Source: Escherichia phage MN05. Taken from it: a stretch of DNA of 64,000 nucleotides. The notes under the pieces were generated by a model. That model ran no database searches and had not been told where the DNA came from. It saw only the letters and a program-made list of their open reading frames with translations. Location: sequence record NC_070987.1; one strand, given 5' to 3'. This document shows positions 1-64,000 of the stretch, one piece after another. A program made the position numbers and the translations under genes. Each line of letters opens with the position of its first letter. Positions within the stretch are counted from its first letter, which is position 1.

Positions 1-43
1 ATGAGGCAAACGTAAGCAGATGGAATCAGAGCTACTAAAGTAA

Positions 44-72
44 GGGGGAGGTTTGTCCTCCCTTCTTTTATT
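44..72 (+). terminator. putative rho-independent terminator upstream of portal gene
   Basis: hairpin GGGAGG-tttgt-CCTCCC followed by T-rich tract ttcttttattt. Confidence 0.45.
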
Positions 73-99
73 TAAGCTATCAACCGAGGGAGAGAATAG

Positions 100-2343
100 A
101 TGGCTAAGCAAAAATATAGTGAAGAGGTGTTGGACGAGTTACGTGTTGACCTTCAACGTCGTTTTAATTACGCTCAAGGTTACGTTGACATGGCTGTTAA
201 GGGCTATGCTCGTGAAGCTTGGGAATATTTCTATGGTAACTTACCTGCACCAGTAACTGCTGGCAGCTCTAGTTGGGTAGATCGTACTGTTTGGGAATCT
301 GTTAACGGTACACTGCAAGATATTATTAACGTATTCTGTTCTGGTGATGAAGCGGTTACTTTCGTAGCTGACAACCAACAGGATTCTGATGCTGCTGATG
401 TAGCAACTAAATTAGTTAACCAAATTCTTCTGCGTGACAATCCGGGATACAACATTATCTCTTCTGCTGCACAAGAATGTCTGGTTACTCGTAACTCTTT
501 TATCAAGTATTATTGGGATGAACAAACTTCTACTCAAACTGAAGAAGCTGAAGGTGTACCACCGGAAGCGTTGGCTGCATATGTTCAGGGATTAGAAGCT
601 GGTGGACTCAAGAATCTGGAAATCTTCACTGAAGAAAATGAAGACGGTACAGTAGATGTTAAAGTTACTTACGAACAAACTGTTAAACGTGTGAAAGTTG
701 AATATGTTCCTTCAGAGCAAATCTTTGTTGATGAACATGCTACCTCTTTTGCAGATGCACAATATTTCTGCCATCGTGTACGTCGTTCTAAAGAAGATCT
801 GGTTGCTATGGGCTTCCCTAAAGATGAGATTGAAGCATTCAACGACTGGACAGACACGATGGATACTACTCAATCTACAGTTGCTTGGTCTCGTACTGAC
901 TGGCGTCAGGACATTGATGCCGATATTGGTGTCGACACTGAAGATATCTCTTCTATGGTTTGGGTTTATGAGCACTACATCCGTACTGGTGTTCTAGATA
1001 AGAATAAAGAGTCTAAACTCTATCAGGTTATTCAAGCTGGTGAGCATATACTTCACACTGAAGAAGTAACTCACATTCCGTTTGTAACCTTCTGTCCATA
1101 TCCGATTCCGGGTTCCTTCTATGGTCAATCTGTTTATGACATTACGAAAGATATTCAGGATTTACGCACCGCGCTAGTTCGTGGTTACATTGATAACGTC
1201 AACAATGCTAACTATGGTCGATACAAAGCTCTTGTTGGTGCATACGATCGTCGCTCTCTGCTTGATAACCGTCCCGGTGGAGTGGTTGAAATGGAACGTC
1301 AGGACGCTATTGACCTGTTCCCATACCATAACCTACCTCAAGGTATTGATGGCCTCCTAGGCATGTCTGAGGAGCTTAAAGAGACACGTACTGGTGTAAC
1401 CAAACTAGGCATGGGTATCAACCCTGACGTGTTTAAGAATGACAACGCTTATGCGACCGTAGGTTTGATGATGAATGCTGCACAGAACCGTCTCCGTATG
1501 GTATGTCGTAACATTGCTCATAATGGTATGGTTGAATTGATGCGTGGTATTTACAACCTTATCAGAGAAAATGGTGAAGTTCCTATCGAGGTACAAACCC
1601 CTCGTGGTATGATTCAGGTTAATCCGAAACAATTACCAGCTCGTCATAATCTTCAAGTTGTTGTAGCCATCTCTCCTAACGAGAAAGCAGAACGTGCACA
1701 GAAACTGATTAGCTTGAAACAGCTGATTGCAGCAGATGCACAGTTAGCACCTCTCTTTGGTTTGGAGCAAGACCGTTACATGACTGCACAGATTTTTGAG
1801 TTGATGGGTATTAAAGATACACATAAATACCTTCTGCCTCTGGAACAGTATCAGCCTCCAGAACCTTCTCCGATGGAAATCCTCCAGCTCGAGATGACTA
1901 AAGCACAGGTTGAGAACGTACAGGCTTCTTCTCAGAAGATGATTGCTGATGCATTCGACCAACGTGAACGTACTACATTCGAACAGCAGAAAGCTGCGGA
2001 TGAATTAAGTCTGCGTCAGGAAGAGTTGCAGTTCAAGCAAGAAAATGCAGCAGATGCAATGACTCTGGAAAACCGTAAAGAAGATAACAATGCTACTCTG
2101 GAACAAGCTAAGCACAAGTTAGCTCTTATGCAACAGCAGGTCCGTCAGTATGAATCCGTACTGAAAGAATTGCAGATGGTTATGGAACATCAGGTAGACC
2201 AAGAGAAGATTGTTCAGCAAACTCGTGTTCAGGATAAAACTTTGGAACTCCAAAAGAAAGAAGCTAATGTAACTAAGAAAGAGCAACAAGCTTCTCTCAA
2301 AGATTCACGGATTCCAGGCAAACGTCTTGGAAGTAAAAAGTAA
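100..2343 (+). CDS. portal (head-tail connector) protein, putative
   Basis: 747 aa ORF at head of structural module directly upstream of scaffold and capsid genes; C-terminal coiled-coil tail; no motif-level confirmation. Confidence 0.5.
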   Translation: MAKQKYSEEVLDELRVDLQRRFNYAQGYVDMAVKGYAREAWEYFYGNLPAPVTAGSSSWVDRTVWESVNGTLQDIINVFCSGDEAVTFVADNQQDSDAADVATKLVNQILLRDNPGYNIISSAAQECLVTRNSFIKYYWDEQTSTQTEEAEGVPPEALAAYVQGLEAGGLKNLEIFTEENEDGTVDVKVTYEQTVKRVKVEYVPSEQIFVDEHATSFADAQYFCHRVRRSKEDLVAMGFPKDEIEAFNDWTDTMDTTQSTVAWSRTDWRQDIDADIGVDTEDISSMVWVYEHYIRTGVLDKNKESKLYQVIQAGEHILHTEEVTHIPFVTFCPYPIPGSFYGQSVYDITKDIQDLRTALVRGYIDNVNNANYGRYKALVGAYDRRSLLDNRPGGVVEMERQDAIDLFPYHNLPQGIDGLLGMSEELKETRTGVTKLGMGINPDVFKNDNAYATVGLMMNAAQNRLRMVCRNIAHNGMVELMRGIYNLIRENGEVPIEVQTPRGMIQVNPKQLPARHNLQVVVAISPNEKAERAQKLISLKQLIAADAQLAPLFGLEQDRYMTAQIFELMGIKDTHKYLLPLEQYQPPEPSPMEILQLEMTKAQVENVQASSQKMIADAFDQRERTTFEQQKAADELSLRQEELQFKQENAADAMTLENRKEDNNATLEQAKHKLALMQQQVRQYESVLKELQMVMEHQVDQEKIVQQTRVQDKTLELQKKEANVTKKEQQASLKDSRIPGKRLGSKK

Positions 2344-2352
2344 GGACGTAGA

Positions 2353-2589
2353 ATGAACATTAGGCATCAATTCAATAAAGAGCACGCCGCCGCTTTGGCG
2401 GCTCTCAATCTTAACGGCAGTCTTGACGCAGCATTAGAGGCATTGAAAGAAAGACTCATGACAGAGATAGTTCAAACTGAACCTCATGAGAATAAGAAAC
2501 GCGAAGATTGTTATCAAAAGTATAAAATGGTTGGTAGCTTAAAAGAGGTCATAAAAGCTGCTATCAATAGTGCAGGAGATGTTTCATAA
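2353..2589 (+). CDS. hypothetical small protein
   Basis: 78 aa ORF between portal and scaffold genes, same strand, tight spacing. Confidence 0.3.
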   Translation: MNIRHQFNKEHAAALAALNLNGSLDAALEALKERLMTEIVQTEPHENKKREDCYQKYKMVGSLKEVIKAAINSAGDVS

Positions 2590-3674
2590 TGCCACAAGAT
2601 AATTATATTGACCCGAACGATTTTAAATCTTTCCTCCAACTGGATGACCTGAAAGGTTCTTTCAAAGAAGAACTCGGTCGATTAGAATCTGAACAAGAAC
2701 CAGAAGTGGACATTGACGATGAGTTCCCGGAACAAACCGGTGACGAATTTGACTTTGATACCGACCTTCTCGGTGAAAGCGATGTGCTTAAGTTCGAAGA
2801 TGAAGATGGTTGGGAAGATCATGATGAGGAAGGCGAAGTCGAAGAAGATGAGGACGACTCTGATGAAGGTGCTGAAGACACTGAAGTAGAAGAGGAAGAC
2901 TCAAGCGATGCAGGGTATGAAGATGATTCTGCTGACGGTGATGGTGAAGTCTTTGATGTAGACTACGAAACCGTTATCACCCTTCCTGATGGACGTGAGA
3001 TGACTATTGAAGAACTCTCCAATGGCTATCTTACTGGTGCTGATATGACAGAACGAGAAACAACTCTTCAGCGTCATATGGAAGCATTTGAGGAACGTGT
3101 AGTAGGTTTGAAGGATGTATTAGAATTAGCGTCTTTAGAAGCAGACCGAGTAATTGAAGATTACAACGGTTTTGATTGGGACAAGCTTGCAGTAGAAGAT
3201 CCTCAAGCATATGTTGAAAACAAACGTTTCCTAGAGAAGTACACAGCTCGTCGTAACCAGCTTGAACAGGCTCAGGCCCGTATTAAGCAGGAAGCAGCAG
3301 CTAAAGAGCAGGAAGCTTTCCAAGCCAAGAGCATTGAATGTGTTAATATTCTGAAACGTGAGATTCCAAATTGGGATGAAAACTTATATCAAAACTTAAT
3401 GCAATACGCAATTGACTTAGGTGCTACTGAAGAAGAAGTATTGAAGGAAAACCGTCCGTCTATTTTCCTAGCTCTCCATAAAGCATACCAATTTGATAAA
3501 GGTAAGCAACAGGTGATGGCTAAGATTAAACGTCCCGGTGCTCCACGCAAGGTTGTGAAGTCTGATGCTGCAAAGTCTCGCACTTCCAATAAGCCAGACA
3601 ACGCTAAGGTTGCCAAGGCATTCGCAGAGGGTCGCGTTAGTCACGAAGACGCATTCAAATTCCTCGTAGATTAA
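2589..3674 (+). CDS. scaffolding protein, putative
   Basis: 361 aa, strongly acidic D/E-rich N-terminal half and helical C-terminal half; positioned immediately before major capsid gene. Confidence 0.5.
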   Translation: MPQDNYIDPNDFKSFLQLDDLKGSFKEELGRLESEQEPEVDIDDEFPEQTGDEFDFDTDLLGESDVLKFEDEDGWEDHDEEGEVEEDEDDSDEGAEDTEVEEEDSSDAGYEDDSADGDGEVFDVDYETVITLPDGREMTIEELSNGYLTGADMTERETTLQRHMEAFEERVVGLKDVLELASLEADRVIEDYNGFDWDKLAVEDPQAYVENKRFLEKYTARRNQLEQAQARIKQEAAAKEQEAFQAKSIECVNILKREIPNWDENLYQNLMQYAIDLGATEEEVLKENRPSIFLALHKAYQFDKGKQQVMAKIKRPGAPRKVVKSDAAKSRTSNKPDNAKVAKAFAEGRVSHEDAFKFLVD

Positions 3675-3715
3675 TCGACAAATTAATTATTTAATAGTAT
3701 AGGAGCTAACATAAC

Positions 3716-4774
3716 ATGGCTAATCCAACTTTATTTGTATCGTATGACCAGAATGGTAAAAAACTTTCTTTTGCTAACTGGATTTCTGTTCTGTCCCCTC
3801 AGGATACCCCGTTCGTATCCATGACCGGTAAAGAGTCTATCAACCAGACTATCTTTAGCTGGCAGACCGATGCACTGGCAAGCGTTGACGCTAATAACGC
3901 ACACGTTGAAGGTTCTCGTGCGGTTGATGGTGAAATGCAACCTACCGTAATCAAATCCAACGTTACTCAGATTCTGCGTAAGGTTGTTAAAGTTTCTGAT
4001 ACCGCTAACACCACCGCTAACTACGGTCGTGGTCGTGAACTGATGTACCAGCTGGAGAAGAAAGGTAAAGAGATCAAACGTGACCTCGAGAAAATTCTTC
4101 TGTCCGGTCAGGCTCGTACCGACGTTCTGGCTGACCAGTACCTGACTAACTCTGCCGCTGACCCAGATCAGATTGGTAAGAACGACGCTCATGCAGCTCG
4201 TAAGACTGGTGCTTTCCAGTTCCTGTGTGCTCACGGTGGTCTGGCTGGCGGCGTTGTTGACAAGACCAAGAATGGTCCTGCTGACCCAGATACTGGTGCA
4301 GTAACTGTTAAGGTTGCACAGAACGCTTCTAACCCGGCTACTAACATCGGCTTTGATGAAGCAGATATCTTTGATATGACTCTGCAACTGTACACCGCTG
4401 GTTCTGAAGCAGATATCATCATGATTAACCCGGCTCATGCTAAAATCTTCGCTGGCCTGCAAGAGAACACTCAGGGTTCACGTAAACGTATCTTTGAGAA
4501 CACCAAGCAGTTCATCTACGAAGTTAACAGCATCACTGACCCGCTGGGCCAGAGCTACAAAATCATCGTTAACCGTTGGATGCCTACCGATGCAGTTTAC
4601 TTCTTCCGTAGCGCTGACTGGACCCAGATGGTTCTGCGTGCTCCGAAACGTACTGAACTGGCAAAAGATGGTTCTTACGAGAAGTGGATGATTGAGATGG
4701 AAGTTGGTCTGCGTCACCGCAACCCATATGCTTCCGGCGTTCTGTTCACTGCTGCGGGAAAGGCGGCGGCGTAA
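3716..4774 (+). CDS. major capsid protein
   Basis: 352 aa ORF with strong RBS (AGGAGC 7 nt upstream); position after scaffold; sequence character typical of HK97-fold capsid proteins. Confidence 0.65.
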   Translation: MANPTLFVSYDQNGKKLSFANWISVLSPQDTPFVSMTGKESINQTIFSWQTDALASVDANNAHVEGSRAVDGEMQPTVIKSNVTQILRKVVKVSDTANTTANYGRGRELMYQLEKKGKEIKRDLEKILLSGQARTDVLADQYLTNSAADPDQIGKNDAHAARKTGAFQFLCAHGGLAGGVVDKTKNGPADPDTGAVTVKVAQNASNPATNIGFDEADIFDMTLQLYTAGSEADIIMINPAHAKIFAGLQENTQGSRKRIFENTKQFIYEVNSITDPLGQSYKIIVNRWMPTDAVYFFRSADWTQMVLRAPKRTELAKDGSYEKWMIEMEVGLRHRNPYASGVLFTAAGKAAA

Positions 4775-5298
4775 CAGTAGACAGTGTGACTGTTAGCCCT
4801 GCGTCTTTAGCAAGTCTAGAGACAGGGGCTACTCGGCAGTTCACTGCAAGCGCGGAGAAAAGTGATGGTTCTACCGAAACAACTGGCTTTACTTGGTCAG
4901 TGACAGGAGGTGGTACTATCACTCAGTCGGGTTTGTATACTGCTCCGAGTGCGTCTCAATCCACTGATGTATCCATTACTGCAACTTTAGAAGGTGTTTC
5001 TGGTACAGCAACCATTTCTGAAATTGCTGACCCTGCTCCTACTATTGTAGCTAAGGGTCCAATTACTGGTAAAACTGGTGGTTCTTCCACTAACTTCACT
5101 ACCATGTTTACTGTAACTAATTCTGCTGCTGCGGATTACACGTTTGTTGTGATTCCTACAGAAGCCGGTACAGTAAGCGCCGCTGGTGCGTTAACCTTAG
5201 ATGCTACTGCAAGTGGCGAAGTTACTGTTCAAGCAAGTTTGACAGATGACCCGTCCATCAATGCAACATGCACTTTTACTGGTGTAACACCTGCTTAG
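4696..5298 (+). CDS. capsid C-terminal extension in -1 frame carrying a bacterial Ig-like (Big_2-type) domain
   Basis: -1 frame open across capsid 3' end; shifted reading gives ...AAG-K-GGG-VTVDSVTVSPASLASLETGATRQFTASA, a Gly linker followed by an Ig-like motif; listed ORF 4786..5298 starts at GTG without RBS. Confidence 0.5.
   Translation, partial: DGSWSASPQPICFRRSVHCCGKGGGVTVDSVTVSPASLASLETGATRQFTASAEKSDGSTETTGFTWSVTGGGTITQSGLYTAPSASQSTDVSITATLEGVSGTATISEIADPAPTIVAKGPITGKTGGSSTNFTTMFTVTNSAAADYTFVVIPTEAGTVSAAGALTLDATASGEVTVQASLTDDPSINATCTFTGVTPA
4756..4762 (+). other. putative -1 programmed ribosomal frameshift slippery heptamer G_GGA_AAG
   Basis: X_XXY_YYZ heptamer in capsid frame 12 nt before capsid stop; -1 frame is open from 4696 through 5298. 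Confidence 0.5.
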
Positions 5299-5305
5299 AA
5301 CTAGA

Positions 5306-5330
5306 CCCTGCCTTCGGGCGGGGTTTTTTC
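5306..5330 (+). terminator. rho-independent terminator
   Basis: CCCTGCC-ttcg-GGCGGGG hairpin (one G-U pair) followed by TTTTTT. Confidence 0.7.
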
Positions 5331-5334
5331 GTTT

Positions 5335-5366
5335 TAAGACCTATACAAGCCAGTGTGTAATGTATA
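5335..5366 (+). promoter_or_regulatory. putative late promoter (TAAGACCTA-N14-TAATGTATA)
   Basis: two-element motif identical in architecture to the site at 22433-22464; lies about 34 nt upstream of the ATG at 5400. Confidence 0.5.
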
Positions 5367-5399
5367 TTCTTTGTCTACATATAACAAGGAGGACAACCT

Positions 5400-6152
5400 A
5401 TGGCAATGCCAGATGTTCAATACCCCATCAATACCTATGGGTGGCTAAAGAAGGCCGTGGCCCTCTGGGCAGATAGGGACGATGACGAATTTGTTAATCA
5501 AATTCCAAACTTTATTAACTTTGCAGAGAAAGAGATTTATCGTAACTTACGTATCCCCCCTCTGGAAAAAGAAGTGTATTTAGATATCAAAGATGGAGTG
5601 GCTTATATTCCTCCTGATTACTTAGAAGCTCAATGGATGATGAGAGCCAAAGATGGTACAATCTTCCAAGTAACATCTCCTGAAGAGATTAGCTATCGTA
5701 GACAGCATGGAACAATTAACCCATCTCACTGGAATAACCAACCTGTTAACTTTGCTCGTTTCGGTAGTCGTTTCATTTTCTATCCTAGTATTGAAGCAGA
5801 TACTCCGTACTATCCTGATGATGGAAGTCCTTTGATTCCAGCAGAAAACTCAGTAATTCTTAGCTATTATGCAGACCCACCGGAATTCCACGAAGATACA
5901 GATACCAGTGCTATCCTTACTATTGCACCAGAACTTCTTCTGTATTTCACTCTACGTCATGCTTGCTTGTTTGTTCAAGATGATAATGGAGTTCAGAAAT
6001 GGTCTGCATTAGGAAAAGCTATCCTTGATGAAATGGTAGAGCAGAATAAGAAACAAGAGTACTCAGGTTCACCTATCGCAATTCCGAATAACATGACTCG
6101 ACTTCAGAGCAGCTTGCCTGATATTTATGGTATTCGTACTTCTCGTGTATAA
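5400..6152 (+). CDS. virion structural protein (adaptor/tail component), putative
   Basis: 250 aa ORF with strong RBS AAGGAGG; located between capsid and tail fiber genes. Confidence 0.35.
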   Translation: MAMPDVQYPINTYGWLKKAVALWADRDDDEFVNQIPNFINFAEKEIYRNLRIPPLEKEVYLDIKDGVAYIPPDYLEAQWMMRAKDGTIFQVTSPEEISYRRQHGTINPSHWNNQPVNFARFGSRFIFYPSIEADTPYYPDDGSPLIPAENSVILSYYADPPEFHEDTDTSAILTIAPELLLYFTLRHACLFVQDDNGVQKWSALGKAILDEMVEQNKKQEYSGSPIAIPNNMTRLQSSLPDIYGIRTSRV

Positions 6153-6161
6153 GGAGATAAT

Positions 6162-8942
6162 ATGATCGTTTATAATAACCAAGCACCTGATGCAGTGAAT
6201 AACGTTGGGCAGTTTGGTGCTACGGAAGGCTCTATTGGAGCTTACAAGCAAGCAGCAGAATATGCAGCTGACTCTAAATATTGGGCACTGCTAGCGGAGT
6301 CTAAGTTTGGCACAATTGATGACTTGATCGCTGAAGTAGAACGTCTGTATCAACAAGGTGTTCTGATGAAGCAGGATATTGAAGATCTTAAGCAGGATTT
6401 TATAGATCAAGATGCTCGTTTGATGACTCTAATTGCTCAAACTAACGCAGCGGTCTCTGATGCTAATAACGCTGTTGCTCTCATTAATCAGAAGCTCATT
6501 GAAGTCCAGAAACAGCTTGATGTTCTGTTGGGAATGTCTGTTGATGTAACTACCCTTCCTCCGGGAACTCCAGCTACTGGTTCTTTTAATCCGAGCACTG
6601 GTGTAATCTCTTTAGGTATTCCGGAAGGGGATCCCGGAAAGGATGGCTCTGTTAAGGATTTGGATACAGCACCTACCGGTGTTCCAGAGTTAGGCGACTT
6701 AGGTTTCTACGTTGACAAAGATGACAATACTGTCCACAAAACTACTCTAGAGAACATTGCTAACTTAATCCCATCTGTTCGTTCTATTTCTGTTAACGAA
6801 GGTCCAGCTCTTGATGGAGAAGTTGCTCTGACAATCAACAAGAATACAGTTGGTTTAGGGAACGTTCTGAACGTTGCTCAATATAGCCGTCAAGAGATTA
6901 ACGATAAGTTTGATAAAACTACCAAGACATACCAATCAAAAGCAGAGGCAGATGCTGATGCTCAGTATCGTCAAGTTGGGGAGCAGGTCTTGGTTTGGGA
7001 AGCTACTAAGTATGAATTTTACACTGTTGCTGCTAACAAAACACTAACCCCTGTTAAGACTGAAGGTAGAATCCTTACTGTCAACTCTCGTTCTCCAGAC
7101 TCAAGCGGTAACATTGATATCACTATTCCAACAGGGAACCCGTCTCTGTATCTTGGTGAGATGGTAATGTTTCCTTATGACCCAACGAAGAATATCTCAT
7201 ATCCGGGGGTTCTTCCTGCTGACGGTCGTTTGGTGTCTAAAGAGTCTGCTCTAGATTTAGGCCCATCACTTGTTAGTGGTCAGCTTCCTGTGGTCTCTGA
7301 AACAGAATGGCAGGCTGGTGCTCGTCAGTATTTCTCTTGGGGTAAGTTATCAGATGGAGTCACTGATGCAGATTCTACTAACTTCATCAGCATTCGACTT
7401 CCCGACTGGACTGGCGGGGAGGCTATTAGATCCCCTGATTCAGATAAGGATGCTAACTACAAGGGTCGTGTTCAGTCTCAGATTCCTTACATCGTAACCG
7501 TAAATGGAAAAGCTCCTGACGACGCTAACGGAAACGTTGTCATAACCGCTGCTAGTTTGGGTGCGGCTGCATCAGGGGCGAACTCTGATATAACTTCTTT
7601 AAATGGACTCACCACTCCCTTATCCCCACAACAAGGGGGCACAGGGGCTAATAGTATTGAAGGTGCTCGTTCAAACTTAGGAATTGATAGAATAAAGAAT
7701 GACTCCACACAAACCACAGTAGGTTCAGCAGACGGAAGAGCCCTTCTTACCATAACTAACAATCCTGAAGATTGGGGTGTGCTTTGGTGGAATGGCTCTG
7801 GTTATGAAACAAAACCTCTTAGTGTAAGCAAAGGTGGAACAGGATCCACTACGGCTGCCGGGGCTAGGGCAAACCTGAATATTGAGAGATTCCAGCAAGA
7901 TGCTGGTTGGACTCTTATGTATTCACCGGACAATACTAGACGTTTATATGTGGACAATAAAGGAGGTTCTTGGGGTTGTCAGAACGTAGAGGATGGCGGA
8001 TCTTTGGCCCTAGCTGTAGCGCAAGGTGGGACAGGAGCTACTACAGATGCGGCAGCACGTGTTAACCTAAAAGTTGATAAACTTGTCCAAAGTTCAACTG
8101 ACACTAAACTCTTAGATGGATCAGGAGAGCATACGTTCTTTATTACAGATGCTGATTGGGGGTATTTCAATAATTCTGACTCTTCTCGAATTGCTTTGCC
8201 AATAATTAGTGGTGGTACAGGTGGTAAAACACCTGCTGAAGCCTCTGAAAAACTAGCAGCAATGCATTGTCAGTATGGTGCATCAACTTACTACGGTAGT
8301 GGAGATTTACCAACTGGTGTTGGGTTCTATAGCCTAGACACATCACCGTTTCCGGGAGGTAATGGTGCACCCTTCACATATGCAGAGATAATGACTATTG
8401 CTGAAGGTGGTCGTGGAGGTAACTGGTCCCAAATAGGGTTCTCTACTATCACGTATGAAGCCCCTCGCTACAGACAAAGGACTAGTGACCCGTCTTTAAT
8501 CACAAACTGGAGAGATTTCTTAGTAAGAGATTTAAACACGACTGTAGATCCTAATGGTTTTGTTAAAATTGCATCACCTATAGTCAAACTAAAATCTGAC
8601 GGTTCTTCTGAAGTTAATGACCAAGCCCAAGGAGTAACAACCGAAAGATTAGATGTTGGTGTTTACAAGATATCCGGGACTTTAGGGTTTAACTCAGATG
8701 CATCTTGGGGCGGTATCGGAGGTGGTTTTTCTATTCCGCAAAACTCTAATGGTTTACCTCTTCTTTGGGTTGACTATGAAGTTGATGAAGAAGGTGATAT
8801 TACTCTGAAAACTTACCATCGAACTCATGAGGGAGTCCCTTCTTTTGCCAGTAATGTAATAGAGGGTGTGGCAGACGGGGAACCTATCGATATTCCTGTT
8901 GGAAGATGGGTTGACCTTCGTGTTGAGATGCCTTCTAAATGA
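6162..8942 (+). CDS. tail fiber protein with tandem phage tail-fibre repeats
   Basis: 926 aa; at least four copies of the GGTG-x(6-8)-AR-x-NL motif (e.g. LSPQQGGTGANSIEGARSNLGI, LSVSKGGTGSTTAAGARANLNI, LAVAQGGTGATTDAAARVNLKV). Confidence 0.55.
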   Translation: MIVYNNQAPDAVNNVGQFGATEGSIGAYKQAAEYAADSKYWALLAESKFGTIDDLIAEVERLYQQGVLMKQDIEDLKQDFIDQDARLMTLIAQTNAAVSDANNAVALINQKLIEVQKQLDVLLGMSVDVTTLPPGTPATGSFNPSTGVISLGIPEGDPGKDGSVKDLDTAPTGVPELGDLGFYVDKDDNTVHKTTLENIANLIPSVRSISVNEGPALDGEVALTINKNTVGLGNVLNVAQYSRQEINDKFDKTTKTYQSKAEADADAQYRQVGEQVLVWEATKYEFYTVAANKTLTPVKTEGRILTVNSRSPDSSGNIDITIPTGNPSLYLGEMVMFPYDPTKNISYPGVLPADGRLVSKESALDLGPSLVSGQLPVVSETEWQAGARQYFSWGKLSDGVTDADSTNFISIRLPDWTGGEAIRSPDSDKDANYKGRVQSQIPYIVTVNGKAPDDANGNVVITAASLGAAASGANSDITSLNGLTTPLSPQQGGTGANSIEGARSNLGIDRIKNDSTQTTVGSADGRALLTITNNPEDWGVLWWNGSGYETKPLSVSKGGTGSTTAAGARANLNIERFQQDAGWTLMYSPDNTRRLYVDNKGGSWGCQNVEDGGSLALAVAQGGTGATTDAAARVNLKVDKLVQSSTDTKLLDGSGEHTFFITDADWGYFNNSDSSRIALPIISGGTGGKTPAEASEKLAAMHCQYGASTYYGSGDLPTGVGFYSLDTSPFPGGNGAPFTYAEIMTIAEGGRGGNWSQIGFSTITYEAPRYRQRTSDPSLITNWRDFLVRDLNTTVDPNGFVKIASPIVKLKSDGSSEVNDQAQGVTTERLDVGVYKISGTLGFNSDASWGGIGGGFSIPQNSNGLPLLWVDYEVDEEGDITLKTYHRTHEGVPSFASNVIEGVADGEPIDIPVGRWVDLRVEMPSK
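7555..8265 (+). repeat. in-frame coding repeats (tail fibre repeat units) within tail fiber gene
   Basis: recurring protein-level motif x-GGTG-...-AR-x-NL about every 60-70 codons; coordinates approximate. Confidence 0.45.
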
Positions 8943-8951
8943 AACAAGAAT

Positions 8952-8970
8952 GCTCCCTTCGGGGAGCTTT
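8952..8970 (+). terminator. terminator-like hairpin (weak U-tract)
   Basis: GCTCCC-ttcg-GGGAGC hairpin followed by TTT, then RBS of next gene. Confidence 0.4.
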
Positions 8971-8982
8971 AAGGAGAAATAA

Positions 8983-11181
8983 ATGTCTAGAGAATTAATG
9001 CCCAAATCTGGCATAATGATGCCTCACGTAGTTGTGACCAGAGATGCGGCTGTTGTTGGTGTTTCTACCGTAGACGGACAGGCAGGGGCTATTGACCTCA
9101 CTGGAAAGTATCTACAGAAAACCGACGCAGCTGCTACCTATCAAACTAAAACAGAGGGTGCATCTAAAGATTTTGTGCTGGATTCAATTCAACCTATTAT
9201 GTCTGGTGCTTTGTTCCGAGCAGACCCTTGGGTTGTGAATGATACACCTTTCCGTTCTACTGGAGCTAATGGTGTAGAGTCAGTTGATATGATGAAAGTT
9301 ACTACTGACAACTCAATCAAGATTGGCAGTTATGCTTCCTCAGTTCAGGGTGTAGAGATTCACTCTGCTGGTCGTCTTCAAGTAGTAGACCAGAACGACT
9401 CCGGAGTAGAAACTAAATACCCTGTGTATTCTAAACGATATCGTCCTGAGATTGAGGATTTGCCTTTTGCTGCAATTGGTTCTTATGTCAAAGATTCTAA
9501 GGGTCGTACTATTGGTGTAAACCGTACCGGTATCAACTCCGATATCAAACAACTCACCCAGAAAGTAACCTTTACCCAACCTGTTACTGTACCAGATGGT
9601 GTTGGGGACTACGATGCTGTGACAGTGAGACAACTCCGAAATAGTGGCGGCAGTGGTGGCGGTGCCTCCATGAGTGGGGTGATGAATAACTTTATCGGTG
9701 CGGTGGAGTGGTGGCAGGGATCAAGAGTCAAGTTGCCGGCTGGGTATGTCGCTGCTGATGGTCAACTATTGACTCGTACCGATTACCCTGACTTGTGGGC
9801 TGCTGTAGATGCTGGGTTGTTGATGTCTATTGACGAGACGGGCTGGCTGAACACTGTCGGGGTTAAGTTCCTCCACAGGGCTAAATACTCGACCGGGGAT
9901 GGGTCGACGAACTTCCGCGTTCCTGATTTGAACGGGGTTCAGACCGATTCTCTGAGTCGGATCTTCTTGTCAGGCTCAAGTGGAAAGTCGACGGATTGGT
10001 CTGTTGATGGGGTTGCGGGGGTCGTTGCCCCCCAATCTGCACCGAATATCACCGGGAATTTTTATACTCACGGTTCGAATGCGGATGCGATAGATGCCAA
10101 TGGGGCCTTTAAGCTGGGCTCGATGGATACAGGTAGCTCATTCACCGCCGGAGGCACGGAGAGGGGCGACCAGATATCATTTAGTGCAAAATCCTCCAAT
10201 GACACCTACGGCAAGCTGGGTAACTCTCTCGCTCCGAACCACGCAGGTGGCATTTGGATCATCCGAGCCTCTGGTGGATTTACTGCTGCTAACACGTCTT
10301 GGTCTGTTATTAACAGTGACGCCTCAGAACCTCCTAGCGGTACTCCTATTACTGGTGGATTGGTTTCTTCTAAATATGTAGTTGGAGGTGTTGATAAATA
10401 TCGGTCTTCTATCCAATTGCAAGGGTCTAATGAAGTTGATTTATCAACTAGAATTACCACGATAAACGATAGATATTCCATCGGGGCTGCAACTTGGGAT
10501 TTTAAATTAGATGGTAAACTTCTTTTCAACAAAAGCCTGACTCCTAATGGAACAGGATACTCTCCGGGTAATACCTATCTAACTTTAGCTAACACTTGGA
10601 TGTCCTCTGGATATTCAGGGTACATAGGTTTTATAGGTGGTGGGGTTGGGGTTTCTAATGGTGGTTGGAGAAACTTTATTTCCTTAGGCTCTCTAATCTT
10701 CCCAGACTCCAGTCACCCAACTGCTATTATTTCTCAGGTTTACGACTATGACCTTCCTACAGGAAACCAGCCTAATGGAGATATTGTCAGAAACACCTCT
10801 TTCAATGCGGAGAGCTATGATATCACTTTTGGAAACAACAGTGGGACTACCAATTACATCTTCAGTAAGTCTCCAGTCTCTGACGAACGGCTAAAACATA
10901 GCATTAAGGAAGAAGGGACAGCCACAGCTCTTTCTAACTTAAACAAGATGGAGTATAAAACCTTTATCTATAATTATGATGAGAAAGCAACTGTAAGGCG
11001 TGGGTTTATTGCCCAACAACTTGAAGCTATTGACCCTCAATATGTTAGGAAGTATAAAACCTTCAAAGGTACTGATACCCTAGCTTTAGATGAGAATGTG
11101 TTGCTTTTAGATGCAATTGCTGCTATTCAAGAGCTTACCAAAAAGGTTGAGGTTTTAGAAGCAAAATTGTCAGAGAAGTAA
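8983..11181 (+). CDS. tail fiber/spike protein with C-terminal intramolecular chaperone (S74-type) domain
   Basis: 732 aa; C-terminal SDERLKHSIKEE...GFIAQQLEAIDPQYV matches the autoproteolytic chaperone signature of phage fibers/spikes; Gly-rich central region. Confidence 0.6.
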   Translation: MSRELMPKSGIMMPHVVVTRDAAVVGVSTVDGQAGAIDLTGKYLQKTDAAATYQTKTEGASKDFVLDSIQPIMSGALFRADPWVVNDTPFRSTGANGVESVDMMKVTTDNSIKIGSYASSVQGVEIHSAGRLQVVDQNDSGVETKYPVYSKRYRPEIEDLPFAAIGSYVKDSKGRTIGVNRTGINSDIKQLTQKVTFTQPVTVPDGVGDYDAVTVRQLRNSGGSGGGASMSGVMNNFIGAVEWWQGSRVKLPAGYVAADGQLLTRTDYPDLWAAVDAGLLMSIDETGWLNTVGVKFLHRAKYSTGDGSTNFRVPDLNGVQTDSLSRIFLSGSSGKSTDWSVDGVAGVVAPQSAPNITGNFYTHGSNADAIDANGAFKLGSMDTGSSFTAGGTERGDQISFSAKSSNDTYGKLGNSLAPNHAGGIWIIRASGGFTAANTSWSVINSDASEPPSGTPITGGLVSSKYVVGGVDKYRSSIQLQGSNEVDLSTRITTINDRYSIGAATWDFKLDGKLLFNKSLTPNGTGYSPGNTYLTLANTWMSSGYSGYIGFIGGGVGVSNGGWRNFISLGSLIFPDSSHPTAIISQVYDYDLPTGNQPNGDIVRNTSFNAESYDITFGNNSGTTNYIFSKSPVSDERLKHSIKEEGTATALSNLNKMEYKTFIYNYDEKATVRRGFIAQQLEAIDPQYVRKYKTFKGTDTLALDENVLLLDAIAAIQELTKKVEVLEAKLSEK

Positions 11182-11186
11182 TATAA

Positions 11187-11206
11187 GCCCCTTCGGGGGC
11201 TTTAGT
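11187..11206 (+). terminator. rho-independent terminator
   Basis: GCCCC-ttcg-GGGGC hairpin followed by TTT. Confidence 0.55.
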
Positions 11207-11273
11207 AGTAAGTACCCTTAGTAAGTAATGAAACTAATATATCCCAAGAGGTTAATATATAGGAGACACTCAA

Positions 11274-11492
11274 ATGAAAATGATGAAACAAGCTGCATAC
11301 GGTTTAATATGTTTAGGCGCGGGTGTTGTGGTGTCAACCGCAGTTCCTGTAGGCGCAGTCCATCCATTAGTAACTGTCCCTGCTCCAGTAGAGAAACTTA
11401 GCTCTCAATGTAAGCAGAGAACAATTCAAAATAACTTAGTTGTTATTTGCCCTGATGCTGAATCTAACGCTCTGAGAAAGATACTACCTTAA
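11274..11492 (+). CDS. small membrane/secreted protein (holin candidate, speculative)
   Basis: 72 aa; N-terminal hydrophobic segment AAYGLICLGAGVVVSTAVPVGAV; 28 nt upstream of lysozyme gene. Confidence 0.25.
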   Translation: MKMMKQAAYGLICLGAGVVVSTAVPVGAVHPLVTVPAPVEKLSSQCKQRTIQNNLVVICPDAESNALRKILP

Positions 11493-11520
11493 TTTAAAGG
11501 GACTACAAAGGAGGTTAGAA

Positions 11521-12012
11521 ATGGATAACGTCGCATTGCCACCTGTACAACTAAACCTAAGCCCAGCTGGAATGGAATTCATCATGAAGCATGAGGGTAT
11601 GAGAACCAAGGCTTATAAAGATTCCGCAGGTATCTGGACGATATGTGTAGGGGCTACGCGCGATATGAATGGTTATCCGGTTAGACAAGGATTAACGTAT
11701 TCTATAGAGGATTGTCTAGCTCTGCTAGATAGAGACACACAAGACTCTGTTCGTGCTACTCAGAAGAACATAAAGGTTCCTTTACTAGTTCATGAGTTTG
11801 ATGCACTCACTTCTTTCAACTTCAATGTTGGCAGTGGGGCTTTGAGCACATCTAAGTTAAGGAAGGTAATCAATGGAGATGTTAAGGGGGATGTTTATTC
11901 CGAATTTCTTCGTTGGGATAAAATAACGGTCAAGGGAGAGAAGCAGAGAAGTCAGGGTCTTCATAATAGAAGAGTTGCAGAAGCTAATCTTTACACCGAA
12001 GGTAAATATTAA
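11521..12012 (+). CDS. lysozyme (GH24 muramidase, T4 E-like)
   Basis: 163 aa; FIMKHEGMRTKAYKDSAGIWTICVGAT resembles the catalytic region of T4-type lysozymes (E...Y.D..G.WTIG.G). Confidence 0.6.
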   Translation: MDNVALPPVQLNLSPAGMEFIMKHEGMRTKAYKDSAGIWTICVGATRDMNGYPVRQGLTYSIEDCLALLDRDTQDSVRATQKNIKVPLLVHEFDALTSFNFNVGSGALSTSKLRKVINGDVKGDVYSEFLRWDKITVKGEKQRSQGLHNRRVAEANLYTEGKY

Positions 12013-12024
12013 TGGAGGTGCCTT

Positions 12025-12828
12025 TTGGCTATCGAAACTAATGCGGTAGTTATTACCGACTTAAACCCACTCTATCCTAGAGACAGGGATTACATCTACG
12101 AAGGGGCGGCTCAAATCCGCCTCATTAAACAAACACTACAGAACACATTCCCCAATGTTACAGAACCAGTTGATATTGATTCTGACACCTTTAAGATTAT
12201 GTCAGAGAAGCTCAAGTTTACTGGTGATGCAATGGATGTTGGTGGTCTAATGATTAAGAACGTCACTCCGGGGACTGGTGACAAAGATGTTGTTACTAAA
12301 GGCCAGATGGAAGCATTCATGAAAAACTGGATGGAGAATAAAGTATTCCGTATCGGCGCTTACTATATCACTGAAGAAGATATTAATCCCGGTGATTCAA
12401 TCTCCTTAGGGTTTGGTTCTTGGGCTAAAGTGACTGGTGTCATTATGGGTACTGGTGTAGTAAACCCTGATGGAACTGTTCCTAATGCTCAGAGGGTTGA
12501 GTTCCAAGCAGGTGGTACTGGTGGTCGTGTTTTCAATACCATTCGAACAGAGAACGTACCTTTGATGACAGTTAATGGCTCCAGCTTCTCTCTATCCAGT
12601 AACACTCACAGTCACAATATGGTATTTGGTCGTGGAGATGCTAGTGGTCATAACAGCTCGCCAAACTGGTATAGTCCGGGTGGTGGTTACAGCCAGAGAA
12701 CTGATAATGACACACATACTCATACAATCTCTGGTAGTGTAAGTCTTGGTCGTGATGATATCTCTCGTCAACCTATTAACACTTTGCCACCATTCAGATC
12801 AGCTCACATTTGGAGACGTATTAGCTAA
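12025..12828 (+). CDS. virion structural protein, hypothetical
   Basis: 267 aa ORF in tail gene cluster; Gly-rich. Confidence 0.3.
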   Translation: MAIETNAVVITDLNPLYPRDRDYIYEGAAQIRLIKQTLQNTFPNVTEPVDIDSDTFKIMSEKLKFTGDAMDVGGLMIKNVTPGTGDKDVVTKGQMEAFMKNWMENKVFRIGAYYITEEDINPGDSISLGFGSWAKVTGVIMGTGVVNPDGTVPNAQRVEFQAGGTGGRVFNTIRTENVPLMTVNGSSFSLSSNTHSHNMVFGRGDASGHNSSPNWYSPGGGYSQRTDNDTHTHTISGSVSLGRDDISRQPINTLPPFRSAHIWRRIS

Positions 12829-12837
12829 GGAGGAATT

Positions 12838-15800
12838 ATGGCGCTGTATCCAATAAAGTCACTAGGTGCTGTAGGCGTTATCGCTGATCAGGCTCCGACA
12901 GACTTAGCTCCTAATGCTTTCACTAATGCTATAAATGCTCGATTTGTTGAGCAGAGAGTATTTAAGACGGGGGGCAATGCCCCTCTTTCTTATGTAGATG
13001 AAGATAAGGATTTAACCCCTCTGTCTTTCGTTTCTATGCCTTTCGATTATTATAGCGCAGGTAATAGCTTTCTTGTTGTAGGTACGGATAAGAAGTTATA
13101 TAAACTGACAGATGAAAGCTTGACTGATATTAGCCGTAAGGTTGCTACAGTCACTAAGAAGGCTTCTGCCTCAATTAAGATTTATCCAGTTGTTTCTCAG
13201 ATCGTTCCTAAAGAATCAACTATCTCAATGAACTTCAATCAGACCAAGAATCTAGAGGTTTCTCTTCTCCCTGCTGATGCTAACAATACTGATCTTATTT
13301 GGGAGGTTAGTAACTCATCCTATGGAAGTATTACGGTAGACCCTAGTGACTCTAAACTTGCTACTCTAACATCTTTTGAGAAAGAAGGCAATCTTGTAGT
13401 AACTATCTCTACTGCCAACGAATCTGTAGTGGCTCAGATTGCTGTTAATATCATCGACGGTGATTCAGGCATCTTCTTGAGTCAAGACACTGTTACAATT
13501 CGTAAAGGAGGGACTACTACTCTCACGGCTGTTACTGGCAAAACTCCTGTAACTTGGTCCAGCAATAATGCTTCTATTGTAGCCGTAACCCCTAACGCCA
13601 ATTCTTTAACTGCTGTCATTACAGCGAACGGAGAAGGTAATGTAACAATCACTGCTGATAACGGGACTAAGACTGCTTCTTGTGAGGTTGTTTCCATCCC
13701 TCAGATTGATAGTATCTCTTTGAGCCAGTCAGATGTTATTGTGAGCAGAGGTTCTCAGTATATCTTAACTGCTACCCTTTCTCCTGCTAACGCCCCTAAT
13801 CAAAATATTACTTGGACCTCTTCTAATCCAAATATTGCAACAGTATCAGGGAATAGCACACAAGGGACGATCAACGCTTTACTTGCTGGCTTTACTGAGA
13901 TTACAGCTACCACTGAAGAAGGCAACAGGGTTGCTGTCTGTACTGTAAGAGTAGACTTAGCTGGAAGGGCTATGAGAACAAGTGCTATGGCATTTGCTGC
14001 ACCTGCATCAGAACCAATTGAATCACAAGAGGAAGAAGTAGTAACTCCTCCTGAAAGTGAAGAGACGGTTTATTTTGCTGAGCCTACGTCTGGTATTGAT
14101 ACGTCAGGGATGTACGAAGGTAACAACTTCTATGATTATTCTAACGTAAACGATATTGAAGGTTTTGCAAGAGCTTCTTTGTTCGCAACCCCTTTATCAT
14201 CCGTAACCTTAGATGTTGTCAGCGCTTCTCTCGATGTTGGTGAGGAAATAGTTATTACAGCTACAGCTTCTCCAGAAGGTGATTATTCTTATCAGTGGTC
14301 TGTTGATAAGACTGGCTATGTTTCTACAACTTCAGTTACTGGTAAATCTATCAAACTGGTTGCTCTTCGTAAAGGAGAGATTAATGTAACATGTACTGTC
14401 AGCCAAATGACTCAGAAGGATTACGATGCTTTTGATGACTACCCTTGGTATCACGCTATTATTTCTAACTGTGCAGTTGCTACAACTCACTATGAAACTC
14501 CTCAGGTAAAAGAATTCGAATCAGAATACTTTGTAGATCTTCCGGGATGGGGTGAGCAAACAGTTGTCGATAATGACGGGAACCCTTCAGTCAAGAAGTT
14601 TAACTGGAAATGTGAAAGAGTGAGATCTTTTAACAACCGTCTTTTTGCTCTGAACATGAGAGAGGCTAACGCTTCTGGTGTTACCACTAACTACCCGCTT
14701 CGTCTTCGTTGGTCTAACTTTGCCAATGAGAACAAGGCTCCTACACTGTGGGATGACTTTGCCTATGATAGAGTTGTGTCTTCGGACTTGGCTTCTAACA
14801 TCGTAGGACAGACTCAGGCTTTAGAAAATGGATATGCGGGTTACATTGACCTAGCGGATTCTAATGGCAGCCTGATTGATATCCTACCTCTTAAAGATTA
14901 CTTGTTCGTTTACACAGAGTTTGAAACGTATATTGGTTCTCCGACTAATAACACATACCAACCTCTGATGTTCAAGAAACTCTTTAATGACTCTGGTATC
15001 CTTGCTCCTGAGTGTGTGGTTGAAGTAGAAGGTAGCCACTTCGTAGTTACTCAGAACGATGTAATCTTACATAATGGTGCAACCAAGAAGTCAATTGCAT
15101 CTAACCGTGTTAAGAACATGCTGATTAATGAGGTGTGTCTGGTCAACCCTCTAGCTACTCGAGTTCACTTACATCAGGATAAGAAAGAAGTTTGGGTTCT
15201 CTATGTAGGTCCGGGAGAGCCGAAAGAAAGCTTCGCTTGTACTAAAGCTGCTGTATGGAACTACGAGTTTGATACTTGGTCCTTCCGTACTATTCCTTAT
15301 GCTCAGTGTATCGGTCTGGTTGATCCTCCTGTTTTAGAGAGAGGTCCAATCTGGTCTGACTTCCAAGAGATCACTTGGGATGACCAATCCATCAAAGAGC
15401 TTGTTTGGAGAAAGGATGCAACAAACTTTAGACAGAGGGTTACGATAGTAGGTTCGTTCTTGAGGGGATTCTACCAAGTGGATGTAGGTGCTCTTGATTA
15501 TTTCTATGACAGGTTAAATGATGTTGTTATAGAGAAGCCTCTGGAGATGAGGTTGGAGAGAACTGGTCTAGATTTTGATAATGTGACGAATGAGTGGAAT
15601 CAGAAGCATATTAACAGATTCCGTCCTCAGACAACCGGCTCAGGCACTTATACCTTTGAAGCTGGAGGTAGTCAATTCTCAAATGAATATGGACACCCAC
15701 ACACATCTAAGACTTATACAATCGGTGTTGACAGGCATGTCTCGGTGAGACTGAACCATCCATACCTTTTCTATAATGTTATAGATAATGATGTTAACAG

Positions 15801-15855
15801 TAATGCTGCTATCAATGGACTAACGATAGAGTTTGCTGTTGGCGGACGGAGATAA
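12838..15855 (+). CDS. large tail/structural protein with tandem bacterial Ig-like (Big_2-type) domains
   Basis: 1005 aa; N-terminal half has 3-4 repeats of the pattern V.V.P......G.T..LTA......V.W.SSN..IA.V...G.VTA...G...ITA. Confidence 0.5.
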   Translation: MALYPIKSLGAVGVIADQAPTDLAPNAFTNAINARFVEQRVFKTGGNAPLSYVDEDKDLTPLSFVSMPFDYYSAGNSFLVVGTDKKLYKLTDESLTDISRKVATVTKKASASIKIYPVVSQIVPKESTISMNFNQTKNLEVSLLPADANNTDLIWEVSNSSYGSITVDPSDSKLATLTSFEKEGNLVVTISTANESVVAQIAVNIIDGDSGIFLSQDTVTIRKGGTTTLTAVTGKTPVTWSSNNASIVAVTPNANSLTAVITANGEGNVTITADNGTKTASCEVVSIPQIDSISLSQSDVIVSRGSQYILTATLSPANAPNQNITWTSSNPNIATVSGNSTQGTINALLAGFTEITATTEEGNRVAVCTVRVDLAGRAMRTSAMAFAAPASEPIESQEEEVVTPPESEETVYFAEPTSGIDTSGMYEGNNFYDYSNVNDIEGFARASLFATPLSSVTLDVVSASLDVGEEIVITATASPEGDYSYQWSVDKTGYVSTTSVTGKSIKLVALRKGEINVTCTVSQMTQKDYDAFDDYPWYHAIISNCAVATTHYETPQVKEFESEYFVDLPGWGEQTVVDNDGNPSVKKFNWKCERVRSFNNRLFALNMREANASGVTTNYPLRLRWSNFANENKAPTLWDDFAYDRVVSSDLASNIVGQTQALENGYAGYIDLADSNGSLIDILPLKDYLFVYTEFETYIGSPTNNTYQPLMFKKLFNDSGILAPECVVEVEGSHFVVTQNDVILHNGATKKSIASNRVKNMLINEVCLVNPLATRVHLHQDKKEVWVLYVGPGEPKESFACTKAAVWNYEFDTWSFRTIPYAQCIGLVDPPVLERGPIWSDFQEITWDDQSIKELVWRKDATNFRQRVTIVGSFLRGFYQVDVGALDYFYDRLNDVVIEKPLEMRLERTGLDFDNVTNEWNQKHINRFRPQTTGSGTYTFEAGGSQFSNEYGHPHTSKTYTIGVDRHVSVRLNHPYLFYNVIDNDVNSNAAINGLTIEFAVGGRR

Positions 15856-15861
15856 CAACAA

Positions 15862-15885
15862 GGGGCTTCGTGCCCCTTTTATTGT
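15862..15885 (+). terminator. rho-independent terminator
   Basis: GGGGC-ttcgt-GCCCC hairpin followed by TTTTATTGTTTT; sits inside the 5' end of listed ORF 15833..16867, arguing for a later start. Confidence 0.6.
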
Positions 15886-15898
15886 TTTGGAGGAACTT

Positions 15899-16867
15899 AT
15901 GGGTGCAGGTGGTTTTCGTAAGAATACTGGTCGTAATAACACCACACTCCCGTACAACGTTGGGTTTCTCAATAATGTACAGGACACAGAAACATATAAC
16001 GTAGCCGTATATGACGAGCTACAGAAAGTCAGTACAGCTACTAACCAAATGTTCCAAGCTATTGATGAGATTCATGATGAGATTGATGTTCGTATCAAAG
16101 CTCTTCATGCGATGAATCTACAATTTGATGAGCTTGAGAACAGAATTACCACAGAGATTGAAACAGCTATCGCAGATATTATAACACAGATGGGGAATCT
16201 CTCCACTGAGGATATTTGGGATAACTCTGTTCAACCTCCGGTAAAACTAGAAAGCACTGTATCTGGCTTTAAAACAAGTATTGAAGGTAACACAACTAAG
16301 ATTCAAACGGTAGAAGGGATTGTTAACGACCAAGGTCAAGAGATTGCTTTAGTTCAGACAGAGATTCAAAATATCAATGGAAGCCTCTCTCAGTATATGA
16401 AGCTTTCTGAGTATGAAGCTACGTGGGGTGTTAACTCTACGGTCAACGGAAGATATGCTGGGGTCAAGTTAACTAATAACGGAACAAACAGTCAATTCCA
16501 AGTAACAGCTAACAAGTTTATTGTTGGTGATGGCAGCTCTGGTAATACCCCTTTTGTATTTGAAGGCGGAAGAGCTAGGATGGAATTCGCTGACATAAAG
16601 AACGTCAACATCACAACGGCTCAGATTGCCAACGCTAGGATCCAATGGGCACAGATTGATAACGTATCTATCTCCAATGCTCAGATTCAGAACTTATCAG
16701 CGGATAAAATCACTGCTGGTTCTATGTGGGGTTCTAACTGGAGACTTACTGTTGGTGGTGATTTTGTTATGGGTGGTACAGGTGGTTCTCAGTTGTGGAT
16801 GAATGGTAATAGAATAGATTTTTATGATGGGAGTGGAACTCTTCGCATAAGAATAGGGAGTTGGTAA
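15899..16867 (+). CDS. tail protein, hypothetical (start revised to ATG after terminator)
   Basis: RBS GGAGGAAC precedes the ATG near 15899 (MGAGGFRKN...); C-terminal region has repeated N-I-x-x-A-Q-I motifs. Confidence 0.4.
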   Translation: MGAGGFRKNTGRNNTTLPYNVGFLNNVQDTETYNVAVYDELQKVSTATNQMFQAIDEIHDEIDVRIKALHAMNLQFDELENRITTEIETAIADIITQMGNLSTEDIWDNSVQPPVKLESTVSGFKTSIEGNTTKIQTVEGIVNDQGQEIALVQTEIQNINGSLSQYMKLSEYEATWGVNSTVNGRYAGVKLTNNGTNSQFQVTANKFIVGDGSSGNTPFVFEGGRARMEFADIKNVNITTAQIANARIQWAQIDNVSISNAQIQNLSADKITAGSMWGSNWRLTVGGDFVMGGTGGSQLWMNGNRIDFYDGSGTLRIRIGSW

Positions 16868-16868
16868 C

Positions 16869-17903
16869 ATGGCATATGGAATATGGACACGCCCGGTTGG
16901 TCCGGGTCCAGCGGCACCTGCTGATATTTATATTGATAGTGGTAGCACATTCCCTCAACTCAGAAATAGAGTCAGTGGGAATTTCTCTTTTAGTGGAAAT
17001 ACCTGTGACTTGCCTATAAGTGGTTGGGATGGTAGTGGTCAGATAGTTGTAGTCCCAACAGGGTCTGTTGTTTGGGAGAGATATATACCTCCTAATGTAA
17101 CGTCTGATGTGTATTGGCTAACGGATATATCTGTTATTAATAACTCAACCTTCAGGGTTACTATGGACTATAACGTAAACGGTTGGGTATTTGATATGGC
17201 TTTTAATGTATATCAAATATGGCCTAGAGCTAACAGGAACTATGGAATCACATTCTCCAACTCTGCTGACTATTTCTCAATCTCTGATTCTGGAGTTGTT
17301 GGTCAATGTATTTGGGCTTGGGAGGGTGACATAAACGGTGCTCTTCAAATACCAGATATTGGTGGTTTTGATATGAGCCGAGCAACTGTCTATGCGAATT
17401 GGAGTAACGGCGGAGCAGGTCTGCTATACAACCCATCCAATAGGGTTGTTTATGTGTACCAGAACAGATCTCATGATAATGGTAACACAAACCAAACAGG
17501 ATCAATTGGCGGTGTTAGAATTGCCGTCTTCTGTGATGGTTCTGGAGTACCAACTCATAATGGAGGTTTAAATATCTTCTCTCCAAATGGGTCTCAGTGT
17601 GTATTTTCTACATATAGAACCCCTTTTAGTGTTGAGAGATTTATGCCTATGAGTGGCGGTAACACATCTCTGGCCTATCCAATGATACCATTATCTTACG
17701 GAGCAGGAGCAATAAGGGGCAAGGCTAGTGGTTGGTATTTTCAACACGCAAGATCTCACATGATGAATGGCTCTTCTTTCGGTACAGGTTTCGGAAGGAT
17801 GATTTACTCTTGGAGTAGTCAATATGATTTAGGAGGGGGTGGTGCCCTCGGGTTAAGTATTCCAATATTAGATGCTAGGAAAATATTCAGGAGTATACAA
17901 TAA
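16869..17903 (+). CDS. virion structural protein, hypothetical
   Basis: 344 aa ORF, tightly coupled to upstream gene. Confidence 0.35.
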   Translation: MAYGIWTRPVGPGPAAPADIYIDSGSTFPQLRNRVSGNFSFSGNTCDLPISGWDGSGQIVVVPTGSVVWERYIPPNVTSDVYWLTDISVINNSTFRVTMDYNVNGWVFDMAFNVYQIWPRANRNYGITFSNSADYFSISDSGVVGQCIWAWEGDINGALQIPDIGGFDMSRATVYANWSNGGAGLLYNPSNRVVYVYQNRSHDNGNTNQTGSIGGVRIAVFCDGSGVPTHNGGLNIFSPNGSQCVFSTYRTPFSVERFMPMSGGNTSLAYPMIPLSYGAGAIRGKASGWYFQHARSHMMNGSSFGTGFGRMIYSWSSQYDLGGGGALGLSIPILDARKIFRSIQ

Positions 17904-17912
17904 GGAGATATT

Positions 17913-18695
17913 ATGGCAATTAGAATGGGTATCGAAGAACTAGACCCAATGGTGCAACGGGCTTCAAAGAAGTATGGAATACCAGCTGCTTTGATTCATG
18001 CTGTAATCCAAAGAGAATCTAGTGGTCGTCCTACAGTGGCCTCTGGAACTGGTCCTGTAGGTTTAATGCAGATCAGTAAAGGGTTGGCTAAAGATTACGG
18101 TTACAAACTAGAAGACAGACTTGACCCAGAAAAGAATATTGATATGGGTGCTCGTTACATAAGAGATAACTTAAAAGCTTTTAATGGTGATGTTAAGAAA
18201 GCAATGGTTGGTTATTCAGAAGGTATCGGTGGAGCTAAGCAAATGTTCGCTGGTAAAAAGGGATTTACTCCACAAGCTCTTGACTCCATGAACAATAAAC
18301 ACTTTCTTCCTTTCTATGGTGATGCAGCTTCTCAGATTGCTAATCCAATTGGAGCTTTGCAAGCTGTTCAACCAGTCAATCAGTTTAATCCTGACTTGTT
18401 AGACAGAGAGAAGGCTGCACAAGCTCCCACTCAGGCAGAGATTGCTGCTTCTAAGACAGGTGCTTTAGGTGGTAATCCGGTAGAGTTTTACTCTGATGAA
18501 GTGCAGGAAGGTGAAGACCAGAAGCCTCAACAGAACTTTGGTAATGCTGTATTAGGGGTAGCTGCTATGCTTGCTGGTAAACCTCCCACCTCTCAAACAG
18601 TTCAGAGGGCAAGTGCACCACATGCAGCAGGTTCTCAGTATAGTCCACAAACACAAGCAGTGCTCAGACGTTTGGCTAGCATTGGTGTAAAGTAA
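17913..18695 (+). CDS. internal virion protein with lytic transglycosylase (SLT) domain
   Basis: N-terminal AALIHAVIQRESSGRPTVASGTGPVGLMQISKGLAKDYGY resembles the SLT catalytic motif (E-S ... GLMQ ... Y). Confidence 0.6.
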   Translation: MAIRMGIEELDPMVQRASKKYGIPAALIHAVIQRESSGRPTVASGTGPVGLMQISKGLAKDYGYKLEDRLDPEKNIDMGARYIRDNLKAFNGDVKKAMVGYSEGIGGAKQMFAGKKGFTPQALDSMNNKHFLPFYGDAASQIANPIGALQAVQPVNQFNPDLLDREKAAQAPTQAEIAASKTGALGGNPVEFYSDEVQEGEDQKPQQNFGNAVLGVAAMLAGKPPTSQTVQRASAPHAAGSQYSPQTQAVLRRLASIGVK

Positions 18696-18714
18696 TAACC
18701 TTTAAGGAGGACTT

Positions 18715-19767
18715 ATGTCTTTATTTGGAAAATCAGCTTCTAGCAAAACCACAGTGGCCCCTTCCTCTCAGGTTGATGCCCTGCTGAAGCAGATTGTTGC
18801 TAATGCTCAGAATATGCAGAACAACGATCCGGGATTCATCTCCCAACAGCTGGCTGGGTTTAATGGCAACCAACAAGGTGCTCTTAATAACTTAGCAGCT
18901 TCTACTACTCAGAAGAAACTAGCTGATATGTACACACCTCGTACACAGCAAGGTTTAGACCAACTTAACTCTCTTGCTCAACAGTATCAGAATATTGTTA
19001 ATGGTGGTGGAGTGACGGCTGAAGGGGTTAATAACTTTAGTAAAGGTTTGAATAACTCAGCTCTTGCACAAGCTACTAGTAAAGCAGCTTCTAATGTTTC
19101 TCTTGGCAATGGCTCTGATTCAGGATCTCTCCGTAGAGCTGCGGCTCAAGGGGCTGCTTTGAATGGTGCTAACACTAACCTGTCTCGTACTATCAGTGGC
19201 AAGAATATGGGTGTAAGTGCTCTTCAACAAGATCAAAACTTCCAGAGAGGGTTGCTTGGTGCTCAATCTGGTCTAGCTGGACAGAACCTCAACCTAGGTG
19301 CTCAAGGTGTTCAGGCAACTCAACAGGCTATTCAGAATCAACTCATGGCTGGCAATCTTCAACAGCAACAAGCTCAAGCTCAGGCTGATACTAATTGGCA
19401 AAATGCTATTGGTTCTCAGCAGTATGGGTGGAATCAGCTTAACAACCAGCTTAATGTATTAAATAGTGTAAGTCCGATGGCTGGATACACGATTAAGAAT
19501 TCTGCTCCGGGAGTTAATGTTGGGCAGCAGCTCCTAGGTGCTGGTATCACTGGTTTAGGTATTGCGGGTCGTATGGGTGCTTTCTCTCCTGATCAACAAA
19601 CTCAGAATGCTTGGAGTTCCTATAACAATTCAGGTGGGCAATCTGGAATGGCTGGTCCTATGATTGGAGGTTCTAATCTTTCTCAACAGAAAGGTCAATC
19701 TAACTGGTTATCCACAACGGGTAATAATATCTTAGGCGGAGTCTTAGGGGCATTTGGAGCAAACTAA
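18715..19767 (+). CDS. Q/N/G-rich internal virion protein (paralog 1)
   Basis: 350 aa; N-terminus MSLFGKSASSKTT and QGALNNLAAS parallel the next gene. Confidence 0.4.
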   Translation: MSLFGKSASSKTTVAPSSQVDALLKQIVANAQNMQNNDPGFISQQLAGFNGNQQGALNNLAASTTQKKLADMYTPRTQQGLDQLNSLAQQYQNIVNGGGVTAEGVNNFSKGLNNSALAQATSKAASNVSLGNGSDSGSLRRAAAQGAALNGANTNLSRTISGKNMGVSALQQDQNFQRGLLGAQSGLAGQNLNLGAQGVQATQQAIQNQLMAGNLQQQQAQAQADTNWQNAIGSQQYGWNQLNNQLNVLNSVSPMAGYTIKNSAPGVNVGQQLLGAGITGLGIAGRMGAFSPDQQTQNAWSSYNNSGGQSGMAGPMIGGSNLSQQKGQSNWLSTTGNNILGGVLGAFGAN

Positions 19768-19779
19768 AGGAGATTTGAT

Positions 19780-20748
19780 ATGGCTTTATTTGGAGGAGGG
19801 AATAGTAAAACTACTTCCCAAATGATTCGCCCTGAATATATTCAACAGTATATTGACCAGCTTAACCAACAGATTGGTAATACTAGTTCAGGGGATTATG
19901 TTTATCGTGACAATGTAGGATTCAATAACAACCAGACAGAAGCTCTTAACAACTTAGCACAATCTGGTGCTCTAGGGACTCTCTCGCAGCAATATATGGA
20001 TGCAGCAGGTCAAGGGTTGGGTTATCTAGATAATGCCTATAAAGGCTATCAGAGCCTCTCTGGACAAGGTGGGATTACTGGGGAACAGATTGGTGCTCTT
20101 GCTGGTCAACTATATGATGATGACGCTGTGCAAGCAGCCATTACAGCTAATAATGAACAAGTTCAACAGAACCTAGCACGTAACGCTCTTCCTCAGTTGT
20201 CTCAACAGTATGCTGGTCAGCAGGGTTCAGGTGCTCGTATGGCTAAATCTTTTGCTCAGGGTGATGCTCTGAATCAGATGCAAAGTCAAGCAACAGATAT
20301 TACCAATAGTGCTTATAACTCGGCTATCAACCAAGCTGAAAGCATTCTCTCTGGTAATAGACAGAATCAGGCAGCTGCTCTCTCGGGCCTTTCTACTATC
20401 GGTTCTAACCTTTCTAATTTAGGTCAACAAGGTGCTGATCTATCTCAACAGCAAATACTAAACCAGTGGAAGGCTGGGTTGCAGCAACAACAGCAACAAC
20501 AGAATGAATATGATAATGCCTACCAGAATGCTCAGAACGCAGCTAATTGGGGATGGCAGGATATAAACAACCAACTCGGTGCAGCAGGTGTACTTAACGG
20601 TGCTCTCGGACAAACTACAACTACTAAAACATCTGGTGGGGGTGGTGGCTTCTTAGGTGGAGCTATGAGTGGTGCAGCAGCTGGCTCTTCTTTTGGTCCT
20701 TGGGGTGCCTTGGCTGGAGGGGTGATTGGCGGGATGGCTAGTTCTTAA
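19780..20748 (+). CDS. Q/N/G-rich internal virion protein (paralog 2)
   Basis: 322 aa; N-terminus MALFGGGNSKTTSQ and TEALNNLAQS parallel the previous gene. Confidence 0.4.
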   Translation: MALFGGGNSKTTSQMIRPEYIQQYIDQLNQQIGNTSSGDYVYRDNVGFNNNQTEALNNLAQSGALGTLSQQYMDAAGQGLGYLDNAYKGYQSLSGQGGITGEQIGALAGQLYDDDAVQAAITANNEQVQQNLARNALPQLSQQYAGQQGSGARMAKSFAQGDALNQMQSQATDITNSAYNSAINQAESILSGNRQNQAAALSGLSTIGSNLSNLGQQGADLSQQQILNQWKAGLQQQQQQQNEYDNAYQNAQNAANWGWQDINNQLGAAGVLNGALGQTTTTKTSGGGGGFLGGAMSGAAAGSSFGPWGALAGGVIGGMASS

Positions 20749-20761
20749 TTAGGAGATAAAT

Positions 20762-22435
20762 ATGCAACAGACAACTTATGCTCAGGTCAGAAGTCGTGAC
20801 CCGAGAAATACTTTCTATGGTGTTAATCCGGGAGCGGCTTCGGCCTCTCCTTACATGGCTAGACCCATTCAGACAGCAGATGTTTCTATGTACCAACGTC
20901 CTGCTGTACCTGCTGGACTTTCCCGTCTTGTAGGTCAAACTTCAGTGGATTATCAGAATATGCTGAACCCTGTTCAGAGTAATGGACTTCCTTCTGATAT
21001 TCCTAATGACGTACAACCTCAAGCACAACAAGCTGTAACTCTTCCTGAGCCTAATAATCAAGAAACTGTGCAAGATGCCGGACCTTCTCCTTCTTCTGTT
21101 CCTCAAGAATCGGAGCCTCTTCCGGTGACGCCTCCGACTAAGCCTCTCGAAGATGGTCCTACAGAGTTTACTCCTTCTCAAGTAGAGCAGGCACAAGGTG
21201 TTGTTACCACTCTTGCTCAAAGTCAGGACACTGGTGAAGGCATGGCTGGGGCTACTCGTGCAAAAGATCAAGAACGTGTTAACTCTGATATCATGCAGAT
21301 TGCAAAAGCTAAAGACCCTTCAGAGGCTTGGAATAAGTTACAGAAAGAGCCGTTCTACCAGAACTCTAGTTTCTACACAGGCTTAATGGGTGTAGGTCTT
21401 TCAATCATGTCAGGTAAGTCTCCGATTGAAGCTTTCCAAATTGGTCAAGGTATGGCTAACCAAGATGAGACTAAGAAACAACTAGAAGCTAACCGTGATG
21501 CATTGGTTGAACAAGGTTTCTCTCAAGACTCTATTGCTGCTGCTATCGCAAGCGGAGACCCTTCTCTTCTGAAGATGAGAGCTAAAGACCCTCTTCAACA
21601 GGAAGCTTTATACGCTGAGCGTGAGAGACGCCAGAATGCTGAGTGGGATAGACGTCAAGCTATCAATGAAGAATCTGCTGAGAGAAATCGTAAGGCTACT
21701 TGGGAAAACCAATTAGCTCTGGCAGAAGCCCGTGGTGAGATTGTTCGTGACAACCTTTTGTTCAAGAATGAACACAGTGTTCGTAAAACATCTCCCAAGT
21801 GGGAAAAATCAGAAGAACTTGGTGGTATTACCCCTAACTTCCGAGATAAGTTACAGCAATCTTATCGTCCTGTTATTAATGTCCTAGCTTCTCGAAACAA
21901 GTGGATGGCTCCTACAGAAGCTGCTATTTCTAAACTAGGAACTGGTTCAAACTCTCAAGAGAGTGCAGCTCAGCAACGTGCTGCTATTGAGAACTTGACT
22001 AAACTTATTCAAGGTGGTTTAGCTTCCATTAATGGAGAGGTAATGAATGAGCTTACAGGTGATCCAGATTGGGTTAACAACAAGTTGAATAAGATTCAGA
22101 TGATGGCAGGTCAAGGTCCGACCGAAGCAAATATCAAATGGCTTAAAGCACTAGGTACAGAGATTCAAGAAATCGATAAAGAGGCAACTAAATATCAAGT
22201 AGCCCCTCTAGTGGAATCTTTGATTCTTGACAGTGGTTTAGCTCCTGATAATGCTATCAAAGCTGCTAACTCTATTTTTGCTCCTGGCTCTGTTCGACTT
22301 ACTACTGAAGAGTTTAAAGAATGGTCTCGTGGACATAGTAAAGTTCATGATAAAACATTCCCTGATGATAAGCCCTCTAAATTGAAGGGTGGTGCTTTAT
22401 CTGATTCTTCAGATACTAGCTGGTTCACTAAGTAA
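20762..22435 (+). CDS. internal virion protein, hypothetical
   Basis: 557 aa ORF; Pro/Gln-rich N-terminal region; within internal-protein cluster. Confidence 0.35.
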   Translation: MQQTTYAQVRSRDPRNTFYGVNPGAASASPYMARPIQTADVSMYQRPAVPAGLSRLVGQTSVDYQNMLNPVQSNGLPSDIPNDVQPQAQQAVTLPEPNNQETVQDAGPSPSSVPQESEPLPVTPPTKPLEDGPTEFTPSQVEQAQGVVTTLAQSQDTGEGMAGATRAKDQERVNSDIMQIAKAKDPSEAWNKLQKEPFYQNSSFYTGLMGVGLSIMSGKSPIEAFQIGQGMANQDETKKQLEANRDALVEQGFSQDSIAAAIASGDPSLLKMRAKDPLQQEALYAERERRQNAEWDRRQAINEESAERNRKATWENQLALAEARGEIVRDNLLFKNEHSVRKTSPKWEKSEELGGITPNFRDKLQQSYRPVINVLASRNKWMAPTEAAISKLGTGSNSQESAAQQRAAIENLTKLIQGGLASINGEVMNELTGDPDWVNNKLNKIQMMAGQGPTEANIKWLKALGTEIQEIDKEATKYQVAPLVESLILDSGLAPDNAIKAANSIFAPGSVRLTTEEFKEWSRGHSKVHDKTFPDDKPSKLKGGALSDSSDTSWFTK

Positions 22436-22464
22436 GACCTAAGTCCTGCCTTCTATAATGTATA
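22433..22464 (+). promoter_or_regulatory. putative late promoter (TAAGACCTA-N14-TAATGTATA)
   Basis: same two-element architecture and spacing as the 5335-5366 site; about 39 nt upstream of the ATG at 22503. Confidence 0.5.
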
Positions 22465-22502
22465 TAGGGGGTAGGACATTTTTATTTATAAAAGGAGACG
22501 TT

Positions 22503-25500
22503 ATGGCTAACATTAAACCGTGGGAAGAAGCTTCCAAAGCTCCTGCGTATCTGAATGCCTCTCCAGAGCGTCAAGCTCAAATGAGAGAACAATATAAGGC
22601 AGCAGGTGGCTCTATTCCTGAGGAACAACCAGTAGCACAACCACAACAAGAAGAACGTGGTGCTGTAGGTGAGTTTGCTCAAGGTGTGTCAAATGCTCTT
22701 CAGTCCGGCAGTGCTAATATCTCTGCTAACCTCTCTAGAGGTATTGGCGGTTTAGTTGAGATTGGTGAAGACCTAGTTGGAGCACAAACCGGCTATGGTA
22801 AACGTATGCAAGAGAACGCCCAGAACCTTCTTAAAGAACGTATGGATAAGATCGAGGACGGGATTGGTAAATCTGCTGGTCAGTATGCTGGGGTGGTTGC
22901 CGATATTGGTTTGACAGTTGCTAACCCGCTAGCTGCCGCTGCTATCATCGCAGGTCGTGAGACAGGTCGTGCATATGCAGACCAAACCCCTAAAGAGGGA
23001 GAAGACAAATCCGTTCTGGATGCAGCCTTAGTTGGTGGAGCTAACTATGCAGCTCAGAGAATTCTTCCGGGTGCTGTTGGTACAGCTAAGTCCACACTTG
23101 GTCGTATCGGTCAGAACGTTGCTAGTAACGCAGTGGCTGGTGCTAAGGGTGGTGCTATTGTTGGTGCTGCTGAAGCTCAAAACAAATATGGGGATGATAA
23201 CAATCTAGCTAGGACATTAGAAGGTGTTATCGAAGAAGGGGGCATGGGTGCTGCATTCGGTGGTGCAGTTGGTGGTGTTCATGGCTTAATTAGCCGTCCA
23301 GATTCTGCTGTATTCAAGAATACTCCAGAGTATGCAAAGACTGACATTGCTGCTGACGATGAATTAATTCGTAGTGCTAAGAATATTGATGAACTGAAAG
23401 AAGCCTACTCTAAAGCTGAAAATGCTAACGCTGCTTCTGCTCTTAATCTTCTGGATGAGAATGGATTCCGTATCACGGATGCTGTTGCTTTAGATTCTCC
23501 TGCTGCCCAGCGTATTCTTAATACAGACCAAGCTAGTGCCGAGAAAGCTGCTTCTGCTCAGAAAGAGCATTCTAATATTCCGGGTCTTAATCCTTTGGCT
23601 GCTCCTGCTAAAACTCGTGGTAAAGCATTCGCTGATAACGAGCACAACCAGAAGAAAGCTGTCGCTATGAAAGATGCAATGGCTGACTACACCAAGGATA
23701 ACACGAAAGCTCTTACAGATGTTCTAGATAACCTAGATCGTGAATTAACCTCTCTCCGAGCTGCTGATGATTTTACTGGAAGTCCACTTGATGCCAAAAA
23801 TCGTTCACAAGCTGACCGGGACTTCGTTGATGCTTACAAGACTTTCTATAATGAAGCAAACCGATTTAAAGCTCGTGATGGTGAAGATTTTAATAACTTT
23901 GTAGAGAAAGCTACTGAGCTACAGAAGATGGCTGATAATGTTTCTCCAGAGATGAAAAAAGCTATCGGTGGATTGAAGAAACTGAAAGGTATGCCTGAAG
24001 GTTTTAATCCTATCCAAGATGCTTACACTCTGAACAATACAGCTAAGTTCATGAGCAACCAAGATCGTGGTTGGACTTCTCTGACTGATGATGGCTTCCG
24101 TGAAGCTTCTTCTCCTAGTCTGGTTATGAATACACTTGGTGCTGCTAAGTATGCTTTGAATCGCTTCTCTTCTCAGCGTGCCCGCTCTCAACGTGTTAAG
24201 CAACAAGAATCTAACAGTGAAGCTATTCGCTCTCTGGCTCGTGGTGATTTGGAAGTTGCTCGTGCTAAGTCTACTGCTGACGAAGCTCGTGCTAAAATGG
24301 AAGAAGAACCAGTTGTTGATGACATTAAATTTAAGACGCAAAATGACGTGGAAAACGAACCGGTTCGGGATCCTTCTTCTAGTACTGTGACGGAAGAAAA
24401 TCTTCCTTCTTCTGCTCCTCAAGAAGCTCCTCTTACAGCTCGTGATTTGGTTGCGCAAAGACGTGCTATCCGTCAGGCTGAACAGCGTCGTGCTGAAGAA
24501 GAATCAGCTGCTGCTCAAGAAGCTCCGGTTGAACAGGCTCCGAAGGCTGAACCACTCCCTGCTCGTAATCCTTTAGAGGAACGTCGTGCCATGGAACAGC
24601 AACGTGCTCAAGAAGAGGCCGCACAGGCTCCAGAACCAACCGTAGAGGAACCAACAGTCAAATCTGAGCCGTTACCTACCCGTGCTCCTAAAGCTCCTGA
24701 GGAAGCTGTACAGGACGTTAAACCGGCAAGTGGTGTAGAACGTTTAGCTGCTATGTCTAGTACTGCTCGTCAGGCTACTATAGATCGTGCAGAACGTTTT
24801 GCTCGTTCTTTGTACTCTAAGACTGCTAAGGCTAAGGCCACTGCTGAAAACTTCTTGGCTTACAAGGGAAGTTATAGGGAGTTGATGCGTCGGATTCGTC
24901 AGGAAGATAATGCTATCAACACTGAACGTCATGAAGAGATGGCTCGTAATCAGAGAGCTACTCAGAAAGGTATTGCTACTGCTAAGAACAACGCTGTACG
25001 ATCTGAGTTTGCTGAATGGGTTAAAGAACGTGGTCTGCCAGAAGATATTGCTACTAAGGCATTACGTGCTGAAGAGAGCGGTTTAGGTGGGAACGTAACT
25101 AACTTGGAAAGCCTGAAACGCAGATCTGAAAGATTGTACCAGAAGCAACGTGAGGCTGAGTTTGATAGGTTGTATCAAGAAGCTCTGGAAGAGAACAAAG
25201 CTTTCGATAAGAAGGATGCTCCTAAACTGGTTGACCAGAAGAAAGAGCTTCAGTCTGAGATTGATACTTTGATTGATTCTGAACCTTTACGTCCTGCTCA
25301 GAAAGATGCTATGCGTAGGCTGATGAATGACTTTGTAGATGGGAAGTTTAAATCTTCAGAGAAAGCTGGTAGGGAAGAGGCTTTGGAAGTTGGTCAGATG
25401 AAGGATATTTGGGATGGGTTTATTAACACCTATAACAGAGAAGTGAATGCCTTCAACAAAGCTAACAAGAACTCTCAATACGAAGCTGCTGCTAAACACT

Positions 25501-26924
25501 TGCAGGCTCGTGAAGAACGTCTTGCTACTCTGAGAAATAAAGCTCAGGCTCGTTCAGATGCTAAAGCTGCTGTTGAAAATGAACGTAAAACTCTAGAGGC
25601 TATTGCAGCTCAGAAGAGTGAGATTGAGAAGATGATGGAAGGTTTACCTAAACCTGTTCGTGAGGCTCAGGAATCTCGTACATTGAAACAGTTGGCTGCT
25701 CACCACGATAAGAACTCTCCAGTTCCTCCAGAGAAGTTCCGTAGTTACATTGAACGTATCCATAACGCCGAGTCAGATTACCTTGATCGTCAGCGTCGTT
25801 TAACTGATGCAGAGGAAGATGCTCGTCAGGCCAAGTGGAACAGGATGTATGAGCAAGCGGAAGAGATGGACCGTAAGTTTGATATAGACAAAAGAGTTAA
25901 GCGCAGTGAAGAGCTTAAAGCGGCTCAGAAGCGTGAGAATGACCTTATGGCAGTACAACGTCAACGTGACGACATTCATCGTCGCCTGATGCATACTATG
26001 GAAGATAAAGGCATATCTAAAGAGGATGCTGAAGCATTTGCTGGTTCCTACATGGATAACCGTTATGCACTTCTTGATAAACCTATGACTCCTACTGAAC
26101 ATCAGAATGCTCGTTCTCGTATCGAAGCTGATGTTGAGAAGTTTGCTAAGAAGTACGAATCAATGACTCCTATTGAGAAAGAGATTGTTAAGATTACTGG
26201 AGATACTGAAGGTAAACTTGATAATTTGGATGCGGATACTAGGAAGGCTGTTGAGGAGGCTCAGAAGGTTGACTCTGATATCAAGAAACTGCAAGAGGAA
26301 GAGTTGGAGATGGAGAAGATTCGTTCTGCTCTGCCTGATGATGAAAAATCTCAAGCAAATTCTGATATCTTGGAAAGCATTAAACAACAAGAAGAGGTCT
26401 TTGCTGATAAAGTAGAGAAAGCTTTCTTGAGTGGGAAGAGCTTGGATGAGTTGGCTAGTGTGGCTGAAGTTTTAGACAGGGTTCATGGTGCAGATAAGGC
26501 TGGTAACAACCGTCGCTTTGTACGTGCATTGCAGACTGCTGCTGAAAACAAGAAGAAGTATGGTGATAATCCAGTAGCTTGGTTTAGTGCTGATGATTAC
26601 TCTGCCATTGCTAAACTTGGTGCTTCTTCCGCAGGTGGTAACAAATCCAGAGCACTGGAGAAGATCTTTGGTTCTACAGCTGAACAGGCTAAGAGTAAGT
26701 TGCTTGGTAGGGATGATGTAGCGAAGATGAGACGTGTAATTGAAGAGAACCCTGATGTTAAGATTCCTTCTTACAAGACAACGAATCGTACTGAGTACTT
26801 GAAGTTCTTGGAGAAGTTTAATGACGAAGGGAAGCCGAAGATTAAACGTGGCTCATTGTCAGAGAAGCTTGAACGCAGTAAGCGTCAATCAAGACTCCGT
26901 GTAAGAGTTCGACCTAAGGAGTGA
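22503..26924 (+). CDS. very large internal virion/ejection protein, putative
   Basis: about 1473 aa from the ATG near 22503 (RBS AAAAGGAGA); long helical/coiled-coil charged regions; listed ORF starts upstream at 22458. Confidence 0.45.
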   Translation: MANIKPWEEASKAPAYLNASPERQAQMREQYKAAGGSIPEEQPVAQPQQEERGAVGEFAQGVSNALQSGSANISANLSRGIGGLVEIGEDLVGAQTGYGKRMQENAQNLLKERMDKIEDGIGKSAGQYAGVVADIGLTVANPLAAAAIIAGRETGRAYADQTPKEGEDKSVLDAALVGGANYAAQRILPGAVGTAKSTLGRIGQNVASNAVAGAKGGAIVGAAEAQNKYGDDNNLARTLEGVIEEGGMGAAFGGAVGGVHGLISRPDSAVFKNTPEYAKTDIAADDELIRSAKNIDELKEAYSKAENANAASALNLLDENGFRITDAVALDSPAAQRILNTDQASAEKAASAQKEHSNIPGLNPLAAPAKTRGKAFADNEHNQKKAVAMKDAMADYTKDNTKALTDVLDNLDRELTSLRAADDFTGSPLDAKNRSQADRDFVDAYKTFYNEANRFKARDGEDFNNFVEKATELQKMADNVSPEMKKAIGGLKKLKGMPEGFNPIQDAYTLNNTAKFMSNQDRGWTSLTDDGFREASSPSLVMNTLGAAKYALNRFSSQRARSQRVKQQESNSEAIRSLARGDLEVARAKSTADEARAKMEEEPVVDDIKFKTQNDVENEPVRDPSSSTVTEENLPSSAPQEAPLTARDLVAQRRAIRQAEQRRAEEESAAAQEAPVEQAPKAEPLPARNPLEERRAMEQQRAQEEAAQAPEPTVEEPTVKSEPLPTRAPKAPEEAVQDVKPASGVERLAAMSSTARQATIDRAERFARSLYSKTAKAKATAENFLAYKGSYRELMRRIRQEDNAINTERHEEMARNQRATQKGIATAKNNAVRSEFAEWVKERGLPEDIATKALRAEESGLGGNVTNLESLKRRSERLYQKQREAEFDRLYQEALEENKAFDKKDAPKLVDQKKELQSEIDTLIDSEPLRPAQKDAMRRLMNDFVDGKFKSSEKAGREEALEVGQMKDIWDGFINTYNREVNAFNKANKNSQYEAAAKHLQAREERLATLRNKAQARSDAKAAVENERKTLEAIAAQKSEIEKMMEGLPKPVREAQESRTLKQLAAHHDKNSPVPPEKFRSYIERIHNAESDYLDRQRRLTDAEEDARQAKWNRMYEQAEEMDRKFDIDKRVKRSEELKAAQKRENDLMAVQRQRDDIHRRLMHTMEDKGISKEDAEAFAGSYMDNRYALLDKPMTPTEHQNARSRIEADVEKFAKKYESMTPIEKEIVKITGDTEGKLDNLDADTRKAVEEAQKVDSDIKKLQEEELEMEKIRSALPDDEKSQANSDILESIKQQEEVFADKVEKAFLSGKSLDELASVAEVLDRVHGADKAGNNRRFVRALQTAAENKKKYGDNPVAWFSADDYSAIAKLGASSAGGNKSRALEKIFGSTAEQAKSKLLGRDDVAKMRRVIEENPDVKIPSYKTTNRTEYLKFLEKFNDEGKPKIKRGSLSEKLERSKRQSRLRVRVRPKE

Positions 26925-26934
26925 TAAAAGAAAA

Positions 26935-26961
26935 GCCCCAACCGAAAGGAAGGGGCTTTAT
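26935..26961. terminator. bidirectional terminator at convergence of plus and minus transcription blocks
   Basis: GCCCC/GGGGC stem with inner CC/GG pairs and GAAA tetraloop; T-tracts on both strands (tttatttgttt on plus, ttttcttttat on minus). Confidence 0.6.
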
Positions 26962-27283
26962 TTGTTTCTAAGTTTTAAAAACCATCAAATTCGTCATACA
27001 TCCCAATTCTCTTCAGAAGTCTGGATGTTCATCTTCAAAGCATCCTGAGATGCCTCCGTAGAACCAATCTGATTTATTGCCAAGAATGACAACTTCTTCA
27101 TTCATATACCCTCCTAGATTGTGTTTATAAAATTAGTAAGTTTCTCTTCACTTTCATCAAAAGCTTTTCCAGCTGCTTCCATCTCCCAAGTATCGGCATT
27201 GTCAATAAAGCTCTGAGCTTCTAATAGGTCGTGGATTAAGTCAAAGAGTTTATTTTTATCTGCTTGTGTGATCATTTCAGTTC

Positions 27284-27652
27284 CTAGATTAAATCGTAAT
27301 ACTGAATAATGTCCGAGAGCTTGAACTCTCGAACCTCATCTTTCTCTACATCAATTGCTGTCATAATCCAACAAGGTTTGCCACCGTTATGAAAACGGGA
27401 GCTAGCAACGGAGGTTCGGAGTGGAATAACGGACCGGTCAGCAACCTCGCCTCTCCAATTGCGATAGCGAAAGCGAAGTACTTGTTGCGTAGATTTTTGA
27501 TCATCACTCATTTCCTTTTTTGAATTGTTTTCTTGCATCATTCTCTTCTTTTGTTTTAATCTTATGACAAGGGTCTTTACACAGAACCTGAAAACCTTCT
27601 TTCTCACACAGAGCACGAGAGATGATCTCATCCCAAGTTGCTTCGTGGTCAA
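27284..27652 (-). CDS. hypothetical protein (true start probably an internal Met)
   Basis: ORF overlaps the 3' end of the HNH gene; an internal ATG preceded by AAGGAA gives a product of about 75 aa. Confidence 0.3.
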   Translation of the reverse strand: MTTKQLGMRSSLVLCVRKKVFRFCVKTLVIRLKQKKRMMQENNSKKEMSDDQKSTQQVLRFRYRNWRGEVADRSVIPLRTSVASSRFHNGGKPCWIMTAIDVEKDEVREFKLSDIIQYYDLI

Positions 27653-27905
27653 TAGGAACTATAGGCTCTATGTGGTCAATAGCCATATCCTTTACAGGGT
27701 GGTCAGAACCACACATGGCACACTTAAAGTGCATTGCCAGTCTTCCTGTCTTTGGATTAATCTTCTGCTCTGTCTTGGCGTCTGCTAGTGCATCGAACAT
27801 GGGCTTCCACTTTCTAGTCAGAGAACGAATCCCTGACTTGATGAAAGAGTTGTAACGAGCTTCAGTCCACATTCCACTACAACGAGTCTTCTCAGACTTC
27901 GCCAT
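27504..27905 (-). CDS. HNH endonuclease
   Basis: 133 aa; CAMCG...AIDHIEP...CKDPCH pattern consistent with an HNH/zinc-finger nuclease motif. Confidence 0.5.
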   Translation of the reverse strand: MAKSEKTRCSGMWTEARYNSFIKSGIRSLTRKWKPMFDALADAKTEQKINPKTGRLAMHFKCAMCGSDHPVKDMAIDHIEPIVPIDHEATWDEIISRALCEKEGFQVLCKDPCHKIKTKEENDARKQFKKGNE

Positions 27906-28084
27906 AATCAGCTTCTTCCCAAACTCGTTTGTTTACACGATGGCTCACTTTGCCCTCACGAGGAATACGACCAGTTCGCTGATCAAACAGTTGGTGTTTA
28001 ATCTTTTGGTCTTTACGAGATTCACGATTGGAGGAGTTTTCATCATATGAACGATAATCAAATTTACCCATTATAATATCCTTA

Positions 28085-28903
28085 TTACCAAGATTTATCT
28101 AACCATGTCCAGTCGAACAGGTCTTCCGGAGTCTGACCAACAAAGAGCAGCCGAGCATTCTCAAGCATCTTCTCTTCATCTTCAGTATCGAACTTCTTAT
28201 AATATTCCATTCGTACTATATGATACATGGTCCACTTATCTGTAACACCAGCCAACAGTTTAGCTGCTGCTTTCTTCCCTATTCCTTGACGTCGAAGCTG
28301 GAACTTACCACCCCACATAACTTCTTTACGTTCTCCGCATCCGGGGATATTATCTGTACCGTCTCCAACCAGCATCTGATAGAAGAAATTTTGCCATGAA
28401 ACTAAATCAGACACGTAGTGAGGGGGAACCTCTTTCTGTCTTTCTCCACAAGCCCAACGATAATGCCATCCGGGAGTTATCAACAAATCTTTGTCTCTAG
28501 TACAGATGATAGTGTTCTTATCTCTGCGTTGCCTTTCAGCTAGTGCATCATCAGCCTCTCTCCCAAATACGTCTATGTATTCATATTTATCTTTAATATA
28601 ATCACCAACGTTTTGCCAATGAAAAGGTCTTTCTCCGGGAGGTCTATTTGCTTTGTAGTCTTGCTGCTTAGCAACATCGAAACGGAAGTTACCACCTTCA
28701 CTGAAGTAGAATACAACCTTACTACAACCTGAGCGAGCTATGATTGTATCAATCTTGTACTGAAGTCGTTCAATCATGAAATTGTAATCAACTGGAACAC
28801 GTCCTGTGTCAAGAAAGGGATGCTCCTGAGTAAGAGCACCCACTTCATATCGAAGAACGTCAGCATCCACTATAGCTACCTCAGGGAGCTTAACGTCTTC
28901 CAT
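28085..28903 (-). CDS. 5'-3' exonuclease (FEN/T7 gene 6-like)
   Basis: 272 aa; ICTRDKDLL and GDGTDNIPG motifs typical of the 5'-3' exonuclease/flap endonuclease family. Confidence 0.6.
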   Translation of the reverse strand: MEDVKLPEVAIVDADVLRYEVGALTQEHPFLDTGRVPVDYNFMIERLQYKIDTIIARSGCSKVVFYFSEGGNFRFDVAKQQDYKANRPPGERPFHWQNVGDYIKDKYEYIDVFGREADDALAERQRRDKNTIICTRDKDLLITPGWHYRWACGERQKEVPPHYVSDLVSWQNFFYQMLVGDGTDNIPGCGERKEVMWGGKFQLRRQGIGKKAAAKLLAGVTDKWTMYHIVRMEYYKKFDTEDEEKMLENARLLFVGQTPEDLFDWTWLDKSW

Positions 28904-28904
28904 A

Positions 28905-29431
28905 TTATTCTCCTAACAGCTTACGAATTTCACTACGGAAATTATCATACTCTTCAGGGTATTCAAATCCACACTCAAGAAGAGCGTAGTGAACAACCTT
29001 CAACAAATCCTGAGCCTTATTCTTATCCTTGTGTCGATAAGCATATTTGATCATGTTGGTTTGTTGGAAGTTCAACTGAGGGTTTGCATGGTAAAACTCA
29101 ACAGGTTGAATGATTTTAGATTCAGGGTTATAATGTGCACCACCAACCATAGTGTCTAAAGCTGGACTCCTTTTGCTGGCTTGTTCAGTTGTAGCTTTAA
29201 AGCTGGCTACAGGAACAGAAGAATAAATTGGATACGCTTCACCTACTGGTGGTTTTACTATCAATCTTTTCATTGCAAATCGAATTTCTGTATCAGCAGA
29301 ACATGAAGAGATCTCTTCAACAGTTTTACGATAACTGTCAATAACTGCACGTAGCATAGAGACTGTCTTAGTCTTCTCTTTTAATTTCTCTGTTAGTACA
29401 ATAACTTCGGCTTTTTTGGATTCAAACTCGT

Positions 29432-29441
<10 letters not shown>
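28905..29441 (-). CDS. hypothetical protein
   Basis: 178 aa ORF with helical N-terminus, translationally coupled to neighbours. Confidence 0.3.
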
Positions 29442-30725
<1,284 letters not shown>

Positions 30726-30965
30726 AATGCATCTCTTTATAAATAGTTTCCGTGTTCTTCTTCCAGTTAGATAAACCGGTAAGAACCCTCTGAGCAACTT
30801 CATCAGCTGCCCTACTTCTTTCAATCTCTAGCTCTTGCTGGTGCTTCTCTTTGTCCAGATTACTGCTGTCTGTTTGATATTCGTTAAACTTCATACCACC
30901 AAAGAATACAAGAGCTGAGAAAACGATAAACCCTAAGTTATCACTTAATGTGTTTTGCATATTGT

Positions 30966-30995
30966 CTCCAACGAAAAAAGCCACCCGGAGGTGGC
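30966..30995 (-). terminator. rho-independent terminator (minus strand)
   Basis: GCCACC-tccg-GGTGGC hairpin followed on the minus strand by TTTTTTCGTT. Confidence 0.55.
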
Positions 30996-31017
30996 TAAGC
31001 TATAACAAGGAGAGTTA

Positions 31018-31764
31018 TCAGAATGGGCTATCGTTGTCGTCTTCGTAAGTAGAAGCAGGCTCTTTATCAATCGTAGGGATTGAAGGAGTAGCTTCTTTCT
31101 GCTCTGTTTCAGAAGCACGAGTAATTTCACGACCAGCCAGAGGCATGTTCTTAGCGTCATTAGCTTGAGTAAGCAGGTTGCGCTGGAACGGGAACATCAG
31201 TTGATAGGATGCTACGTTCTCATCGGTTTCAGCATACGGTTCGAAGAATACCAGAGGACTACGAGCTTCGCCAACTGCTGCACGATATTTGGTTGGGATT
31301 GGAGAAATGGTCTTGATGGAGTTTTTAACTTCACCAGCTTTGTTAGTGTAAGAGTTAACCAGAATGTTAACAGGCTGACCTAACAGAACATCCTTGAACC
31401 AAGACAGATCACCTTTCAGTGCTTGAATACTTGGGTCAATCATCTTGCAAAGATCAAGAATACCAGAGTTCTTAGCTCGTGGGTTTACATCATAGCTCTT
31501 GAACTGGCAAGCAGGACGTGGTTCTAATGCCTTACCATCGGAATCTTTACCAGTAGCATCAACACCAATCAGCTCGAAAGCCAAATCCATACGGAAAGCT
31601 GGATTCTTAGGAGTTACTGCTTTGGTCTTCGGGTCAATCCAAGGGTCACGATTGTGAACACCCAAACCTACTACACGAACGATACGTGCTTCGTATTCAC
31701 CATCAGGGATGATGTCGTAGTTGGATTTACGGGAAGAAGTTGCGATAGTTGGAATCATAGACAT
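31018..31764 (-). CDS. ssDNA-binding protein, putative (acidic C-terminal tail)
   Basis: 248 aa; C-terminus ...STYEDDNDSPF resembles the acidic aromatic-terminated tails of E. coli SSB and T7 gp2.5; strong RBS AAGGAA. Confidence 0.45.
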   Translation of the reverse strand: MSMIPTIATSSRKSNYDIIPDGEYEARIVRVVGLGVHNRDPWIDPKTKAVTPKNPAFRMDLAFELIGVDATGKDSDGKALEPRPACQFKSYDVNPRAKNSGILDLCKMIDPSIQALKGDLSWFKDVLLGQPVNILVNSYTNKAGEVKNSIKTISPIPTKYRAAVGEARSPLVFFEPYAETDENVASYQLMFPFQRNLLTQANDAKNMPLAGREITRASETEQKEATPSIPTIDKEPASTYEDDNDSPF

Positions 31765-31819
31765 ATTTTAATTTCCTTATTTAATTTTGAAAGATTGTTG
31801 CTCTCTTTGAGCGGTTATG

Positions 31820-31840
31820 TATAATATACATTATAACTTT
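31820..31840 (-). promoter_or_regulatory. putative promoter with TAATGTATA element (minus strand)
   Basis: minus-strand TTATAATGTATATTATAC about 60 nt upstream of the SSB-like gene start. Confidence 0.45.
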
Positions 31841-31860
31841 TGTAAGATAAGTATCATTTT

Positions 31861-31894
31861 ATTGGTAGTAGATACTCACTAATGATAATGTATA
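31861..31894 (+). promoter_or_regulatory. promoter-like element ATTGGTAGTAGATA-N11-TAATGTATA facing a non-coding region
   Basis: same bipartite element as the minus-strand site at 43167-43200; oriented rightward into about 300 nt with no ATG on the plus strand. Confidence 0.35.
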
Positions 31895-32328
31895 TAAGGT
31901 AGAGTTAGAGAATAACTCTTGCACGGGACTGACGACGATAAGGCGCAGACGACAATCTCTCATAAGTTTGTAAGAAATTGAGAGACTACCGGAAGGGCAG
32001 GAGCCACCTGCGAGATAAAAATAGAGAATTAAGGAATCCTTGATTTAGGTTGTAGGGACTCCTAGGGACTTTGATTCTCTATTTAAAAGAATATTAATTA
32101 CTTACTACCTAAATAATTAACTAGCTTACTTAAACCAAATTCAAGAATAATAGATAAAAAGATTATTCCTAAGAAAGCTAAGAAGTAAAGGATATAAGTT
32201 ACCATTCAAGTAAACCTTTAAAATTAGATTTTTCTACTATCCTCTGATAATGAAGATTAGAATCAGCTTGTTTCTTTAACATCTCATTATATCTATCTCT
32301 GATAGAGTCTTTATAAACTACAGGTTCT

Positions 32329-32832
32329 TTAAATAATGAGATCTTGTTCTTTTCTTCTTTCATCGAAAACCTTCCTAATCTCTTGCAGAGAAACAGCTTT
32401 ATAATTAATTTGCTCCATTGATGTACAGAAATATCTCCAATCATTAATTACATGGTTATGAGTATGAGCATAAATATTAAACTTCCCTCTCATCTCATCA
32501 GTGTGAATAGGAATATGAGTTACCCAAAACTCTTTATATTTATAATCACCAGAGATTCTACGGAAGACTTTCATCATATCAGGGAGAAGTTCTAACCTGT
32601 CATGGTTCCCTAAGACTAGATGCTTCTCTCCTCTAACTTCAGCGATGATATCAAGGGCATACTTTTCAAACACCCAATCACCGGTAAAGAAAACTTTATC
32701 ACGTTTGGTTACGTGGTCAAAAGCAGCCAGAATTGCTTTGTCATGCTCTTCAATGTTTTTAAATTGCTTACGAAAACTACAGATGTTGCGATGGCCTAAG
32801 TGACCATCTCCTGCAAAATAAACTTCAGCCAT
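32329..32832 (-). CDS. calcineurin-like metallophosphoesterase
   Basis: 167 aa; GDGHLGH, FTGDWV, LGNHD and HTHNH motifs match the metallophosphatase signature. Confidence 0.6.
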   Translation of the reverse strand: MAEVYFAGDGHLGHRNICSFRKQFKNIEEHDKAILAAFDHVTKRDKVFFTGDWVFEKYALDIIAEVRGEKHLVLGNHDRLELLPDMMKVFRRISGDYKYKEFWVTHIPIHTDEMRGKFNIYAHTHNHVINDWRYFCTSMEQINYKAVSLQEIRKVFDERRKEQDLII

Positions 32833-32841
32833 AAAGACCTC

Positions 32842-33057
32842 TTAAATCAAGCATCCATCACAGGTTAAGTCACCTAATAGGGACAGGGAGAGTAATCTGG
32901 ATTGTTCATCGCTGTACAGTTGATCAATCTCTTCTTTAAGTTTTGCCAATTCCATAAAATTAATAAGCTGTCCATGTTCTAGACAGTCTGTTTTCAATAT
33001 GAATAAAACATCAGCGTCTTTTGAATCTTCACTTGAGTATTTATCAATGTATTCCAT
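32842..33057 (-). CDS. hypothetical protein
   Basis: 71 aa ORF in minus-strand operon. Confidence 0.3.
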   Translation of the reverse strand: MEYIDKYSSEDSKDADVLFILKTDCLEHGQLINFMELAKLKEEIDQLYSDEQSRLLSLSLLGDLTCDGCLI

Positions 33058-33059
33058 TT

Positions 33060-33281
33060 TTATGCCACATCTCCTTGTTTGTTGTTAATAACATCCAGTG
33101 CTGTATAAGCTTTACCTGTTCCTAGATATTCTAGAACTGGAGGATTCTTCTTTTCTTCAGCGACTACATAAGGTGTGATCTTTCCTTTCAGTACAGCCTG
33201 AGATGCTTTAGCACTGTCTTCAGAGGTATGAATAGTGGTAAGCTCTTTCTTTCCAATCTTATAAGTGTGAATCCAAATCAT
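33060..33281 (-). CDS. hypothetical protein
   Basis: 73 aa ORF in minus-strand operon. Confidence 0.3.
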   Translation of the reverse strand: MIWIHTYKIGKKELTTIHTSEDSAKASQAVLKGKITPYVVAEEKKNPPVLEYLGTGKAYTALDVINNKQGDVA

Positions 33282-33441
33282 ACTTCTTCCTTATATTCCC
33301 AATTTCTTTCATAATATCCAGAGTTATAGTTTAGGGCGCACTTCTCGGCCTCTTCTATGTCGTCAGTGTTTAGGATATTTACCCACCCTCCAGTCTCATC
33401 AAAACCTTCTTCTTCCTCATTAATCCATACACTGTATTTCT

Positions 33442-33834
33442 TCATCGAATCACCAAAGGCTCTTCAGAGTACACAGGAGCGGCTATTTCTACAGGAGGTG
33501 CTGCCCTAAGGTCATTAAGTCTTACGCCCTTCAGCATACCATCTAGGTGGTCCTTTTTGGGGATTCCAACAGGGAAGTCATCAATCCAGATATCTACAAA
33601 GAAACCTAGCTGTCGACAGACCTCATCCTTCTGCACACCGTTGCAAAAGATGATAGGAATTTGCAAACACTCTGCATCAATCTTAATGTCGTGGTTATCG
33701 TACCCATTAGGCTCTGCAAAGCGATAAGTTACAAAACGTACATCATAACCTTTCGCTTGCATTAATGTCACCACAGAGCGCCACAGCTCCTTATCTGAGG
33801 TGTAAGTGTCATCATAATCTAAACCAATATTCAT
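33442..33834 (-). CDS. HAD-family phosphatase-like protein
   Basis: start revised to the ATG with AAAGGA RBS; N-terminal GLDYDDT (DxDxT) and C-terminal DIWIDD resemble HAD motifs I and IV. Confidence 0.4.
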   Translation of the reverse strand: MNIGLDYDDTYTSDKELWRSVVTLMQAKGYDVRFVTYRFAEPNGYDNHDIKIDAECLQIPIIFCNGVQKDEVCRQLGFFVDIWIDDFPVGIPKKDHLDGMLKGVRLNDLRAAPPVEIAAPVYSEEPLVIR

Positions 33835-33850
33835 GTCAAGTCCTTTAGAC

Positions 33851-33876
33851 AAGAAAAGCCGCCCTAAGGCAGCTTT
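33851..33876 (-). terminator. terminator/attenuator hairpin (minus strand)
   Basis: minus-strand GCTGCC-ttag-GGCGGC hairpin with G-U pair followed by TTTTCTT; fully paired only in the minus-strand transcript. Confidence 0.45.
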
Positions 33877-34066
33877 TTATTTAACTATTCACTTTAGCTT
33901 CAAGTGCTTCATTTTCGATACTCAAGTCAATCACTACACCAGTAAGCTCAACGACTGCTTGGCGAAGGGCATCTTTACCCATAGAGTGTACTTGAGATAA
34001 GAAGAAAGCTTTACCTTCTTCAGTGGATAGGGTTTCTTTTAATTCAGAAGCAGTCATTGATATTCC

Positions 34067-34261
34067 TTATGTTATGTTATAAATTCGCATGATTGTACCA
34101 CCATTGGCTTCAATAGCAGCAACCATTTGGTTTCGTTCTTCATCCGTGTAAACTAACACACTTCTAAACTCACCTGTTGCATCAGTATAAAGGATGTTAT
34201 ATTTTGGAGGCGGTTTACGGTAAATACCTTCCATCACTCTTTCTCCTCTCGTTCTTTCCAC
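34067..34261 (-). CDS. hypothetical protein
   Basis: 64 aa ORF. Confidence 0.3.
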   Translation of the reverse strand: MERTRGERVMEGIYRKPPPKYNILYTDATGEFRSVLVYTDEERNQMVAAIEANGGTIMRIYNIT

Positions 34262-34417
34262 AGTTCAGCAAGTTCTAAATAAAACTCAGCTTCATCAGGA
34301 CGTCCTTGTTCATTACAGATGGCGCTCTGACGATAACACCAATCCGATGGCATCTCTTCCACTTCAATCTCCTTGTTACGAACCAATCAATAAGAATAGT
34401 TCATTCGTCTTATTTAT

Positions 34418-34609
34418 TCACTCTACCAATGCAGGTACTTCTATCCTTTTAACTGTGAATGACTTGTTTGGAAACTTTCGAACTAACTCTGCTGCTTTGG
34501 TTATTGCTAAGTTCTCTGTCTCAAAGATACACAGTTGACCATTTAATGCTACGAGAGTGGAGCCACCACTGTAGATGGCCCAAGATTGATAATAACTACG
34601 AACACTCAT
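34418..34609 (-). CDS. hypothetical protein
   Basis: 63 aa ORF. Confidence 0.3.
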   Translation of the reverse strand: MSVRSYYQSWAIYSGGSTLVALNGQLCIFETENLAITKAAELVRKFPNKSFTVKRIEVPALVE

Positions 34610-34617
34610 AACTCACC

Positions 34618-35040
34618 TTATTTAATCTTAAAGTCTTCTGTTTTTATTGAAGCCCGAGATCCAGTTACAACACTCCCATCTTCGAGCAATTTTCCAAAAG
34701 TGAAAGATTTCTTATCTAAAACCAGATCTACTGGAAACCTCCACAACCCTGTATCGTGAACAACTATCAGTTCGTCAAAATCATCTCTAGTGTATTCCCT
34801 GACAGAGAAGTCAGTCGGCTTCCCTTGTAGCCGTATCTGCAAATACGTCCCATGTTTTGTGGGATTTTCAGAAGCCTTCTTTACTTGCACTTTTATAGTC
34901 TCAGAGTTTTTACTAGCTATAAAATCACATTTACTTTGAGGCATTATTGGGGTGTATATTTCATACCCCTCCTCAATATAATACACCTGAGCAGTTAGTT
35001 CTGCTAACATCCCAATTCTGTGGTTCTCACTTCCACTCAA
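34618..35040 (-). CDS. putative PD-(D/E)xK-fold nuclease (possible junction resolvase)
   Basis: 140 aa; CDFIASKNSETIKVQVKK is compatible with a D...E.K nuclease core; adjacent to the DNA polymerase gene. Confidence 0.3.
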   Translation of the reverse strand: MSGSENHRIGMLAELTAQVYYIEEGYEIYTPIMPQSKCDFIASKNSETIKVQVKKASENPTKHGTYLQIRLQGKPTDFSVREYTRDDFDELIVVHDTGLWRFPVDLVLDKKSFTFGKLLEDGSVVTGSRASIKTEDFKIK

Positions 35041-35050
35041 AATTGATCTC

Positions 35051-36895
35051 CTAGTGAGTATTCATCCAATTTAATCCAATCTGACAATCAGAAGCCAGAG
35101 GACATTCCATATTCAAATACTCACCAGCCTTCTTAACACAAAGCTCGGTGTGCTCTTTGAGTTTCTGTACATCGTTACGATTAACTGAGAATTGACCTTC
35201 ATCGTGCATATCAATTACCTTAGCACAACGAACTCCATCCCTCTCAATCCACTTGTTTAGGAACATCATAGCATATTTCATAACAACAGCACCAGCACAT
35301 TGCAGGAGTGTGTTAAGAGCTTTATGAACCATAACTTTACCAGTTGCATCTCGTCTCATTGTAATCTTACGACCATCAACACCAATCAAGTATCCCTGAG
35401 CAGCCTTTTCTGTCATACGATCAATGAGGATTGCAATACATGGGTTCTCTGCCAAGAAACGTGCCCGCATCACTGAACCTTCGTCAGCCCCACCACCCAC
35501 AATTGAACCGAGCTTAGCATCACCAGCACCATAGTTGAATGCGTAGATAAATGTCTTAGCGTTGTCGCGAGTAGGAAGACCAGCAAGTTTCTGGTTGTGG
35601 GAGTGGATATCACCTTCAAGGAGAATATCACGATACATAATAGCAGAAGCTAAACCACGTTCTGCCAGAGCTTTCTTAGCTGGGTTGTTCTCTTCGATTG
35701 CCTCAGCAAGCATATCCCTACACTCTTTAATGAGGTAGTGAGCGAGCATACGAAGTTCAAGTCCAGAACCATCATACCCTAAGAATACTTCTTTACCAGC
35801 GGGTATGTAATATTTGTAAGCACCTACAGGTTTGTCTTTCTTCCCCGGCTTACCTTTCTCATAAATTACGTTAGTACCTTTTCGTATATAACAACCATCA
35901 GGAACAACGTTAGTAATAACGAAAGGACGAGAGTGATCACTGTCTGAGTTATAGTCAGACTCAAACAAACTGCGACACTCATGACCAAACAAACCACGGG
36001 AGGGAATATTAACCACGATACGATGTTTGAATCGAAAAGTCGGCGTAGCGCAGCTGTTAGCTTCTGCCGAAAGTTTACCATCTTCGCGTTCCTTTGCTAT
36101 GAGTCCACTGATAAGACCTAGCCTGTGAGCCGCTACAACGCGCCTCTTAAGCAAACTTCCGACACTCCCTAGCTCACCCCCTAACCCCTCTTCAAGAGTC
36201 TCCTCGAGGTTTGTAGGAGCTGTAGGCCACTTGTTTGAGGTAGCTAGTGCTATCTTAATCTCATCAAAAGTGATAGGTCTACGTCGGTTAGGGTTTAAAC
36301 CTAAACCAAACACATAAGCCTTCATATAGTTCTTAGTTTTAAACCTAAAATGCTTCTCTAAGAACTTCCTAATATCAGCGTCAACCATCTCGGCTGTCTG
36401 TTTCTTTTTAGCATTACCTTGTATCCAAGCTGAATACCACGCTTGATATGTTCCATACTTTCTTATATCTTTCTTAATTTCAAAAGTATTCCAAGGTTTC
36501 TTTGATACGTTAAACTCTGGAGGAAGAAAACCCTCATCCATAAGGGCTTCTTTAACTCGTGCATCTTTCGATGGGTCAAAGTCTACGTACTCTACACAGG
36601 TGAAAGCTCCACCAATGTCTTCTCTCTTCAGCCCAACCCTATCACAATAGGCTTGAGGCCACTTCTGTAAAGCTCCAGACTTCTTAAACGGCTTCATGTA
36701 AGTAGAGCCATCTAATCTCATCTTAGGTAAGAGAGGAATCAACTCTCTGTCAATATTAACAATAATCTCTTTAAGGAGGTGAACATACCACCGAGCATTT
36801 CTTCGGTTGAAACTCACTCCGTGCTTTGCTTGCTTAGAGATTATATCAGCGACAGTCATCTCTGTCAAAAATGGAAGAGCGTCCGGGTTGCTCAC
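35051..36895 (-). CDS. DNA polymerase, family A polymerase domain (T7 gp5-like), lacking the exonuclease domain
   Basis: 614 aa; YDGSGLELRMLAHY (motif A), RDNAKTFIYAFNYGAGDAKLG (motif B), VIDMHDEGQF (motif C); C-terminus ends ...GLNWMNTH like T7 gp5. Confidence 0.8.
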   Translation of the reverse strand: MSNPDALPFLTEMTVADIISKQAKHGVSFNRRNARWYVHLLKEIIVNIDRELIPLLPKMRLDGSTYMKPFKKSGALQKWPQAYCDRVGLKREDIGGAFTCVEYVDFDPSKDARVKEALMDEGFLPPEFNVSKKPWNTFEIKKDIRKYGTYQAWYSAWIQGNAKKKQTAEMVDADIRKFLEKHFRFKTKNYMKAYVFGLGLNPNRRRPITFDEIKIALATSNKWPTAPTNLEETLEEGLGGELGSVGSLLKRRVVAAHRLGLISGLIAKEREDGKLSAEANSCATPTFRFKHRIVVNIPSRGLFGHECRSLFESDYNSDSDHSRPFVITNVVPDGCYIRKGTNVIYEKGKPGKKDKPVGAYKYYIPAGKEVFLGYDGSGLELRMLAHYLIKECRDMLAEAIEENNPAKKALAERGLASAIMYRDILLEGDIHSHNQKLAGLPTRDNAKTFIYAFNYGAGDAKLGSIVGGGADEGSVMRARFLAENPCIAILIDRMTEKAAQGYLIGVDGRKITMRRDATGKVMVHKALNTLLQCAGAVVMKYAMMFLNKWIERDGVRCAKVIDMHDEGQFSVNRNDVQKLKEHTELCVKKAGEYLNMECPLASDCQIGLNWMNTH

Positions 36896-36911
36896 TTTAT
36901 ACTCCTTTAAA

Positions 36912-37334
36912 TTATTGGTAAATCAAATCCGTAAATGCTTGATTGTCTTCTATCACATCTAACACGGTAGCTTCATAACTGTAAGCCCTAACCGCCCCGT
37001 TAACAACTATCCGAGGAGTAGGTGGAGGTGGTGCATGGTTAGCCCTAGCTTCACGAGGTTGCTCTCGTACTAGATGAGCCACAACTCTTTGGTTAGCGAC
37101 TTCTTCTCTTTCTCGGATAGCTCTCTGAATGTAAGCTAACTTCATGCCCCAAGCTTCTTCAAACTCTTGAGGGTGTTTATCGCTGATAACTACATACTGA
37201 CGCTCTGGATTACCTGCCCTGATATCTGACAATAGCTCGTGGAATAAATCAAGTTCATGCTCAGTGAGACTTTCTTCAATATCATCCCACTTGAGAACTA
37301 AGAAACGGTTTTGGTGTCTAGCTGGTAATGGCAT
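36912..37334 (-). CDS. hypothetical protein
   Basis: 140 aa ORF. Confidence 0.3.
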   Translation of the reverse strand: MPLPARHQNRFLVLKWDDIEESLTEHELDLFHELLSDIRAGNPERQYVVISDKHPQEFEEAWGMKLAYIQRAIREREEVANQRVVAHLVREQPREARANHAPPPPTPRIVVNGAVRAYSYEATVLDVIEDNQAFTDLIYQ

Positions 37335-37497
37335 TCTACTTCACCTCTACTCTAACGTAAGTTCTCTCGCCAACATCATCTTTCCAGACCCATGCCTTAG
37401 CATCTTCTTCAGACTTAAAAGCTTTCACAACGCTGTATCCACCTTCCCATTCATCACCGAACCAGCGCTGTCCTACGTAAACATATTCTTTCATTAT

Positions 37498-37782
37498 TTA
37501 ACCTTTTGGGAATGGCATTAAAGATTCCATAGCATTTTTGATATCGCTATTGATTCGTTCATCACGGTAAGAGATAAACTTACCTTTGCTATCACGTAAC
37601 ATCACATGAGTTCTTGCTGTTTTATGTGGAAGTAATGTGATACTTTTTGGGATGGTGTTAAGTTCTACAGAGTAGCTATCAATAGTCTTGCTCTCGGTTA
37701 ACAGGTAAGACCAAGTACGTGGTTTCTGCTCTGGGCGATTTGGGTATGTGTCTCGAATCTGAACCATAGCTAACTTATTCAT
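37498..37782 (-). CDS. small protein, paralog family A
   Basis: shares KTART.V.LR...GKFISY...........E.L.PFPKG with the adjacent gene. Confidence 0.4.
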   Translation of the reverse strand: MNKLAMVQIRDTYPNRPEQKPRTWSYLLTESKTIDSYSVELNTIPKSITLLPHKTARTHVMLRDSKGKFISYRDERINSDIKNAMESLMPFPKG

Positions 37783-37783
37783 A

Positions 37784-38035
37784 TTAAACTCCTTTAGGGA
37801 ATGGGATGAGGTTTTCTACTGCAACACGGAACTCTTTCTCTACATCTTTATTCTTATAAGAAATGAATTTACCATCAGCACCACGTAGGATTACGTTAGT
37901 ACGAGCTGTTTTTGGGTTATGACTAATCTGGTTTGCAATGATATTAGCAATGCCGTGATTATTGGTGAACTTCCATTTAACCATACGATTGTTAGACATT
38001 ACATCAATGATATTTACAGATTTTACAATAGACAT
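37784..38035 (-). CDS. small protein, paralog family A
   Basis: tandem paralog of 37498..37782. Confidence 0.4.
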   Translation of the reverse strand: MSIVKSVNIIDVMSNNRMVKWKFTNNHGIANIIANQISHNPKTARTNVILRGADGKFISYKNKDVEKEFRVAVENLIPFPKGV

Positions 38036-38103
38036 ATTTATTACCTAAGAAGTTTAATTTGGTTTATATAAAAGAAAAGGCCACCCATTTGGGTAGCCTT
38101 ATA

Positions 38104-38421
38104 TTACGATGAGCTTAAAGCTCCTTTTCGTGCTCCAGCCGCTTTTCCAGCTCGATTACCACTTTTGCCGCCGTTTGAACGGTTTGAGCTGACTGATTCA
38201 ACACGTAAGTTGCTTGACGCATTAGAGCCTCCAGACTTGACAGCTCGTTTGTGTCCAACATCTTTACCTCTGACAGCAGCTTTTCCATCGCGCTTTTCAA
38301 CGATGCGACGTGCACGGTGGCGCTGAGCATCTCCGCTCTTGCTCCCAACGCCTGTTTCACCACGGGCAATTGCGGTACGTCTTTCTTGTGCATAATCTCT
38401 CTTTCCTACATGGTCTGCCAT
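38104..38421 (-). CDS. basic low-complexity protein (alternative-frame ORF 38115..38393 also possible)
   Basis: 105 aa, K/R/G/S-rich; AAGGAG RBS 6 nt upstream of ATG; a 92-aa helical ORF overlaps in another frame. Confidence 0.35.
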   Translation of the reverse strand: MADHVGKRDYAQERRTAIARGETGVGSKSGDAQRHRARRIVEKRDGKAAVRGKDVGHKRAVKSGGSNASSNLRVESVSSNRSNGGKSGNRAGKAAGARKGALSSS

Positions 38422-38454
38422 TTAAAACTCCTTAATATATCAGTGTACACTAAG

Positions 38455-38470
38455 GAGTATACATTATAAG
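38455..38470 (-). promoter_or_regulatory. putative promoter with TAATGTATA element (minus strand)
   Basis: minus-strand CTTATAATGTATACTCC about 37 nt upstream of the ATG at 38421, just after the PhoH stop. Confidence 0.45.
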
Positions 38471-38477
38471 TTACTGT

Positions 38478-39215
38478 TTAAGCTTTCTTTTCCATTGCTT
38501 TAACAATCGCCTTACAGAAACCAGAACGAACAATGTCATCTGATTCCCCATCTACAATCTCAGCAAACTCATACAGATCATGTTCATCAATAAAGTTAGT
38601 AGCCCAAGTAAGACCACTCTCACGACCACGCATATCATGCTGGTTAGTATCACCCATGCAGAACAGTTGAGAGGTTTCTCCCAATCGAGTCATGATTGAG
38701 AAGGCTTCATCTTTAGTGGTGTTCTGGAACTCATCAACAATAACAATAGCATCATTGAAAGAACGACCACGGAGATATTCCAGAGGTACGAACTCAATGT
38801 TACTGTTACCGAGCTGGCATTCATAGAACCCCTTACCGTATCGCTGAGTAATAACATCAATGATAGGCATCAGGTAAGGTTCAAACTTCTCGCGCATTCC
38901 TCCCGGAAGTAACCCAAGAGAGTTACCCATGCCGACCGAAGGGCGACTCAGAATGATCTTCTGAATCTTACCGCTCTTCAGTGCGTCAATAACTGTGGAA
39001 GTGATTACAAAGGTCTTACCACAGCCCGCAGGAGCGTCTGTGAACACAACTTGTTTAGTCTTAATAGCATTGAGTAGCTCAGACTGAAACTGGTTCTGAG
39101 GGACTACAGGCTTTGCTAAAACCACCTCTTCAAACTCTCGCTTACCTTTACGAGTAACAAGTGCTTCCCGACGAAGGTCTTTCCGTGATTCTTTCCGTGA
39201 TTGACGACGACTCAT
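38478..39215 (-). CDS. phoH: PhoH-like ATPase
   Basis: 245 aa; Walker A APAGCGKTF, LGLLPGGMREKFEPY and IVIVDEFQN match PhoH family signatures. Confidence 0.75.
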   Translation of the reverse strand: MSRRQSRKESRKDLRREALVTRKGKREFEEVVLAKPVVPQNQFQSELLNAIKTKQVVFTDAPAGCGKTFVITSTVIDALKSGKIQKIILSRPSVGMGNSLGLLPGGMREKFEPYLMPIIDVITQRYGKGFYECQLGNSNIEFVPLEYLRGRSFNDAIVIVDEFQNTTKDEAFSIMTRLGETSQLFCMGDTNQHDMRGRESGLTWATNFIDEHDLYEFAEIVDGESDDIVRSGFCKAIVKAMEKKA

Positions 39216-39409
39216 TTACGCTCTCCAATTTCTTCGTAATGACACTCAGTAGTTAAACAATCTTTACAGATTGCTGTGTAAACCCTGACGTTAGTAAATC
39301 GTTTGTTCTTCCCTTTGGTTGGAGAGCCTTTGGCAAGCTCTCTGATAACCTTGTTACTTAAATGAAGGTTTGTTCCTTCACATCTAGAGCACTTCACCAC
39401 AATGTCCAT
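39212..39409 (-). CDS. zinc-ribbon small protein
   Basis: 65 aa with CSRC...CKDC cysteine pairs. Confidence 0.35.
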   Translation of the reverse strand: MDIVVKCSRCEGTNLHLSNKVIRELAKGSPTKGKNKRFTNVRVYTAICKDCLTTECHYEEIGERK

Positions 39410-39594
39410 TCAGTAAGAGACCACAGAGAGTCACCTATGTTGGCATTGTCATTCCTGATGAGGTCTTTGATTTTATCAACATCAGTTAAGTGAGTCACAT
39501 TCAAAATATCCTCAACATCCGGGGCATATTTAAATATGGCAACAATACTGTTGTGATCTTCAGCATATCTTTCTAGAACATAAACTACGCTCAT
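39394..39594 (-). CDS. hypothetical protein
   Basis: 66 aa ORF. Confidence 0.3.
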   Translation of the reverse strand: MSVVYVLERYAEDHNSIVAIFKYAPDVEDILNVTHLTDVDKIKDLIRNDNANIGDSLWSLTEWTLW

Positions 39595-39914
39595 GCGACG
39601 TTAACCTCTTTATGAAGTCTGTAAACGGCTGTCGCCATACAAGCAACAGCCTCATTGTGTGGGAGATGCATACCTGTAGAACCATCCCAATCTCTGAACT
39701 CATTGTCAAAGACTCCGGTAGGCTCTGGATACAAGGCTTGCAACTCAACCAAATCATTAGCAACTTGTTGCCATTTATCATCAGACCAGATAGGGTCATC
39801 CAACCAGTAATACAAATAGGAATGGATGATCAATTGCCTTCTATGCCGATTAATTACTTCAGCGGGACTTATCTCACTTCCATTTGAAGTCCTAAATGTA
39901 TTACTGTCAATCAT
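39591..39914 (-). CDS. standalone NAD-dependent DNA ligase domain Ia-like protein
   Basis: 107 aa; RHRRQLIIHSYLYYWLDDPIWSDDKWQQVANDLVELQALYPE parallels the LigA N-terminal Ia motif (R..L..H.YLY..D.P.I.D..YD.L..EL..L...PE). Confidence 0.45.
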   Translation of the reverse strand: MIDSNTFRTSNGSEISPAEVINRHRRQLIIHSYLYYWLDDPIWSDDKWQQVANDLVELQALYPEPTGVFDNEFRDWDGSTGMHLPHNEAVACMATAVYRLHKEVNVA

Positions 39915-40165
39915 TTCACAACCTTAAATTTGAATGTTGTTGGGTGATAATAGTGCAACCTGTTAATGGTGTGCTTTGTTTCAAGATATATCCTACAAGA
40001 GTGACACATCACATGATTTAGACCAGTCACAGGATTGGGCTTAAAGTTGGCGATAGGCTTCTCTTTCTTACAGAAGCTACAGATCTTCTTTTCCATCTTT
40101 TCTCCAGTGGTCAACGAATTGCTGAAACACTTTATGGTCGAATGTGAAACCGCTAGCAATTCCAC
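39911..40165 (-). CDS. zinc-finger small protein, hypothetical
   Basis: CSFC...CHSC cysteine pairs; start probably at an internal Met. Confidence 0.3.
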   Translation of the reverse strand: MELLAVSHSTIKCFSNSLTTGEKMEKKICSFCKKEKPIANFKPNPVTGLNHVMCHSCRIYLETKHTINRLHYYHPTTFKFKVVK

Positions 40166-40310
40166 ACTCTACGAAAGTAGAAGGCATATAGTCTATATCA
40201 TCTTTAGATGTATGACCATAAACTTGAATAAGCTTTTTAATCTTATCCTTCTCTCTTCGAGGAAGCATTCTAAATGCCTCCTGAATATCTGTAATATGTT
40301 TGATTTTCAT
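40077..40310 (-). CDS. hypothetical protein
   Basis: 77 aa ORF. Confidence 0.3.
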   Translation of the reverse strand: MKIKHITDIQEAFRMLPRREKDKIKKLIQVYGHTSKDDIDYMPSTFVECGIASGFTFDHKVFQQFVDHWRKDGKEDL

Positions 40311-40456
40311 CAGAAATTCCTGCTAATCCTCTGAGTTGTGGGAACAGCAATATTCACATACTCCACAACAAGGGCAGATTTCTACACTTGGGTCATATGC
40401 ATCATCAACTGTCATCCCACACTTGGTGCAGAACACATCGTCATCTTCTTCCAACA

Positions 40457-41113
40457 TTAACTCTCCAAAGTTTTCTTCAGAGCTGCCCACGAGATTGGGT
40501 AGAGCTTAGCCATCTCTTCATCCAGAGATTGAGCAAACACTCGAACTTCATATTGAGCGTGAGAGGAAAGTCGCTGACGACACAACTCAAACCAGCCATA
40601 CAAAGAACCAGTCCACACCCACTCAGTGATCATCCCCTGAGGAAGAACAAATCGAGCTTGCTCTGGTGCAACAAATTCAATCAACTTATCATATGCTGCT
40701 AGAGAGGCTTCATATGCATCGTTAATCAACATTAATGCTTCAGCTCGTTCTCCATTGATGAGTTGAATCCCTGAACCTGCATGGAGGTCCGAAGGTCTCG
40801 CAAAAATCTCTTTAGGGATGAAGACTTCAACTGCTCCATCTTTATACCGCCGGGACATTTCGTTCCACGAGAATCCAACCTGATGCTTGCCCAACTGTCT
40901 CGCAATTGCGATAGGTGCTTTGCATCGGAAACTGACTTGCGGGTGTCGGAATGGGGTAACATGCTTCTCTCTTGCGAGGAAGTTGATGAGACGTTCATCA
41001 CGTTCATTTAAATCACCTTCACGGGTTACGCCAAAGGAAACTCGAGCTGCGTTTACTACGCTACGATCACTTCCCATAGCTTCGATTAATGTTGCTTGTA
41101 ATTGTTCATTCAT
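40457..41113 (-). CDS. thyX: flavin-dependent thymidylate synthase ThyX-like
   Basis: 218 aa; AARVSFG...HVTPFRH, KHQVGFSWNEMSRRY and QARFVLPQGMITEWVWTGSLYGWFELCRQR...HAQYEVR match ThyX blocks, with KHQ in place of canonical RHR. Confidence 0.65.
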   Translation of the reverse strand: MNEQLQATLIEAMGSDRSVVNAARVSFGVTREGDLNERDERLINFLAREKHVTPFRHPQVSFRCKAPIAIARQLGKHQVGFSWNEMSRRYKDGAVEVFIPKEIFARPSDLHAGSGIQLINGERAEALMLINDAYEASLAAYDKLIEFVAPEQARFVLPQGMITEWVWTGSLYGWFELCRQRLSSHAQYEVRVFAQSLDEEMAKLYPISWAALKKTLES

Positions 41114-41128
41114 CCGTGAATTTCCTTA

Positions 41129-41344
41129 TTAATATTCCTTGATTGGAGAAACTACAAAACCACCCAGAACTGACATATGGGATTGTCTTAAACTTACCGT
41201 ATTGACAGGCATTGGTACAACTTTTAAAGCTTTCTTGAAACGACGAGCCTCTTTTCTGGTCTTAAAGTTTTCTGAAAAAGGGACTGGATTGTCCCCCACG
41301 TAATACACCACTGTCCAGAAATATTTAATCTTTTCCATATTCAC
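41129..41344 (-). CDS. small protein, paralog family B
   Basis: 71 aa; FKTRKEARRFKKALK and C-terminal ...KEY resemble the tandem trio at 43200-43815. Confidence 0.4.
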   Translation of the reverse strand: MNMEKIKYFWTVVYYVGDNPVPFSENFKTRKEARRFKKALKVVPMPVNTVSLRQSHMSVLGGFVVSPIKEY

Positions 41345-41616
41345 TTAACACCTAAAGCTGTGTCCAAAAATGCTTTCAGGTTTGCTTCAGTCTGCATACC
41401 AGAGAGGCTGTAATGTGCACCACTGTTACGATCAGGCACAACGAAAGCAGGGATGCTTCGTACACCATACTTAACAGCTTGCTCACGACCATCACCTTCA
41501 AGGATGTTAATCTCTTCCACTTCTACATCAAACTCCTTAACAACCTTCTCAAAGGTAGGAGCCATTGCTTTACATGGAGCACACTGATCACTATAAAACT
41601 TAATTACTTTACTCAT
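41341..41616 (-). CDS. thioredoxin/glutaredoxin-like protein
   Basis: about 90 aa from MSKVIKF; CAPC redox motif and thioredoxin-fold-like layout. Confidence 0.5.
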   Translation of the reverse strand: MSKVIKFYSDQCAPCKAMAPTFEKVVKEFDVEVEEINILEGDGREQAVKYGVRSIPAFVVPDRNSGAHYSLSGMQTEANLKAFLDTALGVK

Positions 41617-41806
41617 TCTATTCCTTGTTAATAAACAGGTTGATATGACGCTGGGTAGCAGGAACAACAATAAAAGATTTATACTGACCTTTTGCTAGGT
41701 CATGAGCAATCTTCTTTGTCTGACCAAGACCCATCACACAGCCACTAACGATAATGGCATGTGCTTGTAATTCTTCAGGTAGGTTTAGTTTCACTCTTTG
41801 GATCCC

Positions 41807-41992
41807 TTATAGCATACAAAGAATAATAACAAGAGGTAGTGTTATAGCAAAATGTACCAGAACAACACTACCTAGCTTGATAGCTTTAACATCCTCTTCT
41901 GCTGGGTTTTCTTTAATTGCTAAATTTCGAGCTTTATATATAACAGTACCAACTATTAACGACCACACGGCCCACACAATCAGTGAAATCAT
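41807..41992 (-). CDS. small two-TM membrane protein (paralog family D)
   Basis: 61 aa; MISLIVWAVWSLIVGTVIY ... VVLVHFAITLPLVIIL. Confidence 0.4.
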   Translation of the reverse strand: MISLIVWAVWSLIVGTVIYKARNLAIKENPAEEDVKAIKLGSVVLVHFAITLPLVIILCML

Positions 41993-42001
41993 ATCAAACC
42001 C

Positions 42002-42181
42002 TTATGCAGTCAGGAGGTGAAGCAGGAATGGGATAACAACAGCTACGATAACCATGATAGTTGATGCTGTTTGAATCTCACCTTTCTTATCAGGAGTTTC
42101 TTCAATAAGCTTACCAGAAGCCCAATAAATACCACCACCAATAAAGATAGCCCAAATACCCCATACGATTGCTGATAACAT
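42002..42181 (-). CDS. small two-TM membrane protein (paralog family D; hand-translated)
   Basis: 59 aa MLSAIVWGIWAIFIGGGIYWASGKLIEETPDKKGEIQTASTIMVIVAVVIPFLLHLLTA, paralogous to 41807..41992; replaces listed ORF 42043..42315. Confidence 0.45.
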   Translation of the reverse strand: MLSAIVWGIWAIFIGGGIYWASGKLIEETPDKKGEIQTASTIMVIVAVVIPFLLHLLTA

Positions 42182-42241
42182 ATATCTATATCCTTATAAA
42201 TAAGTTCGCCCCACCTCGGGTTAGGAGACAGGGCGGAGGTT

Positions 42242-42820
42242 TTAGTAAGACACGTCACCACTTGAATGGGACATGTTGCTCTTGACGAAGTAGCAATACT
42301 TGCCAAGACCTTCATTAATTTCTTGAAGCATACTCTGATCGACAGGGTAGGTGGCTAAATCGCCATCAAACTCATCCATCTTCTCAATAATACACATCAA
42401 GGTCATGCACATATCAGAGAGCATACCGTCCATATCCAGATCAGCATTACCCTCTGAGAACCAAGCATGAGAGATGTAGTTAGCTGCTGTAGCATCCACT
42501 TTAACACAGTGGTAACGCATACGTTCAGCAATACGATCTCCTACCTGTCGTGCGTAATCTTCCAGCTCATCAAACATACCATGAACACCCTGAAATCCTG
42601 CACCAGAGACGTTCCAGTGATAGTTTTTAGCTTTGATATGCAAGAGTTCCATGTTAGCTTGTAAGCAGCTCAGGATGTGTTCTAGGCTATTTCCGCTAAT
42701 CATGCCTTGCATCGTTTCAAGGCGAGAGATTGAAAGCTCAGACCGGTCTAACATGTTATATTCTGCACGACCAATCTCAGGTAAATCAAAGACATTCTTA
42801 TGCATTTGGCTTTTCTCCAT
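42242..42820 (-). CDS. Dps/ferritin-like protein
   Basis: LQANMELLHIKAKNYHWNVSGAGFQGVHGMFDELEDYARQVGDRIAERM matches the Dps signature (K..N.HWNV.G..F...H..F.E.Y......D..AER); start taken at an internal ATG. Confidence 0.55.
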   Translation of the reverse strand: MEKSQMHKNVFDLPEIGRAEYNMLDRSELSISRLETMQGMISGNSLEHILSCLQANMELLHIKAKNYHWNVSGAGFQGVHGMFDELEDYARQVGDRIAERMRYHCVKVDATAANYISHAWFSEGNADLDMDGMLSDMCMTLMCIIEKMDEFDGDLATYPVDQSMLQEINEGLGKYCYFVKSNMSHSSGDVSY

Positions 42821-43127
42821 CAAGTTCAACTGAATTAGCAACGTTACGTTCCAGATTGTCAATTACCTGCTGGGTAATTACGATGCAGTTCTGTGGGTCT
42901 ACTGACTTAGAACGCCCCATTTCAGGGTCATACACCTTAACTCGCTTAGCAGTTGAACCTGTAACCTGAAGAACCTTCAACAGATACCCCTGATTACCAA
43001 TAGACCAAGCAACAACATCACGATTCTTGATAAAGCGACCAAGCATATCACGATGATAAAACTGTTGCATCACCTTGGATTTTGTAATCTCTTCAGTGGG
43101 CGGGGCCACTTTACTCAAATCTAACAT
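42798..43127 (-). CDS. hypothetical protein
   Basis: 109 aa ORF downstream of a promoter-like element. Confidence 0.3.
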   Translation of the reverse strand: MLDLSKVAPPTEEITKSKVMQQFYHRDMLGRFIKNRDVVAWSIGNQGYLLKVLQVTGSTAKRVKVYDPEMGRSKSVDPQNCIVITQQVIDNLERNVANSVELDGEKPNA

Positions 43128-43166
43128 AACTCTCTCCTGTAAAATACAAATTCTTATTGTACTCTA

Positions 43167-43200
43167 TATACATTTGAGAGTTATCATATCTACTACCAAT
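43167..43200 (-). promoter_or_regulatory. putative promoter ATTGGTAGTAGATA-N11-AAATGTATA (minus strand)
   Basis: bipartite element with spacing identical to the plus-strand copy at 31861-31894; about 40 nt upstream of the ATG at 43127. Confidence 0.4.
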
Positions 43201-43409
43201 CAGTAGTAAATTACTTTAGACATAAAAGAACCAGTGTTAGGGTCTTCATACCAGCGATGTATGTCAGCGCTTTTTACTATTGTGCCCAGAGTCTTCAACT
43301 GTTTCTTAGCAATACGAGCCTCTTTGCGAGTGTCAAACAATTTGATGCTATCTTTTCTCATGTGTTGCTCAAGATCCCAAACAACATGAATAGCCCACAT
43401 CTTTTTCAT
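43200..43409 (-). CDS. small protein, paralog family B
   Basis: 69 aa; FDTRKEARIAKKQLK ... KVIYY. Confidence 0.4.
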   Translation of the reverse strand: MKKMWAIHVVWDLEQHMRKDSIKLFDTRKEARIAKKQLKTLGTIVKSADIHRWYEDPNTGSFMSKVIYY

Positions 43410-43618
43410 TAGTAATGCACCTTTCCGCTGATATAAACACGACCAGAAGAATACTCCTTGGCCTTATGGATACTGATACTATTGACCACGTCACCAGTAA
43501 GCATAGTCTTTTTAAAATCTCGAGCTTGTTGGCGAGTGGGTAGTGCAGTCATAGTCATGCCACCTGATGCCCACTTAATCTTTGCTAACCAAAATTTTCT
43601 CATAGTGATTGGTCTCAT
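43409..43618 (-). CDS. small protein, paralog family B
   Basis: 69 aa; LPTRQQARDFKKTM ... GKVHY; start overlaps the stop of its neighbour. Confidence 0.4.
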   Translation of the reverse strand: MRPITMRKFWLAKIKWASGGMTMTALPTRQQARDFKKTMLTGDVVNSISIHKAKEYSSGRVYISGKVHY

Positions 43619-43815
43619 TAATAATAAACCTTGCTGTTGGCAAAAAGAGCACCTTCGTTATTCACGATAGCTTTACCAATACTAACCTTGTTAAACCTAA
43701 AAGTAGATTTGTATTGATTTTTGACCCTACGGGCGTGCTCTCGAGTATTAACAAAATCTACAGCTACTAACTCTCCAGTCGTGTTATCATGTACACGAAC
43801 AATCCACTTTTTCAT
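43618..43815 (-). CDS. small protein, paralog family B
   Basis: 65 aa; VNTREHARRVKNQYK ... SKVYY. Confidence 0.4.
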   Translation of the reverse strand: MKKWIVRVHDNTTGELVAVDFVNTREHARRVKNQYKSTFRFNKVSIGKAIVNNEGALFANSKVYY

Positions 43816-44018
43816 TTTACTAAACCTTTCATATAATCATAAAGAGCATTAGAAGCTTTACCCCATTCAAGGTGCTTCTTATCCATATAACTCTTACAGG
43901 TTTCTTTACTGCTTTCATCACAAGTATCAAATCGATGACAGGCTCGACCAAATACCATGGCTTTTAACTGAACATCAGTAGTTAGATATTTAAGTTCTTG
44001 AAACTCTTCTTTAGTCAT
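43812..44018 (-). CDS. hypothetical protein
   Basis: 68 aa ORF. Confidence 0.3.
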   Translation of the reverse strand: MTKEEFQELKYLTTDVQLKAMVFGRACHRFDTCDESSKETCKSYMDKKHLEWGKASNALYDYMKGLVK

Positions 44019-44552
44019 TTACACACCTTTAGATGCAACTACACCTTCAGAGTTATTATAACGACCCTTCACTGCATAGGAATGTTCCCCTGCATGAGAG
44101 TGCTCAAACATCACCATCTGACCAACACGCATACCAGCACGAACTCGTAAGCTGTGGTGCTTGGTTACGTTATGGAACTCAAATGTCAGCTTACTGCTAT
44201 TGAATCCAGCGTCTGCCCATCCAGCGTGGAGGTGATTCAAACCACAACGAGCCATAGACGAACGCAGAACAAACAGGCTTGAGATGTTATCTGGAAGGTT
44301 AAACTCCTCCATAGAGTGAGCCAAGAAGAACTGACCCGGAGTGATAACCAAACCCTCTTCAGGAATCTTTACTTCCTTCCACTGAAGATTCTCTTTCGCA
44401 TCAATATCAACGATGCCATCAGCCTGTTCTTCAACAAGGATAGTATCACCAATACGGATATCCACACTAGCAGCGTTAACATACTTATGCTCCGCATTCA
44501 GATAGCCATTGTCAATTACATCGTGCAGTTCAATACTTCCTAGTAAACTCAT
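44019..44552 (-). CDS. dCTP deaminase-like (Dcd/dUTPase-fold) protein
   Basis: 177 aa; ASVDIRIGD and HAGWADAGFNSSKLTFEFHN resemble Dcd family motifs. Confidence 0.55.
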   Translation of the reverse strand: MSLLGSIELHDVIDNGYLNAEHKYVNAASVDIRIGDTILVEEQADGIVDIDAKENLQWKEVKIPEEGLVITPGQFFLAHSMEEFNLPDNISSLFVLRSSMARCGLNHLHAGWADAGFNSSKLTFEFHNVTKHHSLRVRAGMRVGQMVMFEHSHAGEHSYAVKGRYNNSEGVVASKGV

Positions 44553-44561
44553 TCTTATTCC

Positions 44562-45860
44562 TTAGTTATTTGTTTCTACGTCAAAAGAGATTCCACGACC
44601 CGCCTCATCGGCAAACCGAACTGTACGGGTTTGAGGTTCTAATATTTCAGGGTTGTCAGCAACAAAGCGATCAGCGAGACTCTGGTTGACAGTCTCAGCG
44701 AGTTCCCCATGAGAAGGAATATCAAAATCACCAACAGCGAAACCCTGACCAGAGAACTGACGTGCACTAACAGTCAAACCATTTGATTGACCATTAGAAC
44801 GTCTAGACAACCATCGCCCAAATGAATCGCTAGTAACACCAAGAGCTTCTTCAAAAGATGTTCTCCGGGTAGAGCTTAGGTTTCGTGCTTCGTTTGCTCG
44901 ACGTCTTGCAGGGGCTACAAACACCCCTTCAACTGCATTGTGCCGATTAGGTTCATCTTCTCGACCAAGGAGATCTCCTCCTGTATTGGTTGTTAAGTTT
45001 GTCAACCCTTCAGACCAATACGCACTAATCTGACTAGATCCATGAACACTTGACATTAACTGGATTTCTTCATAAGGGATTCCAAAGAATCGACTCATGT
45101 CTTGGTCAACACAATATTGAGGACTTGCTGTGTCGCCAATAAGAGATACTTGACCTTGGTTATTAACCAGATCCCTGACCATCTGAGGTATAGGTTGTTG
45201 CCGAGCATGTGCCATATAATGAAAAGCAACTCCCGGGGTTTGGAACCTTAACACTTGTGAGTTAGGCCACTTCTTGTGGACATATTTAATCTCTCGAGCA
45301 GTCACAACCACTGGAATTGGAGAAGTCATAGCCAAGTATCCATGAACGGTCATGAATAGCTTATCAAGAGTCATAGCACCACGACACATCATAGGAAAAT
45401 TATCTAGAACCTCTTCGATAGAGGTGGGATAGTTAAACATGAATTGGATTCGCGTTCCATGCCACTGAAATTCAATGATATCAGTGAATGTTAATTGAGA
45501 AGTTCCTGCATATGGCTCATCTGTAGCTTCAGCAAGGAGAGACGAATACTCAATATCTTGTGACTCAAGCCACTCTTTCACATTGCTTTCAAGTTCGCTC
45601 CCAAGAGCTTGCCAACGGCCCACTGAAGTGAAAGTGTTTTGTGTTCTTGGTGTTTGCCCTCTGACGATAAAGATATCAATGTCGTGCGGAGCTATGTTAT
45701 TAATAACAGCATCACGAACAGCCCCACCAGTAATGATAGGGCAAATACCGTCTGGAATCAAGTTGTTGTCAATTAATTGTTCAATGAAGTGACGACCAAC
45801 AGTGATATCAGGTTGTTGAGCAACCTTATCTTCAATTTGGTTAATCGGGATAACAATCAT
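44562..45860 (-). CDS. nucleotidyltransferase with CCA-adding-enzyme/poly(A)-polymerase-type head motif
   Basis: about 432 aa from MIVIPINQ; ITGGAVRDAVINNIAPHDIDIFIV matches GGAVRD-x9-DxD of class II tRNA nucleotidyltransferases; remainder without recognisable motifs. Confidence 0.5.
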   Translation of the reverse strand: MIVIPINQIEDKVAQQPDITVGRHFIEQLIDNNLIPDGICPIITGGAVRDAVINNIAPHDIDIFIVRGQTPRTQNTFTSVGRWQALGSELESNVKEWLESQDIEYSSLLAEATDEPYAGTSQLTFTDIIEFQWHGTRIQFMFNYPTSIEEVLDNFPMMCRGAMTLDKLFMTVHGYLAMTSPIPVVVTAREIKYVHKKWPNSQVLRFQTPGVAFHYMAHARQQPIPQMVRDLVNNQGQVSLIGDTASPQYCVDQDMSRFFGIPYEEIQLMSSVHGSSQISAYWSEGLTNLTTNTGGDLLGREDEPNRHNAVEGVFVAPARRRANEARNLSSTRRTSFEEALGVTSDSFGRWLSRRSNGQSNGLTVSARQFSGQGFAVGDFDIPSHGELAETVNQSLADRFVADNPEILEPQTRTVRFADEAGRGISFDVETNN

Positions 45861-45861
45861 T

Positions 45862-46416
45862 TTACATTTTCCAATATAATGAAGGTGGGTCGTAAGGGTC
45901 AAATCCTGTGAGTTCACACAAGTATTTATAAACCTTAACAGTTAAGTTAACGTCCTGTTCACAGTAAGTAAACATATCTTCAGTGAAAGCATCCCATGCT
46001 TCCTCTTGCTCACCGTAATCTCCTTTAAGTTCCTCTAAGAACTCACCCCATTGCTTCAAGCCGTGACCTCTTGGGCCATGTCTAGGGTCACCTTTCGGAT
46101 ACTCAGGACTGTCACCAATACGGTCAGGTTTAAGATATCGACTAAGACACAAGGTGTCGAAGACGTTAAAACGATATTTAATCAGATTGGGATACATCTT
46201 CTTCAGAGCTGGTAAGTCGAAGTCAATAATGTTATGACCCACGAGCACATCAGCTTCTGTAAGTTTACGAATCCCATCTTCAATTTGGTGAGGCCGATAG
46301 CCCCACCTTTCACCAGTTTCAACATCGAAGATGTAAATACACCATACTTTAGTTATGTCATCGTACAGTGCATTACTCTCGATATCAAATGCAAACACTT
46401 TCTTTTTCTTTACCAC
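45862..46416 (-). CDS. DNA polymerase 3'-5' exonuclease domain (T7 gp5 N-terminal-like), separate gene
   Basis: 184 aa; [11 protein letters not shown]...YRP...[12 protein letters not shown]...FDTLCLSRY...[15 protein letters not shown] parallels the T7 DNA polymerase N-terminal exonuclease region. Confidence 0.75.
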
Positions 46417-48200
46417 GGTGAAGCTCCATCTGCTTGGTTGACGAGAGAAGCTGCATCCTCTCCGTTAGTTAAAACGAATGGATTATCTTCATCAACTTCA
46501 AAGTCTTCCCTTTCTACAAGTCTCCCGGTTTCACTGATATACTTAGTATAACAGACACCTGTCTGACCGTAGTTACGTTCTTTCAGTAATCTAATGACTG
46601 AGAGGTTCTTAGCTAAGCCGTCAGCTTGCTTGTCACGCTCAAAGCCAATGATACACTGACACCAACGCATAAGAGAACGAGAGCCAGTGAACTGTACTTC
46701 ACGTACCTGTCCACCTTCTTCATGAGGAGCACCACCTGCCGGAGCATTAAGGTGAGATAGAACGAAAGCGGTAAAGTCTAACTCTTTACACATACCAGCA
46801 AGCTCGGAAGCGATCTTACTGATTTCAGTGTTAATCTCTGAAGGTGTTAAATGAGATACCAGAGCGGTAATGTTATCAAGGATGATGAACTTACACTGGT
46901 TTTCAACTACCCAGAAACGGATACACTGTTTAATGTCTTCCCATTCGTTCTGCCCAAAGTTGTCATATAAGAAGAACTTATCTGCATAACGAAGTGCTTC
47001 ATTACGCAAATCCTCCTCATCATATTCAACATCAGGTCGGTGGAAAGGAATTGATGCTGACTTACCAGCAATGTTCTTAACAGACATGCCTACCTTCTCT
47101 TCCAAGAAGAAGCCACCTCCATTAAAACCATGCTCTAAGCACAGATGAGCAACTAGCTCGTGAGCAATGAGTGTTTTACCACTCCCTACTCCACCACCAA
47201 TTGCTACCACCTCTCCCCATCGAATACCGAAGGTCATCTCATTCAGAGTCTTCCACGGATATGGGATACCCCACTCCGCTTTCTTCAGAGCATCATCAAG
47301 GCAATCAAAGATTGTTACAGCACCAGCAGGAGATTCCCGCTTTGCTGAATACTTGAGAATGTTGAATAACTCTTGACCACGACCAGACAGAAGCATGTCA
47401 TTCGCATCCTTAATCTCTTTCTCCACACCGTTGTATGGGAAAGTTCCTTTAGGAATACGAGCAAACTTGACATGAGGGAATAAAGAACGACCTTTTGTTA
47501 AAGCTATCTCACCTGCATCATCGTTGTCCATGCAGAGCACAACCTCCTCAAAACCATTTACGAAGTCTCGATTACGAGACAACACAGAAGAGATTGAACC
47601 TGCACCGAACGGTAAAGAAACACATGCTGGTTTAATGTTTGTTGCATTTGTAAAAGCTGTAAGGACATGGAAACCTGACATACAGGATAGCGGGTCTTCA
47701 AAAATGAAGAGCTTCTTGTTGTACACATCTCCACGTTGAGCTTGTGCCATACCGAATAAATCTGCTTCTTTCACACTGCCGACGTAATAGAACTTCTTAC
47801 TATCTAGCAGCTTAACCTCGTATCCGACAATGTTTCCATCACGTTCACGAGGAAAGAAGTAACTGTCTGGTGTCTGACCATCAGTTTGACTGAGGCCAAT
47901 ACGACACTCAAAACGCTCTGATACGGCTTTAGGGATTAAACGTCGAGTAAGTTCGCCCTGAGGAAGCTCTAAGCAATCATCTAAGACTTCTCTTAACTCT
48001 TCAGGGGATAACTCTTTCTTCTCGTTTGGAGTAGGTGTAGTGCCCTTTTCGAACACTTCGTAATTCCCACAACGGTTACAACTCCCCCACTCCTCACCTG
48101 TCTCTTCGTTACGGAAGAGAATCATGTGGTTGTGGGTTTTATCACGACCATGAGAGATACATTCCTTACAACCTGTGTCTCCCAAAATGATCTTTGACAT
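46410..48200 (-). CDS. primase-helicase (T7 gp4-like)
   Basis: 596 aa; N-terminal Cys4 zinc-binding region, central primase-like region, helicase Walker [10 protein letters not shown] and Walker [11 protein letters not shown]. Confidence 0.8.
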
Positions 48201-48226
48201 GCTCTTCCTCCTTGGAATCCTTGAGC

Positions 48227-48430
48227 TTAGTAGAACGAACGAATTTCATCCCACACTTGTTCCTGTTCTTTCCTATAAAAAGAAAGTTGGGTCTTGAACA
48301 TCTCCACTGATGATTCAAAGTTTTTAGATTGTGCAGCTTCAACGAAACGTTCATGTCGGTTGATTTTGCACCGTAGCATTAGATACTTGGCTTCAAGTCT
48401 CCGAAGAGCCTGTCTTTTCTCAAGATTCAC
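48227..48430 (-). CDS. hypothetical protein
   Basis: 67 aa ORF. Confidence 0.3.
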   Translation of the reverse strand: MNLEKRQALRRLEAKYLMLRCKINRHERFVEAAQSKNFESSVEMFKTQLSFYRKEQEQVWDEIRSFY

Positions 48431-48839
48431 TTTTCAGATACTCTGACCAGTCGCCAGATTCAACCAGAACGTCTTGTTCTTCGTCAATGTGATAAATCCA
48501 AGCGATAACAGTTTCACCTGAGTCCAGCTTAACGGCAATCTGGGTGCGTTGATAGAAGCTGTCTTCAGGGCTACGTTTGTTGTAACCTTCCAGTCGGTCA
48601 TATGGGCCTTCCAGACCTGCTTTGTCAGTAGCAAACACTTCTACACGAACAGGCTTATTGTTATTGCTGTGTGCGAGAGAGATGCTTGGGAAGTAGGAAC
48701 CACCATAACGGAACAGATCAAAGTTGTCTTCAGTCCAACCTTCACCAATTGACTTAGCACCAGCTCGGTCATTAACTAGATAGTTAGCTTGACCACGACG
48801 AAGAGAACCATAAGTTGCTACGTAAATTACTTCTGACAT
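48420..48839 (-). CDS. gamma-glutamyl cyclotransferase-like (AIG2/GGCT fold) protein
   Basis: 139 aa; N-terminal ATYGSLRRG and central PYDRLEGY resemble the YGSL motif and catalytic Glu context of GGCT-like enzymes. Confidence 0.55.
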   Translation of the reverse strand: MSEVIYVATYGSLRRGQANYLVNDRAGAKSIGEGWTEDNFDLFRYGGSYFPSISLAHSNNNKPVRVEVFATDKAGLEGPYDRLEGYNKRSPEDSFYQRTQIAVKLDSGETVIAWIYHIDEEQDVLVESGDWSEYLKSES

Positions 48840-48840
48840 T

Positions 48841-64000: not shown

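Follow-up and report, generated by a model that had tools for sequence, protein, structure and literature searches.

Gad2 of the SPbeta-like Bacillus phages is the only experimentally studied relative in the family of head-only nucleotidyltransferases (NTases) considered here: it is needed for the Gabija resistance of SPbetaL7, and a Brevibacillus homologue is sufficient for Gabija inhibition. Literature searches for a Gad2 mechanism found none, and literature searches on the NTase of Kuravirus phages returned no study of that protein. The Kuravirus protein is named in databases: SU10 gp74 has carried a CCA-head annotation since 2014 and was represented by one peptide in SU10 proteomics, and GenBank, RefSeq and UniProt already annotate the gene along these lines, the family label being 'nucleotidyltransferase, class II CCA-adding enzyme domain'. 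The closest relatives outside Gordonclarkvirinae are phage NTases of ~200 aa (phi92 gp158, Bordetella phage BB8 p30, Caulobacter phage Lullwater gp13 and Aeromonas phage phiAS7 H6UK10; HMMER E 1e-12 to 1e-6).

We analysed the NTase gene of Escherichia phage MN05, a phiEco32-like phage, within a window of 64,000 nucleotides (NC_070987.1). PHROG 12715, SU10 gp74, the phiEco32 orthologue and the MN05 entry A0A858HY55 all represent the same protein family as this NTase, with nothing that differs. The gene is therefore not new, and a sequence-only reading that had singled it out as a nucleotidyltransferase resembling CCA-adding enzymes repeats existing annotation. What is new here is its membership, as judged from profile comparisons, in a phage head-only NTase group with remote homology to Gad2, together with the genomic association and the divergence pattern described below.

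The gene and its domains

The coding sequence lies within the open reading frame 44562..45917 (-) of the ORF list, and translation from the ATG at 45860 gives a protein beginning MIVIPINQ. Since the same methionine (M1) opens all homologues in the family alignments, 44562-45860 was taken as the right gene, and the protein of about 430 aa read there earlier is borne out at 432 aa. The protein is 100% identical to UniProt A0A858HY55 (phage MN05) and 76-93% identical across Kuravirus phages, and it matches PHROG 12715 ("nucleotidyltransferase") with an E-value of 7e-225. A separate look-up by exact sequence returned no entry for it. A scan for promoters and terminators around the gene gave matches at chance level only.

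Residues 1-282 are confidently folded in the AF2 model. The earlier description, in which the ~350 residues beyond the catalytic motif held nothing recognisable, needs correcting, because ~220 of them form a conserved folded domain (to ~282) and ~150 a disordered tail. Residues 1-205 constitute the core held in common with the ~200-aa phage NTases and Gad2. The peptide reported from the letters, ITGGAVRDAVINNIAPHDIDIFIV, is present, with G45 G46 A47 V48 R49 D50 followed nine residues later by D60-I61-D62. Within motif A, residues G45, G46, A47, R49, D50, D60, D62, I63 and F64 are invariant (alignment A4), and G45, G46, R49, D50, D60 and D62 are unchanged in 29 homologues, down to 23% identity; this invariance, together with the PHROG 12715 match, puts the motif far above chance.

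Three further motifs follow in the core (Table 1). Q139 is invariant, and its strand corresponds to YQxIF in the ~200-aa NTases and LQxIH in Gad2. F155 is invariant and P156 and C159 nearly so, in a segment that hhalign pairs with FDFTVCMG in Gad2 and with FDxGLCK in the ~200-aa NTases. Y193, K196 and K197 are nearly invariant in the basic motif, whose counterparts are R..KY..KGY in Gad2 and H.PR.Q.KFP in the ~200-aa NTases. With dN/dS values of 0.11-0.17 in the N-domain, the head domain appears to be under purifying selection and, given also the invariant GG...DxD site, the enzyme is probably active.

Helices were modelled in or near the extension at residues 209-220, 247-259, 263-269 and 281-290. 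The extension is conserved within Kuravirus only (74% identity to SU10, nearly unalignable to other genera). The tail varies between genera in length and sequence and is unalignable between them (dN/dS 0.24-0.43). It contains no lysine and 10.7% Arg, with an Arg-rich stretch at residues ~317-356, and has a net charge of -6; a basic RNA-binding tail was considered and rejected because the tail is net acidic.

Table 1. Coordinates of the NTase gene, its segments and other features in the window
Feature	Position	Strand	Basis
T7 gp4-type DNA primase/helicase	46410..48200	-	PHROG 239 E 1e-175; Pfam DnaB_C + Toprim
Family-A DNA polymerase 3'-5' exonuclease subunit	45862..46416	-	Pfam DNA_pol_A_exo1 1.9e-9; PHROG 38876/403 'DNA polymerase exonuclease subunit'
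NTase coding sequence, 432 aa + stop	44562..45860	-	ORF list
Conserved catalytic 'head' domain, class-II CCA/PAP type, residues 1-205	45246..45860	-	
Motif A, residues 45-64, GGAVRDAVINNIAPHDIDIF, GG turn and DxD metal-binding carboxylates D60/D62	45669..45728	-	aligns with motif A of solved CCA-adding enzymes
Beta-strand TRIQFMFN, residues 136-143, with Q139	45432..45455	-	strand E136-143 in model; aligned by hhalign
FPMMCRG, residues 155-161, family motif F[PD]xxhC	45378..45398	-	family alignment
Basic motif REIKYVHKKWP, residues 189-199, end of core	45264..45296	-	hhalign alignments
Helical extension, residues 206-282	45015..45245	-	pLDDT 76-92
Intrinsically disordered tail, residues 283-432	44565..45014	-	pLDDT <50 throughout
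dCTP deaminase, directly downstream of NTase	44019..44552	-	Pfam DCD 3.7e-34; PHROG 1663
ThyX	40457-41113		
Separate PolA subunit, 614 aa	35051-36895		
tRNA-Arg (TCT)	62778-62853	-	

Relationship to CCA-adding enzymes, phage NTases and Gad2

The earlier placement in the Pol-beta superfamily, closest to the head of class-II CCA-adding enzymes and poly(A) polymerase, agrees with our results: the top Foldseek matches were CCA-adding enzymes, Foldseek and Pfam both keep the protein inside the superfamily, the model has the class-II head-domain fold, and the class signature (GGxVRD, then DxD) takes the form GGAVRD(45-50)-x9-DID(60-62). The sole Pfam family match was PolyA_pol (PF01743) at 16.4 bits (E 0.012), under the 23-bit gathering cut-off; close homologues scored 20.2-21.7 bits, and 24.2 bits was reached only by the distant homologue P0063. 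Searching PDB sequences with the NTase protein by phmmer gave chance matches only, and the family profile aligned to motif A alone. Compared with the class-II tRNA nucleotidyltransferases and bacterial poly(A) polymerase I (PDB 3aql, 1miv, 4wby, 3h37 and 1ou5), the NTase consists of the head only, followed by a disordered C-terminus, with sequence likeness confined to motif A.

In class-II enzymes the RRD of motif B recognises the ribose 2'-OH, and the EDxxR of motif D serves the templating of CTP/ATP. Neither RRD nor [ED]DxxR occurs in the folded region (1-282): the position that we take to be motif B (RRDFTINA) holds LDNFPMMCRG, from which the RRD residues are absent, and the presumed motif D position in the family alignments holds PIPVVVTAREIKY. 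Neck, body or tail tRNA/RNA-binding domains were found neither by Pfam nor in the AF2 model. As RRD, EDxxR and the tRNA-binding neck, body and tail are all missing, the protein is, on its sequence features, not expected to be a CCA-adding enzyme. NCBIfam gave no match to the NTase. Assignment to the minimal NTase antitoxins (MNT; NTP_transf_2, PF01909), which are paired with a HEPN gene, found no match in Pfam, NCBIfam or PADLOC, and the neighbours of the gene are replication genes.

An exhaustive HMMER search returned 540 relatives at E ≤ 1e-3, and among the matches listed most of the more distant ones were stand-alone proteins of 190-240 aa. The Kuravirus clade aligned to the minimal ~200-aa NTases by hhalign at 99.7% (E 4e-26), the NTase matched PHROG 1614 at E 3.4e-7, and the motif set of the PHROG 12715/1614 group (GG..DxD, hQhh, F[DP]xxhC and a basic K[FYW]P) was found over a core of ~200 aa. 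The ~200-aa proteins represent this core alone, to which the NTase described here adds the 75-aa helical extension and the 150-aa disordered tail. Occurrence of the family is patchy over unrelated phage lineages (Kuravirus, phi92-like myoviruses, Autographiviridae and Casjensviridae). These comparisons place the NTase in a large family of head-only NTases that is carried mostly by phages and built on cores of ~200 aa; within it, the NTase appears to represent the branch found in Gordonclarkvirinae.

A relationship to Gad2, missed by the sequence-only reading even as its class-II head placement held, was seen as a precomputed 'weak' match of Pfam Gad2 (PF26128) on homologues 82-91% identical to the NTase and as a stronger match on P0063. 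For profile comparison we used Gad2 sequences taken from the supplement of the Gad2 paper; hhalign gave 95.6%, 91.4% and 95.1% (E 1e-8 to 9e-7; 117-134 columns), compared with 0.8% for a reversed-sequence control. An HMM that we built from 11 Gad2 sequences scored 2.3 bits against the NTase protein, which is not significant. Gad2 carries the same series of motifs (hhAGGxh...DhDhF, hQhh, F[DP]xxhC and R..KY), with GGxITS where the NTase has GGAVRD. Active-site mutants of Gad2 are said to lose function. The hhalign alignments stop at Gad2 residue ~161-166; the C-terminal half of Gad2 is folded (~200 aa) and is absent from the NTase, whose C-terminus is disordered and unrelated. Temperate Bacillus phages encode Gad2 in an anti-Gabija locus, whereas the NTase lies in a replication operon. 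Judged by these profiles the two would belong to the same superfamily as separate families, their homology being remote, and the NTase is very probably a head-only, class-II-like member of the Gad2 superfamily and not a CCA-adding enzyme.

Gene neighbourhood and divergence

The NTase gene lies among replication genes, as had been noted from the sequence, with the primase/helicase and the PolA 3'-5' exonuclease subunit upstream and the dCTP deaminase downstream. The TAA stop codon of the exonuclease subunit ends 1 nt before the NTase start codon. The NTase was also considered as the missing polymerase domain of a split PolA, and this was rejected because the window encodes a separate 614-aa PolA subunit. 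As a core gene with conserved synteny, the NTase is fixed in essentially all Gordonclarkvirinae (96/97 records) and is situated between the exonuclease subunit and the dCTP deaminase in all of them, distant ones included.

An association with primase/helicase and PolA genes, as in MN05, recurs for the ~200-aa NTases: a small homologue directly adjoins one or other of these genes in phi92, Bordetella BB8, Curvibacter P26059A and Caulobacter Lullwater. Related loci were collected from IMG/VR with a 9-sequence alignment as the query. A primase/helicase lay within 1 kb at 10 of the 28 loci and replisome genes within 3.5 kb at 13, with the remaining 15/28 having no replisome gene within 3.5 kb; the commonest neighbour family was DNA_pol_A. 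No tRNA gene was present within 5 kb of the NTase at any of the 28 IMG/VR loci, and none at five annotated phage loci. The frequent placement of small NTases beside primase/helicase and PolA, and of none beside a tRNA gene, is reported here for the first time. In several unrelated IMG/VR contigs (L022, L023, L025, L033, L034 and L042) the small NTase lies directly downstream of a set of ATP-grasp, amidoligase, COOH-NH2 ligase and GATase genes. For some relatives, the shared gene order may be a matter of common descent and not of functional coupling.

A further new observation is that the NTase diverges far faster than the genes on either side. Between MN05 and SU10 the flanking proteins are 96-99.8% identical, compared with 86% for the NTase N-domain and 69% for the tail; between MN05 and Bas88 identity is 79-94% in the flanks and 35% in the NTase. 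The dS of the NTase is 3-7x that of its neighbours, which, with dN/dS well below 1, suggests allele exchange or old divergence and is not proof of positive selection. We counted the pattern of a fast NTase between steady flanks in favour of conflict-like evolution.

Possible functions

The reading that we prefer, and hold tentatively, is a role in phage-host conflict during replication, played by a 3'-end nucleotidyltransferase that needs no template. The NTase would be expressed together with the replication genes, for which the 1-nt spacing from the exonuclease gene and the recurrent adjacency to primase/helicase and PolA elsewhere argue, and would extend a free 3'-OH, template-free, by one or a few nucleotides taken from (d)NTP. 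The most plausible acceptor would be a nucleic-acid end arising during replication of the linear phage genome; that it is DNA, as opposed to RNA, protein or a small molecule, is a guess we make with some reserve. The modified molecule would be one that a nuclease or defence of the host senses, as in Gabija-type systems that respond to DNA ends or nucleotides, so that the role would be counter-defence or host interaction and not tRNA maturation, and the variable tail could act as a flexible tether or partner-binding region. This reading draws on the confident fold of residues 1-282, the invariant active site, the head-only family and the Gad2 link, and on the patchy spread, the conflict-like evolution and the defence resistance of Gordonclarkvirinae, which have been reported to be unusually resistant to the defences tested. 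Counting against it are the fixed presence of a core gene inside a replication operon, where anti-defence genes are more often accessory; the remoteness of the Gad2 homology (2.3 bits, with the Gad2 C-terminal half lacking); the high dS with dN/dS well below 1; and the synteny of relatives, which is possibly inherited.

The gene order on which the proposed co-expression rests would serve equally a replication accessory, in the form of a terminal transferase that acts alongside the T7-like replisome, with its gp4-type primase/helicase and split PolA, on DNA ends, primers or concatemer junctions as a housekeeping function independent of host immunity. The fixed position between the exonuclease subunit and the dCTP deaminase, the start codon 1 nt past the exonuclease stop, the small homologues beside PolA or primase/helicase in four named phages and the replisome neighbours at IMG/VR loci all favour it. 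Since anti-defence genes are also scattered among the replication genes of T7-type genomes, adjacency cannot separate replication from counter-defence. The replication proteins of the block are almost invariant (primase/helicase 99.8%) and the NTase falls to 35% between genera, a divergence that would be odd in part of a replisome; most T7-like phages have no such gene and replicate nonetheless, and more than half of the IMG/VR loci lack a nearby replisome gene. We consider this alternative rather unlikely.

A role in the hypermodification of DNA or nucleotides, exercised with the dCTP deaminase and/or a phiEco32-type cluster of amidoligase, COOH-NH2 ligase, GATase and ATP-grasp genes, would account for restriction resistance, and is in our judgement distinctly unlikely. 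The BASEL authors, who reported strong resistance to restriction-modification and pointed to the dCTP deaminase and NTase locus, suggested hypermodification. Sites for EcoRV (35), EcoKI (9) and EcoP1 (106) show no depletion in the window, so site avoidance is not the cause of resistance to these enzymes, and the small NTases directly downstream of the ligase set fit the same reading. On the other side, CCWGG, PstI, SacI, KpnI and GATC sites are strongly avoided, which argues that the DNA is not generally protected; the dCTP deaminase is simply explained as a source of dTTP, since the phage encodes ThyX; many homologues occur in phages that have no amidoligase cluster; and the order of cluster, NTase and replisome genes may be inherited synteny. 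We know of no DNA-modification pathway with a class-II-head NTase.

Repair or addition of the tRNA 3'-end CCA, the first role suggested from the sequence, is improbable. The head domain is most like CCA-adding enzymes, GenBank names the gene accordingly, and the phage does carry one tRNA gene, as had been stated, 17 kb from the NTase. That gene, for tRNA-Arg, already includes the CCA in its sequence, and a Cca enzyme is present in E. coli itself; only ~280 residues are folded, the PolyA_pol score is under its cut-off, no RNA-binding domain and no neck, body or tail was detected, the equivalents of motifs B and D are not conserved, and relatives adjoin replication genes and not tRNA genes. Of similarly low probability is an RNA 3'-tailing enzyme of the poly(A) polymerase kind, whose action would single out transcripts of the host or the phage to be degraded or stabilised at the shift to phage replication. 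PAP I, too, depends on disorder at its C-terminus for binding RNA, and the Arg-rich stretch of the NTase tail may be compared to that region; the tail is acidic overall and unconserved, RNA-binding domains are absent, and the genomic association is with DNA replication genes.

Synthesis of a nucleotide signal or decoy (CD-NTase/OAS-like), or nucleotidylation of a host protein factor, is very improbable: Gabija is regulated by nucleotide levels, Gad2 acts on Gabija and distant relatives give weak PADLOC 'oligonucleotide-cyclase' matches (E 0.025-0.056), but the NTase protein itself has no PADLOC match, class-II heads score clearly above CD-NTases, and neither a profile match to CD-NTases or cGAS-OAS nor their bilobed fold was found, the model having no C-terminal helical lobe of the kind that completes the CD-NTase/OAS active site.

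Returning to 3'-end modification in phage-host conflict, a more specific proposal, which we offer as a speculation with little expectation that it holds in full, comes in two versions. In one, the NTase of Kuravirus and, more widely, Gad2 and the widespread phage NTases of ~200 aa would be DNA 3'-end 'capping' or tailing enzymes, adding nucleotides to the ends of replicating linear genomes and so keeping Gabija, RecBCD-dependent and similar end-sensing defences from engaging them. In the other, the enzyme would catalyse the activating step of an undescribed DNA modification with the neighbouring amidoligase/ATP-grasp cluster. If true, the modification would explain the restriction resistance of Gordonclarkvirinae despite the sites in their genomes, and either version would be the first account of how anti-defence enzymes of the Gad2 class work.

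The NTase is conserved in essentially every phage of Gordonclarkvirinae, which are common therapeutic-candidate E. coli phages and unusually resistant to restriction and other defences, and its family has hundreds of phage members, the studied relative Gad2 disabling Gabija. Gordonclarkvirinae that plate on E. coli K-12 now exist (BASEL Bas86-94), and an orthologue from this collection could reveal the role of head-only CCA-type NTases and whether phages in general employ 3'-end nucleotide addition for counter-defence or for replication.

Gene, fold and family

MN05 is a phiEco32-like E. coli podovirus (genus Kuravirus, subfamily Gordonclarkvirinae), and ~70 Kuravirus-type phages are 93-95% identical over the 4.3 kb surrounding its nucleotidyltransferase (NTase) gene. 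The ATG at 45860 lies in frame within an ORF spanning 44562-45917 (-). Because all NTase homologues begin at the Met encoded there (M1 is invariant) and this ATG falls 1 nt past the TAA of the preceding exonuclease-subunit gene, the gene was assigned to 44562-45860. A sequence-only reading had proposed the same bounds, a product of about 430 aa and a setting between replication genes, all of which hold: primase/helicase and exonuclease subunit lie on one side and dCTP deaminase on the other. The peptide it described is present as GGAVRD(45-50)-x9-D60-I-D62.

The protein matches PHROG 12715 (‘nucleotidyltransferase’, E 7e-225), and UniProt entry A0A858HY55 (‘Nucleotidyltransferase [Escherichia phage MN05]’) has the same sequence (100% identity); in phage SU10, gp74 was listed as a nucleotidyltransferase with a class II CCA-adding enzyme domain (SU10 paper, 2014), with one peptide in proteomics. 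The claim was thus already known at the level of annotation, and the finding is ordinary as a discovery. Literature searches returned no functional study of a Kuravirus NTase.

Features in the window
Feature	Coordinates	Strand	Remarks
Polymerase subunit of split PolA	35051-36895	-	614 aa
ThyX-type thymidylate synthase	40457-41113	-
Small ORF	41129-41344	-	65-71 aa
Dps/ferritin-like ‘DNA-binding protein’	42242-42862	-	replication region; Pfam Ferritin on orthologues
Small ORF	43200-43409	-	65-71 aa
Small ORF	43409-43618	-	65-71 aa
Small ORF	43618-43815	-	65-71 aa
dCTP deaminase	44019-44552	-
NTase	44562-45860	-	432 aa
NTase tail	44565-45014	-	residues 283-432
Family-A polymerase 3'-5' exonuclease subunit	45862-46416	-	stand-alone, 184 aa
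T7 gp4-type primase/helicase	46410-48200
phiEco32-type cluster, full span	48420-57995	-	includes gamma-glutamyl cyclotransferase
ATP-grasp (RimK-like), GATase, amidoligase, COOH-NH2 ligase	49541-57995	-	part of the cluster
tRNA-Arg, anticodon TCT	62778-62853	-	sole phage tRNA; reads rare AGA codon

The family-A DNA polymerase is split, with its two subunit genes ~9 kb apart and ~20 genes between them, a layout shared by SU10 (gp75 and gp51). Since the polymerase subunit is encoded separately, the NTase was rejected as a disguised polymerase domain. The four small ORFs appear paralogous and have a common motif of the type TR(K/Q/E)(E/Q/H)AR..(K/F)K (FKTRKEARRFKKALK, FDTRKEARIAKKQLK, LPTRQQARDFKKTML, VNTREHARRVKNQYK); three of them form a tandem array shortly downstream of the dCTP deaminase gene.

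Using 29 homologues, AlphaFold2 modelled residues 1-282 with confidence and gave pLDDT <50 for residues 283-432. In structure comparison, TENT5 (7.8), CdnE (7.4), Pol beta/lambda (~6.5) and MenT (5.8) ranked below class-II CCA-type heads, and Foldseek agreed, which places the fold inside the Pol-beta superfamily, as first proposed. Pfam PolyA_pol scored 16.4 bits (threshold, 23 bits), and alignment of the family profiles with solved CCA enzymes was limited to motif A and the preceding helix. Domain search detected no neck, body or tail domain in the NTase, and neither the RRD nor the EDxxR motif was found in its folded region. Using established definitions of class-II motifs B and D, we assigned LDNFPMMCRG and PIPVVVTAREIKY, respectively, as the presumed equivalents in the family. 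The NTase thus consists of a head alone and is not a CCA-adding enzyme.

Word-indexed searches returned Gordonclarkvirinae-type proteins only, with a conserved N-terminal portion of ~220 residues (33-40% identical across genera) and C-termini of 60-260 residues that could not be aligned. When 1.8 billion representatives were searched exhaustively by HMMER with an N-domain profile, 540 proteins matched (E ≤ 1e-3), ~28 of them full-domain relatives; among the matches listed, most of the more distant were stand-alone proteins of 190-240 aa. Residues G45, G46, R49, D50, D60 and D62 were invariant across aligned relatives, and Q139 and F155 were also conserved. The gene was present in 96 of 97 related phage records.

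Kinship with Gad2 and divergence

Many Kuravirus homologues, and distant relatives too, carry a precomputed Pfam assignment to PF26128, named ‘Gad2’; for one homologue (P0009, 82% identical to the window protein) the match was graded ‘weak’. In SPbeta-like Bacillus phages, Gad2 is the second protein that counters Gabija: SPbetaL7 turns Gabija-sensitive once Gad2 is deleted, and a Brevibacillus Gad2 homologue blocks Gabija. Its source paper predicted a nucleotidyltransferase, and literature as of February 2026 still called the mechanism unknown. A Gad2 HMM built from sequences in that paper's supplement gave no match to the window protein (2.3 bits) and matched many of the small NTases, stand-alone phage relatives of ~200 aa (25-79 bits). 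When the profiles of the Kuravirus clade and Gad2 were compared, the probability was 95.6% (E 1e-8), 95.1% in a second hhalign run (E 3.5e-8) and 91.4% in a strict set without intermediate sequences (E 9e-7), over 117-134 columns within window-protein residues 22-199, versus 0.8% for a reversed-sequence control. Small NTases scored 99.7% with the Kuravirus clade and 98.7% with Gad2. Given these values against the control, the window protein is, as judged by profiles, a remote homologue of the Gad2 catalytic domain on a separate branch, within a large phage family of which Gad2 is a distant member. Gad2 has a folded C-terminal half, whereas the window protein has none.

Within the conserved gene block, the NTase is the outlier in amino-acid identity.

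Amino-acid identity between window proteins and those of SU10, Bas88 and contig L004
Protein or region	SU10	Bas88	L004
Primase/helicase	99.8%	94%	83%
Exonuclease subunit	96.2%	79%	69%
dCTP deaminase	99.4%	92%	85%
NTase core	86%	35%	36%
NTase helical extension	74%	unalignable	unalignable
NTase tail	69%	unalignable	unalignable

By the Nei-Gojobori method, dN/dS was 0.11-0.17 for the NTase core (dS 0.5-0.74), 0.24-0.43 for the tail (dS 0.23-0.26) and 0-0.14 for neighbouring genes (dS 0.07-0.29). The core is under purifying selection and is therefore probably a working enzyme; its alleles appear much older, or swapped between phages, and the tail is weakly constrained. Such a pattern is common among phage-host interface proteins and does not prove positive selection.

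The tail (150 residues) contains zero lysine and 10.7% arginine, and its net charge of -6 led us to reject a simple basic nucleic-acid-binding region. Relatives from other genera have tails that are likewise S/T/R/G/N-rich, several ending in a short hydrophobic or aromatic motif (e.g. SRFSFN, RVSFS, EYDF). In the distant homologue P0063 the final residues are EDNLEDLLPF, a sequence that resembles the C-terminal tip of bacterial SSB.

Genomic context and candidate roles

The order primase/helicase, exonuclease subunit, NTase, dCTP deaminase was kept in all Gordonclarkvirinae examined, distant metagenomic ones included, and the NTase is a core gene of their replication operon. Small homologues of unrelated phages likewise occupy the replication module, where they come right after PolA (phi92), between primase/helicase and DNA polymerase (Bordetella phage BB8), adjoining primase/helicase and polymerase (Curvibacter P26059A, Caulobacter Lullwater) or adjoining dUTPase (Achromobacter AchV4). 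Among 28 non-redundant IMG/VR loci, primase/helicase lay ≤1 kb from the NTase in 10 and a replisome gene ≤3.5 kb away in 13; the Pfam families counted over 139 neighbouring ORFs were headed by DNA_pol_A (12), then DnaB_C (9), 5'-3' exonuclease (7) and Toprim (7). A purely replicative role is unlikely in our estimate.

The phiEco32-type ATP-grasp, amidoligase, COOH-NH2 ligase and GATase genes lay just upstream of the NTase in at least 6 of the 28 loci; in the unrelated viral contigs L022, L023, L025, L033, L034 and L042 this set is followed by a small NTase and then primase/helicase and PolA. The adjacency may be inherited synteny instead of functional coupling. One subgroup of metagenomic ~210-aa NTases, resembling homologue P0090 (L007, L016-L021), lies away from replisome genes and is immediately followed by genes for an AAA_28 ATPase and a FolE2-type GTP cyclohydrolase I; in those phages the NTase may be connected with nucleotide or 7-deazapurine metabolism.

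A role in DNA modification is not favoured and is somewhat less probable again. The BASEL paper suggested that the conserved locus of dCTP deaminase and nucleotidyltransferase might modify DNA, and reported Gordonclarkvirinae phages resistant to RM systems such as EcoRV, EcoKI and EcoP1. Sites for these three are not depleted in the window (observed versus expected: 35 vs 20, 9 vs 7 and 106 vs 120), so site loss does not explain the reported resistance for these enzymes, a point in favour of modification. However, avoidance is strong but selective (CCWGG, 2 vs ~100; PstI, 0 vs 20; SacI, 0 vs 23; KpnI, 0 vs 13; GATC, 148 vs 306; EcoRI, 8 vs 23), which disfavours blanket DNA protection. With ThyX also encoded, the dCTP deaminase has an ordinary function in supplying dTTP; the pair is consistent with dTTP boosting for a 42% GC genome, not T-to-dU replacement. 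The Dps/ferritin-like protein, detected in SU10 particle preparations (36% coverage), is a candidate DNA-coating protein and could bear on restriction resistance.

Repair of tRNA 3' ends, suggested in the sequence-only reading, is improbable: the tRNA-Arg gene lies 17 kb away and already encodes its 3' CCA, the CCA-enzyme motifs and domains are missing, and none of the 28 loci had a tRNA gene within 5 kb of its NTase. RNA tailing is equally improbable, and synthesis of a signal nucleotide or modification of a protein is more doubtful still.

The NTase combines a head-only class-II-type nucleotidyltransferase, conserved and probably active, with a disordered tail. Its rapid divergence and Gad2 kinship point to a host-conflict role, and we tentatively favour, at somewhat below an even chance, template-independent nucleotide addition to a 3'-OH acceptor, most plausibly a nucleic-acid end. 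Presumably expressed with the replication genes, the enzyme would act during replication and would serve conflict with the host, not tRNA maturation.
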